Below, one piece after another: positions 1 to 64,000 of a stretch of 64,000 nucleotides of DNA. The notes under the pieces are model-generated. The model was not told the origin of the DNA. It worked only from the letters and a program-made list of their open reading frames with translations, and did no database searches. This stretch comes from Saccostrea cucullata. Lineage: Eukaryota. Numbering within the stretch: the stretch's first letter is position 1; the number at the start of each line of letters is the position of its first letter. Both the position numbers and the translations under genes were made by a program. The DNA lies in assembly GCF_032062105.1 (NCBI RefSeq), contig NW_026925642.1, positions 186,001 to 250,000 of the forward strand. The letters are read 5' to 3'.

Positions 1-1589
1 TGACACCTGATCCCACTTTTTATGTATTTTTTTGAGACCCGTGTTTGTTCTTCTTCCGATTTGTATTGTTTAGGACTTTTAAGCTTGATTACAGTTCGTT
101 CTTTCATTATGAACCTGACACAAATTCAATGATTGGATCACGTAGGCGTTGTTATTCTTAACCTAAATCACAAGAATTGCAAAGTGAAATGGGATGGATT
201 TTTCGACAATATTTAAAAGTCTGTAGGTCACTTTGAAGTTTTTACAAATACACCAGATGATGTGTTTGTCAGAAATTAATGTTTTGCTTCATTATCTGCT
301 AGCAAGATCCTGGTTATCGTACAACCATTAAGGAATTTCTTTATATGTGTGTCAGAAAGAGAAAATAATATATTCATATTGACAGTTCATAAAAACTTAA
401 ATACGGAGAAAACGTAGAAAACAGATCTTTTGAATTCCTGCAATGAGTCGTACTTTAACAGTATTTTAAAGGACCAAACAACAACTTGTTAGGGGAGATT
501 TAGGACTGTTTCAAGTTTAACTAGCCTATGGTTCAAATGTACCAAGAACGGTACCAGAGATACTCTGTCGATGATCTATTCATCTATTGTTGTAATGATC
601 CGGTAATATTTTTTTCTGAAATTGATTATATGAATGGTTTTCTATGAGCATCATTTTCCTCCTCAGAAATTATTCTCAAAATTACTGGAAAGGGAATAAA
701 AGTTACAATCTGAATACATTGAAAATATAAATGAGTGTTATCTGTAATTCAATTTTGAGACATTGGATTTTCAACTAAAAGGATCCTAGTCCAGACATTC
801 CTCACAAACAAATTAATTACTTTGAAAGAAACATTATAAAATACATTACTTTTGTACAATGACACGGGAAATCATTAGCGCTGTATTGCTTTAAATTACG
901 TTTCCTTTGTGTGCGAATCATGAGTAAATAATATTTCAACATCCTGGGAAACTCTTCAAATAGAATTGAATAATTGATATTTATTGATTCATAAATCACC
1001 TGGTACATTCATCACTGTACACTATTTTCAAAGAAGGAGATATCATTGATAAAAGATGGAGATATCGTTGATAAGAGATATCCCGTTAATTAAGCGCCTG
1101 TTTTTGTACATCACGGTCGCCCCGATTCGTCCATAATCTGGATCCATTTGGTTTAGGTGAGAATGATTTACGGGAAACGTAATGAATTTATGTATGTTGT
1201 TGATATAATAAAAATAATTAATTATGCTGACTGCTTTAATAAACAAAAAGCTTTAAACGCTTAGTTGCATCCACTGACTTATCCCCAACGTTGCTATTTG
1301 TTTCTCTGCCTATCAAACGCAAATTGCTTGATTTATTTGCAACTGTAATTTTGCATTTTCCACTCCCTGTAAATTGAAAATTTACAATATTACAAAAGTC
1401 AGTCTTTTCTTTTCAAAATTTGACCCTTTTTATGGCGGTGCTCCCTCTTGTTAGTTACATACACGTATTAAACCAATGTTTTGGAGACACGATTAGAAGT
1501 GTAGTTCTTGTTTAACAGGCAGGTCCCGGATCATATGAAACATCTTAAGCTTCTAAAGGTCTAAATCTTTATTTGTCAAAATGATGTAA

Positions 1590-1980
1590 AAGACAAAGAG
1601 TCAGAAATAAAGTTGATAAGGCAAGGATATTAGCAGTCTTTTTTAAAGTCATCATTTTGCAAGTTCTTTGGTCGATACCATGACCTTTTCAGCAAATACA
1701 AACTATATATCATTAAGTCAAATGCTGACTGACTTTTTTTGTTAGGCCATTATTTACACACTGAGTTGTCCACGGATTTTCCCTTTTTTCTTTCCTGAGC
1801 ATGACAAGGAGCACACGGTTTGTGTGACCAGTCGGCAGGGGATGCTTACTTCTCCATGGCACCTGATAACACCTCTGAAGTTTTGGAGGTCTGTGTTTAC
1901 TCTCCTCTTATTTTGCAATATTTAATGGACTTTTTAGCTCGAATACCGTTCGTTATCTCCACATATTTCACTGGAGTATT
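1590..1980 (+). mobile_element. 3' fragment of Penelope-like (Naiad-type) retroelement
   Basis: Colinear similarity to 8540-8900 (aagttc..tggtcgatac..tgacctt; gtcaaatgctgactgac; GTGACC..CAGGGGATGCTTACT..GGCACCTGAT motif). Smaller relics at 1-110, 3310-3435 and 49160-49262 (- strand). Confidence 0.7.
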
Positions 1981-4900
1981 TAAAATTATATTGGTTGTAC
2001 TGATCTCTTACTATCATTGCTTTTCCATTTCTTTTTGCAACCACATGTAGTGAATGATAAAATTGCTTGAATCTCAGAGAGGGCTTTATCGACATGAGGC
2101 AAACTGAATTTTTCCATTCTGTGTTGAAACCCTTCCCAATGCATCACTATTGAAATATAAACCAATAATGGATAAAGCGTTATCTCACTCATGTTTATTT
2201 GTGTTTAGTATGAGTTCAAACCATGCGTCTTCGATTTGTGAAGCTTTTCAAAATACATTTTTTGCAATCATTTTATAACATCCAACTGAATATCTGCTGT
2301 TTGTATGAGATGTACAATATGTACATGTATTACCAATTTGTTTTGCAAATTAAAGACGCGCATTCTTTGTACCATTTACAACAGATCTTCAATTTTATTT
2401 CATTTCTTCCATTTTTCTGGCAAACTTTTAAAAAAGGAGCAGTGCCATAACGTGTAAACAAAGTCCGTCAATGACCCTAGCGTTAGATCTAAGTCAGTCA
2501 ACTTTTGCAGAGAATGAAAGGATTGAGAAGTACTGTTGATGTAAAAATGCCATTAAAAAAGACATTTAAAATAATAAAATAAAACGGTTTATGGGTCGTT
2601 CAGTTAACTCTATATTGCTATATTTATGAACATTCTATCTGTTTTGTGGGATTTTATTAGTATTTCACGACTTCTTATGAGTATGAACGTCTGTATGCAA
2701 TAAAGCATTAAACGTAATATAGAGTAAAAGGAGGGTTCAGTATCTATTCAACCATTATCCTTCATTAAATTTCAAAAGCTTTCCTTGCGTATCTTCATTA
2801 TCGTATCAGTTTAATTGTTTTGTCAACACTGCCATTAAACAGTTGTAAATAGTTAGGGAAAGTGTATTTCTCATGCCATGTGGTTTTTATATAGCAGCAC
2901 AGCTGCAGATCTTTGGCTCTATAAAATGTATGTTTAGTAATTATTACAGAATTCTCATAGTAAAATAAAAAATTAAATTAAAACAAATTTAACGTATCAT
3001 CTTAGACATAGCATTGTTAAATAGATTTTTTAATGAATGTAAAAGTTGAAAATGAAGAACAGTGATCAATCAAGAAAATTATACAAACAATAAAAATACC
3101 GTATGTGAAGAAGGCAAAAATAACAAAAAGAAAAACCTGACCACTGGAAATTCTAGGTGTGGGATTGGGTGCCGAAGAGGAGGAAGCATCCCTGTTGATC
3201 GGAAAAAACCTCGAGACGGAATATTCCGTAGTAGAAAAACATAGACCAACAATGGTATGTGACATTTTAACCAAAATAGTACGCAACACCGTTATTTTCC
3301 TAAACAAATGTCGTTGTTAGTACCTGATTACACCTCTGATGTTTAGAAGGTGTTTGCTCTGCTCTTATTTTGTAATGTTTAATGGACTTTTGAGCTCGAA
3401 TTAAACTGTTCGTTATCTCGTTATCTCCACATATTTTGCTGTAAGGTTTACGAAATGCTGAGTTTGAATGTTATTGAAATCATCATGACAGCGACATATC
3501 TGTCTGCTTCGGTAAACCTTCCGTGAACCCTCTGTATTGATCAGGTGGACAGAACATCCCGTAATCAAATTCAAAATACGACCAAATGATCATATATGCT
3601 AACAAAGTCATTATAACGACTATATGCGTAGACTTCCCAAAATGACGAGTTTTAACAAGGTTGTTGAAATCCCTGTGACATCATCTCATCAGTGTGCTTC
3701 GCTTTAAAAATTGTTCATCCTCAGAGCAAGCTTGATTAGCGAATAAGATGGGATGTATAAACAACAGGTGATAGTTTTATACTACTACAAAAAAGGTTAA
3801 GTTGAAGATGGAAACGCTGAAAGTAAGTTGTTATTTGGTCCTTAATGTTTATATCCGTAAATCATCCAAATTATTTAAAACATTGACAATATATCTGAAT
3901 GATGAATTGAAGGCCATAGCAAGTGTTTCCTTCTTCTTATTTGAGTTTTTTAAATAAATTCTGCTTCAAATGAATATTAAAAAGATCAGCTTTGACAAAA
4001 AAGGAGCATAAGCTGTAAAGTTGTATATCGAAATTCAGACAGTTTAATTTGATAACTATGAAGACAAAAGACTTCCGCCAAAAACTTTGTCATTAATTGA
4101 TGTTGTCAATAGAAGAATTTCTGTTGCATAATATCAAACTTCAGATTTTTTGTTAGCAATTTGATATCAAAGTGGTTACAGTTAGAAAAAAATTCTGCAA
4201 TAATATAATTATCAAATGAAATAGTCACAAGATTTGAAATTCAGATTCCGATTGAAGAAGCAGTTTTCAGTGATATAAAAAAGAATTTATTTTATTATGA
4301 GGAAACAGTGAATTATACATTAAAATGGGCTGTTTTTGTTGTAAAAAATAACTTGCATGCTAAGAAATATAAGACTCGGAAATTTTTTTAACTTTCTGTG
4401 ACAGAACGCTGAGGAGCATGTCACGTGACAGGCTATATCACGTGATCCGTGCAGGGGCAGAATAGTATCAAATGCGTATTAAAATCGCAGAGGGCTTTTT
4501 TGAAAAATTTTCAACACTAAAACCCCATATCATTTCTTTTTTGAAGTTATACAATTAGTTCGCGAACTTTTTGATCACCCCTCATATATATCGAATGTTG
4601 AGACTTTTCTTATGAGTTTTTGATAAATGCTTCAAAGAAATAAAAAGGAGAGCATTTTGAAATCGAAATTTAGACAGTTTGTTGGAAAACTTGGTCTCCG
4701 AAAGCTACACTGATGTTGTCAATAAGGAATTTCGGTATTTTTTTAATATCAACTTCAGATTATTTGTATGTACAATCAGAGTGGTTGAACGAAGAAACTG
4801 ATAAAAAATTTGAATTTTTTGAGGTGAATTTTAAAAAAAGATTTTATTTTATCGTTTGGAAACAGTGAATTATACAAAAAGACACTTTCACTCAGAGTAA

Positions 4901-7109
4901 GGCCTTTAGAAAACTGTTTTTTTCTGAAAAACAAAAAAAAAATACATGAAAGAGATGTAAGAGACAACAAGTTTGAATTCACATCATTTGTTTCACTTTA
5001 ATCAAGGTACCACTGACAAAACATTTACTGGTGAATTAAAAAAAAAAATAATTGAATCTGAGTAAAAGCACTTTTACTCAAAGTGGTTTAGAACACTTGC
5101 GATCATAAAACGTTTTTCCATATCATTTATTTTACTGTTGAATTAAATTTGGGATGGTAATCTGTTGAATTACACAAGTAGACTATCAATATACTCACTC
5201 AATTTTATTTATGAGAAATAATGTTGCTAAGCGGTGTTGCCTTGCTTTTACATCACTTCTTCTACAGGAAGGTCTATTTTTTTTATTTTTTAAAACACAG
5301 ATCTACTGTTGGATTGTTAAGCGAATGCATTTAATGGAAGTGTACTTGACCATTAAGTTCAAACTTTCAATTAAATGTCAATGGTTTTTAGCTATACATC
5401 TTTCTAGGTAAAGGCATGGAGCATGTTTGATTTTTATCTCATTGCTTGGTGGGTGTACATATATGATATTTTTAGTACATAGCAAGCATGCAACATGCTG
5501 TAATCTCTACATTCTTGCAGTCTGTTTTCTGTCCATACATATAAATTAATGCGATGAACAGCTTATAAGTATGAAACAAGAACATTACATAATCGTTCTT
5601 ACGTATGTTATAACATTCATAGCAGTAATTATAGATGTTTGATATTGTAGGTGTATCATCTTGTAAATCTCTAACATGAGGAGAAGCGGAGGGATTTCTG
5701 TCTGTTATAACCAGGGAGTTGTCGCCGGGGCGTTGTCACATTGGATACTGTGATGTTATGCAGAGCAAAATATTAGCAAATCAACATGATTTTTTTTTTG
5801 TTTTGCCATAATCATATAAGTGATACTTAGTATTTCTTATTTCAGGAAGATTCTGTCTGTGTGTTTTTTCGCCTTTGAATTTATGATTGTCAGTGAAATT
5901 TTTGTATCTACTTTGTTGAATAAAATGAACAAATGAACTCTTCTTCGAGAAAAATTACTCGCAAAAAGCAAAAATAACAAATATATCAGGAGAGCATGAA
6001 GACAACTCAAATAAATTTAATCAAAGACGCGTGAATATGATAAAAGAATGTAATAACCTAAACTTCAAAGAAGGGACCTATATATATAATAATTAAAGGC
6101 AAAACACAACGTTCATGCCGTTTTACAACCTTAGAATACCTACCATTTAATTAACCATTTTATCTATAAAGTATCGTCAGTTTCGAGGCTCTAATTATTT
6201 ACATTCATATAACAGGGTTCTGTGCCCTATTCCCCTATCTCTACTTAGAGAGATGAACCTATATTAAACGATGATTCTGTTTTGTTCTTACAATATTTAT
6301 AGGTTTAAGGTTACAGGAATTGCGAATCCACTTTTATTTATATTTAAAATTATTTGTATTTCACCATTATAGTCAATAAATTCAAGTTATGAACAATTAC
6401 TGTAAACCAGTTTTTATTCGTGAGCGAGAAATATCCAACAGTTTCGTGACCTTTTCCTCGTGTTCTTTTCACAGGCGCTTGTTTCATACAGAACGCCAGT
6501 TTTATATATAGTATAAAACTAGCGTACGATCACCAATTAATTTTTCGACGTATATGTAGTATATAAACTATATGTAAATGTTTTCTCGATCGCGAAAATT
6601 AGTATGAGCGGATGTATTTCGATCAGTCTGAAAAAGAATCGTGAAAAAAAAGAGATGTCGTAAATAGTAACTGGTTAACATTAATTTCAAGGATCAACAT
6701 CGATGGAAAATTCCGTCTCATTACTCTCTCAGAAGCTTCTGCATATTGCACACTTCTGATTCCATATTATTTTTATGGATTGAGATGTTAAACAAAACAA
6801 AAATTGAATTCTACATATTCTATCAATCAATTTCTAATCGATTCAAACATTCTCAGCTTGTAATTGATAGGCCCAGATAACTTCTGTTGTCTAAATATCT
6901 TTCCTGGGGGAAATTCTAGGTACACTATATTGAAAAAGGTACTAGTATACGTAAGCTGGTTAAATTTTACTTTTTAACACCGGTAAATGAATCTTAGATG
7001 ATATATCGAGTAAACATTTTAAGATTACATAGAGGGTTCCAGTAAATGCTCGACCAAGCCTCTTTCTTTACTCCTCAGTAAGATATTTATTAATAACAGT
7101 AGTGAAGAA

Positions 7110-8905
7110 GAAACTTCAAGAGTACTGTGCAACAATATATTCAAGAATGGTGTAAATTCATGGATACATAAAAATTCCAGGAATTTTAGTGCTAGGGCGG
7201 GGCTATATAGATTATTACCAAAATCAAAAACTTAAAAACTAACGACTTTCAACTTTATACACAACGATTCCAAAGATTAATTAAAGTCCAGGCTTTTTGA
7301 TATCATTAACAACTGCTTTTTCAATAAAAAATGGAACTCGTAAATTTACTTCCCTTGTCATTGGTCATTTGCGAAATTATTTTGTTAAAAAACATTCTGA
7401 TTGTACATACAAGTACTCCGAAGATGACATCAAAAAGGTGCTTGAGTTTCTGATTGACAATATCTTTGTTGTTTTTGGAGACCAGGTCTTCCAACTATCT
7501 ATTAGAATTCCTATGGGTACCAATTGCGTCCCGTTATTAACAGAATTATTTTTGTATTCATATGAAGCAGTATTTGTGCAAAATCTTATACAATGAAAGA
7601 AGAAAACACTTGCTGTGGCCTTCAACTCAACATTTAGATATATCGACGACGTATTGTCAATTAACGATGGTAATTTCCATTCCTATGTCGACACGATATA
7701 TCCTGGTGAGCTCGAGATAAAAGATACCACAGAGTCTGACACATCTGTTTCATATTTGGATATTTTACTTGAAAAAGACGTTAATGGTAATCTAATAACC
7801 AAGCTCTATGATAAACGTGATGACTTTAACTTTTCTATCGTCAACATCCCTTTGTAAGGCGAAACTTTCAAGAGTACTGTAAAACAATTTATTCAAGAAG
7901 TGGTGTGAATCAGATGAGGATACTTAAAAATTCCAAGGAATTTTTGAACAATTTGAAATCACAAGATTTTACCAAAATCAAAAGCTTAAAAACTTGCGAC
8001 TTTTCAACTTTATACACAACTCTTCACCCACGTTAAATTAAAGTCCGGGCTTTTTGATACCATTGACATTTGCTTTTTCAATAAAAATGGAACTCATAAA
8101 TTTACTTCCCTTGTCATTGGTCATTTGCAAAATTACTTTGTTAAAAATCATTCTGACTGTACGCACACAAGTACTCTGAAGTTGACATCAAAAAGATGCA
8201 TTAGTTTCTGATTAGCAATATCTATGTTGTTTTTGGAGACCAGGTCTTCCAACATTTCCATTCTTATGTCGATACGATATATTCTGGTGAGCTTGAGATA
8301 AAATATACCAGAGTCTGACACATCTGTTTCATATTTTACTTGAAAAAGACGTTAATGGTAATCTAAAAACCAAGCTCTATGATTAACGTGATGACTTTAA
8401 CTTTTCTATCGTCAACTTCCCTTGCTTGTGCAGCAATACACCTTCATCACCTGCATACGGAGTTTGTATAATTTATCTCAGTTGATTCGACACGCAAAAG
8501 CATGCTCTGCGTATGAACAATTTCTAAAATGAGGTAAATTATTGACAAACAAGTTGATGACACCAGAATTTTAGCAGTCTCGTTTCGTAAGTTCTATGGT
8601 CGATACAGTGACCTTAATTATCAGTAGATACAATTTATCATTGAGTCAAATGCTGACTGACGTTTTTCATACAAACTGTTAGTCCATTATTGATACACTG
8701 AATTATCGATGGTTTTTTTTTTTCGATTTTAGACATCATAAGGAGTGAACGGCGGGTGTGATTTTCTTCGGCAGGGGAAACTTAAAAAAAATGGCACCTA
8801 ATCCCACCTCTGATGTTTTTGAGGTCCTTGTTTGCTCTGCTCCTATTTTGTATTGTTTTATAAACGATTGATCTTGAATACTGTTCCTTATTTCCATGTT
8901 TCATT
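7110..8905 (+). mobile_element. Decayed Penelope-like retroelement RT, two tandem partial copies (about 7110-7857 and 7860-8905)
   Basis: RT motifs IPMGTNCVPLL..LFLYSYE, FRYIDDVL, SYLDILL, KLYDKRDDF in frame 7297-7857, with one TGA at 7594. The second copy restarts with the same aaact(t)tcaagagtactgt, has an internal deletion near 8254 and continues to the RT C-terminus and 3' UTR. A C-terminal RT suggests the Naiad-type layout (inference). Confidence 0.8.
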
Positions 8906-9465
8906 TTCCTCATATACCATGGATCGAAACTTACTGGTGATCGTTATGATTTAGGAGCTTAAGATCTTATCTTTTACGTGATTATCAAAAAGGGGTACAG
9001 CGTATCAAACAATTTAACTTATTTTTCTTTGAGTTTAGGGAGTCTGATATTACGTACACGAGTGCGTAGAAGCAACGGCACCTGTTATATGAAATTGACA
9101 TTAGTGATGTATGGTTTCTCGTAGAATTTACGCACAATTACATGTAAAACTTCTTGGCACATTTATTCTGTCTGTTAATTCATTCCCAATAAAAGCTGAA
9201 GATTTCAATAGTTACATAAATAAAGTTGTATAATCGAGCTTTTTTGTTATACCAAGACGTTTTATTGATTACTGTCTTTTTACTTATGACGTAATTAGAT
9301 CTAGAATCTACTTTCTGAAGAAAAAAAAACTGGCATTTCATTGATGAGTCGCATTATTAGGAAGGCTGGAACTAAATTACACAGACTAGTGGCAACGGTT
9401 TTAAAAAGTGAGGAACATACCTTCCCCAAAAAGTTTTAAAGGGGGTATCTCTTGCCTCACAATAA

Positions 9466-10075
9466 CAAGAGACCAATTGGCCTTATAGTGAATTTGGTTC
9501 GTGTTTTAAATCGGAGGCCATGACATTCACAATTTTGAAAGAGGTGCCATTGCTCATCATTAGTTCACACTTAGTTTGGTTACTCAATACCCATAGGCAG
9601 AGTAGGGGAACAACAAATTAAAATTATTTCCATTAATCAGTAGTAATTTGTAAGAATTAGTAGTGCCCCAATCCCACAGGAACCCCTGACCATAGGGCCA
9701 CACATTTCACAATTTTGGAAAAGGCACTCTTGCTCATTATGAATGGTCGATACCAAGGAGCAGATTCCAAAGCATTAATTCATTCTTAGTATATAATCAA
9801 TAGAGCCCCCTCTACAGTACCCCTTACCCTGTGGCCTTGAAATTCACTATTCTGGAAGAAGGGCCCTTGCTCATAATAACTACTAGTATGTATAAAATTA
9901 GTATGAGAGCAGAGAGCAGGAGCAGGAGCAGAGAAAAAAATTTGCAAAGAAATGAATCAATTGATGCATTATATTATCAATACAGCCCTGCACTTACAAC
10001 AGAATTCCTGACCTTGCGGCCATGAAATTAACAATTTTAGAAGAGCTGAAAGAGGAAACCTTGCTTATCATAACA
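9466..10075 (-). repeat. Degenerate HINE/satellite fragment, same family as 56404-57975
   Basis: Shared monomer motifs ttcacaattttg(g)aa..ggcac..ttgctcatcat and caatagagccc; starts with acaagag.. Confidence 0.6.
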
Positions 10076-10085
10076 ATACATGTAT

Positions 10086-10476
10086 CAGACCTGTTTACCC
10101 ATATCGTTGCCTCTCAGTATTTTTTATTAGATCTGTCCGTGAGATTTGGCATTTGCCGGTAAGATTTCACTTTCCATCAATTTTACATATATAAATGGAG
10201 AATAACTACTTTTCTGATTACTAAAACATGGTTTAATGACATGATCTTGATCATTTTATACCACAGCGTTTTGGCAAATCGACATAACTGAATTTGAATT
10301 TATTTTTAGCGATTTAAAAAGCATGAAACTCAGACAGATCATTACGAAAACTAACTTCTCAATTCTAAACAAGTGTATCTCTTATCTCCATATTTTCATA
10401 ATGGCAAAACGTGAGACGTACTTTAAACTAAAAATCCGTACAAAATAAGGCGAAATCGTAAGAGTAAACAGGTCTG
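10086..10476. mobile_element. hAT-like MITE with 6-bp TSD
   Basis: TIR CAGACCTGTTTAC...GTAAACAGGTCTG, flanked by ATGTAT on both sides. Confidence 0.75.
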
Positions 10477-10664
10477 ATGTATAATTATATAGTTAGTATG
10501 TTTAATACCCATGAATAGAGAAGATTTTCTAAATTTACTTCAATAACACCCTAAAACAATAACATCAATCTACCTATCTGACAGCTAAAAAAATGTTTTA
10601 AAAATCAGTAATAAAAGTTGAAATTAAATTTTTCAACATGTAATTTCAAAATTTTGTTAATTAA

Positions 10665-11543
10665 GGTAAGTCACTCGTCAGCTTTTTAGAAAAGTTCACG
10701 CAGAAGCTTTTACTTCAAAACTACTTATTAAAATTCAATTTTTATAACATCTAAATTCAACAATGTAAATTTTTTAACATTCAATGAAAAAACTGCTCAA
10801 AAATCTACAAAGAAGCAAGATTTATGAGAGACTATTTCTTTTGGTGGAAGGATATTTAGCGGAAAATTCTGCAAATCTGCACATTTATAAAATTTAATGT
10901 AATGGAAATTTACCCTCACATACTTTTACTCGGAGAATATTTTCCGTTTTGATATTGCTAAAAATATTTAATATAGGTCTTAATTTATATTCTTAGACTT
11001 TTACACCTTCCCTCAACAAACTTTTCCAAAAAATGAAAATATATTAAAGAAGTCAAGATCAAATTTACACCATTTTTTGCCTGAAAATCAAATATTTTGA
11101 CAAATATTTCAAAATCAACGTCACTGACCCCACCTTTTTTTCATTATTTTAAACTACTCGATACTTGTGACTGATCAGCACTTAAGTCGTAAAAAGTTTG
11201 ATATAAGAAAATTTTTATTGCCTATTAAGTTTTTTAATACACCAAATATGTTATATTTTAGTGCAAAAAGGTCACACAATAATTTACACCCATTAATTTG
11301 CAAGATCTGTTTAATGATAAATATTATTCAAACTATTTTACGTAAAATAAGATTATATTTATTGCCATGCTTACATCTGATCAAATATAATAAGGGTTAA
11401 GTAATTAACCAAAGAGATAGATCAGTAGGATGCACACTGACCCCCTATTTTCTTTGCGATTTTGTGTTACACTTTATGAGTACTTATCCAAAATATACTT
11501 CTCAAAAAATCCTTGATTTAATAAATTTCAGGAGTGACTTACC
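10665..11543. mobile_element. TTAA-flanked MITE (Kolobok-like)
   Basis: TTAA|GGTAAGTCACTC...GAGTGACTTACC|TTAA: perfect 12-bp TIR. Confidence 0.75.
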
Positions 11544-11565
11544 TTAAGTGAAAAAAGTTGCTTAA

Positions 11566-12175
11566 AGGGGATCGACTGGGGTTTCCATTGTGCAATTCTT
11601 TGCATATCATAGTAAAAGGAAGCATTCATTCTGTTTTAAAGCAACCTTTTTTTAAATAATTAATAAAATTTAACAAAATTAAGAAATTATAGGTTAAAAA
11701 AAATTAATAACAATTTTATATAACTGATTTTGAAGTGATTTTTCAACTGACTACCAAGAAGATTGACATTGTAATAGCGTGCTTTTGACATTATGATAAA
11801 CTGAAGCTCTTGAAGAGGGGGTCATAAAAATGTCAAAACCTCTTGCAATATAAAACATAGGAATTTGAGATTCTTTTAATCATTTTTATGATTTTTTGTA
11901 TAAATTCCTTGTATCTTTCATATTTTATAGTACAGGTACTCCAATTGTAGTATTTGTATAATTTGCTTTAAATTGTGAAAAATTGGCACTTTCTAAACTA
12001 AAAGTAATCCTATAGTAAATGTACCTGTATTTTGAGACAGTCCAATAAAATACCAGGGTGGTAGATTTTCCCCAAACTTGGTATGTACACTGAAGTCAGT
12101 GTAAGTAACATATGTTATTAAATTAAAGAGTTTCTCTATTGTAGTTTTCACACAATAAAACCCCAGTTGGCTCCC
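11566..12175. mobile_element. TTAA-flanked MITE (Kolobok-like)
   Basis: ttaa|aggggatcgactgggg...ccccagttggctccc|ttaa: imperfect TIR. Confidence 0.55.
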
Positions 12176-12477
12176 TTAATTACTGTATTACATTTCTTTC
12201 TCAGGGCAAAAGAGAGTTAACAAGTCTGATCATGAGTAATGTCTAGAATCTGTCTGGTATCAACAATTATGTAACAGCAATCTCATCATTCACTTCAACC
12301 AGATAAATAATTTACTCATGGCATTAGGCATTATTTCAGGAGAGCTTCCTCCACAAGTTCATAAACATTCACAGGTTTCTAACATATCACAGGATTATTT
12401 CATTTAGATTTAAACAATAAAGCAGCTGCAGTGTTATCCATGAAAGCTAAGAAATGATTCATCCTCTATACACAACG

Positions 12478-15400
12478 TCAAGAAAAGGACTGAAGATTAT
12501 TTGCTCTGAGTTTCCTTTCATTCATCTTCATACATTCGTTCATCGTGCTTGCCATAAAGTCTCTCTCATTGGCAAAGGCAATGGCTTCGTCCCTTTTCCT
12601 TGACCTGTACCCCCTGAGTACCGCTGTGTGGGGGTTGTCCTTAGCCTCGGGGTGGTGTGATTTGTATTTAAACTCCATTCTTGTGATGACTGGCAGACAG
12701 AGGCCATTGGGGAGTGGTACAAGGTCGTTACCTGTCCGCCTGTCTACGTACTCCGGGTGTTTTTTGCGTACAGCTACGACGTCAGACAATGACTGCTCCC
12801 TGGCTTGTTCCAGATCTGTCAGGACTCGGGCAGGGTAGGTCTCTCCTGTAGAAATCAATTAAATAGAAAGAGCTTATTATATAGAATAAAAAATCTGATG
12901 GGTTCAGTCCATATCCAGTTTAAAAATTTTGGGACAAGCTTCAAAAGCATCAAATTTTAAGCCTTACAGAATAAATTCCCGTATCATATTGCTTTGTAGG
13001 AAATCGGGAATGAATAATATCCAAAAAATTTCAAGTACATTTGCCATATTCCATGAGTCAATTTAATTTCTTCAATAAGGATCCAATTTTACCCTTATGA
13101 GCTAAAATATCTGATTTTTTACACAAATTTTTAAGGATACCCTAAATAAGATCCATGTATGGAACTCACCTAATTTTACACCACATCTTCTGAGAATGGA
13201 GGGGGGACATTTCCAGGGCTGGTGTATGAAGTCATTAGGGAGAGAGGCGATCTCTGGGCACCAGCGTCTAACATAAGCCCCATCTGGGTCACAGGTCAAG
13301 GCCGCATCCACGGGATGCATGACAAAATTCCACTGGTCCAGACCACTCATACCACCATTCTGCCACATCATGGCGTTAATAGCCACATCAGCATCCAGCA
13401 GAGTGTCCTAAATAATTCATAATGTCAATAAATCTCAGTGCTTTCTTCTACAAAAATCCTTAAATAAGTAATCGTTTGTTGAAATCCTTCAATTTACTTC
13501 AGTCTTTTAGAATTACTCTCTTTATAAAGCTTACCATGAATTAGTACTGACAATACAGTGTCAAAAAGACCCTTTCTTTAAATAAAAGATTATATTGATT
13601 TCTGTATTCATTGTACACACTAATTTTGCATTAAATAAAATATTTGAAGTATTTTACACCAAGTTTAAATGAAAGACAATGACGAGTAATTTTATTTGTT
13701 GTTATAGTTCCAATTGTACATGCAGTTACAGTTATTTTGTAATCCAGTGAGAAATTTTATCATAAGACAGTGTGAAAACATTAGGTTTAATCTTCAAATA
13801 AGTGATATAGCATTTTTATTGTTATTTTACTCCTATAATACAGTAATGAATAGTCAAAAAACTGTGCTATGATATTGTCAGGGGAAAAAAATATACTGGT
13901 ATACTCTTCTTTTAAAGACATTAAATCAAATTCAAAATATGTTTTTAAAAATCAATAAAATTAACCATCAATGCAAGATATAAATAAATCATGTTTATAC
14001 CTGGAACCACCTGTATCCCTCCACCCAGTGAATACGGAGGTAGGATATGAGGAAGGAAGCCACCACGTGCCTGAGGTAGTTATTGATCCACCCCTCTAAC
14101 CACAGTTGTCTCATAGCAGCATCCACCAGAGGGAACCCTGTCCTTCCCCTCTGCCAAGCCTTCAAGTGATCCCTGTTGCTGCTCCAGGCCTGATCCTTTG
14201 ATGAAAAAAATACCATAAAAAATATCATATATATTTGGATGTGAGAGGGAGTGAGTGACCTAGAATTGATTTGGGTTTTTTCCCCAAATTCTTATTTAAA
14301 AAATTTTGTTTATTTGGATTGATACTATTTTCCTATTCAACTCTACAAAGTCAAAAAAGAACTCCATGAAATAGTCGTACCCTGTAATGGACCCTGGTAG
14401 GTTGTGACGGGAGATCTGGCCACAGAGACAACAGCCAGTAGGAGAGGTCTCTCCAGGCCAGCTTTCTGAGGAACTTGGGGGATTTCATGTGTCTGGCCTC
14501 CTCCAGTATAGCGCGGGGACTGATCTGGCCGAAGTGAAGATAGGGAGAGATTCTGCAGGTGTTCAGATGATCTGCCCGACACGACTCCTTCTCATATTTC
14601 CTCACACCTACAAAAACAGGAACATGGTTAAGGAAACAAATCTAGCCAATTTATTGAATTTAAATTAATACAGTTAATATATACCCCTAGAGGCATAGAA
14701 GATGAATGTTTACCTTCAGACAAAAAGAGCTCTAAAGCATTCCAAGCTCCATTCTCTCCAAAATCCCATTTTTCTACAATAGGTGCTGCCCAGTTTATCT
14801 AAAGATATGAGATGCATGTTAACGAATCTAAATATTCAAATATATTAATGACTTCCATCATATGTAGAATACTGTACAATTTTTTAATTGCTTACAATCA
14901 TAGTAGTGTTCCCCTACATAAAATTTAATAAATTGTCCCAAATTATCTGTCAGATTTAGACTATATTAGATGAATTAGCCAAAAATCAGATTTCAGTCCT
15001 TTTTTCCCCTTGAAAATTGCTTCTTTAAAGTCCCCTTCTTAGCATGGATCTTAGTCCCTGTAAAATTTGATTTTGGGGATTAATATTTGTAAAGACATGA
15101 AAGATGGTCTATAAAATTTAACAGAAATATAGCTTCTGCAAAAAAATCTTTTGATTTCCAGAAATATGAGAAATCTGATTCTGCATGATAATGGACTTAA
15201 CATATACATTTGTAATATACAAATTGACAACAGTGCAAATAAAATTATTTAAAATGTGTTTCAAATGAATCACACTACTATTAAGGTAAAAAATTACAAT
15301 AGTTCCATCTTTTCTCCTTGGCATCTTTGCCAGTCCTAAGTCAGATAGAGACATGCTGATTTGATACTGTTCAGGTCTGGGCAGTGTCCCGGGGGCCTCC

Positions 15401-16449
15401 AGAGGATGTCCTATGGGCTGAGTAGAGGACTGTCTACAACACTCCATGAAGTGAGTCACTGAGCCAATACCTCTCATCCCAAGGGACTCGGTGGACACTG
15501 AGTCTGGCTCATGTAACAAGTAGGAAGGAAAACGTTTACAGTTGATTCCCCTTTTCTGAAGCTGTTCACAAATTTTGTCATCTCTCTGCTTGAGAAATGG
15601 CTCATAAATATCATTAATGATAAATGTTTTAGCACCAGTTTCATCCATCAATTTCATAATTTCTTTCTGATATGAGTCTGTTTTTCTGAATATTATTTCA
15701 TTTTCATATTTGTCGGCAACTGATTTGTTTAATTCCTTCAAAGCGTGGTGTAGCCATAATTTTGTTGCACCCCCAGCAGCCACAACATTGTCTGGATCCT
15801 CTTCAGACTCTGACCAAAGGAAAGCTAATATTACAGGTGAGTTCATGCTGGCTGCTGCACATAGTGCTGGATTGTCATACAGGCGAAGGTCTCTCCTGAG
15901 CCAGTATAGTACAGGTCTTTGCAGCTGCTTATCCGAACTCTTACTACTTGCCCTGCCTTGCTTTTTCTTCTTTTTGGAAGATTGATTTGATGCTGTGTTG
16001 TTGGAAGCTTTAGATATTTCTGTAATTTGGACTTGAGCTTTCTTTACTTCACTTTTTGAATTAGATACACTAGATCTATTTGATTTGACATGCAGGATAC
16101 TGGCATATGAAGATTCTGGGTTTTCTTTCTGTTCTATAGAAAGCGCAGATGCAAGCTCTACATCTAATTCATACCCAAAGTCACTCGTCAAATATCCATT
16201 CTCAACACTACAACCTATTGGATCCGTGAACGTGTCAGAAGGAGGCTTTTCAAAGTAGTTTACATAAATGTTGCAAAGTTGATGGTACTTTTCTGTGTTT
16301 GTGAGCTGTAAAGCGTCAATGTACTCCAAAAAATGTTGTCTGGTAGAATCGTATCCATCAAGTGAAACTATTAAGCAAAAGCATTCTTCAGCAGAAGTTA
16401 TCCCTGATATAAAATTCTGTAATATTTCCTTTACGCGTGTCGTCTCCAT
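12478..16449 (-). CDS. Plant-like cryptochrome / photolyase family protein (PCRY-like), 6 exons, 754 aa
   Basis: Exons 16449-15298, 14798-14714, 14607-14381, 14195-14001, 13407-13170, 12845-12478; all GT-AG with consistent phases. Motifs: WLRRDLRLYDNPAL, GGATKLWLHHAL (plant CRY/class III CPD type), ISPYLHFGQISPR, WQRGRTGFPLVDAAMRQLW, DTLLDADVAINAMMWQ, DPDGAYVRRWCPE. Confidence 0.92.
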
Positions 16450-17103
16450 TGTCAAAAAGAAAGTTTACATAACCTGGATCGGAATCTCTCTAGACTTTAC
16501 AAAGGGCATCTGATCCCGATGCAATAAGCTCTATCTGACAGTCCAAAAAACGATAATTTTTAGGGAAAACATTTAATGTCAAGCAGAACAAAATTTAACG
16601 ATAATTCATGGGCCAACAGAAAATTCGGACTTCAATCATTGATCCGTTTATGTATATATATATTTTTTTTTATTTAAGAATCGGGTTCGATATTCTAATA
16701 ATTGTAGTGTCGTTGATTGTCGGAAAATTCCGTGGAAAATAATTATTTTAAAAGATGAATAAAATTAGATTTCACAAAGATTGATTGAAGCTAAAACAAA
16801 ATTATATATGTGATAAATATTACTTTTGGTTTAAAAGTTTTTACTCCATCCAATCAAAAAACGCCAACTTTAGCTTAGTGACGTCATATTGAAGTTCGAC
16901 ATTTCTTATCAAAACACAGTCTAATTGAGCAAGTAAGGAAGGTGATTTTCATTTGTTTTAATTGTATGTCATTGGTAAATACTGATATCTTTAATTATCA
17001 AAAGAATTATTGAAATAAAAGACACCCGCAAAGCTAGTTTTACTGCAGCTTAATTCAGTTGTAATTGTTTACTTCCACTTTTGTTTTCTATAGGTCTAAT
17101 AGG
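16450..17103. promoter_or_regulatory. Bidirectional promoter between cryptochrome and HERPUD
   Basis: Start codons 654 bp apart. D-box TTATGTAA (-) at 16465-16472, CCAAT at 16850, CRE TGACGTCA at 16879-16886. Probable HERPUD 5'UTR intron 16933-17093. Confidence 0.6.
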
Positions 17104-20100
17104 ATGGATATAAATGTACCCGTGACTTTGGTCATTCGTGCTCCTAACCAGAGAGTCGAGGATCACACGGTTGAATGTATGTTAGGATGGACAGTGAAGA
17201 AGTTGAAGAGGCATTTAGAGGTCGTCTACCCTAGTAACCCTGTGAGTGTTAAAACTATGCTGTGTATCTGTTGGCTAAAGGGGTGATAACTAGGTGTTGA
17301 ATTGTAAATTTTTGAAACTCAACATGTCATATCGTAGACAGCAGGAATGGCAAATTCAAAAGCACATTAGTACGTTATGAAAATTTGTCTGCACAGCTGT
17401 CAGTGTTATGATGCATTGAACATCTATAATTTACAGTTCAATGCTTTTATTTAATTTAATAATTTTAATTTAATAATTTCGTTAAAAGATGTTGTAGACC
17501 CGGTTTAAAGGCTTTTAATGTAGCAAAAGAAACACACTTGTTAGTGCATTTACTAGGAACATTAGAGAAATGTAAACATGGCAGGTAAATTTGAAGCGAG
17601 AGAAAAACGTTGAGAAAATTAATTAGATTTTCGTATTTATATGGATTATTTTTTGGGATAAAAGGCATAAGCAATCTCAAAAAAGTTTTTTGATTATTTT
17701 GGTAGTTATTTCCAGTGCAAATCATTTTATATTCTTCAAAATCATTTCGGAGCGGATCCGCTCTGAATTGCAACATTGCACAGGGCTCTCACACCACTTT
17801 TTGGGACTGGGGCCGGGGCCGTTCAAATTGGGAAAATTATCGTCATTTTGGGAAAAGTTGGATAACACAAATTCATTTTAAAAAAAATCCTCAAATTTTG
17901 CTTTTCTAGCATTTTATCATCAATGCTAACTCTGGTTTTACAAACATTTTATGAAAGTATAGCTTTGTATTACTATCTTTGAGTGTTGATATAGCGGATA
18001 TGTCAACTGCGTGACAGTCATCCACAACACCTCCTCGATCACATGGGCAACTTTTTACCAATACAACTGAACATGCCGAAGCGCGGGTATGTTTCTAGGT
18101 GCAGCTTACTAATGTTTAAATGAAATGTCTATTTTTGAAACCAAAATGCTGGTTTTTGTCGAAACTACATAACAAGATACTCTGCACTGTAATTGTATAC
18201 ATTTTTAGGTCACCTGAGTAAACTCAAGGACCTAGATTCCCGTCCGTTAACATTTGAACATTTTCAGCTTTTCTCTGCAACCACTGAACCAATTTCCAAA
18301 TTTGGTACAAAGTCATGTGACTTCATGGTCGTGTAATATTCATGGAACGTTTTGGAACACGATTTTTATGATGTTGAAAAATAAAACAATTCATGCAGCT
18401 TGGAATAAAAGTAAGACAACAACAGAAATACGTTTAAATTATTTTTAAAACAGTTACAACAAAACACATTGCAGTATGCAGAATTAAAAAATGTATTAGG
18501 ATTAAAAATAATATAATTAAATTCATCTATTAAAAAATGCATTTGAAGGGTTAACTCGATTTTAATTTTTAGAAAAAAAATGTTTTCTTGTTGGAATACT
18601 TTTGATAATCAAGGTAAATACATGGTTGTCGAATGGTTTTGTACATAGAATTTTGACAAAATTGTGAATTTTCATGCCACGATTTTATTGCGAATTCTTT
18701 GAAAATCTTCTTCTCTGCCGCAATTGGAGTGCCTCTACCAAAAGAAACTACTACAATTAGATTATATATAATCATTATAATTTTATTTGGGTATTAAGCG
18801 ATCATTATGATTGATTTCTCCAGAATTGTGAATTTCAAACAGGGGTAAATGCATTTGCCATACTTTCGAGCTATATTTTTGAAAAGCAAGGGTGCCTCAA
18901 AAATTTGCAATGTGTGGATCAGCCCTTCATGTGTGATTGCAGCGAACATAAAACGAAAGTACCCCCACACCTGCCTATGGGCAGAAACAAATAAGCAACT
19001 GCTAAGTGTATTGTTATGATGATCGCTTTCAAAATTGTGAATGCCATAGCATCTTGCTTAAAAATTAATCAAATTAAATTGGAAAGTTGTTCATAATGCT
19101 CAGGTTATATTCAAAATTTTGTAATTAATTACAAATAAAAGAAAGACCATTTCTTTCATTTGCAAATGTGTTTTGTTTGGGTTTTTTTTTTTTGCGATTA
19201 AGTTTGATGGACTTTTATTTTTTAATTAATATTTTTTTTTGGGAAATTTACACCTTTCTGGAAAAAAATTTTAACATTAGGCAATTTTAAAAGCCCTGAT
19301 TGCAAGTATATGGGACGTATTCTACCTGTGGTGAGGGCTTGTACCGAGACACAGTTAGATTATTCTAACTAGTAGTCTAGAGGCTTTTATCGCACTTTAA
19401 AAGGACATTACCTATGGAGTGTAAATATAGATTTTGTTGATTTTAGAAAGTCTACTCCCTGATCATATAATATAGCAAAATGAATATACGTTTTGATTGA
19501 AGCGAATAATTGATAATTCATATTAGATGATGCAATGTTAGAGAGTTAAAAAGTGCTCTATAAGTATTAAAAAATAAATTATAAATAAAAACTATCAGGC
19601 ACCATAATTATTAATCAACATCATTTATCAACATAATACTGTTACTACATTTTAATGTTCTTAACTTTCAGAAAGAAACACAGCAAAGGCTAATATACTC
19701 TGGAAAGTTGTTAGCCGATGAAATGACATTGAAAGAAATTATCATCCAGGTACTGAATTTAAAATAAAATACTCAATGTTTGTGATGTAAGCTTCATTAA
19801 GGAGGATTTCTACACCTGTGAAGTAAAATTGAATTTTGTTACATGCATTCATTTCTAATATACTCGTGCAATATCCAATGAAATAAGGTTGAACGTTCCA
19901 AAGTATTTCTGAATCACTTTATTTTTTTCAAAATATCTAAAAATATTGAATTCATTTTGTAAAATTTAAATGGTCAAAATTAGGTAAAATAAATTCATAT
20001 AACGAACTTCCTATCTCGTTTTAAATATGCACATTTTCCATACAAAAAAGCTGATAATCAATGTCGATCAAATGTTTGAGTTATAAAATATTTCAACTTA

Positions 20101-22919
20101 CAGTCAAGGCATATTGGTGATTTCATGAAAAGTTTCAATTTCGCTGGGTATAACCACACATTTGGGGTGTCGTTTTGCATATTCAATTTTTTACCCAGTG
20201 ATTATCGGTTCTAATTGAGTTTGTTTAGGACAGAATCAGATCATTTTGGATTATAAGTAAATTTTGCAGTAAAATGAACACTATTCACAATGAGGATGGA
20301 TATTTAATCATTTTTGTATTCTTACAGAATGAAGAAAAAGTTCACCATACAGTCCATTTAGTTTGTTCTCCATCCATGGAAAATGCTAATGAATCTCCTA
20401 AACCTCATGTAAGATTGACTGTAATATCTCTATAAATTATTTTCCTAAGTAATTTCAAGTAAATTAATTTTGGCAACTTTCCGATGATTTTATTTGCTTT
20501 CATATAAAGGAAAAAACTGTAAGCAGTACCATTTCTTCCTCCTACACATCAAGAAGCACACATAGCTCTGAAGGACTACGCCATCGAATCAATCATAGTC
20601 AGACTAGCCAGCCAACCAACATAACCAGGTATACAATCTGTAGTATTCCTTAACCTTGTAATTGTTTTCTTTTTATGCACCTGACTTAAGATGGGATGTA
20701 TTATGTTTTGGCATTCATGTCCGTCCATCTGGTCTGATTGTTAGGTTTTCTTTCTCGTTTCTGGCTCATTAATACTATTAGACCTAGAGTAAGTAGAGTT
20801 ATCAACTTTTGTCAGCTGATACTATTATCAGCTGTACCATTTTTTTTTTTACCTTGACATTCTCATCGCATAGGCGATAGCTATGCTTATAAACTTGTTT
20901 TCTATGTTATTAGCAGTTCCAACACAACACCCCCCACACAATCACCTCCCCCAATGATGCCTAATGCCATGGGCCCAGAGCAGTACATGATGATGCCTAA
21001 TGCCCCTGGTATGGCTGTCACCCAAGAACAGTACATGATGATGATGCACAATTACTACTACCAAATGACTACACAGTACATGCAATAGTAAGTAAATTGT
21101 ACATTACTAAGTTTAAAACCGAAAACATGACACAATCATTTCATATTATTAATTTAAAAGGGAGGTAATTGTCTCATTATTGACTTGTGCACATAAAGTA
21201 TAACATATAACTGTAAAAAGAGTATCTTAACAGATTTAGTGAATATCATCATATATTTAACTCAACCAAGAAAATTTGAGACTATCTGTTTGAAGTTTGC
21301 TAACAGATATTTTTTGCATCCAGCATAAAAATAAATATGCAGAGACTGAATAAACATACCATATTACCAGTACAGTGGAGCCTCATTTATCCGGATGCTT
21401 TGGTCCTAGTCAATTTGTCTGGATATATATGAAGTGTCCAGATATCTGAATTACCAGTTAAAAAGGAATAAATAACAAAAAAAAAATTCTGTTTAGAAGA
21501 AAAGTCGTCCAGATACTGAAGCATCCGGATATCTGGCGTCTGGATATCTGAGGGTCCACTGTATATATTTGCACAACCAGTTAACATTATGAGAATGTGA
21601 TAGTAATAATCTATTTAGACTATCATCTGTGATCTTAAAGAATGTTCTTCTTCATCCAAATTTTATAACTTGTATTTTACCCTATGGAATATGGTGGCAA
21701 AGCAGAAGTTGTCCATTTCTCTTAAAATCTGGCTAAAAATTAAAAGTAAAAATAACAGCAAAAACATGTTATGGGGTATTGGGAGAAGATTGACAGCATT
21801 ATATTACAAATTAATTTCTTACAACTCTTTTAAAGATATTTCTTTTTAAAATTATTACCAAAATAGAGCAAGATGATTGCTAAATTTTTTCAAGTTTTTT
21901 TTTCCAAACTCAGCTTCTGCAAATTCCTAACATTAAACAAATTACTTGCAGCTATCAGACAGGAACGTTTCAACCTGTAACCCCCCAAGTTGTTACGGAT
22001 CAGGAGAATGAGGCCCCCAGACAAAACAATCAGGAGGGCCCCGCTCCCAGACCAGACAACGCTAATCAAGTGATGAACGCACAAGGAGGCCTGGAAGAGG
22101 ATGACGATGAGGAGTTTTTCGGTCCCAGAGACTGGCTAGATTACGTTTACACCTTCAGTCGATTCCTCGTCCTGATCAGCATTGTTTATTTCTACTCAAA
22201 CTTCACCAGATTTCTGGCTGTTGCTGCTTTTTTCTTTTTGGTTTATTTGTAAGTTTGTTTTCTTATTCAAGTACAATCAAACCTTGTTATTTTGAACTCA
22301 AGGGGACCAGAAATTTTTTTTTCTTAAATCCAATCATTCCAGAGGTTGAGGGTTAACTGCTTAAAGAAGAAATTCTTAGGACTATTAATTACTGTGACAT
22401 ATCGATGGTATTCAAGATATCAGTGTTCTAGATATCAAATTTAACTGTATTATGGTATATAATGGAATATTTTTTAACATTTATGAGGGAGGGTTTGATT
22501 TTTTGTTGTTGATTTTCTATTTGTTATCTTCTTCAGATATCAGACAGGATGGTTTGGTGTACGTCGTAGAAATCGGGAACAAGAGATTGAAATTGTAGTG
22601 GAACCACCACAACAACCTGAAAATGTTCCCAGGGATCCAGGGGCCGAGGAAACTCCTGCTGAGGAGGTAGGCATTATTTATATAAAAACTTTAAATATTA
22701 ATGATTCAAGAGAGACTATTCAGATATGTTGTCCTTTGTTATGATTATGAAATGTGGATCTTTTATTTTTAGGAGAGTAATACACCACAAACAGAAAGTA
22801 CTCCCACAGATACCCCTGAACCCCCTCCCCCCGGGGCTCTGACAGTTGCTTGGAGTTTTGTGTCAACCTTTTTCAGCTCATTAATACCAGAACCTCCTGC
22901 TCCAGTTAATGCTAATTAA
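17104..22919 (+). CDS. HERPUD: Homocysteine-inducible ER protein with ubiquitin-like domain (HERPUD1/2 ortholog), 8 coding exons, about 387 aa
   Basis: Exons 17104-17241, 19672-19749, 20328-20408, 20510-20628, 20914-21087, 21952-22248, 22537-22666, 22773-22919. UBL VTLVIRAPNQ..WTVKKLK..QRLIYSGKLL; EGLRHR; MNAQGG..RDWLD..YFYS; C-terminus AWSFVSTFFSSLIPE..NAN*. Confidence 0.93.
17781..19298. mobile_element. hAT-like non-autonomous element with 6-bp TSD, in HERPUD intron
   Basis: ATTGCA|CAGGGCT...AGCCCTG|ATTGCA; contains a HINE-like fragment near 18205. Confidence 0.65.
21373..21561. mobile_element. Tc1/pogo-like MITE
   Basis: TA|CAGTGGA.CCTCA..TATCC...GGATATCTGAGGGTCCACTG|TA. Confidence 0.7.
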
Positions 22920-24385
22920 TGTCTCAATGCCAAACAATATCAGAAATCCAATTACACTGTGTCATTCATTTGTGGTCTGTGATCGTTTTTATATTTGGGC
23001 ATAAGTATTCCCATTTACTTTCTGAATCTTTTATGGACATGCTCATTGTGGTACTGGTAATTTGCTTTCTTTCATTTTCTCAATATTTGATGTGAAAAGT
23101 CAGCTGAAGCCTGTATCAGATGTGATTACCTGAAATCCAGTATATATACATGCATATTATTTCAAGAAGAAATCACTTTTACATTTAAAATATATGTTTG
23201 TTTTGTTGTGACTGCCAAATTTTGTATTGATTTTGTTCAAAACTGCAATTGTTTTTATTTTGTTTGTTACTTTTTATGTTTCATGTTACAAAACAGAGAA
23301 ATTATGTGAAGTACATGTATACTTGTTTAATCAGATGAACAACTTATTCAGTTGTAGATGGGTGGTGGCTTCTGTGCCATAAGTGCAAAAACTGAAAAGT
23401 ATCCTGTTATTATTATATAAAGGCTGCATATAAATATGTAACATTATCATTTGTTGATAACATTGTACATAGGTCGTAGGAAAGTAATTATATTAACCTG
23501 TAAATATGCCATTCATGCTTTACTTGGGATTACAGAGTATATAGTTATATTGACATCTGTATGTATCATGTAATCTAATTGTTAATTCATCAAGTCATAA
23601 TTGTACAGACACAAACATGTTCATATAGCTGTGTAAATAGACAGGTGCTATTTCCTCATCATTTTTCTCATAGAGAGAGATAGGGTATATGTGTATGTGA
23701 GTGAGTTGAGAGAAGGGGGATGTCAGAGAGAATGAATTCTAGAAGGAGTGTATATGGAGTTTTGATATTTATATTTGCTTTAACTTTAAGAATAGAGACC
23801 AAAATTTATATTATTCTTGGAACTTTAGGTAATTTCTTGTAGTGTTCAACACATTTATGAAAAAAAGAAAAATCAGATTCCTAATTTTAGAAAATTCCTT
23901 GTCACAGAAAAACTTAGTCTCCATTTTGACATAATATGAATGTGTGTTTCTGTACTCCAAGCTTTAGGAGACTCGTCATGTCTTACTGTGTGATGATTTG
24001 TGAAATCCTTTGTCTTGCAATCACTATCAACAATCATTGTTGACTATTTTACTTGTTAAGATGGTATAATAACCTGGGAGCACTTTGCTTGCTTGGTGAA
24101 AATAAAATATCATGAATCAATTCTGGTTATGTAGTATTTTATATTGAAATAAATTTCTGAATTTTAACAAGTTAATGAAATCAATGATTTTCATTTAAAT
24201 AAGTATTAATTATGGTTTACTTCATTTTTCTTTAAAAAAAAATAAATTTCAGGTTATTAAGTGAAGCTATGTGATACAGATACTAAGAATAACATTCAAA
24301 CATTGTCAAAAAAAACAGGAAATTTTATTCTTAATCTAATCGTTTAATGAAAGTTGGCAAAAAATTATATGGACGTTTGAGAGGT

Positions 24386-25803
24386 TTATGATGTTTGGTT
24401 TTCCTCGGCTGTTGATGTTTGTTCTGTGGTGTCCTCTGCCTCTTTCGATTTCCCTTCATCCACAGGAGAAAACTTCTTAAACCAAGTGTCGAACGGAATG
24501 TTGGATAAAGGCACACGCTCAGGCATTTTTGAGAGCATTTTAACGATAAGAATTCGGCAGTCTTCGGAAACTTCCGGTTTGGCGGGAAAAACAACTTTCT
24601 GTAGGACCTGTTTCAGAAGTTTCTTATGGTTGGAATCATCAAATGGGAGTCTCCCGTACAACATTGTAAATAAAACAACCCCCATACTCCACACATCAGC
24701 GAAAAAGGGGTCGTATGGCGTTCCCTTCAAAATCTCTGGTGGTGCATATGCATAGCTTCCGCAGTATGTTTCACTTGGTTTGAAATCGCCATTTTTAGAT
24801 TTCTGTATTTTTTTGGCAAATCCAAAGTCTGTGACTTTAAGATGAAAATGCTTATCCAATAAAACATTCTCGCATTTGAGATCGCGATGGACTACACCTT
24901 TTGAGTGCATGTAAGACATCCCATCGTGAAACTGCTGGAACCAAATTCCACACTGAGATTCGGGAATCGTTTTCTTGCTTCTGATATAATCTAAGAGATC
25001 AATGTGACCCATCTCCATAATTAGAAAAAAGCGAGTGGTTGTTTCAATGACTTGGTAGAATGAAATGAGACAAGGGTGTTTTAGAATTTTGATCACTTCA
25101 ATTTCCCGTGGTAAAAATTTTAGAAGGAAGTCGTTCGGAGCCTTTCTTTTAGAAATTATTTTGATAGCAACTTTGTGTTTTCTGTTGACATCGTATGCAG
25201 ACCTAACACAAGCATAAGATCCCTGACCGAGAGTCTTCCCCACTATAAAACCTTGGCTTTCTAAAACCTGTAATATAGGTATATAAAAAAATAGATATAA
25301 CTTATACGCAATGCTTAATTTCCAATAAATTTACAGTATATTAACGTGATTAAAGACACATTCTACCGAATGAGAACATTTTTGCATGATCTGACATGTT
25401 TGTGCAATTTAAACAGATTTCACATAAAACTTATATTCTAAACCATGCGGGAGTTACATTTTTTTGGAAAAATTTAAATTCGGGTTTGGGCAGAAACAGT
25501 GCTTATCCCTTTCACTAAGGCAAACACTGTGACATAACTACAACCTTTTTCAAAGGTTAATGAAAGGAAAGGACACATATAAATAGCAAGAATTGCATGT
25601 TTTTCAATCATTAAATCTGTGAATTACATTCCTTTCCTCCAACCCGTCATTGTATATAGATGTAAATGTTTGTAAATATTATATATAATTTTCACCTGAA
25701 ATCTTTTTGTAGCCTTGCTTTTGGTTGTAGTTGTGGAGGCCGCATCCTCATTTCCATCGACTCCTACGGATTCATTGTTTTCTTTATCGTCTTCATTTAC
25801 CAT
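24386..25803 (-). CDS. TSSK: Testis-specific serine/threonine kinase (TSSK family, TSSK4-like), 2 exons, 329 aa
   Basis: Exons 25803-25696 and 25267-24386. Motifs LGQGSYA, VAIK, KFLPREI, HRDLKCEN, DFGFAK, SETYCGSYAYAPPE, GRLPFDDSN are typical of TSSKs. Confidence 0.9.
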
Positions 25804-25869
25804 TATTTTGGAGTAGTTACATTATAACGCAAAACTAACAAAGCCTATGGTTCTTAATCATGATGTATC

Positions 25870-25940
25870 ATTGTGACGTTAACGAGGAAAAATTGTGACG
25901 TGACAATGGGCTGTAATTGAGCAAGTTAATTGTGACGTCA
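25870..25940. promoter_or_regulatory. Cluster of CRE/half-CRE sites upstream of TSSK
   Basis: ATTGTGACGT at 25870, 25892 and 25929; the last extends to the full TGACGTCA (25933-25940). Confidence 0.55.
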
Positions 25941-26536
25941 TCAAAATAAATAAGACAGTCGGAACACCGTCAAGCCGTTCGATCCGAATGTATAGTTTCA
26001 CCGTCAAGCCGTTCCGATTGCATAGATAGTTTCATAGACCTAAAGTGATTTAGGTTTATGGCAGTTTTCAGTAGGCCCAAATTAAGCAGATTGATTTCCC
26101 GTTGGTCGACATATTGGAGGATAGTATGCTCATATTCCTTCATTATTTAATATTTGACCAAACTTTTTTTTTTAATACGCACTGGCAATTGTGTGGTAGG
26201 ACGCATTGTTTTTCTAAAAAATATACATTAGTTATATAGAGGCTCCTTTAATTCATAATTTATATTCAATAAAGATGTTTCTCCAAATATTTCTGCTACA
26301 ACTTCTTAAATTTGGTAAGAAAAAGATACGTGATTGACCACCAAGATGGCGGCCAAGGGAAATACCAGTAGCTCGTAGAGAAAATACGTCATACGAAAAC
26401 GATCTACATGTATTACATGATTATAATAATACAATTTAAAAAACCACAGTAATAATAACACGGTCCGTAAATTCTTAAAGGGACATATTTAATTTAAAAT
26501 ATTAGTTCGGGACTTATAATATATATTTTAATCTTA

Positions 26537-26844
26537 GGCCGCACCAATAAAAATTTTGTTCGTCCGACCCGCGCGCTCGTATTTCGACAAAACTACATAA
26601 ATAATATTAATTTCAGTTTTCCGCACCATGGAAATTTTGTGCTATTTTCTGTTCCATTTCCGCTCTATATTTTCGTATTTTATATCTGTATACTCTGCAA
26701 ATCAGAAAAAATATAATTGTCCGCTTTTTTTTAATGCGCTCCGCCTAAAATTTGCCTTAAAAAGTATCAATTAACCGCTTGCCCGCTCATACTTTTTCTT
26801 TTCAAATGTCCGACGAACAATTAAGGAATTGAAACGGTGTGGCC
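26537..26844. mobile_element. PIF/Harbinger-like MITE
   Basis: TTA|GGCCGCACC...GGTGTGGCC|TTA; subterminal ttgttcgtc/gacgaacaa inverted match. Confidence 0.7.
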
Positions 26845-26890
26845 TTATGAAATATGTGAAAATGAAATTATTAGAGAGGTTAAGCATTTT

Positions 26891-27302
26891 ACCGTGTACG
26901 TCTACTTGTACATGTAAACCTAAAAGTGATTTTACACGTACGCGTAACTATCATCGTGTTTTGTTTAACAATCTGCACGAGTACGGTACGTGTAAAACGT
27001 CATTTCAGCAAGACACTTTTCAATCCATTTGTAATTTTGTATCAAATAAAGCTATGACTTGAAATAAAAAAGATACATTGGATGTACGTAATAATTCTCA
27101 ACTTCATATCAAACACAGGCTGAAATATAAATATTCTGTAGTTTGAGTTTAAGAAGCTATACAAGTTCTCACCTACGTGTACTTGCGAATACGTTGTGTA
27201 CAACTTAGTTGTAGAATATTACGCGGTATGCAAAACTGATTACGTAAATCGCATTGAATTAGGGGATTTCCCTAGCTACACGTACACGTAGACGTACACG
27301 GT
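26891..27302. mobile_element. MITE of unassigned superfamily
   Basis: TIR ACCGTGTACGTCTAC...GTAGACGTACACGGT; no clear TSD. Confidence 0.65.
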
Positions 27303-27482
27303 CATCTGCTATCAGTAGGAGATACAGAGAGTAAGGAGGTAATCCTTGCGTCGGAACTTTCTCTATTTTTTTTGACCCCTGTATTCAAAGATTCGGGGGC
27401 AAGTAGTTTTTTTTATACTATGTCTGTTTGTTTGGCTAAGTTGTCTGCTTTCCGCAAAAACTTTAACCTTACCTTGCCCATA

Positions 27483-28570
27483 TTTTTTGTCCCCCGCTTT
27501 CGCGAAAGCGAGGGGACATTAAATCTCATTCGTCTGTCCGACCGTCAGTCTGTCTAGCTATCCGTCCGTCACAAAACTTTAACCTTGCCCATATCTCTTG
27601 ATTGAGAGGAGCCATGACTTTCGTATTTCACATGTGTATTTCTTGTGACAAGACCTTTCTTTGGGTACCACCAAATTTGACCTTTTGACCTTGATCTTGG
27701 AGTTTGATCCACTTTTACTCTAAAATTCTTAACTTTTACTTTAGCCATAACTTTTGAACGGTAAGGACTAGGGCTTTCATATTTCACATATGTATTCTTT
27801 GTGGCAAGGTCTTTCATTGGATACCAGCAAGTTTTGACCTTGACCATGGAGATTTCCGTACTTATGAAAAAACTTTAACCTTGGCCATAACTTTTGAACG
27901 GTAAGGACTAGGGCTTTCATACTTGACATATTAAATCCTTGTGACAGGACCTTTCATTGGATATCAAGAACCTTGACTTTGACCTTGGAGTTTGACCTAC
28001 TCTTTAAAAACTTTAACCTTGGTCATAACTTCTGAACGGTTAGGGCTAGGGCTTTCATACTTCACATTTGTAATACTTGTGAGAAGACCTTTCTTCATTA
28101 ACCAACACCTTTGACCCTTTGAACCTTTGACCTTGGAGTTTGACGTACATTACAAGAACTCATCCCTTGCAATAACTTTTGAACAGGTGGTTTATGAGAA
28201 GCCCCTACTTTGGGTTATAATATATTTAATTTGCATTTAAGAAAAGTTTTAATCTTCGCTTTCTTGCCTTAAGGGTCATCAGTTTTTCACAAACACGTCT
28301 TCTTCCTTATATTGAGAAGAGATAGGGCTTTCATATTTGACATGTGCATTGCTTGTGACAAGATTTCCGAGGGTGCTATGATTTCTGACCCCTTGACCTT
28401 CACGATTGACCTTATTTTTAAAAAAAATCAACTTCAGTGATAATTTTTAAATGACATTTGATAGGGCGTTCATATTTGACACAAAATTAATATGTCATAG
28501 AAAATGACATCTCATCCACAATTTAAAGACACCAAAGCGGGGGACCACAATTCTTTGAATTTGCTTGTTT
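27483..28570 (+). mobile_element. Helentron-associated element (HINE) with internal tandem array
   Basis: T-tract, GTCCCCCGC subTIR plus hairpin cgctttcgcgaaagcg, GTCC/GTCT microsatellite, degenerate monomers of about 140 bp (aactttaaccttggccataacttttgaacgg), 3' gcgggggac plus stem-loop. Confidence 0.75.
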
Positions 28571-29555
28571 TATTGCATGATTATGGACAAGGCGAGTATT
28601 TCTTTTGGTACCAACATGACTTTTTAAACTTGACCTTATCGTTTGACCATCTTTTGAATGAAATTACCCAACTTTAACCTTAGCCTTGTAATTTAAACAG
28701 TTGGTACTACAAAAATTGAAAATGTAGAGCTTTCATACTTCACATGTGTATATTCATTGTGGCAATGACTACTAGTATTCAATGAATAAAATATTTTGAC
28801 TTTGGCTCGAACCTTTGAGTTTGACCTACATTTGTAAAGCTTACCTTAGACATAACTTTCAAATAGTTAGTACTGGTGTCTTAATATTTCATAGGAGTAT
28901 TTTTTGGTCACAAGTTTTGATCCCTTAAAGCTTGGGTTTTAAAATTCATATTTTTAACAGGTATATTCATTGAGACGTACAATTCCTTACTTGGGGTTAC
29001 AGTCTTTTTCATCTTTTGACCCTTCATTTTTGACTTGCATTCGAGAAACATCCTTCGCCAAAACTGATATAGAAAGAAACCTAGTAATTTATTCTTGATT
29101 GAAGCTCGAAGTGACAGTCTACATCAGAATTTTTATGAATTATCATGTTTTTATTACTAATATTTTTTTTGTTTCAGAGTTCAATATTTTAAGAAACGTG
29201 TAATAAGTGATAGCTAGACAGGCAAAATTTGGTTTCTCGTTTGATATTTTCTTTAGTATTTATTTAGAGTATTTACAAAGTTATCAACACTGTCTACGAC
29301 TTTTCTGACAACACTAGCTCCTATAACAATTAAAGAATATAATATTTAGCACAATTACCATTACCTTGATCATGCATGTTGATGTATTGGTCAGAAACTA
29401 GAATTTGTACAAAGGTAGCTGTATATATATGTGATTTTAACAGGCGATGCATGTGTAATGGCCATGCATCAAAGGATAAAAATTAAAGTAACTGCATGAC
29501 CATGATGACAAACTGGAATTTCAAATACTTATTTTCGCTGATAAATCTGCAATCA

Positions 29556-30626
29556 TTTTTGTGCCCCCGTAAACGAAGTTTTGGGGTATATAGTTTTTAT
29601 CGTGTCCGTCCATCTGTCTGTCCGTCCGTCTGTATGTCCGCAAAAAACTTTAACCTTGCCCATAATTTTTGATTTAGTGGAGCTATGACTTTCCTATTTT
29701 TCACATGTATTCCTTGTGACAAGACCTTTCTTTGGGTACCACCAAATTTGACCTTGACCTTTGACCCACATTTACACAAAAATTCCAAACTTTTACTTTA
29801 TCCATATCTTTTGAACATTGGTTACCAGGACTTTTATACTTTACATAAGTATTCTTTGTGGAAAGACCTTTCATTGGACGCCAACGATCTTTTGAATTTG
29901 ACCTGGGAGATTTCCATACTAATTAAAAAACTTTAACCTTAGCCATAACTTTTGAACAGTAAGGGCTACTGCTTTCATACTTCACATATGTAATCTTTGT
30001 GAAAAGACCCTTCATTGGATACCAAAAACTTTGACCCTTTGACTTTGACGTTTGACGTACTTTTAAAAAGCAAAACTTGACTATAACTTTTAAAGGGTTA
30101 GGGCTAGTGCTTTCATAATTTACAAATTTAATTCTCGTGACAAGACTTTTCATTTGGTATCAAGAACTTTGACCTTTTGTCCTTGACCTTGGAGATTTCC
30201 GTACTTATGAAAAAATTTTACCTTGGAGAATTCTGTACTTATGAAAAAACTCTAACCTTGGCCATAACTTTTAAACAATAAGGAAGAGTGTTCTCATACT
30301 TCAAATATGTAATCCTTGTGAGAAGACCCTTTACTGGATACCAAGAACTTTGACTCTTGGACTTTGACTCATACTTTTTGTATTCAATCCTTGTGACAAG
30401 ATCTTTCACTTGACCCTTTGACTTTGACATAACTTTTGAAGGGTTTAGGCTTCCATACTTCACACATATATTCTTTGTGGCAAGATCTTTCATATTTCAC
30501 AACTGTATTTCCAGTGAGAATACCCTACTTTGGGTACCAATATATTCAATTTGCATTTAAGAAAAGTTTAATCTTCACTGTGTAATGTCATACGGGGGCA
30601 TTAGTGTTTCACAAACACATCTTATT
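29556..30626 (+). mobile_element. HINE with tandem array, related to 27483-28570
   Basis: tttttgtgcccccgta..., (GTCY)n, same monomers, 3' tacgggggca plus gtgtttcacaaacac hairpin. Confidence 0.75.
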
Positions 30627-30658
30627 TATCTGTATTTTAATTCTCATTGATCAGCTCT

Positions 30659-32548
30659 TTAATTTTTGCAAACATTCATAAGCTTTCTTAAGAAATCCAA
30701 GACAAATGTTGGATTATGAAGAGTTCCGAAATCAGCCAAACTTAGAACATGGTTAGAATCTGTCGCAATATCAAGCGAATCCTGTCTGTTGAAATTTTTC
30801 GAAATACCTATAACAAAAATTTCAACACTCTGATTTTTAAGTTTTTCAGCCTCCAGAGTGGCGTGAATAGAATTCATAGGACGCCCATCGGTTAAGAGGA
30901 CTAGCACGTTCGGATGCCCGGGTCGATCACCATTAGTGACGTTAAACAGATTTTCCCTTACGAATTGAAGGCCGCTTGCTGTCATGGTAAGGCCTGGATG
31001 GTTATACGATATATTCTGAACAGCTTTTAACAAGGAGAGTTGATGAGGGTAGGTATTGAGAGTGAACTCCAACTGCGGTAAGGTCGCGTATGTCACCACG
31101 CCGACCTGATCGGAGTGTGGACCGATGTTCAGGAATTGAATGGTCTTAAAGATGTAGTCCTTCAACATTTCAAAATTGTCACTCCCAACACTTCCGGACT
31201 GGTCCACAAGAAACACCAAGTCCAAACCACAATCTGTCATTAGAAAAGGAAGGAAAACAAAAACGGAATAAAATAGATAGTTTGTAAATTTTGAATTTAC
31301 TGGGTAGCAGTAAATTAATTTAACTTTTACAACATCACTGATTTTTGTATTTACTGCACCCCGGTAAACATGACATTTCTAAGGCAACATAGAACTGTCC
31401 ACGCAGGAGATTTACCAGAAAGATTCTTTAAAACTGAAGCATAAGATCAAGAAAAAACTTGTATGCATATTTTCGACAGTCAATCTTTGATCAATAATGT
31501 TGAACTGACAATTTTTCAGATAAGTTTAAACTTTAGCATTTCCGCAAGAAAAGTGCAGACATACCTGCAGTATTAAGACAAGGTGTGGAACCATTTGAAA
31601 ACGTCTGCAAATTGGCAATATTTGTAGACATTGCTTTAAAACAAAATATGCGGCAATAATTATACATGTATACGACATTAAACAAAAGCATTATTCAGTA
31701 TCTACAGTGTATATGAATGTGAAAAATTCTTGTAAAGGTTATTTTTTACCCAAGGCCATTTGTTGACACTGGTCTAAATCACTGTTCCGAATGTTTAGCT
31801 CCTTTCTTGTGTTATTCAACTGTGTCTCTAGAAGCTTATTTCTCTGGCGAGAGACGTGGAGTGCTGCTTCTCTCTGCTCATTGCTTTTGGTGCACGTGGT
31901 CAAATTGGCCTCAAGATTTCCAATCAGCGAAGTCGATCTGTTCAGCTGATCTTGTAGAAGATTTATTTTGTCAATAGAGGTAATGTTTTGGTGATCACAA
32001 TCCTTCTGGATGCGTGAAATATTAGCTTGTAGTCCTGCCATTAGTGCCGCGTGGGTTTGGTTTGCAACTGAGTCGTTCAGTTGTTTCTTTAATAAGTCTA
32101 TTTCAGCATTGGATGTATTTAGAGTTTCTTCAAGTTGATTTCTTTGTAGGGCACAACTGGTTAAATTGTTTGTCAGTTGTATCACAAGAGAACTCGACTC
32201 GTTCACCTTAGTTTGCAATTCATGAATCTTATCATTCAAGACACCTTTCTCTTTACTGTTCGTGGTTTCTAGCGTTGTTATATTAGTCTTCAAGGCCTGT
32301 ACCAGGTCTTTTTGGTGCCGCAGCTCCGAGGAGAGCAGCGAGTTGTGTACCGAGAGTTCTATGTTCTTGTCGCTGAGTTCGTGGAGCTGTTCGTGTAGGT
32401 ACTTCACCTCGGTCATCAGGAACACGGGGTCGGGCGTGGTCGGCACTGTTGTCGGATCAAAGAGGAACCTCTTGATATTGTGTTGACTGCAAATAACTCC
32501 ATATTGAGTTAAAACAATTAGAAGAAAAACTCCAGGAATGAAATCCAT
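30659..32548 (-). CDS. Secreted coiled-coil + single von Willebrand A domain protein, 3 exons, 480 aa
   Basis: Exons 32548-31750, 31633-31565, 31233-30659. Signal peptide MDFIPGVFLLIVLTQYGVICS, heptad-rich region, vWA DLVFLVDQSGS..LTMT..VLLTDG with intact MIDAS; collagen VI/XII/matrilin-like. Confidence 0.85.
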
Positions 32549-33635
32549 TGACGATGATGAACACAGATTATATCATATCTGTCAGAAGTCAAGGCTCGGC
32601 GACACACCAAACAGATAAGACGTTCTGCAGAATTAACGGAATCTCATTTGATGCAGTTCTATTTAAAAAAGTAACATTCTGATAATTTATTACTAATAAT
32701 TTTTATATTTTACACATTGGGCGACAGAGGATTGACAATAAAAGCCCTTTACCTATATCAAGGACTGTTTATATGTTTATAGTAAACATAACGCTTTTTT
32801 TCAAGCACATAGCACCAATTTTGAAAATGATAACCAATAATGAATGAGTAAATAAGAGGGGGAGAAGGACTCTTCCGTTTAATTATAAAAATTTTTCTGT
32901 AAAAAGAATTTCCCTCAAAACAGAGGAGTTTGATCACCTGCCTCCCCATCCTCCTTTTTAATTTAACTAAACATATTAACATGCTTAGATATAGGCTATA
33001 TAGCAATGATATACAGTGTACTATACACGATTCAAAAAAAAAAATTACATGGCGACTGCAGTTTTACAGGTCATCATGGCTTAGGAAAAATACGCAGAAT
33101 GATTTAAGAACTTTTCACACGCACATGAATATCTTCAATAATTTTTAATGTTAACAATAAGTTCGCCAGAATTAAAATTTTCACTTTCAGCGAGTAACTT
33201 ACGAATAAATGAATAAATATTTTTACCGTGAAAGAAATTACTAGTATACAAGTACTGGCTGACAATTTGTTATCGGTATCATTATATGACTTTTATCTAA
33301 AATCAACAGTTGCTTCATCGCTCTATGTACCAGTACAGGTGTACTTTGTATGGATCGCCGTATTGACACCTGTTGCAACGAAACAAGGAAAATACCAATA
33401 TATTAATGATTTTATAAAAAGAACCGATTAGTTCTAAGGAAATAATTACTGTATAACATGATATCAATGAACCTAGATTAACTTAATGTTAAAAAGATGT
33501 GTGCAGTTAATTAAGAAAATGGTTAAATGATATAGAAAAAAATACTGGAGTAACTGGAACAGGCTAACTGTAAGTGTTAACAATTGATGTTGATAACATT
33601 TGGCGCTCCGTAGATAAATTGTTACAAAATGAAGA

Positions 33636-35150
33636 ATGGCCATTGACAAAGTGACATCGTATTTTAAATCATTTGACGTGAACTTTCCTGTATTTTGTTT
33701 GACAATTCTGTTTGGACTAGGGTCGTGGCTCACCATAAATGGAGTCTGGGTAGAGCTGCCGACCATTGTGAACTTCGTCCCCGAGCAATGGAAACTGTCA
33801 TCATACCTGTCAATTATAGGTCAGATAGCCAACATCGGTCCTATAGCAGTCCTCATCCTTAACAAAGCAAGACCCAAATGGCTAAACGAGACCTTTGTCA
33901 CCTACGTCATCATCATTGTGGGAACTGCGTCATGTATCTTGGCGGCTTTTCTGTGGCAGAAAACATCAACAGTCGGAGGACAGGAACACAGTGTAGCTTT
34001 GTTTGTCTTCGTTTTTCTTCTTGGTCTGTGTGACTGCACATCGACAGTTATATTTCTACCATTCATGGCCTTGTTGAAGCCAGACTACATGACCGGGTTA
34101 TACATTGGGGAAGGTTTGAGTGCGCTCGTTCCAGCAATGATAGCACTCGGTCAGGGCGTTGGAAAGACCGAGTGTAGGAATGTATCAGCTGTCAATATGA
34201 CTACAAATATCACAATTTTTCATACAGAACAAGTATCCTCTTCTCCCAATTTTCCGGTACGAGATTTTTTTTGGGCGTTAGCAACCATGATGGCAATCAG
34301 TGGCATATCATTTTCTTTACTCCGATATGCCCCTTTCTGCAAGAGCGAGCGAATAAGTGTTACAGACAATTCGGCAAAATCAATCTCGACGTCTTGCCAA
34401 CTGCAGGAAAAGAAAGATACGGCAAACGGTCATGCAGACACTACCGTGCTTATTCAGACACATGATAAAAGAATGTCGAAGACAACCAAGGCTGTATGGT
34501 TGACCATTATAGCCTGGGTCAGTTTCCTAGCAAACGGATTTCTACCTTCCATAAGTACGTACTCCTCTCTACCTTACGGGACCGACGCTTACCATCTGGC
34601 AGCCATACTAGAAAATATTGCTAATCCTTTGGCGTCTGCTTTGGCTTTCTTTTTTCCCGCCAAATCCTTTCGCGTACTTTTTCCTACTGTTTTAGCTGGT
34701 ACAGGTTTCTCTGTCTATCTCTTAGTTTTGGCGGGAACGAGTCCCAGTCCACCACTTGTGGGTTCACTTGCTGGGTCATTCATTATGGTAAGTAGCAACA
34801 TATTTATATATAGTGTGCAGTTGTGTAATGGTGATATATAAACACCAATCCTAACAATTTATGCAATATGTAAATGCTACTAAATTCATAAAATTTTCTT
34901 GCCAACATGTGGTACTAACAGGTAAATGTATGACATTCGTTCAACTGTTTTACAGGTGGTGATTTATATAGGGAAGACTTGCCTGTTTATTTATACCAAG
35001 GTGTGTGTTGCCGTTCTGTTCCGAATGGATGGAAAACAATCGTTGTTTTTATTGGGAGGCGTCACACAGCTGGGGGCGTGTCTAGGCTCTGTGTTAGCCT
35101 ACATTCTAGTCAATGTGATAGTGGTCTTTCAAGGTTCTCCAGCATGTTAA
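33636..35150 (+). CDS. SLC52A: Riboflavin transporter (SLC52 family), 2 coding exons, 448 aa
   Basis: Exons 33636-34787 and 34956-35150. Motifs FGLGSWLTINGVWVELP..PEQWKLSSYL..ANIGP, DCTSTVIFLPFM, GEGLSALVP, LPSISTYSSLPYG, GGVTQLGA. Confidence 0.93.
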
Positions 35151-35529
35151 TGAACATTATTATGCTGGCATCTACATGAACAAGTATATACACGTATTGG
35201 ATAACCAATTTCAACTTTATCATGGGCAATATTTACATGCTACCAAGTTTAAGATATGGAAATAAGAGAATTAAGTAAAATGTTATTTTAATGTTTTTAA
35301 TTTCATGTACTACCTACATTAAGACATGCAATTAAAACACTGTCATTCACTCTATAAAATAAATATATTCTTGAAAATAATGAAAACGTCACATTCTTAT
35401 CTAGTAAATATCTACATTATGAATGAACATTGTATACACTGAAAGACTATGTAGCATCTATCACAATAAAGAAGGGACAATCCTGTTTTTACACCTGCCA
35501 TGTTTTTGTCACAAATTCTACCTCCACTG

Positions 35530-38500
35530 CTATGAAGTTTCCTTTAAACATTTCTCAGGATGAGGATATGGTACACCGAACTGAATGCACACTTTTCTGA
35601 GTGTCCTTTCGTACTCCTTGTTAAGTTTTGTTGCCTGCTTCAGGCCAAACTTAAGGTCCTCTATTTCTTCAAAGAATCCCTGAATAAATGAAAAGCACCA
35701 AACCTTATTTCAGTATCAATCAAGTATACATTAGGATAAAGATTTACAAGCTTACAAATACTTACAAAATCTAATCCCTTCAATTCCGTCCTGAGTTTCT
35801 CATTTTCTTTTTTCATTCTTTCACATTCCTTGGCTACTTTTTCATATTTTGTTTTTATTCCTAACAATAAAGATCATTATTTATCAGTTTATGTTTTAAA
35901 AATTAAAATGAAGGCTAACAAGATCCTAAATAGAGAATGGTTAATCAATTCACAAAGTGAACTGAGACTAAGTTTGGTAAATGCAATGTTTTCATGTACA
36001 GGTATGTACCTGTATCATCATTTACAGAATACATGTATTGTCCAAGGATAGTAAACTTTAACTTAGTGTGGATTTGACCTTTCAAACCAGTACTGGTAGG
36101 CTTCATGTATTCTTAAAAGGGAACTTTTACTCCAAAACGAACACAAATTAAAGTTATGGCATGCTAGTTCAATAATCACCAAGAGAGTATGCATTGGAAT
36201 AGACAGGTTAGTAGATCACACAATGTAAAAAACACGGAAAATGGTGAAATAAGAAAGAAAATGAAGGTCATTATTCACAGTGTAATGGATTACACAGGTG
36301 TTATATTAGACAGTTGTCACTGTCTGGTAAAAATCTGCTAAAAACAAAGAAATTACGAATGCCTTACCTGATTTCAACTCTTCCATTGGTGCTGGCAGTT
36401 CTGTAGACTTTTTCTTTGGGTGTTGATTCATTAACTGTCGTTCTAAGGACATTCTTGTGTTTTTCTCTTCTTTTAACAGTCGCTCCAGTTCTGATATTCT
36501 AATCTAAAACAAAATACTGAGACTTTTGAGGAGATAGCTGATGATCTGAGTCGTAAATACTGAGACTTTTGAGGAGATAGCTGATGATCTGAGTCGTAAA
36601 TACTGAGACTTTTGAGGATATAGCTGATGATCTGAGTCGTAAATACTGAGACTTTTGAGGAGATAGCTGATGATCTGAGTCGTAAACAAAATACTGAGAC
36701 TTTTGAGGAGATAGCTGATGATCTGAGTCGTGAACAAAATACTGAGACTTCTGAGGAGATAGCTGATGATCTGAGTCTTAAATACTGAGACTTTTGAGGA
36801 GATAGCTGATGATCTGAGTCTTAAATACTGAGACTTTTGAGGAGATAGCTGATGATCTGAGTCTTAAATACTGAGACTTTTGAGGAGATAGCTGATGATC
36901 TGAGTCCTAAATACTGAGACTTTTGAGGAGATAGCTGATGATCTGAGTCCTAAATACTGAGACTTTTGAGGAGATAGCTGACGATCTGAGTCGTAAATAC
37001 TGAGACTTTTGAGGAGATAGCTGATGATCTGAGTCCTAAATACTGAGACTTTTGAGGAGATAGCTGATGATCTGAGTCCTAAATACTGAGACTTTTGAGG
37101 AGATAGCTGATGATCTGAGTCGTAAACAAAATACTGAGACTTTTGAGGAGATAGCTTATGATCTGAGCCGTAAATTAAAATGTTTAATCATACAGCAACT
37201 TCACAACAAAACAAGAAATAATGTACTATACTCTCCTCTTATATTGAAAGCTGATGTGAAGTATGAAATATAGTATAGATTATGACCATGTTTTATATAA
37301 ACATCCACAATTTATGTACCAAATAGGGACATTTTACTTCATATACCATTGAGAGAAAAATTTGTAGGCCAAAATTTATAATTTTGTTTACATTTTAAAA
37401 ATAAAATATCAAAGTTAAACTGCACATTACTCATTTAAAATGAACTACTCAGATGAAATTCCACTTCAGACCTTGTTGTAAAATGTGTTCTAAACATTTT
37501 TATTAAAAAAAAAAATCACAAAGCAATCTAAAATGACATTCAAATGAAAGTCACATGCAGGAAGCAACCCTCACTCTTTAAAATCAGCACAAAAAATCAA
37601 CAAGATGCCTGTATTCATCCTAGACACTTGATATTACTTATTTCATAAAAAATTGACCCAAATAGGTATGGGTTATTATTTTTATCTAAGAAAAATAAGT
37701 AATGTTAAGTGCCTGTGGTGTTCACATTTGAGAAGTTATGTTTCACATCAGCAGAATGACATAATTACTCTCCATTATTAATCATTCATTTTCTAAATAG
37801 TTAAGGAATGGCTTTCCAAATTTAAACCGATCATACAATCACATCTGTGATGGTTTCTTAACCCCGATCTTACATTTAAATCTGTGATGGTTTCTACATG
37901 TAGCATATTCATCTTCACCTCTTTTTCATATCTTCTCATCATTTGATTATGTAGTGATAGGAGCCTTAAAATTACAAAGAAATGCAAAAATAAAAATAAA
38001 TTTATACGATATTACAGAGTTGTGGAAAAGTGCCGGTCATGCCGGCAAAACCGACAAAAAATTCGCATGACCGGTAAAAATGCTATCAGTGTCGGTCCAC
38101 ATGACCGGCCCCCTCTTTCTGTTAAAGCTTTTTGTTTTTCTATTTCTCATGTGCATTTCCCTTCTTAATATTGTCGTACCTTATATGCGATTAAGTAATA
38201 CCTTTTCTTTTAACGAGATCCAGGCTGTAAATGAAAGCGAAACTGGCATGGTTCTCGTGACCTATTAAATTTAAATGCAACTGGGGCAGAATTAGGTAGA
38301 AAACGTATCAAAGAAAAAAATAAAGTTTAGAGGAGCTAAATATGAAAAATTTCAACAGAAAGAATGCAAGCACAGGTGGGGAAAGCAGTAAATCTAGTAC
38401 TTGCACTGTGTGTTTTTTTACTGATCGTTTATTGCTTGTATCGATGCAAAGAATTTTTGCAATTTCTAGACCCATTTTCTAGGTTAATATTATAATTCCA

Positions 38501-40226
38501 AAATGCATAAATGTTTAAAAAAAATTACAATCACTATGCTTAATTAACAATGTGACCTTCCAAAAAGCGATGGTATCTAGTATTGTTATAAATGCAAAAT
38601 TAAAAGAAAACGGAAGAGGACTTGGAAATGGAGATTTGAATTTTGTATCATTATTATCATGATTTATTAAAAAGATTGTGTTATAAAGTGAATATGTATT
38701 AAGTTTTTTTTTTCCATTTTGCGACGTACTATTTCGGACCGACAAAAATCACTTCGGACCGGCTTATTTTGTTTTCTTGTCGGTCCGAATGACCGGCTAT
38801 CTGAAAAAGTTTTCCACAACTCTGTATTATTGTATGCAACAATAATTGAATCCAAGATTGTGTCAAATAGTGTATTGTCAATTTTGTATTAAATTCTGAA
38901 GACAATACTTGTGATTAAAATGTAGGATAGACCAATCATTTTCATTGGACAAAGGTTTCTGACGTAAAGTGTCAGTACATTTTTCTGTTAATTGCATGTG
39001 TGTCATTAAAATTTTTGAGAATCATTGAATTTAGTAGTATATAGACATCTAGTGGTTTGTGACCGTTTGTGGAAATGGAAGATAAAAAGCCTGTGACATG
39101 CAATGTTTTTAGTCCTGCTTGATGAAATTTTTCTAACATTATGTATGATATATACATATACATGCAATATGTATGAGACGAAGATAAATTCACTCGACAA
39201 GTTGCACAATCTAATCATACTTGTTTGTCTGTTCCACATCTGCTTTAAATGATGGATCTTCCTTTTTCTTCACCGCCACTGCTGGCTGGAACACTCTGTT
39301 TCCTTCTGTTTGCGTCGAAGAACTACAAAAAATTTAGGCATCAATAGTCATGAAGATAAATGTTAATGAATCAAAAATAATTTTCTCAGGAAAAAAATGA
39401 TTCTATTCGGGAATTTGAAAAGATGAGGTCATGGTAACATTTGATAATGGCTTAAAAGGCCTGTAGTTTGCAGAGAGCAAAAAAGAAACAAAAGAATAAT
39501 TACAACTACTCTACAATGTAATAAATGTATTTCATTTAATAATGCACTAGGTGTGTAGTCTCGATCAACCCATCTTTGCTAGTGAAGATGTATTCAACCA
39601 GATGCTCAGCTGTCTCCGTAAATTCCAACATCATGTGATGTCACAATATAGACTGTGTCTTGTGCAGTTTGAAGTTTGAAAAGGCAGATCAAAATTACAA
39701 GTGTAAGCTGTGTATAGATTTTTGATTGTAAAAATGGCACTCACCCTTACAGTCAGAGTCACACTGTAAAACATATCATTCATTACTTAAATAAAACCAC
39801 AATCTCATTGCATTTTTTAAAATCTTACTCTCTCGTTGTGACGTAATTCTTTAACAGTTCTTCCCTCTGCAACTTCTGCTTTAGATTTGACAGCTCCGAC
39901 TGAATATCGTCCCTCTGAATTTTCAGTTTCCAACATTTCTTTTTCAGTTTTTCATTTTCTGCTGTCAACTATAACATAAAATACACATCTATATATAGTC
40001 GTTTCTTATAAATCTTGTTAAACATACATGTCTTTCTCTTTTTTAGATGCCAAAATTCTGTAACAAAAAACATTTAAACCTAAAAATATAATGATATTCA
40101 AAGGAAATTCGGGTTAACTACATGTATCCTATGCATTTTGAATTCTCTTCACATCAGTGCCTAAAACGATATTTATCTCTGGTTGAACAATACCTGAATG
40201 CAAGTGTGAATATCTGGAAAAGACAT
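35530..40226 (-). CDS. Small coiled-coil protein with CEP290-like C-terminal motif, about 248 aa
   Basis: Exons 40226-40194, 39968-39829, 39322-39221, 37964-37874, 36503-36368, (optional 36111-36079), 35860-35766, 35679-35530; GT-AG, phases consistent. C-terminus LRTELKGLDFGFFEEIEDLKFGL..LRKVCIQFGV. Confidence 0.75.
36512..37171. repeat. Minisatellite, 15 copies of a 43-bp unit (some 48 bp)
   Basis: Unit aaatactgagacttttgaggagatagctgatgatctgagtcgt, near-identical copies. Confidence 0.95.
38015..38824. mobile_element. hAT-like MITE with 5-bp TSD
   Basis: TATTA|CAGAGTTGTGGAAAA...TTTTCCACAACTCTG|TATTA; subterminal (g)accgg repeats. Confidence 0.75.
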
Positions 40227-41819
40227 TTTCTTGACATCTAATAAGTTTTCCGAAACATATCTATTTTATGATTTTTTTTTAAATTTATCATCTCCGAACA
40301 ACATCGCAACAAATAAACTTCCGGTATGTATAATTTGAAAATCTTCCCTGTAGCCTATCAAATCCCGGAATCCGGAAAAGGCTTTCCAACATTTTTACAC
40401 TAAACACAGAGAATCTAAGACTTAGTTACGTGTTTATTACACACTTGCTATATATCATATATATATGACTAAGTAAATAAAAAAGAAGTTAATCAGTTTC
40501 AATATTAACACACACAGTTCCATGGCAGAGCAGCTAGCCTGGGTTTCCTAAGTGAAACAAGTATGGCATCCATGTAAATATATATATATCCTTTTGCAAG
40601 CCAAAAGTGTAAGATCTATTTATTCTCTCAACTCTCAAGGAGCAACGCAAACCTAACACCATTGGCTTGTATAGATAAGGATATTTATAAATTTTGTTTA
40701 CATGTTAAAACTTGTAAAATACAGTCTAACTTCACCATCTCCAACTTGTGGGGAGAAAGAAAAAAATTTGATGTATCCAAATAGTTATATTTGCAAATAT
40801 TTTCTCCGATATAACATTTTAAGCAATGCATATCTATCACCGTAGATAAACTTTTTTGACAATATTTCAGTCATAATTGTTTGACGAAATTTCTCAGAGA
40901 TGTCATAAAGGGTCGACGCCCAGCTTTAAATAGATTAAACTTGTTTTGCTGAGATTAGAAAAATTCAAAATTTCGTAAGTTAGTGATAAAAATCAGTAAG
41001 TAATGTATAATAAATTGGTCACAAATGTAGGATACTTAATCAAATTTAACATAAAGCCCTTATTGCTAGCCTTATTCAAGAGGCAAGATATCAACGGTTA
41101 TAAATACTTAAAGAATACTCAGTACCAGGTAAATGGTTGGGCCTTCTAATTCACTCCAACATATCCAATGTATTTAAGATATTATTTTGATACCAAAGTG
41201 CAACTGCATCACTTTCATTCATAATACTGGACAGCAACACAAAAAGAAAAAAAGATAATAAATAATTTAATGGAATTGGATCAGATTCAATGGGTTTAAC
41301 AACATGTAATAACTGACACTATAAGATTGTTAGGTGACTGAGGTTTCACAATTTCATATATTTTAATATGGATATGTCAAGATATCATAAAAGCAAAGGA
41401 ATATTTCTCCTAGACTCAAAAGCTATAAAACATTTAAAGAACATATTAAATGCCTATAGGATGAATCCTAAGACTTGAAATCCTGCCCACTTTGAAGGCC
41501 TGTTGGACATTTCATCTCCCATTATAAAGCCTGGATGACATTTCCTTCTTCCTTAAACCCTGCTGGACATTTTCTCTGACTTAAGTCACAAGATTATTTT
41601 CTCTGACCACCAAAACTCTAAGACACTTCCTTCCTCTGTGTCAGTTGGACATTTTCTTTAACCTCAAAGCCAGCAGGGCATTTCCTCAGATGTCTTACAC
41701 TCAGTTCAGGTTTTTCATGTAGTGCAGTATTACACACTGCTGAATTATAAGCATAAAATATACATTCTAAGCACACAAGTCACAAGAAGTCATTCAGAAC
41801 TAGTAACAAATCTTGCACC

Positions 41820-43815
41820 CTAGTCTTCATCTGAGTCATCCAGTCCTCTCCGTTTAAACTGTCAAAATATAAATATATCAATGTTAATTCTTTTTCTAAG
41901 ATTCACTGTGCATGCAACATTTGGCTGAAAAAAAAACTATTTCAAATGTTCTTACACATTAGAATACATGTTTTTATACAAAAAAAACTGTAAAAATAAT
42001 TTTATTTCCTTTTTTCCCCTTAATTTTTTTCTCTTCATTTCACAAGTATATTTCCATATAGTATTCAATTTTGTATTATATACTGTCAAAATTGTAAAGT
42101 ACCTTTATGAAATTCACCTTAAAGTTAAGATAAAACACCAGACATAAAAAAATTAGATTCTTGGATAATTTAGACTGACCTTCACTGTGGTTTTCTTGGC
42201 TGTCTGTTCTGAAACTCTTTCTAACAAACTTTTCAGCTGTTGTTCTCCAATCTAAAGGTACAAAAAAAACATCTATATTTTCATCCTAAATACAATGAAT
42301 TAACATTATATAAATATTGCATGTAGTTGAGTGTAACATTGAAAATTTTCACCTTAAGAAAACCATTGTCAACGCCGAGGTTGACAATGGTTTTCGAGGG
42401 GTGAAAATTTTCAATGTAACACTCAACTACACGCAATATTGATTATATAATACTGAATGTTTTATACAAATACATATAACAGCGAACCGTGCACGCAAAA
42501 AGTCTGCGCAGTGGCTATTTTTTGAAATATCACCCGTCGTCATGCAGTGTTGACTGTTGCTACGGTGGAGGGCGTGGCTTCAATATTCAGTGGGTAATAG
42601 TGTTTTTTAACAAATGTTTCTCAACCAATCAGATTCAACAAATTTACATGAAAGTGTAATATTATATAATTAAATATTGAATGTAGTTGAGTGTAACATT
42701 GAAAATTTTCACCCCAAGAAAACCATTGTCAACCGAGGCGCAGCCGAGGTTGACAATGGTTTTCGAGGGGTGAAAATTTTCAATGTTACACTCAACTACA
42801 CGCAATATCTATTGTTATACTGAATGCTTTATACTGAATGTTTTATACAAATACATATAACAGTGAACCGTGCACGCATAAATTCTGCACAGTCACTATT
42901 TTTTGAAATATCACCCATCGTCAAGCAATGTTGACTGTTGCTACGCTGGAAAGCATGGCTTCATTATCCAGCGGGTAGTAGTGTTTTTTAACAAATGTTT
43001 CCTGACCAATTACATTCAACTAATTTAAATGAAAGTATAATATTTATATAATAGTGTTGTGTTTTGCGTGCACTATGCCTAAATAGGGGTGTTGCTAAAA
43101 CGCAGAACGGAAAACGGAACGGAAAGCGGAACGAAACGGAAAACGGAAAATAAATGTCAAGGAAAGAACAGAGAATCAGACATAAAGAGCAATATTCATG
43201 ATGTAAAAGTCATATTTAATGAAAAATCAACGTAAAATATGATATATTCGTGAATTATGCTACCCTGATAACACATGCATGCGATGGTCAAATAAATATA
43301 TACTGTGATATATATGTACTAACTAGTATCCGTCTTTCAAACGTTTCGTTCAAATCAATTTTTTAAAGACTGCTCATTTATAAACAAAAATCTTGTATTG
43401 AAATAGGCGGAAGGAAAAAAAAACTACTAGTATGTATACATACGTGTATCGGTAAAGACAAAAAAGAACTAGTTTTGACAAAGACCGATTATGCATACAT
43501 TGGCGAATCCGGGAATCTTGAAAAGGGAGGGGGTAGTTTGGGGTCGGAGTAGGTTCCCTCAGTCACACACATATATTGGTCACAAAAAGGACGGGAAGGG
43601 GGGGGGGTGTTTGCTCCCCTATAAATTAATCAGTGGCATATGTTATGCGTTGGAAAATTCAGATATGAATAGCTGGAATGTAAGAAAACATTTCTTGCAT
43701 CTTAGGAATTTAATAGCATGTTCAACTTTTTTTCCCTTGAATTGCAACTTTTCAGAACTGAGCGGAAAAACAAACAAAACAAACTCTAAAATGGTTTACG
43801 AAGTCATTCACCCCC

Positions 43816-43847
<32 letters not shown>

Positions 43848-46800
43848 GAAAAAAGAAATCACACTTTAACTTCATTAAACGTAAGGACGATGTATTAATT
43901 TTACTACAGTTAAGATTCTATTTTACATCTCCATCTATCCAGGATTTTAATTGATAAGATTTAGAAGCGACTCTAATTTGTATAAAATTTTAACAACCAA
44001 TTTACAATCGAAATGTTTATCCGGGCTTGCCGGAAAGGGTGCTCTAACAGTAATCTTAGAATTTTTTTTTTTACATTTCATTTTTCTTACCATTTACCAT
44101 GATTCATTAAGATAAATATCCCCCCCCATGTTTCCCAGACATAACCTTTATACTATAGAAATGATCACTGAAACCTCCAACACTTTCTGTCTGTTAAATT
44201 AAAGTAGTTAGTGAGTGTAAGAAAATAGTACTGAAAGAAATTAGAGCTACGTCATTACTCTATCAGCGGTTTTCGTAAGAGACTTAAAATGACTAATTCA
44301 ACTTGTATTTATTAAAGAGGAATTAAATATGTAAAAAATATATTGTTTCTGAGGAATTTATATATTTTAAATGATTTAATCTCAAATAATATTTTCCATT
44401 TTCCGTTCCGTTCCGTTTTCCGTTCCGCGTTTTAGCAACACCCGCCTAAATAGTAGTCAGGGTTTGACACATGGTGCACGAGCCGGAGGCGAGTGCACTA
44501 TGTGTCAAACCGTGACTACCATTTAGGCATAGTGCACGCAAAACACAACACTATTGTTATTATTATGCTGACTGTTGTTACTGTATAAAAACGGCAATAT
44601 TTTCTCCATTCCCAATGTTTCATCACCTGTTACATTCGTCTACTCTATTATGACGTCACCTTGTGCAACATGTACGTCATAATCTTTTTCTTTAATTTTG
44701 AACGTTCCATGCTTTAGGTGAAATCTACAGATAGTTTTAGAGAATAGTATTTGAGTGAAGGAAGGGGGATTGCAAGAAACTATTTTAGAAGAATTATTTT
44801 GTTTATCTTTACTCTTAAGTGTAAAATATTTGAAACTAAGTTTATATATATCATAGTACTTTACTATAGATAACGGCGTCTATGGCGTAATCGGCAGCAC
44901 GTCGGACTGACAATCTCGGGGTCGTGAGTTCGCTCCCCTGTATGGGCGTTGTCCGATTTTCCTCAGACATGTAAGCCGTGCACTATTATGGCATAGTATG
45001 CTTACGCTATATAAATCCTTAGAACACTATGCGAGAATAGTAGGGTATGGGTTATATAGAGACAAACTGACAGGAAGCATAATAATATAACATATGAACC
45101 TAACCAAACCTGAAGTTATTCCATATTTTTGAAAGGGAGGTCAAAACAAAAAACAAAATGAAGAAAAATCAAAAGAAGAACACATTAATGTCTTCTAATT
45201 ATTTTTTATTTTATTTTATTTATATCAAATGTACATTACACGTGTTGTACATTAGACATTTTGTTACAAATGGGAAGACTTTGAAATAGTTTTAGCAGAA
45301 AAAATTGATGTGTAGTTCTAGTATCATCAACAGCTAATGCTCTAAAAAATGAGTGAAATGTCAGGAAGTAAACCATATAGGTTTTCAACTCTTGACAGAA
45401 AACAAATAAGAGATTACTATTAAAAAGACATCCACGTATTACAATAGAGCTCTAAAAAAGAAATAAGGTTTAGGGGTAGATTTTTTTTTTACCTTATTTT
45501 GAATTTGTCCTGTCTGTGCCATTTGACAAAGCATATTTTCCACCATTTGAGCTTTTTCTGGCTTAGCTACTGCTATTGTATTTACTGTGAAAGAAACAAA
45601 AATTAAAAGGATCTGTCCATAAATACAGGAAATACAGTAGGTTATCATTTCCCAGTTACACACTACATGCACACAATGCAACTGATAATAAAAAATGCAT
45701 TGAACTATACGAATTGTCTTGCTTCTTATATTTATAAAAACTCCATCAATTAGATCATTAAGGTATGGATATGATAATTAATCTCACATCTGGCTCTGGC
45801 CTGCTGGTCTAACACCTGGCTCAGGATAGAGTTCTTCATGTCCTGCATCTGTCTGGCCTTCTCCTCCTGTTCTTCCTGACCCTGGCGGCCAGCTCCTCCC
45901 TACAAAAACAAAGATACAAATGTTAAATGGTTTGCTAGCGTATATGTATGTCATTCAAACCAACTGGGTTAATGTTGTAAACAAAAAATATACTTTCTAT
46001 TAGTAGATTGTTTTCTTTACATTTTGATAATCTTTCTATGTATTTTGACAATCTTTCTATCAGACAATATTGTAATATAAGAAGCTATATAAAAAATAAA
46101 ATGACAAATGATATCTCAACTTGACTGAAAAGCACATTAAACTTCTGACAAAGTCTATATATCTTTGGATCAACTTGATAAAAGGGCTTTACTTGTTTTA
46201 CAAATTAAAGTAAATTGGATAGCTGATAATTTCTATTCCCACATGAAGACTTGAGTAGTTAAATCATTGATTTTCGGGGGTGGGTGGGTGGGGGGTAATT
46301 TTCGTGGTTTTCAAGGCATGAGGAGACCAAAGAATTTACGTCCACCATGAAATGTAATTTTTCACATACTGTAGACGTACTTTTTTCAACAGGGTCATAA
46401 TTCCGCGGAATCTCAATTTCTGTTTAATCCGCGAGTAGAAAATTACGCGGATTTCCTAGACTGTCACTATATGCCTTACATTCATATTAAAAACGCTTGG
46501 ACAAATTTCCACGGAAAATTTGTGACTGCGTACATTAATACCACGCAAAAAAAAGTACTTCTACAGTATATTACTACTCAATAATTCTTTTTCCATGCAC
46601 AGGCGTTTCTTTCATATAGCACGTTAGTTTTCTACTATTTTATAAAGTAGAAAACTAACGTACTGTATGAAACAAGCATCTGTGCTTCCACAAAATGAAA
46701 TTCCCATGAACCCATATCTTTTCCGTAAACCACAAAAATTTGATCTCACAAAAATATGTGATTTTACAGCAATAATTGACATGCATGCAAGTAAATTTAT

Positions 46801-47211
46801 CTTTGAATAATTTGTTTATACATACTTCAATAGTTTTTTTTTTTGAAATTCTTGTGTTAATTAGGGAACTTATCCCCCCCTCCCCAACCACCACCACCAC
46901 CATTTGCACTGACACATTACTTTGATGATGGTCTACTTTAGATGTTACATTTATTGTACGCATTCAGTAACTTCAGTAAGTAACCATTACCTATACATGA
47001 TACAGCAAATTCTAGAATGTAGCATGTGTAACCGTTTATAAAATACTGTTACACTTGAAATATTTCATTGCTGTGCTTTTTTTAATTCTCTTTTCAGTAT
47101 TTAGAGTATCTGTTTACTCCTTATTTAAAAGTGATGACATTTTACCCCATATTGGGACTGTAATTGGGCCATTCTTTGGGCCCTCAGTGCTTCTAACTCT
47201 TCATCCGCCAT
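41820..47211 (-). CDS. PDCD5: Programmed cell death protein 5, 5 exons, 126 aa
   Basis: Exons 47211-47146, 45899-45788, 45584-45493, 42251-42180, 41858-41820. [70 protein letters not shown]. Confidence 0.95.
42306..43021 (+). mobile_element. Two tandem copies (about 355 bp) of a palindrome-headed non-autonomous element (Crypton-like)
   Basis: Each copy starts with a hairpin with arms of about 65 bp (gtagttgagtgtaacattgaaaattttcacc..ttgtcaac / gttgacaa..ggtgaaaattttcaatgt.acactcaactac) and ends ccaat..ttcaac.aattta.atgaaagt.taat. Confidence 0.7.
43087..44443. mobile_element. MULE-like non-autonomous element
   Basis: TIR GGGTGTTGCTAAAACGC..(aacgg)n / (ccgtt)n..GCGTTTTAGCAACACCC; 10-bp TSD GCCTAAATAG. 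Confidence 0.8.
44877..44948 (+). pseudogene. tRNA-like sequence (tRNA-Lys-derived 3' half) inside a mobile element
   Basis: A-box TGGCGTAATCGG, B-box-like GAGTTCGCTCC; AATCTCGGGGTCGTGAGTTCG..CCCC....TGGGCG resembles eukaryotic tRNA-Lys(CUU); stems are imperfect. Confidence 0.55.
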
Positions 47212-47484
47212 GTTTCTGTGACAAACATTTAAAACCTGGGACTGAAAGAATTAACAGTTCCGGAATAGTCTTCAATGTCAATATCCTTGTAAACTGCACA
47301 ATCTTCAGAATCGAATTGGGACCCCAACATTGCTTTAATTAAGAGTAAAATTCTTGTTTTAATATCCAGTAATTTTTCTCCATATGTTTCATCCAAAAAG
47401 ATAATTTAGTTGGGTTTTTTTTCGGATAAAAAAAATTATGTGTTTGGATTTTACACAAAATATACAAGTTCCGATGTAAACATC
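47212..47484. promoter_or_regulatory. Bidirectional promoter PDCD5/CCNDBP1
   Basis: Head-to-head ATGs separated by 273 bp; ETS-like TTCCGGAA at about 47258. Confidence 0.65.
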
Positions 47485-50400
47485 ATGGCTGAAAATGTAT
47501 CACATGGATCACCTATTTCCAGTTTTCTACAAAATATTGACTTAGCAAGACAGCAGATCAGAGGTGACACAGCCAAGCCACCTAAATTCTTTAATACATA
47601 AATTTTAAAGACTATTTTAAGTGGAATTTTCTTTTAAAATTTGTTTTCATGAACATCAAATGCTTTTAAAGTTTAAAGTTACCAATCTGCTCTAAACTAA
47701 ATAATGTTATCTGTGCTAAACTATTCTGTTTGGAAAATCTGAACTAGCAATGATATGGCTAGCCTAAACATATATTTTTTAAAATGAATTTAAGATGGAA
47801 GCTCTTCACACCGAGAAGACGGAGAATTTGATGCTGACAAACTCTGGTCCAGAATGGGTAGGGCTGATTTTGTGATTATATTGATCATTAATAATGATAC
47901 AGTGTATCATTCAATTTCATTCAATATCATTCAAATAATTCAATTTCATATAAACAAACTGTTATTCTTTACATACCATTAGAAAAATGGATTGTAAAAC
48001 CATCAATTAATATGAATATGTCAAATGAATAATTCATTTGATTAACTTTATTTACAGAGAATGTATTTAAAATAATATCACATGAAGCCACAAAGATATC
48101 CTTGGCCTTTAGTGGGAGTCCAGTGCCATCAGAAAAGGTAACATTCTTCTTCATGTAGTAAAGTGCAATATCATTGCAGGACTTGTGTCTTTGCATACTT
48201 TCCACTGTCAGTTAAGTTAGACCTGTAAGTATACTTATAAATCTAAAGTACTTGAAGATTTTCGACTTCTTCAATCTTCATACAATCTCTAATTCTTATA
48301 GACATACATAAACACAAAGTGTAGCATCTTAATTGTTTAATATATGTATTAAGTCTTATCAATGCTTAAGCAAGATTGAATGCAGCTTGTGAACTTGATT
48401 TGCTGTCTTGGAAAGACTTTTCTGATTTTTTTTTTATTTTTAGGAATGCACTTCACTGTTTAGTTCTGCAGAAAAAGCAACACTGGCTCTTGTTTCAGTA
48501 TTCTACTCCCTGCCAATATCACAAGGTTTGAAGATTTATTTTTATAATCAACTATTACCATGATTCCATTATTGTCATATACTCATATTCTCTTTAAAGT
48601 TAAAAGTTTAAGTTTAAAGAAAATATTTTCATCTCCTCCTCTGAGGAGATCATAAATAAACTCTGTCATATTTGAATTACATGTACTAAACAAAAATATT
48701 TTATGCATTGTACTTTTAATACACACATGTGACATGTAGTCTGTTGTTGTTTAGGTATGAGGTTACAGAAATCAACAAGAGAAGCCGTGCTTTCCCTGCT
48801 GGACAGCTTGAGGGAGCTGATATCCAGTATCCATGAGGGATGTCGTGGGTAAAGGAAACTCCTGTTGGTTCTATATTTAACTTGATTTTCTATTCATTTT
48901 AATGATAATGTCTGTACTTGTTTTCATTTTACAGTAACCAGCAACAGCTGCAGTCAACAGGAGCTGTTTGGCAGGAGGCTGATCTTTTTGTTAGAATTCC
49001 AAAGAGTAAGGAATAATTCAAAATCCCTCGTGTATTCCATAACTGGTAGTTAAAAATGATTTCATTAATTTTTTTGGAGATCCTTAGAATAGCAAAGGTT
49101 TAAAGACAAAAAAGTTATGGATTTTTGATTAGATAAAGTAAAATATGAAGATAACAAATAGCAATTAAACATTATAAATTGTGAGCAGAGTCAACATGTA
49201 TCACTGAAAACAGGGGTTGGGAAGAAGGAGAAAGCATCCCCTGTAAACTGGTCACACCCATCATGTTTCCTGATTAGGTAAACAGAAAAAATATATGTAG
49301 ATGATAGAGTGTGAAAATAATGGCCTGGCAATTTGTATGAAAGATTGGACCCAACAAGATATTTTATTTGCAAACAAGGTCATTGTATCAACCATAGAAA
49401 GTGCAAAATGTGTTTTAAAAATGATTGTTAATGAAATCAGAGGACTTATAAATAATTTAACTCACTCTTTACACAGTATTTCATTATATGAAGGATAAGG
49501 GGGATCAAGTTGATTACAAGATATAAAACTATGATTTCATTTTCCTCTTTAGATAACAGGGAAGCTGTCATTCAGGAACTGAAGATATCCTCCCAGCTGA
49601 TCAGGGATGCTTTAACAGAGCTAGAGCAGGTAGATGGGGCAGAAACATCTTTGTTGAGAAAAGCTAGAAATAAAAAGGATCAATAATATGATTGTGCTGA
49701 TTTAAGATGCATGGAGATCTATGAGTAAATGTTATTTCTATAATAGCACATATTCTTTGAGAAAGATTTTATGACCATTTTTATGGAAAAAAAATTTAAG
49801 AATCTAATTTTGATATCTTGAACATGGTGAAATTATTAAAACTTTCCACTGTAATAAATGTCAGTATTGAATTCATTGCATCAGAAGTTAAAGCCCCTGA
49901 CTTCAACATATTTATACCCCCCGCAAACGAAGTTTGGGGGGGTATATAGGAATCACCTTGTCCGTCTGTTCGTCTGTCTAATGCAAACGTGTCCGGTCCA
50001 TATCTTTCTTACGGAGGAACATTAGAATCTACTACTCCACACAAAGATTGCCCATGACCTAAGGGTGTGTCATGACCTTGACCAAGGTCATTTGGGGAAG
50101 TTCAAGGTCACTGGAAGAAAAAGTTCATAATTCGTGTCCTGTCCATATCTTTCTTATCAGTGTACGAAACTTGGAAAAAAATTAGGTGGACCAACAGGGC
50201 TGACTACTCAAAAAGTCAGTCAGCCCTGCTGAAAATTAGCAAGCCCGCATTCTGAAATAAAAAAATTAAATAAATTGAGTGTGTTAGATTTTAAGCATCT
50301 CTATTAAATTATTGATATAAAGAAATTTTAAAGAAGTAAAAATATTATGCTATGATTTAAAATTATGTAAGTTTATTTTTGAATTAATAAAAACAAAAAT

Positions 50401-64000: not shown

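What the first reader, a model, noticed from the sequence alone, without database searches (positions are those of the whole stretch)
12478..16449. Plant-like cryptochrome in an animal, with a hybrid active site and long extensions
Seen: a full PHR domain whose N-part (GGATKLWLHHAL) resembles plant CRY/class III CPD photolyases rather than animal CRY1/2. The residue four before the proximal Trp (plant CRY Asp396 position) is Asn (DADVAINAMMWQ). The motif WINNYLRH keeps the second but not the first catalytic His of the (6-4) photolyase motif WIHHLARH. There is an N-terminal extension of about 175 aa with a basic SKKKKKQ tract and a C-terminal tail of about 90 aa. Known: PCRY-like genes occur in marine invertebrates, but their function is poorly resolved. 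Inference: a nuclear flavoprotein with photochemistry unlike plant or animal CRYs.
Basis: partly seen in the sequence, partly recalled or inferred. Interest (0 to 1): 0.7.

Follow-up and report, generated by a model that had tools for sequence, protein, structure and literature searches.

The report
Oyster cryptochrome 6, ubiquitin-reading light sensor
This is an intact, spliced oyster copy of cryptochrome 6, a known but little-studied gene of aquatic animals, which has lost the DNA-repair residues of its enzyme relatives and likely works as a flavin light sensor that grips ubiquitin-tagged proteins.

Summary
Real six-exon gene (minus strand, 754 aa), spliced as predicted in RNA contigs of a close relative. 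The interpretation needs correcting. Asn564 is the family default, not a novelty. WINNYLRH is a class III CPD-photolyase helix that kept Asn341 and gained a His, not a half 6-4 site; three of five CPD substrate residues and 6-4 His1 are gone, so repair is unlikely. The N-terminal extension is published for Xenopus (four-helix domain, ubiquitin-interacting motif shown to bind polyubiquitin, NLS/NoLS), and full-length Xenopus CRY6 was cytoplasmic. Added here: (1) the re-lined pocket is invariant in 152-153 of 153 animal homologues, implying an unknown ligand; (2) ray-finned fish CRY6 independently gained the plant-type Asp (99 of 99 rows) while the oyster type keeps Asn, a natural photochemistry experiment; (3) the four-helix domain looks like a harmonin-homology/PAH hub domain (ZNF598-like) rather than KaiA, on weak evidence. 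Known kind, open function; interest modest.

The parts
15298..16449 (-). Exon 1, aa 1-384: N-terminal extension and alpha/beta domain
   Evidence: RNA contigs
14714..14798 (-). Exon 2, aa 385-412; holds Trp387 (aligns with a Trp of PhrA recalled as an MTHF-stacking residue)
14381..14607 (-). Exon 3, aa 413-488: FAD phosphate-binding motif, Lys461 (E. coli Glu274 site), WRDLSY (pl2 motif)
14001..14195 (-). Exon 4, aa 489-553: triad Trp492 and Trp545, WINNYLRH
13170..13407 (-). Exon 5, aa 554-632: Asp558, Asp560, Asn564, Trp568, MWQNGG (pl3 motif)
12478..12845 (-). Exon 6, aa 633-754 and stop: end of PHR and conserved tail
16249..16443 (-). Four-helix N-terminal domain, aa 3-67; predicted HHD/PAH-like (alpha-alpha hub) fold; animal CRY6 only
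   Evidence: model pLDDT about 80-92; structure search; atlas; distribution
16129..16179 (-). Ubiquitin-interacting motif, aa 91-107 (FGYELDVELASALSIEQ), homologue of the Xenopus DI-UIM
   Evidence: alignment; Pfam UIM in 12 of 39 aligned members, sub-threshold; Xenopus pull-down
15958..15978 (-). Basic tract SKKKKKQ, aa 158-164, at the place of the Xenopus NLS/NoLS, at the end of a Ser/Lys-rich low-confidence linker (aa 107-177)
14067..14090 (-). WINNYLRH, aa 524-531: Asn527 (E. coli Asn341 / 6-4 His1), Tyr528 (Arg342), Arg530 (Arg344), His531 (Met345 / 6-4 His2)
13360..13395 (-). DADVAINAMMWQ, aa 558-569, with Asn564 facing flavin N5 (codon 13377-13375)
12481..12777 (-). C-terminal tail, aa 656-754: predicted beta-hairpin part shared with protist CryP-like proteins, then an animal-specific long helix
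16465..16472 (-). D-box-like TTATGTAA 23 nt before the ATG, inside the transcribed 5' leader; weak lead

Best explanation
The gene encodes the oyster member of the CRY6/PCRY-like subfamily, a photolyase-fold protein with a re-lined repair pocket that likely acts as a non-repairing, FAD-based light sensor and adaptor for ubiquitin-tagged proteins. Shown here: gene structure, splicing, orthology, residue states, conservation. Inferred steps: (1) it binds FAD (all FAD contacts kept) and probably an MTHF antenna; (2) with Asn564 and an intact Trp568-545-492 chain it rests as the neutral radical FADH and is photoreduced to FADH-, as reported for diatom CryP, so it would respond beyond blue light; (3) it does not split CPD or 6-4 lesions, and the invariant, more basic pocket (Lys461, Trp464, Asn527, Tyr528, His531, Asn570) binds some other ligand, most simply its own conserved tail or a nucleotide; (4) the flavin state moves the tail and changes access to the N-terminal arm, whose UIM binds polyubiquitin (shown for Xenopus only) and whose four-helix hub domain would bind a partner helix; (5) it works mainly in the cytoplasm, with conditional nucleolar entry, as part of the daylight-induced protective gene set. 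Membership is near certain (0.97); the confidence below is for the mechanism.
For: Tree: animal CRY6 clade of 30 rows, SH-aLRT 100, includes Xenopus 'cryptochrome-6' and Takifugu; 63% PHR identity to Xenopus CRY6, 38% to a class III row, 28% to the oyster 6-4-like protein; published CgCRY6 row is nearly identical around the flavin site. FAD and triad residues kept. Of the five CPD substrate residues listed in PMC8476157 (Glu274, Trp277, Asn341, Met345, Trp384) only Trp277 and Asn341 remain; Arg342 is Tyr, the Arg397 position is deleted. The replacements are fixed: Lys461 152/153, Asn527, Tyr528, His531 153/153, Asn570 152/153. UIM core kept: Ala100 (31 of 32 homologues), Ser104 (32 of 32); Xenopus motif pulls down K48 chains. 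Diatom CryP holds FADH radical and MTHF (review passages). Asn versus Asp sets the flavin state in plant CRY and CPD photolyase mutants. Fugu Cry6 is induced about 4-fold by light; C. gigas pCry tends to peak by day.
Against: No animal CRY6 has been shown to bind FAD or respond to light (Okano 2023 lists this as future work). No repair assay was found for any animal member, so 'no repair' is inferred from residues. The oyster UIM has Ser101 where 29 of 32 homologues have L/I/V/M and 3 have K, and Pfam finds no UIM in P0001 itself. The flavin-site segment 557-581 is low confidence in the model. The hub-fold evidence is weak (Z 5.2-6.4, atlas 0.85, hhalign E 0.032). Which protist clade holds diatom CryP was not determined, so its photochemistry may not transfer.
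Confidence: 0.55

Rival explanations
1. Non-canonical repair or lesion-binding factor: it binds UV-damaged single-stranded DNA or RNA through the basic re-lined pocket, repairs it slowly as FADH- or hands it on through ubiquitin contacts.
For: Asn564 allows the fully reduced flavin that repair needs; Trp464 and Asn527 kept; pocket invariant and more basic; Fugu Cry6 is co-induced with Xpc, Neil1, CPD and 6-4 photolyase and DASH; D-box-like site shared with the oyster 6-4 gene; the N-domain lead points to ZNF598, a ribosome-collision ligase (role recalled).
Against: Glu274, Arg342, Met345, Trp384 and 6-4 His1 all replaced; fish members carry Asp, which disfavours FADH-; the genome already has 6-4, CPD II and DASH genes.
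Confidence: 0.2
2. Nuclear clock photoreceptor or transcriptional regulator.
For: Basic tract conserved in position; rhythmic or light-driven expression in oyster and fish; PAH-type domains serve transcriptional hubs.
Against: Full-length GFP-XtCRY6 was cytoplasmic in HEK293 cells; C. gigas pCry had no E-box match near its start; the oyster has separate DCRY-like and MCRY-like genes.
Confidence: 0.13
3. Light-independent scaffold or redox sensor that keeps the fold and perhaps FAD but does not use photons.
For: Xenopus mRNA is highest in gonads with no ZT0/ZT11 difference; the flavin-facing residue can change between Asn and Asp.
Against: Triad Trp492/545/568 kept in 150-153 of 153 rows and Trp387/Trp520 in 151-153 of 153; restriction to aquatic animals.
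Confidence: 0.12

Closest known systems
Xenopus tropicalis CRY6 (Okano et al. 2023, PMC11520951)
   Same: Orthologue; 63% PHR and 58% tail identity; same order of four-helix domain, UIM, basic tract, PHR, tail; Asn at the flavin site.
   Different: Oyster linker and tail are shorter (754 vs 862 aa); Ser at a hydrophobic UIM position; a bivalve-specific SVENG segment before the UIM.
Crassostrea gigas CgpCry / CgCRY6 AQM57607 (PMC5224872)
   Same: Direct oyster orthologue; long N-terminal extension already noted; near-identical flavin-site rows.
   Different: Different oyster; no function known for either.
Ray-finned fish Cry6 (zebrafish si:ch1073-390k14.1, Takifugu TrCry6)
   Same: Orthologue, 60% PHR identity, same pocket signature.
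   Different: Asp instead of Asn at the flavin N5 position in 99 of 99 such rows, as in plant CRY.
Diatom CryP (Phaeodactylum), plant-like cryptochrome
   Same: Same subfamily by published trees and motifs pl2/pl3; unnamed protist-type rows share Lys/Arg at 461, Asn564, Asn570 and the first part of the tail.
   Different: The protist-type rows lack the four-helix domain and the distal tail; one of two protist clades has Q-N-V-R-M instead of N-Y-M-R-H. CryP itself was not in my set.
Agrobacterium PhrA, class III CPD photolyase (PDB 4U63)
   Same: Best solved match by sequence (E 1.5e-80) and fold (E 3.7e-33, TM 0.89 on the target); triad and Asn kept.
   Different: PhrA keeps Glu, Arg, Met, Trp of the CPD pocket; no extensions.
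Arabidopsis CRY1 (plant CRY)
   Same: Second-ranked fold; triad Trp400/377/324 = Trp568/545/492.
   Different: Asp396 is Asn; plant motifs absent; tail unrelated (10% identity to a plant-type row); the tree leaves plant CRY, class I/III and the CryP-like clade unresolved.

Membership tests
PCRY-like / CRY6 | Groups with named CRY6 proteins, apart from 6-4/animal CRY, plant CRY and CPD I/III | tested here: met
   30-row animal clade, SH-aLRT 100; quick LG+G4 tree of 95 rows; no DASH, MCRY or DCRY rows were included
PCRY-like / CRY6 | Motif pl3 MWQNxG | tested here: met
   MWQNGG at 567 (motif)
PCRY-like / CRY6 | Motif pl2 WRDLAY | tested here: met
   WRDLSY at 464, the variant of 25 of 120 homologues
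PCRY-like / CRY6 | Motif pl1 VGLR (74% of members) | tested here: inconclusive
   LGMR at the homologous place, as in Mytilus
PCRY-like / CRY6 | N-terminal extension with four-helix domain, UIM and basic NLS/NoLS | tested here: met
   against the description
PCRY-like / CRY6 | FAD radical and MTHF bound (known for diatom CryP) | not testable with these tools
   binding residues kept; needs purified protein
Class I/III CPD photolyase | Substrate residues Glu274, Trp277, Asn341, Met345, Trp384 | tested here: not met
   2 of 5 kept; Lys461, His531, Asn570 instead
Class I/III CPD photolyase | FAD contacts and Trp triad | tested here: met
   Arg530, Asp558, Asp560, Asn564; Trp492/545/568; Gly381 is Met567
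(6-4) photolyase | HHLARH with catalytic His1 and His2, Tyr partner of His2 | tested here: not met
   His1 is Asn527; His531 present; the RVYSP Tyr aligns to Met583
Plant cryptochrome | Asp396 proton donor | tested here: not met
   Asn564; met by fish orthologues
CRY-DASH | DASH family score and MSNRGRQ motif | tested here: not met
   TIGR02765 gives 60.6 bits on exon 4, with better-scoring DASH genes on two other contigs; motif differs
Ubiquitin-interacting motif | Acidic patch, hydrophobic-x-x-Ala-hydrophobic-x-x-Ser helix | tested here: inconclusive
   Val97, Ala100, Ser104 kept, position 101 polar; no Pfam hit in the oyster protein, sub-threshold hits in 12 of 39 aligned members
alpha-alpha hub (PAH/HHD) domain | Small four/five-helix fold superposing on HHD or PAH | tested here: inconclusive
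   whirlin HHD2 rank 1 of 48,161 (Z 6.4, rmsd 2.6, 61 aligned); harmonin, PDZD7, CCM2, RTEL1 within the top 23 (Z 5.2-5.7); all below the Z of 8-13 that the tool calls safe; Foldseek nothing
alpha-alpha hub (PAH/HHD) domain | Helix hairpin with short link and hydrophobic anchor | tested here: inconclusive
   Gly16 in 34 of 38, hydrophobic at 18 in about two thirds, Thr in the oyster; loop geometry not inspected
PAH_ZNF598 (PF23202) | Sequence homology | tested here: inconclusive
   atlas top three clusters, 0.83-0.85; hhalign to the oyster ZNF598 domain E 0.032, probability 1.6%; HMM 2.8 bits at the right place; no Pfam hit in 39 members

The most novel reading that the evidence does not exclude
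Animal CRY6 is a light-gated quality-control adaptor: a ZNF598-like PAH hub domain and a UIM were grafted onto a protist cryptochrome whose invariant basic pocket reads UV-damaged RNA or a nucleotide signal, linking sunlight to ubiquitin-dependent ribosome or nucleolar surveillance; and ray-finned fish retuned it, independently of plants, from a broad-spectrum Asn sensor to a blue-light Asp sensor.
Probability: 0.1. Interest if true: 0.8.

Novelty: new member of a known kind. Interest (0 to 1): 0.38.

Why it matters
CRY6 is the last widespread animal cryptochrome without a known job, and a candidate light sensor in marine animals. The gene itself is not new. The useful yield is a set of sharp tests: an oyster/fish pair that differs naturally at the residue that sets flavin chemistry (Asp was held to mark plant cryptochromes), a pocket fixed across molluscs, crustaceans and vertebrates that must bind something, and a candidate partner-binding hub domain next to a ubiquitin-binding helix.

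Tried and rejected
Hybrid 6-4 site: rejected, the other 6-4 residues are absent and the helix is class III-derived. Horizontal transfer into oysters (proposed in PMC9498864): not supported; in both trees the oyster sits with other pteriomorph bivalves inside molluscs and the animal rows form one clade, as PMC10733189 also argued. Contamination or pseudogene: rejected (introns, open frame, spliced contigs, animal neighbour). KaiA/RbsU fold for the N-domain: not among the 50 listed matches, which does not exclude it. Foldseek and PDB sequence search for the N-domain found nothing. Tail: atlas search gave only unnamed clusters at 0.80-0.82 with low feature counts; no fold assigned. No complex model of PHR with tail was obtained, so docking of the tail is untested. 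A metagenome scan for more ZNF598 PAH sequences gave 2 weak loci of 410 candidates and was not used. Plasmid search for outgroups gave no usable DASH row. D-box: 11 matches in the window against 9.0 expected, so not significant alone; present in 1 of 5 paralogous genes (6-4, both copies, at -82), absent within 1.5 kb of the presumed ATG of MCRY-like, DCRY-like, DASH and CPD II; unchanged in a relative's contigs but at a divergence where that is expected. The PhrA paper could not be found, so the MTHF role of PhrA Trp196/Trp336 is recalled. No earlier finding of this scan matched.
Full report
Gene. The finding covers a six-exon gene on the minus strand, 16449-12478, with five GT-AG introns of 499, 106, 185, 593 and 324 nt and an open frame of 754 codons. 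The spliced product is identical to database protein P0001, which its source names 'deoxyribodipyrimidine photo-lyase-like [Saccostrea cucullata]'. I laid 4 of the 24 runs listed; contigs of all four (three studies; two runs RNA on record, two guessed; a relative a few per cent divergent) skip all five introns at the predicted places. A search of the genome with exon 4 found this copy and four weaker paralogous exons; further searches located separate 6-4-like, MCRY-like, DCRY-like, DASH and class II CPD genes.

Identity. Pfam gives the two photolyase domains at 180-336 and 458-654. The best solved match by sequence and fold is the class III CPD photolyase PhrA, then plant CRYs, then 6-4 photolyases. 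The nearest database proteins are from bivalves, gastropods, a hemichordate, Artemia, amphibians (one named cryptochrome-6) and ray-finned fish. A tree of 95 chosen rows (quick IQ-TREE, LG+G4, rooted on eight 6-4-like and cnidarian rows; no DASH, MCRY or DCRY rows) puts the oyster with Mytilus and Tegillarca inside a mollusc group, inside a 30-row animal clade (SH-aLRT 100). Its sister is a 12-row clade of mostly unnamed, protist-type proteins with N-Y-[ML]-R-H; a second such group has Q-N-x-R-M. The relation of this whole CryP-like clade to plant CRY and class I/III is unresolved. The 'protist' label rests on one named green alga and two clusters with eukaryote sources among ten looked up. 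Motifs pl2 and pl3 of Deppisch et al. are present (passages read). The C. gigas orthologue and its long N-terminus were described in 2017 (passages).

Flavin site. Mapped on E. coli photolyase fetched here, the protein keeps Tyr222, Thr234, Ser238, Arg278, Trp338, Arg344, Asp372, Asp374, Asn378 and the triad Trp306/359/382 (Trp492/545/568). Asn564 is therefore the ordinary photolyase state: 16 of 16 class I/III rows, 6 of 6 6-4 rows and 33 of 34 protist-type rows have it, and a review states that Asp396 is what sets plant CRY apart, with Asn favouring FADH radical in the dark and FADH- in light (passages). Diatom CryP is isolated with FADH radical and MTHF (review passages; primary papers not read). 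Trp387 and Trp520 align with two PhrA tryptophans that I recall as stacking MTHF (paper not held) and are kept in 151 and 153 of 153 animal rows.

The Asn/Asp switch. Among 153 animal rows (hits plus P0121-P0123) the site is Asp in 100, Asn in 52, missing in 1. The Asp rows are all named ray-finned fish from gar to pufferfish, ten unnamed rows (two placed among fish by tree, eight not placed) and one frog, Mantella. On a tree of 72 of these rows built without that column, two changes suffice: the fish stem and Mantella; the latter rests on one record. With protist outgroups at Asn, the fish Asp is derived and independent of plants. The published alignment of Okano et al. shows the same letters (supplement, part 1 of 15 and a term search), but the main text parts I read (1-4 of 5) do not discuss it, Deppisch et al. 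have no occurrence of 'asparagine', and a full-text search found no paper on it. Oliveri 2014 and subscription papers were not available and may have noted it.

Pocket. Of the five CPD substrate residues listed in PMC8476157 (one passage), Trp277 and Asn341 remain; Glu274 is Lys461, Met345 is His531, Trp384 is Asn570; Arg342 is Tyr528 and the Arg397 position is deleted. For 6-4 repair, His1 is Asn, and the Tyr that holds His2 in CraCRY (passages) aligns to Met583. The replacements are fixed in 152-153 of 153 animal rows, and Asn-x-x-Arg-His in 12 of 12 rows of the sister clade. Such fixation argues for a new ligand rather than decay; the ligand is unknown.

N-terminal arm. Okano et al. described in Xenopus CRY6 a four-helix domain, a DI-UIM that pulled down K48 polyubiquitin, and an NLS/NoLS peptide that went to the nucleolus while the full-length fusion stayed cytoplasmic. 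The oyster has all three in order. The four-helix domain (aa 3-67, pLDDT about 80-92) is found in 131 of 153 animal rows (most misses are shorter or partial records) and in none of the protist-type rows of the tree. A wide structural search ranks whirlin HHD2 first (Z 6.4, rmsd 2.6, 61 residues) and lists harmonin, PDZD7, CCM2 and RTEL1 HHDs in the top 23 of 48,161; all are below the level that the tool calls safe for helical bundles, and unrelated helical repeats are interleaved. Foldseek found nothing. The protein atlas returned PAH_ZNF598 clusters as its top three (0.83-0.85, a lead only), and the oyster's own ZNF598 PAH domain aligns in register but weakly. HHD and PAH belong to the alpha-alpha hubs, which bind amphipathic helices of disordered partners (parts 1-2 of 3 read). 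No listed paper joined cryptochromes to this fold (titles and abstract starts only). The oyster UIM keeps the invariant Ala and Ser but has Ser at a usually hydrophobic position.

Tail. Residues 656-745 are as conserved as much of the PHR (majority fraction 0.74-0.83). The model gives a beta-hairpin part at pLDDT 74-88 and a long helix of mixed confidence. The first part (G-x-D-x-V-x-L-P ... V-I-T-R-x-E-F) is recognisable in both protist groups, the distal part only in animals. Whether it covers the pocket is untested.

Expression context. Fugu Cry6 is induced about fourfold by blue light together with photolyases, Xpc and Neil1 (passages); C. gigas pCry tends to peak at ZT5 and correlates with Cry1 and 6-4; Xenopus mRNA is highest in gonads without a day-night difference. 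A D-box-like octamer lies 23 nt before the ATG and another 82 nt before both copies of the oyster 6-4 gene, but not near four other paralogues, and the window holds no more such sites than chance; a weak lead.

Verdict. A real, ordinary orthologue of a described subfamily whose function is open. Most likely a non-repairing flavin light sensor and ubiquitin adaptor (0.55); rivals are a lesion-binding or slow-repair factor (0.2), a nuclear clock component (0.13) and a light-independent scaffold (0.12).

Noticed in passing
homologues P0033-P0119, P0276-P0299 (fish) and P0011 (Mantella): Ray-finned fish CRY6 has Asp at the plant Asp396 position (99 of 99 rows), on a long branch, with four other fixed differences from Asn-type members (471, 482, 694, 733); one frog record has Asp too.
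   Followed up: yes
window 17104-17241 (+): First coding exon of a HERPUD2-like gene (E 2.4e-13 to PDB 2KDB), head to head with CRY6, 654 nt between start codons; present in RNA contigs. A TGACGTCA (CRE/ATF-type) octamer lies between them near 16879.
   Followed up: partly
L005 (G000:C5193:132853-132996, minus): The MCRY-like paralogue reads WIHNLARH: its first catalytic His is Asn, as in CRY6. Not checked in other oysters.
   Followed up: partly
L011 and L012 (G000:C1235:4743; C13259:42142): D-box-like octamer 82 nt before the ATG of both copies of the 6-4 photolyase gene, differing C/T at the degenerate position.
   Followed up: partly
window 11944-12180: Stretch just downstream of the gene on which many unrelated contigs pile up with loose ends; probably a dispersed repeat in or after the 3' UTR.
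   Followed up: no
G000 contigs C1235/C13259, C2139/C14663, C2694/C21301, C10178/C22989: 6-4, DASH, ZNF598 and CPD II genes each appear on two contigs (likely uncollapsed haplotypes), CRY6 on one; the CPD II exons on C10178 lie on both strands, suggesting an inversion or misassembly.
   Followed up: no
P0300-P0305: Cnidarian proteins of 990-1931 aa with several tandem cryptochrome domains (Montipora, Nematostella) topped the 6-4 search.
   Followed up: no
protist-type rows P0129-P0197: Two CryP-like groups differ at the pocket helix: N-Y-[ML]-R-H (sister to animals) and Q-N-x-R-M; both have Arg/Lys in place of Glu274.
   Followed up: partly

Follow-up and report, generated by a model that had tools for sequence, protein, structure and literature searches.

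An expressed oyster gene encodes a short coiled-coil protein with demonstrable CEP290 homology confined to its terminal domain

Is a short gene whose product ends like CEP290 the displaced tail of a CEP290 gene, a miniature paralogue, or a member of a family of its own? The question is raised by a locus of the oyster Saccostrea cucullata lying in the window analysed here, a stretch of 64,000 nucleotides (contig NW_026925642.1, positions 186,001 to 250,000), for which a sequence-only reading had proposed a 'mini-CEP290' of ~250 amino acids encoded by 7-8 exons. The locus is a minus-strand gene running from 40226 to 35530, with seven exons rather than eight and GT-AG borders at all six junctions (Table 1). 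Its spliced coding sequence of 747 nt specifies 248 amino acids and a stop codon, and the predicted product is identical to the S. cucullata RefSeq model labelled 'CEP290-like'. The peptide RDSSTQTE and the C-terminus quoted in the earlier reading are both encoded, the former across the junction of exons 2 and 3, the latter across exons 6 and 7. An in-frame stop codon is found in the genomic DNA 42 nt upstream of the exon 1 start codon, and the oyster protein shares its start position with most relatives from rotifers to birds.

That the gene is real and spliced is borne out by RNA at all six junctions. The RNA comes from three raw-read runs and two contig sets. It matches the window mostly at 95-99%, which marks the donor as a close relative or another strain of the oyster; the depth of the three runs is too low for comparing expression levels. 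Reads span junctions 1-2 (n = 8), 2-3 (n = 12), 3-4 (n = 8), 5-6 (n = 11), and 6-7 (n = 15). Junction 4-5 is known by loose ends only, because read alignments covered each side of intron 4 separately; these ends match the partner exon from either side (11 reads plus a contig and 5 reads plus a contig). The 3′ UTR converges on the SLC52 riboflavin transporter gene, and reads of the relative diverge past 35420, beyond the minimum extent of the UTR. Upstream, PDCD5 (PF01984) stops at ~41822, 1.6 kb above the ATG as had been stated, and its reads stop at ~41252 in poly(A)-like loose ends, ~1 kb upstream of the gene, with no joint between the two genes in the RNA reads examined.

Table 1. Features of the 248-residue protein gene and its surroundings (window positions)
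Feature	Position	Strand	Evidence
Exon 1, aa 1-11, start codon and N-terminal H-x-C motif	40194..40226	-	exon model, junction reads
Exon 2, aa 12-57, coiled coil 1	39829..39968	-	junction reads; model helix 6-56
Exon 3, aa 58-92, disordered linker and LC8-type motif D-S-S-T-Q-T-E (Q62)	39221..39322	-	junction reads; pLDDT, conservation
Exon 4, aa 93-122, first half of coiled coil 2, family-specific conserved block	37874..37964	-	exon model, conservation
43-bp tandem array, 15 copies, acceptor end of intron 4	36512..37175		sequence repeat
Exon 5, aa 123-167, end of coiled coil 2 and variable linker	36368..36503	-	junction reads; structure model
Exon 6, aa 168-199, coiled coil 3, CEP290-type domain begins	35766..35860	-	junction reads; CEP290 alignment
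Exon 7, aa 200-248 and stop, core of CEP290-type terminal domain (FFEEIEDLK)	35530..35679	-	junction reads; CEP290 alignment
3′ UTR, minimum extent	35420..35529	-	read cover and loose ends at 35420

A full-length CEP290 (2470 aa, with PF16574) resides on another contig of the same genome, in 15 collinear pieces covering aa 308-2454 (G000:C10432:187081-218266), and PF16574 rises above its cut-off in the genome only there. Together with the PDCD5 read ends and the missing joint, this rules out both a PDCD5 read-through and the tail of a full CEP290, the latter already thought unlikely in the earlier reading. That the locus is a fragment, a mis-split tail or a recent dead duplicate of CEP290 is hardly credible: automatic names reading CEP290 or CEP290-like and a second copy of the CEP290 3′ end on contig C2516 speak for it, against a start codon of its own, seven spliced exons, an intact frame, PDCD5 directly upstream, a full CEP290 elsewhere, same-length relatives across animals, and a last intron that sits 9 codons downstream of its position in oyster CEP290.

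How close, then, is the kinship with CEP290? Residues 182-240 align with aa 2406-2464 of the 2470-aa CEP290 (P0287) at 28 of 59 identical positions (47%, E 3e-12), in agreement with the C-terminal signature noticed earlier; the next-best stretch reaches E 0.17, and only aa 2420-2464 of that CEP290 match in the window. Judged by these alignments, the likeness of the terminal stretch is above chance, and demonstrable homology is limited to the last ~55-60 residues. Against the last CEP290 exon of the oyster's own genome, 19 of 43 residues of the domain are identical and the second half differs. A family profile of the C-terminal domain scores 50-57 bits on two long CEP290s, whereas with a profile of residues 1-135 they reach 4.1 and 4.8 bits, below the shuffle maxima of 7.6 and 6.6; one CEP290-type fragment (P0271) gives 13.1 bits in register (shuffle maximum 4.6, reversed 5.6), which is a faint hint only. 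In a tree of the domain (58 columns), the labels for the family and for CEP290 cluster (3 and 4 changes vs ~17 when shuffled), and the dividing branch has a support of 56, too low for a single origin or a direction of duplication. Thus the proposed 'stand-alone short paralog' does stand alone, but its kinship was overstated. Both proteins carry the terminal domain at the very end of a coiled-coil protein. The oyster protein is one tenth as long (248 aa vs about 2000-2500 aa), has no match to PF16574 (CEP209_CC5), and holds a linker TQT motif that is conserved in the family, absent from one long CEP290 and matched once, elsewhere, in the other. The N-terminal membrane-binding and microtubule-binding regions described for CEP290 in excerpts of PMC7793253 have no counterpart in it.

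The relatives of the oyster protein constitute a separate, apparently undescribed family of short proteins, judging by their alignments. Members mostly measure 200-350 aa (187-355 aa in 64 named ones); of 176 relatives at E ≤ 1e-5, 120 are listed, and there are 160 representatives at E ≤ 1e-10. Carriers comprise two choanoflagellates, Trichoplax, sea anemone, rotifers, molluscs, echinoderms, sharks, bichirs, lungfish, reptiles and birds, with Salpingoeca infusionum, Didymoeca costata, lungfish, bichir and a ray among the named members. On this distribution the family, far from a local curiosity, is at least as old as animals plus choanoflagellates. The profile of residues 1-135 reaches at least 14 bits on 170 of 174 family-type sequences of at least 180 aa, training rows and near relatives included. 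Conservation peaks at residues 190-238 (0.74) and 52-66 (0.60), with linkers at ~0.3, and in a quick version of the full-length family tree 34 of 78 branches stay open. In chicken the family is represented by LOC107052690, which may have a metallophosphoesterase gene as a neighbour (P0235). Among the matches listed there is no named mammal, teleost, amphibian, arthropod or nematode, which could explain why no description of the family was found in the literature. The family is represented by automatically named database proteins whose gene models are correct in structure. Their names often confuse it with CEP290, as in a 248-aa protein called 'centrosomal protein of 290 kDa isoform X2'. Nematostella NVE26007, a 'CEP290-like' conserved miRNA target (PMC7935066), is not assignable to either. 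Bdelloid rotifers, which are asexual, retain the gene; a role in sperm only, the sperm flagellum having been one suggested site, is therefore unlikely.

The structure model predicts three helical segments (6-56, 81-148, 166-233) with two loose linkers between them. In coiled coil 1, 73% of heptad a/d positions are hydrophobic, compared with 17% elsewhere; residues 57-80 lack helix, pLDDT falling below 50 at 60-79, and the whole-protein model consists of long helices (pTM 0.28). Pfam scans of the exons and the whole protein returned only sub-threshold generic coiled-coil matches. No oyster, hemichordate, ostrich or annelid member scanned passed a cut-off; PF27605, precomputed on two relatives, is absent from these scans. 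Sequence searches of the PDB likewise gave generic coiled coils only and no relative among solved structures. ESM Atlas clusters matched by the whole protein and residues 170-244 (SPATA24, MIPOL1 and ninein fragments) were rejected as generic coiled coils, with 105-128 of 256 features in common, fewer than true family matches typically share; neither query found a CEP290 cluster.

The first linker harbors the LC8-type TQT motif to which the earlier reading had drawn attention, and its conservation upholds that observation. D-S-S-T-Q-T-E fits every specified position of the consensus excerpted from PMC3078936 (D/S at -4, D/E at +2) except K at -3. Among the 64 named members, hand-picked and mutually related so that counts are not independent, a TQT-type motif occurs in 57 (3.2% in shuffles) and the strict published consensus minus the -3 lysine in 30 (0.19% shuffled); seven, Didymoeca included, lack the motif, and Q62 and T63 are invariant across 25 aligned members. 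A modeled complex of two oyster LC8 chains with two copies of residues 40-80 scores 0.78, compared with 0.33 for the best of three controls, against a docking mark reached by 51 of 78 solved and 2 of 108 mismatched microbial pairs in a calibration without peptides or disordered chains. Contacts fall on residues 54-63 and 65, runs agree on at least 64% of contacts, and partner pLDDT is at least 57. LC8-TQT complexes exist among solved structures, and the docking pass may therefore reflect likeness to those. The motif is thus conserved and of LC8 type, and docking of LC8 is a prediction that the model supports. According to passages of PMC6607443, many TQT peptides fail to bind LC8 in isolation. 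The LC8 (DYNLL) clients LCA5/lebercilin and OFD1 also pair coiled coils with a disordered stretch that contains a TQT-type linear motif, and LC8 is described in excerpts as promoting oligomers of such clients (PMC9481538; 10.1101/2023.09.15.557927). The ciliary-centrosomal system is said to be enriched in LC8 clients (10.1101/2023.09.15.557927). No homology between the oyster protein and LCA5 or OFD1 emerged; the oyster protein has one motif and LCA5 two, and the CEP290-type tip is particular to the oyster protein's family.

These elements suggest how the protein may work. With the gene, its splicing and its independence from CEP290 as the observed starting point, the preferred reading, whose chances we consider even, is that this expressed stand-alone gene of an old family, sharing only its last ~55-60 residues with CEP290, encodes a protein likely to act as an LC8-clamped dimer docking at the ciliary base. 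As a parallel dimer, the three heptad-patterned helices and two linkers would form a hinged rod of up to ~28 nm. One LC8 dimer is predicted, from the motif, disorder, conservation and complex model, to bind two chains at their TQT motifs within the first linker, thereby keeping them in register. By homology, the terminal domain, the most conserved part, would bind the site or partner of the CEP290 tip, or the tip itself, and would thereby bring the rod to the basal body or transition zone, while the family-specific N-terminal and middle coils may recruit a partner not recruited by CEP290. A C-terminal fragment of fly Cep290 is reported in excerpts of PMC10914257 to reach the transition zone alone, via Cep162; it comprises ~590 aa, and targeting is not mapped there to the common 55 residues. 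Earlier work cited in the same text has a mammalian CEP290 C-terminal fragment binding itself and an N-terminal fragment. This last behavior, and the presence of the CEP290 tip with no other CEP290 region, would also suit a regulator rather than a building block, i.e., a natural dominant-negative that caps or competes with the CEP290 tip and tunes transition-zone assembly. Such a role is distinctly unlikely, since conservation of the N-terminal and middle coils and of the TQT motif extends from Salpingoeca and Trichoplax to birds and exceeds what a decoy needs, and the second half of the terminal domain carries a family signature of its own.

For docking at the ciliary base, we infer a location at cilia from homology. 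In the literature covered, no localisation, tissue, expression, proteome or mutant data for any family member were found. The 1071 bp around the start (40180-41250) contain no full RFX X-box by the consensus excerpted from 10.1101/2022.11.11.515474 and two half-sites (1.05 expected); forkhead-like matches number four at two places (1.5 expected). Lack of an X-box weighs against an axoneme or rootlet part of motile cilia, which would be an LC8 client like radial-spoke stalk proteins and use its tip, away from CEP290, for self-association or microtubule contact. Such a part, unlikely overall, would agree with the motile cilia or flagella that all named carriers possess, with the lack of arthropods and nematodes among the matches listed, and with the binding of RSP3 by LC8 (excerpted from PMC3392930); it is at odds with the generic coiled coils returned from solved structures. 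Mammals and teleosts have motile cilia, with motile axonemes, yet no member among the matches listed; this too speaks against the axonemal part, and the protein can therefore not be a universal ciliary part. The missing X-box would rather suit a non-ciliary, generic LC8-dimerised coiled-coil adaptor (centrosome, satellites, dynein cargo) whose tip is a mere oligomerisation module. LC8 is credited in passages of PMC6607443 with more than 100 partners of many kinds, and an unnamed 2551-aa protein without a CEP290 Pfam match contains three copies of a similar domain. This adaptor is nonetheless quite improbable: the sole named homologous domain belongs to a transition-zone protein, and the charged residues E193, E204, D207 and K209, invariant in aligned members and mostly common to CEP290, fit a binding surface shared with CEP290 better than a plain coil.

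Excerpts describe CEP290 as the most often mutated human ciliopathy gene (PMC7793253) and report last-exon frameshifts in patients with blindness and Joubert syndrome (PMC3048164, PMC11172861); no binding partner of its last ~60 residues was found described in the literature. In this family the tip stands isolated within a small protein and its conservation predates animals, which suggests that the tip is a module with its own function and offers a handle for finding its partner. The family also marks a blind spot: the gene persists in sharks, lungfish, reptiles, birds and many invertebrates, with none in the usual models among the matches listed, and annotation errors follow, 250-aa members being filed as CEP290. 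A broader and more tentative proposal is an unrecognised ciliary-base protein older than animals, partner or rival of CEP290 via the terminal domain, linked to LC8, and lost separately in mammals, teleosts, arthropods and nematodes. If true, the lineages that lost it would hold nearly all models of cilia genetics, and the CEP290 tip would be an independent docking module open to study in a protein of 250 residues.

The gene that a sequence-only reading had proposed here is real. Six-frame translation places its motifs on the minus strand, in a 248-codon open frame assembled from seven exons (seven or eight had been expected) with GT-AG introns. Five of the six junctions were seen as joints in RNA reads—from three raw-read runs plus two contig sets, for the most part 95–99% like the window—with 8, 12, 8, 11, and 15 reads, and for junction 4–5 loose read ends on either side agree with the partner exon. 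The 43-bp array is derived from sequence immediately upstream of the exon 5 acceptor, read cover on the intron 3 repeat originates from other loci, and the SLC52 gene lies tail to tail with the gene, 380 bp separating the stops.

Features of the window (window numbering)
Feature	Position	Strand	Domain or basis
Photolyase/cryptochrome-family gene, ~180 additional open-frame residues ahead of the photolyase domain	12481-16464	-	PF00875, PF03441
Exons presumably similar to HERPUD	20858-22741	+	no Pfam match
Single-exon Ser/Thr kinase, presumably resembling testis-specific TSSK	24389-25330	-	PF00069
Secreted vWA-domain gene	30662-32572	-	Pfam
SLC52 riboflavin transporter gene	33633-35150	+	PF06237
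Gene under study	40226-35530	-	open frame, RNA junctions
43-bp tandem array, 15 copies	36512-37175
Intron 3 repeat, two inverted parts	38015-38825
GCIP/CCNDBP1 exon	53191-53562	+	Pfam
Leucine-rich-repeat gene, extending beyond the window	62284-64000	+	Pfam

As had been supposed, the gene stands alone and is not the tail of a full CEP290: PDCD5 (PF01984), upstream on the same strand with its stop at about 41822, has its own poly(A)-like read tails at about 41252, and no joint in the RNA reads links the two. No RNA reads fall on 40278–41132, which is weaker evidence than the tails because divergence can remove non-coding cover. An in-frame stop lies 42 nt upstream of the ATG, and relatives from rotifers to birds share the start position. 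The true CEP290 was found on contig C10432 of the same genome by a PF16574 match (E 6e-17) and by 15 collinear pieces of a 2470-aa CEP290 (947 residues, aa 308–2454), whose first 307 residues went undetected within the 100 kb examined; the match of this protein to the whole window is limited to aa 2420–2464. The reading as a CEP290 fragment was rejected as extremely improbable in view of the gene's own start, frame, and spliced exons and of the full CEP290 on C10432. A second copy of the CEP290 3′ end, including the last exons, reaches the end of another contig (C2516:162963-170552; loci L003, L020, L021); its aligned pieces are 82–94% like C10432, and it represents either an allelic haplotig or a partial duplicate. 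The last CEP290 intron (C10432:215700-217800, L015) carries a tandem array of ~50-bp units that repeat the end of the penultimate exon and may offer alternative donors.

The view of the protein as a short CEP290 paralog holds demonstrably only for its C-terminus. Residues 182–240 form the one significant CEP290 stretch in BLASTP (28/59 identical, E 3e-12; next stretch E 0.17), and 19/43 residues are identical to the last exon of this genome's own CEP290. Against a profile of family residues 1–135, two long CEP290s reach 4.1 and 4.8 bits, within their shuffle range, and one CEP290-type fragment reaches 13.1 bits in register (shuffle maximum 4.6); there is a faint hint that the whole 248-aa protein might descend from the last ~245 residues of CEP290. 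Since the demonstrable likeness lies in the terminal residues and the last introns of the two oyster genes lie 9 codons apart, a domain-sharing family is indicated, most simply explained by an old partial duplication or graft in either direction. The branch dividing family from CEP290 in a terminal-domain tree has a support of 56. No Pfam family scored above cut-off on the members scanned, and no relative was found among solved structures. The terminal domain may have been reused in a third architecture, a 2551-aa protein (P0260) with three copies of it and no PF16574 match.

Profile searches returned 44, then 176 proteins of similar length. Of the 176, 120 were listed; the named members include molluscs (oysters, mussels, scallops, snails), a nemertean, Capitella, Lingula, Ptychodera, a crinoid, sea urchins, a sea cucumber, amphioxus, bdelloid rotifers (several copies), Trichoplax, the anemone Actinostola, sharks and rays, a crocodile, geckos, and many birds (chicken LOC107052690). 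A search without word index of 1.84 billion representatives gave 667 matches at E<=0.001 (160 at E<=1e-10), of which 150 were listed; ten were looked up, and five carried names: lungfish, ray, bichir (reedfish in its cluster), Salpingoeca infusionum, and Didymoeca costata. Against the N-terminal and middle part of the family, Salpingoeca reaches 31 bits with a shuffle maximum of 5.8, and Didymoeca no more than 10 (5.5). A quick tree of 81 rows unites the 20 vertebrate ones in a single branch (support 99), whose unnamed rows group among reptiles and birds. Named members range from choanoflagellates to birds. Among the matches listed (120 of 176; 150 of 667), none is named as a mammal, teleost, amphibian, arthropod, or nematode, and on these searches the family was likely lost in those groups. 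A vertebrate-like fragment outside the tree, P0235, is modeled as fused to a metallophosphoesterase (PF00149), probably a neighboring MPPE1-type gene and as such a synteny lead on a possible mammalian loss; P0204 shows the same kind of join, to an Arf GTPase. The members P0293 and P0268, of ~335 aa, have two QT-type motifs each, and the terminal signature of P0293 lies between the family and CEP290 types.

AlphaFold2 (25 sequences; mean pLDDT 79.7, pTM 0.28) predicts helices at 6–56, 81–148, and 166–233, with low confidence at 60–79 and 153–164; heptad a/d positions are 59–89% hydrophobic versus 0–28% elsewhere. The CEP290-type domain is the most conserved part (0.74), followed by the TQT stretch (0.60) and the family-specific blocks 1–20 and 86–135 (0.57 each), with linkers at ~0.3. 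Of the 64 named members, 50 carry an N-terminal H-x-C, many of the misses being models with different starts; as a guess, it might form a metal site or disulfide in a dimer. The LC8-type motif proposed earlier stands at sequence level: D-S-S-T-Q-T-E fits the consensus excerpted from PMC3078936 except at position -3, and a TQT-type motif is kept in 57 of these 64 members (hand-picked and mutually related), Trichoplax and Salpingoeca included, versus 3.2% of shuffles. Passages of PMC6607443 place LC8 motifs in disordered regions, with a preference for D, E, or P at +2 and for a hydrogen-bonding residue at -4; they warn that many TQT peptides fail to bind. Folded 2:2 with residues 40–80, an intronless LC8 of this genome (L022) scored 0.78 against 0.33 for the best control, contacting residues 54–63 and 65; runs agree in at least 64% of contacts, with partner pLDDT at least 57. 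The scoring mark was reached by 51/78 solved and 2/108 mismatched microbial pairs; because this calibration held no peptides and LC8–peptide complexes are already solved, the model denotes likeness, not binding. Motif, conservation, and model together make LC8 binding likely.

The best reading, to which we give even odds, is an LC8-clamped parallel dimer at the ciliary base: LC8 would clamp between coils 1 and 2, the CEP290-type tip would dock the dimer, and the family-specific coils would bind another partner. In favor of docking, a transition-zone protein is the only named protein homologous to the tip. According to passages of PMC10914257 and PMC7793253, a fly Cep290 C-terminal fragment (aa 1385–1978) reaches the transition zone unaided, via Cep162, and a mammalian one is cited as self-associating; these fragments are ten times the length of the shared domain, which weakens the proposal. 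Also in its favor, excerpts of PMC9481538 and 10.1101/2023.09.15.557927 report LC8 clients enriched at cilia and centrosomes. The shared tip could also make the protein a CEP290 competitor, which we consider improbable. The lack of an X-box near the gene start (40180–41250) and of localisation data for family members in the literature searched counts against docking; a non-ciliary adaptor is slightly less probable still than a competitor. Bdelloid rotifers are asexual and bear motile cilia. Since they retain the gene, the suggested sperm-flagellum role is unlikely if sperm-only; an axonemal or rootlet part is the least improbable of the alternatives to the docked dimer, though itself unlikely.

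In human CEP290, p.Leu2448Thrfs*8 presumably truncates the protein close to where the shared domain ends; p.Thr2457Alafs*27 presumably affects only the tail past it. Both variants, the latter homozygous, lie in exon 54, the last exon, where frameshifts occur in LCA and Joubert patients (passages of PMC3048164, PMC11172861). They mark CEP290's extreme end as important and do not isolate the shared domain. Gene models of the family are present in RefSeq under automatic names. The open full-text literature, a scope excluding subscription journals and most supplements, yielded no description of the family and no paper for chicken LOC107052690 or for 'CEP290-like' together with cilia. The family is real and ancient, apparently undescribed so far, and reuses the terminal domain of CEP290.
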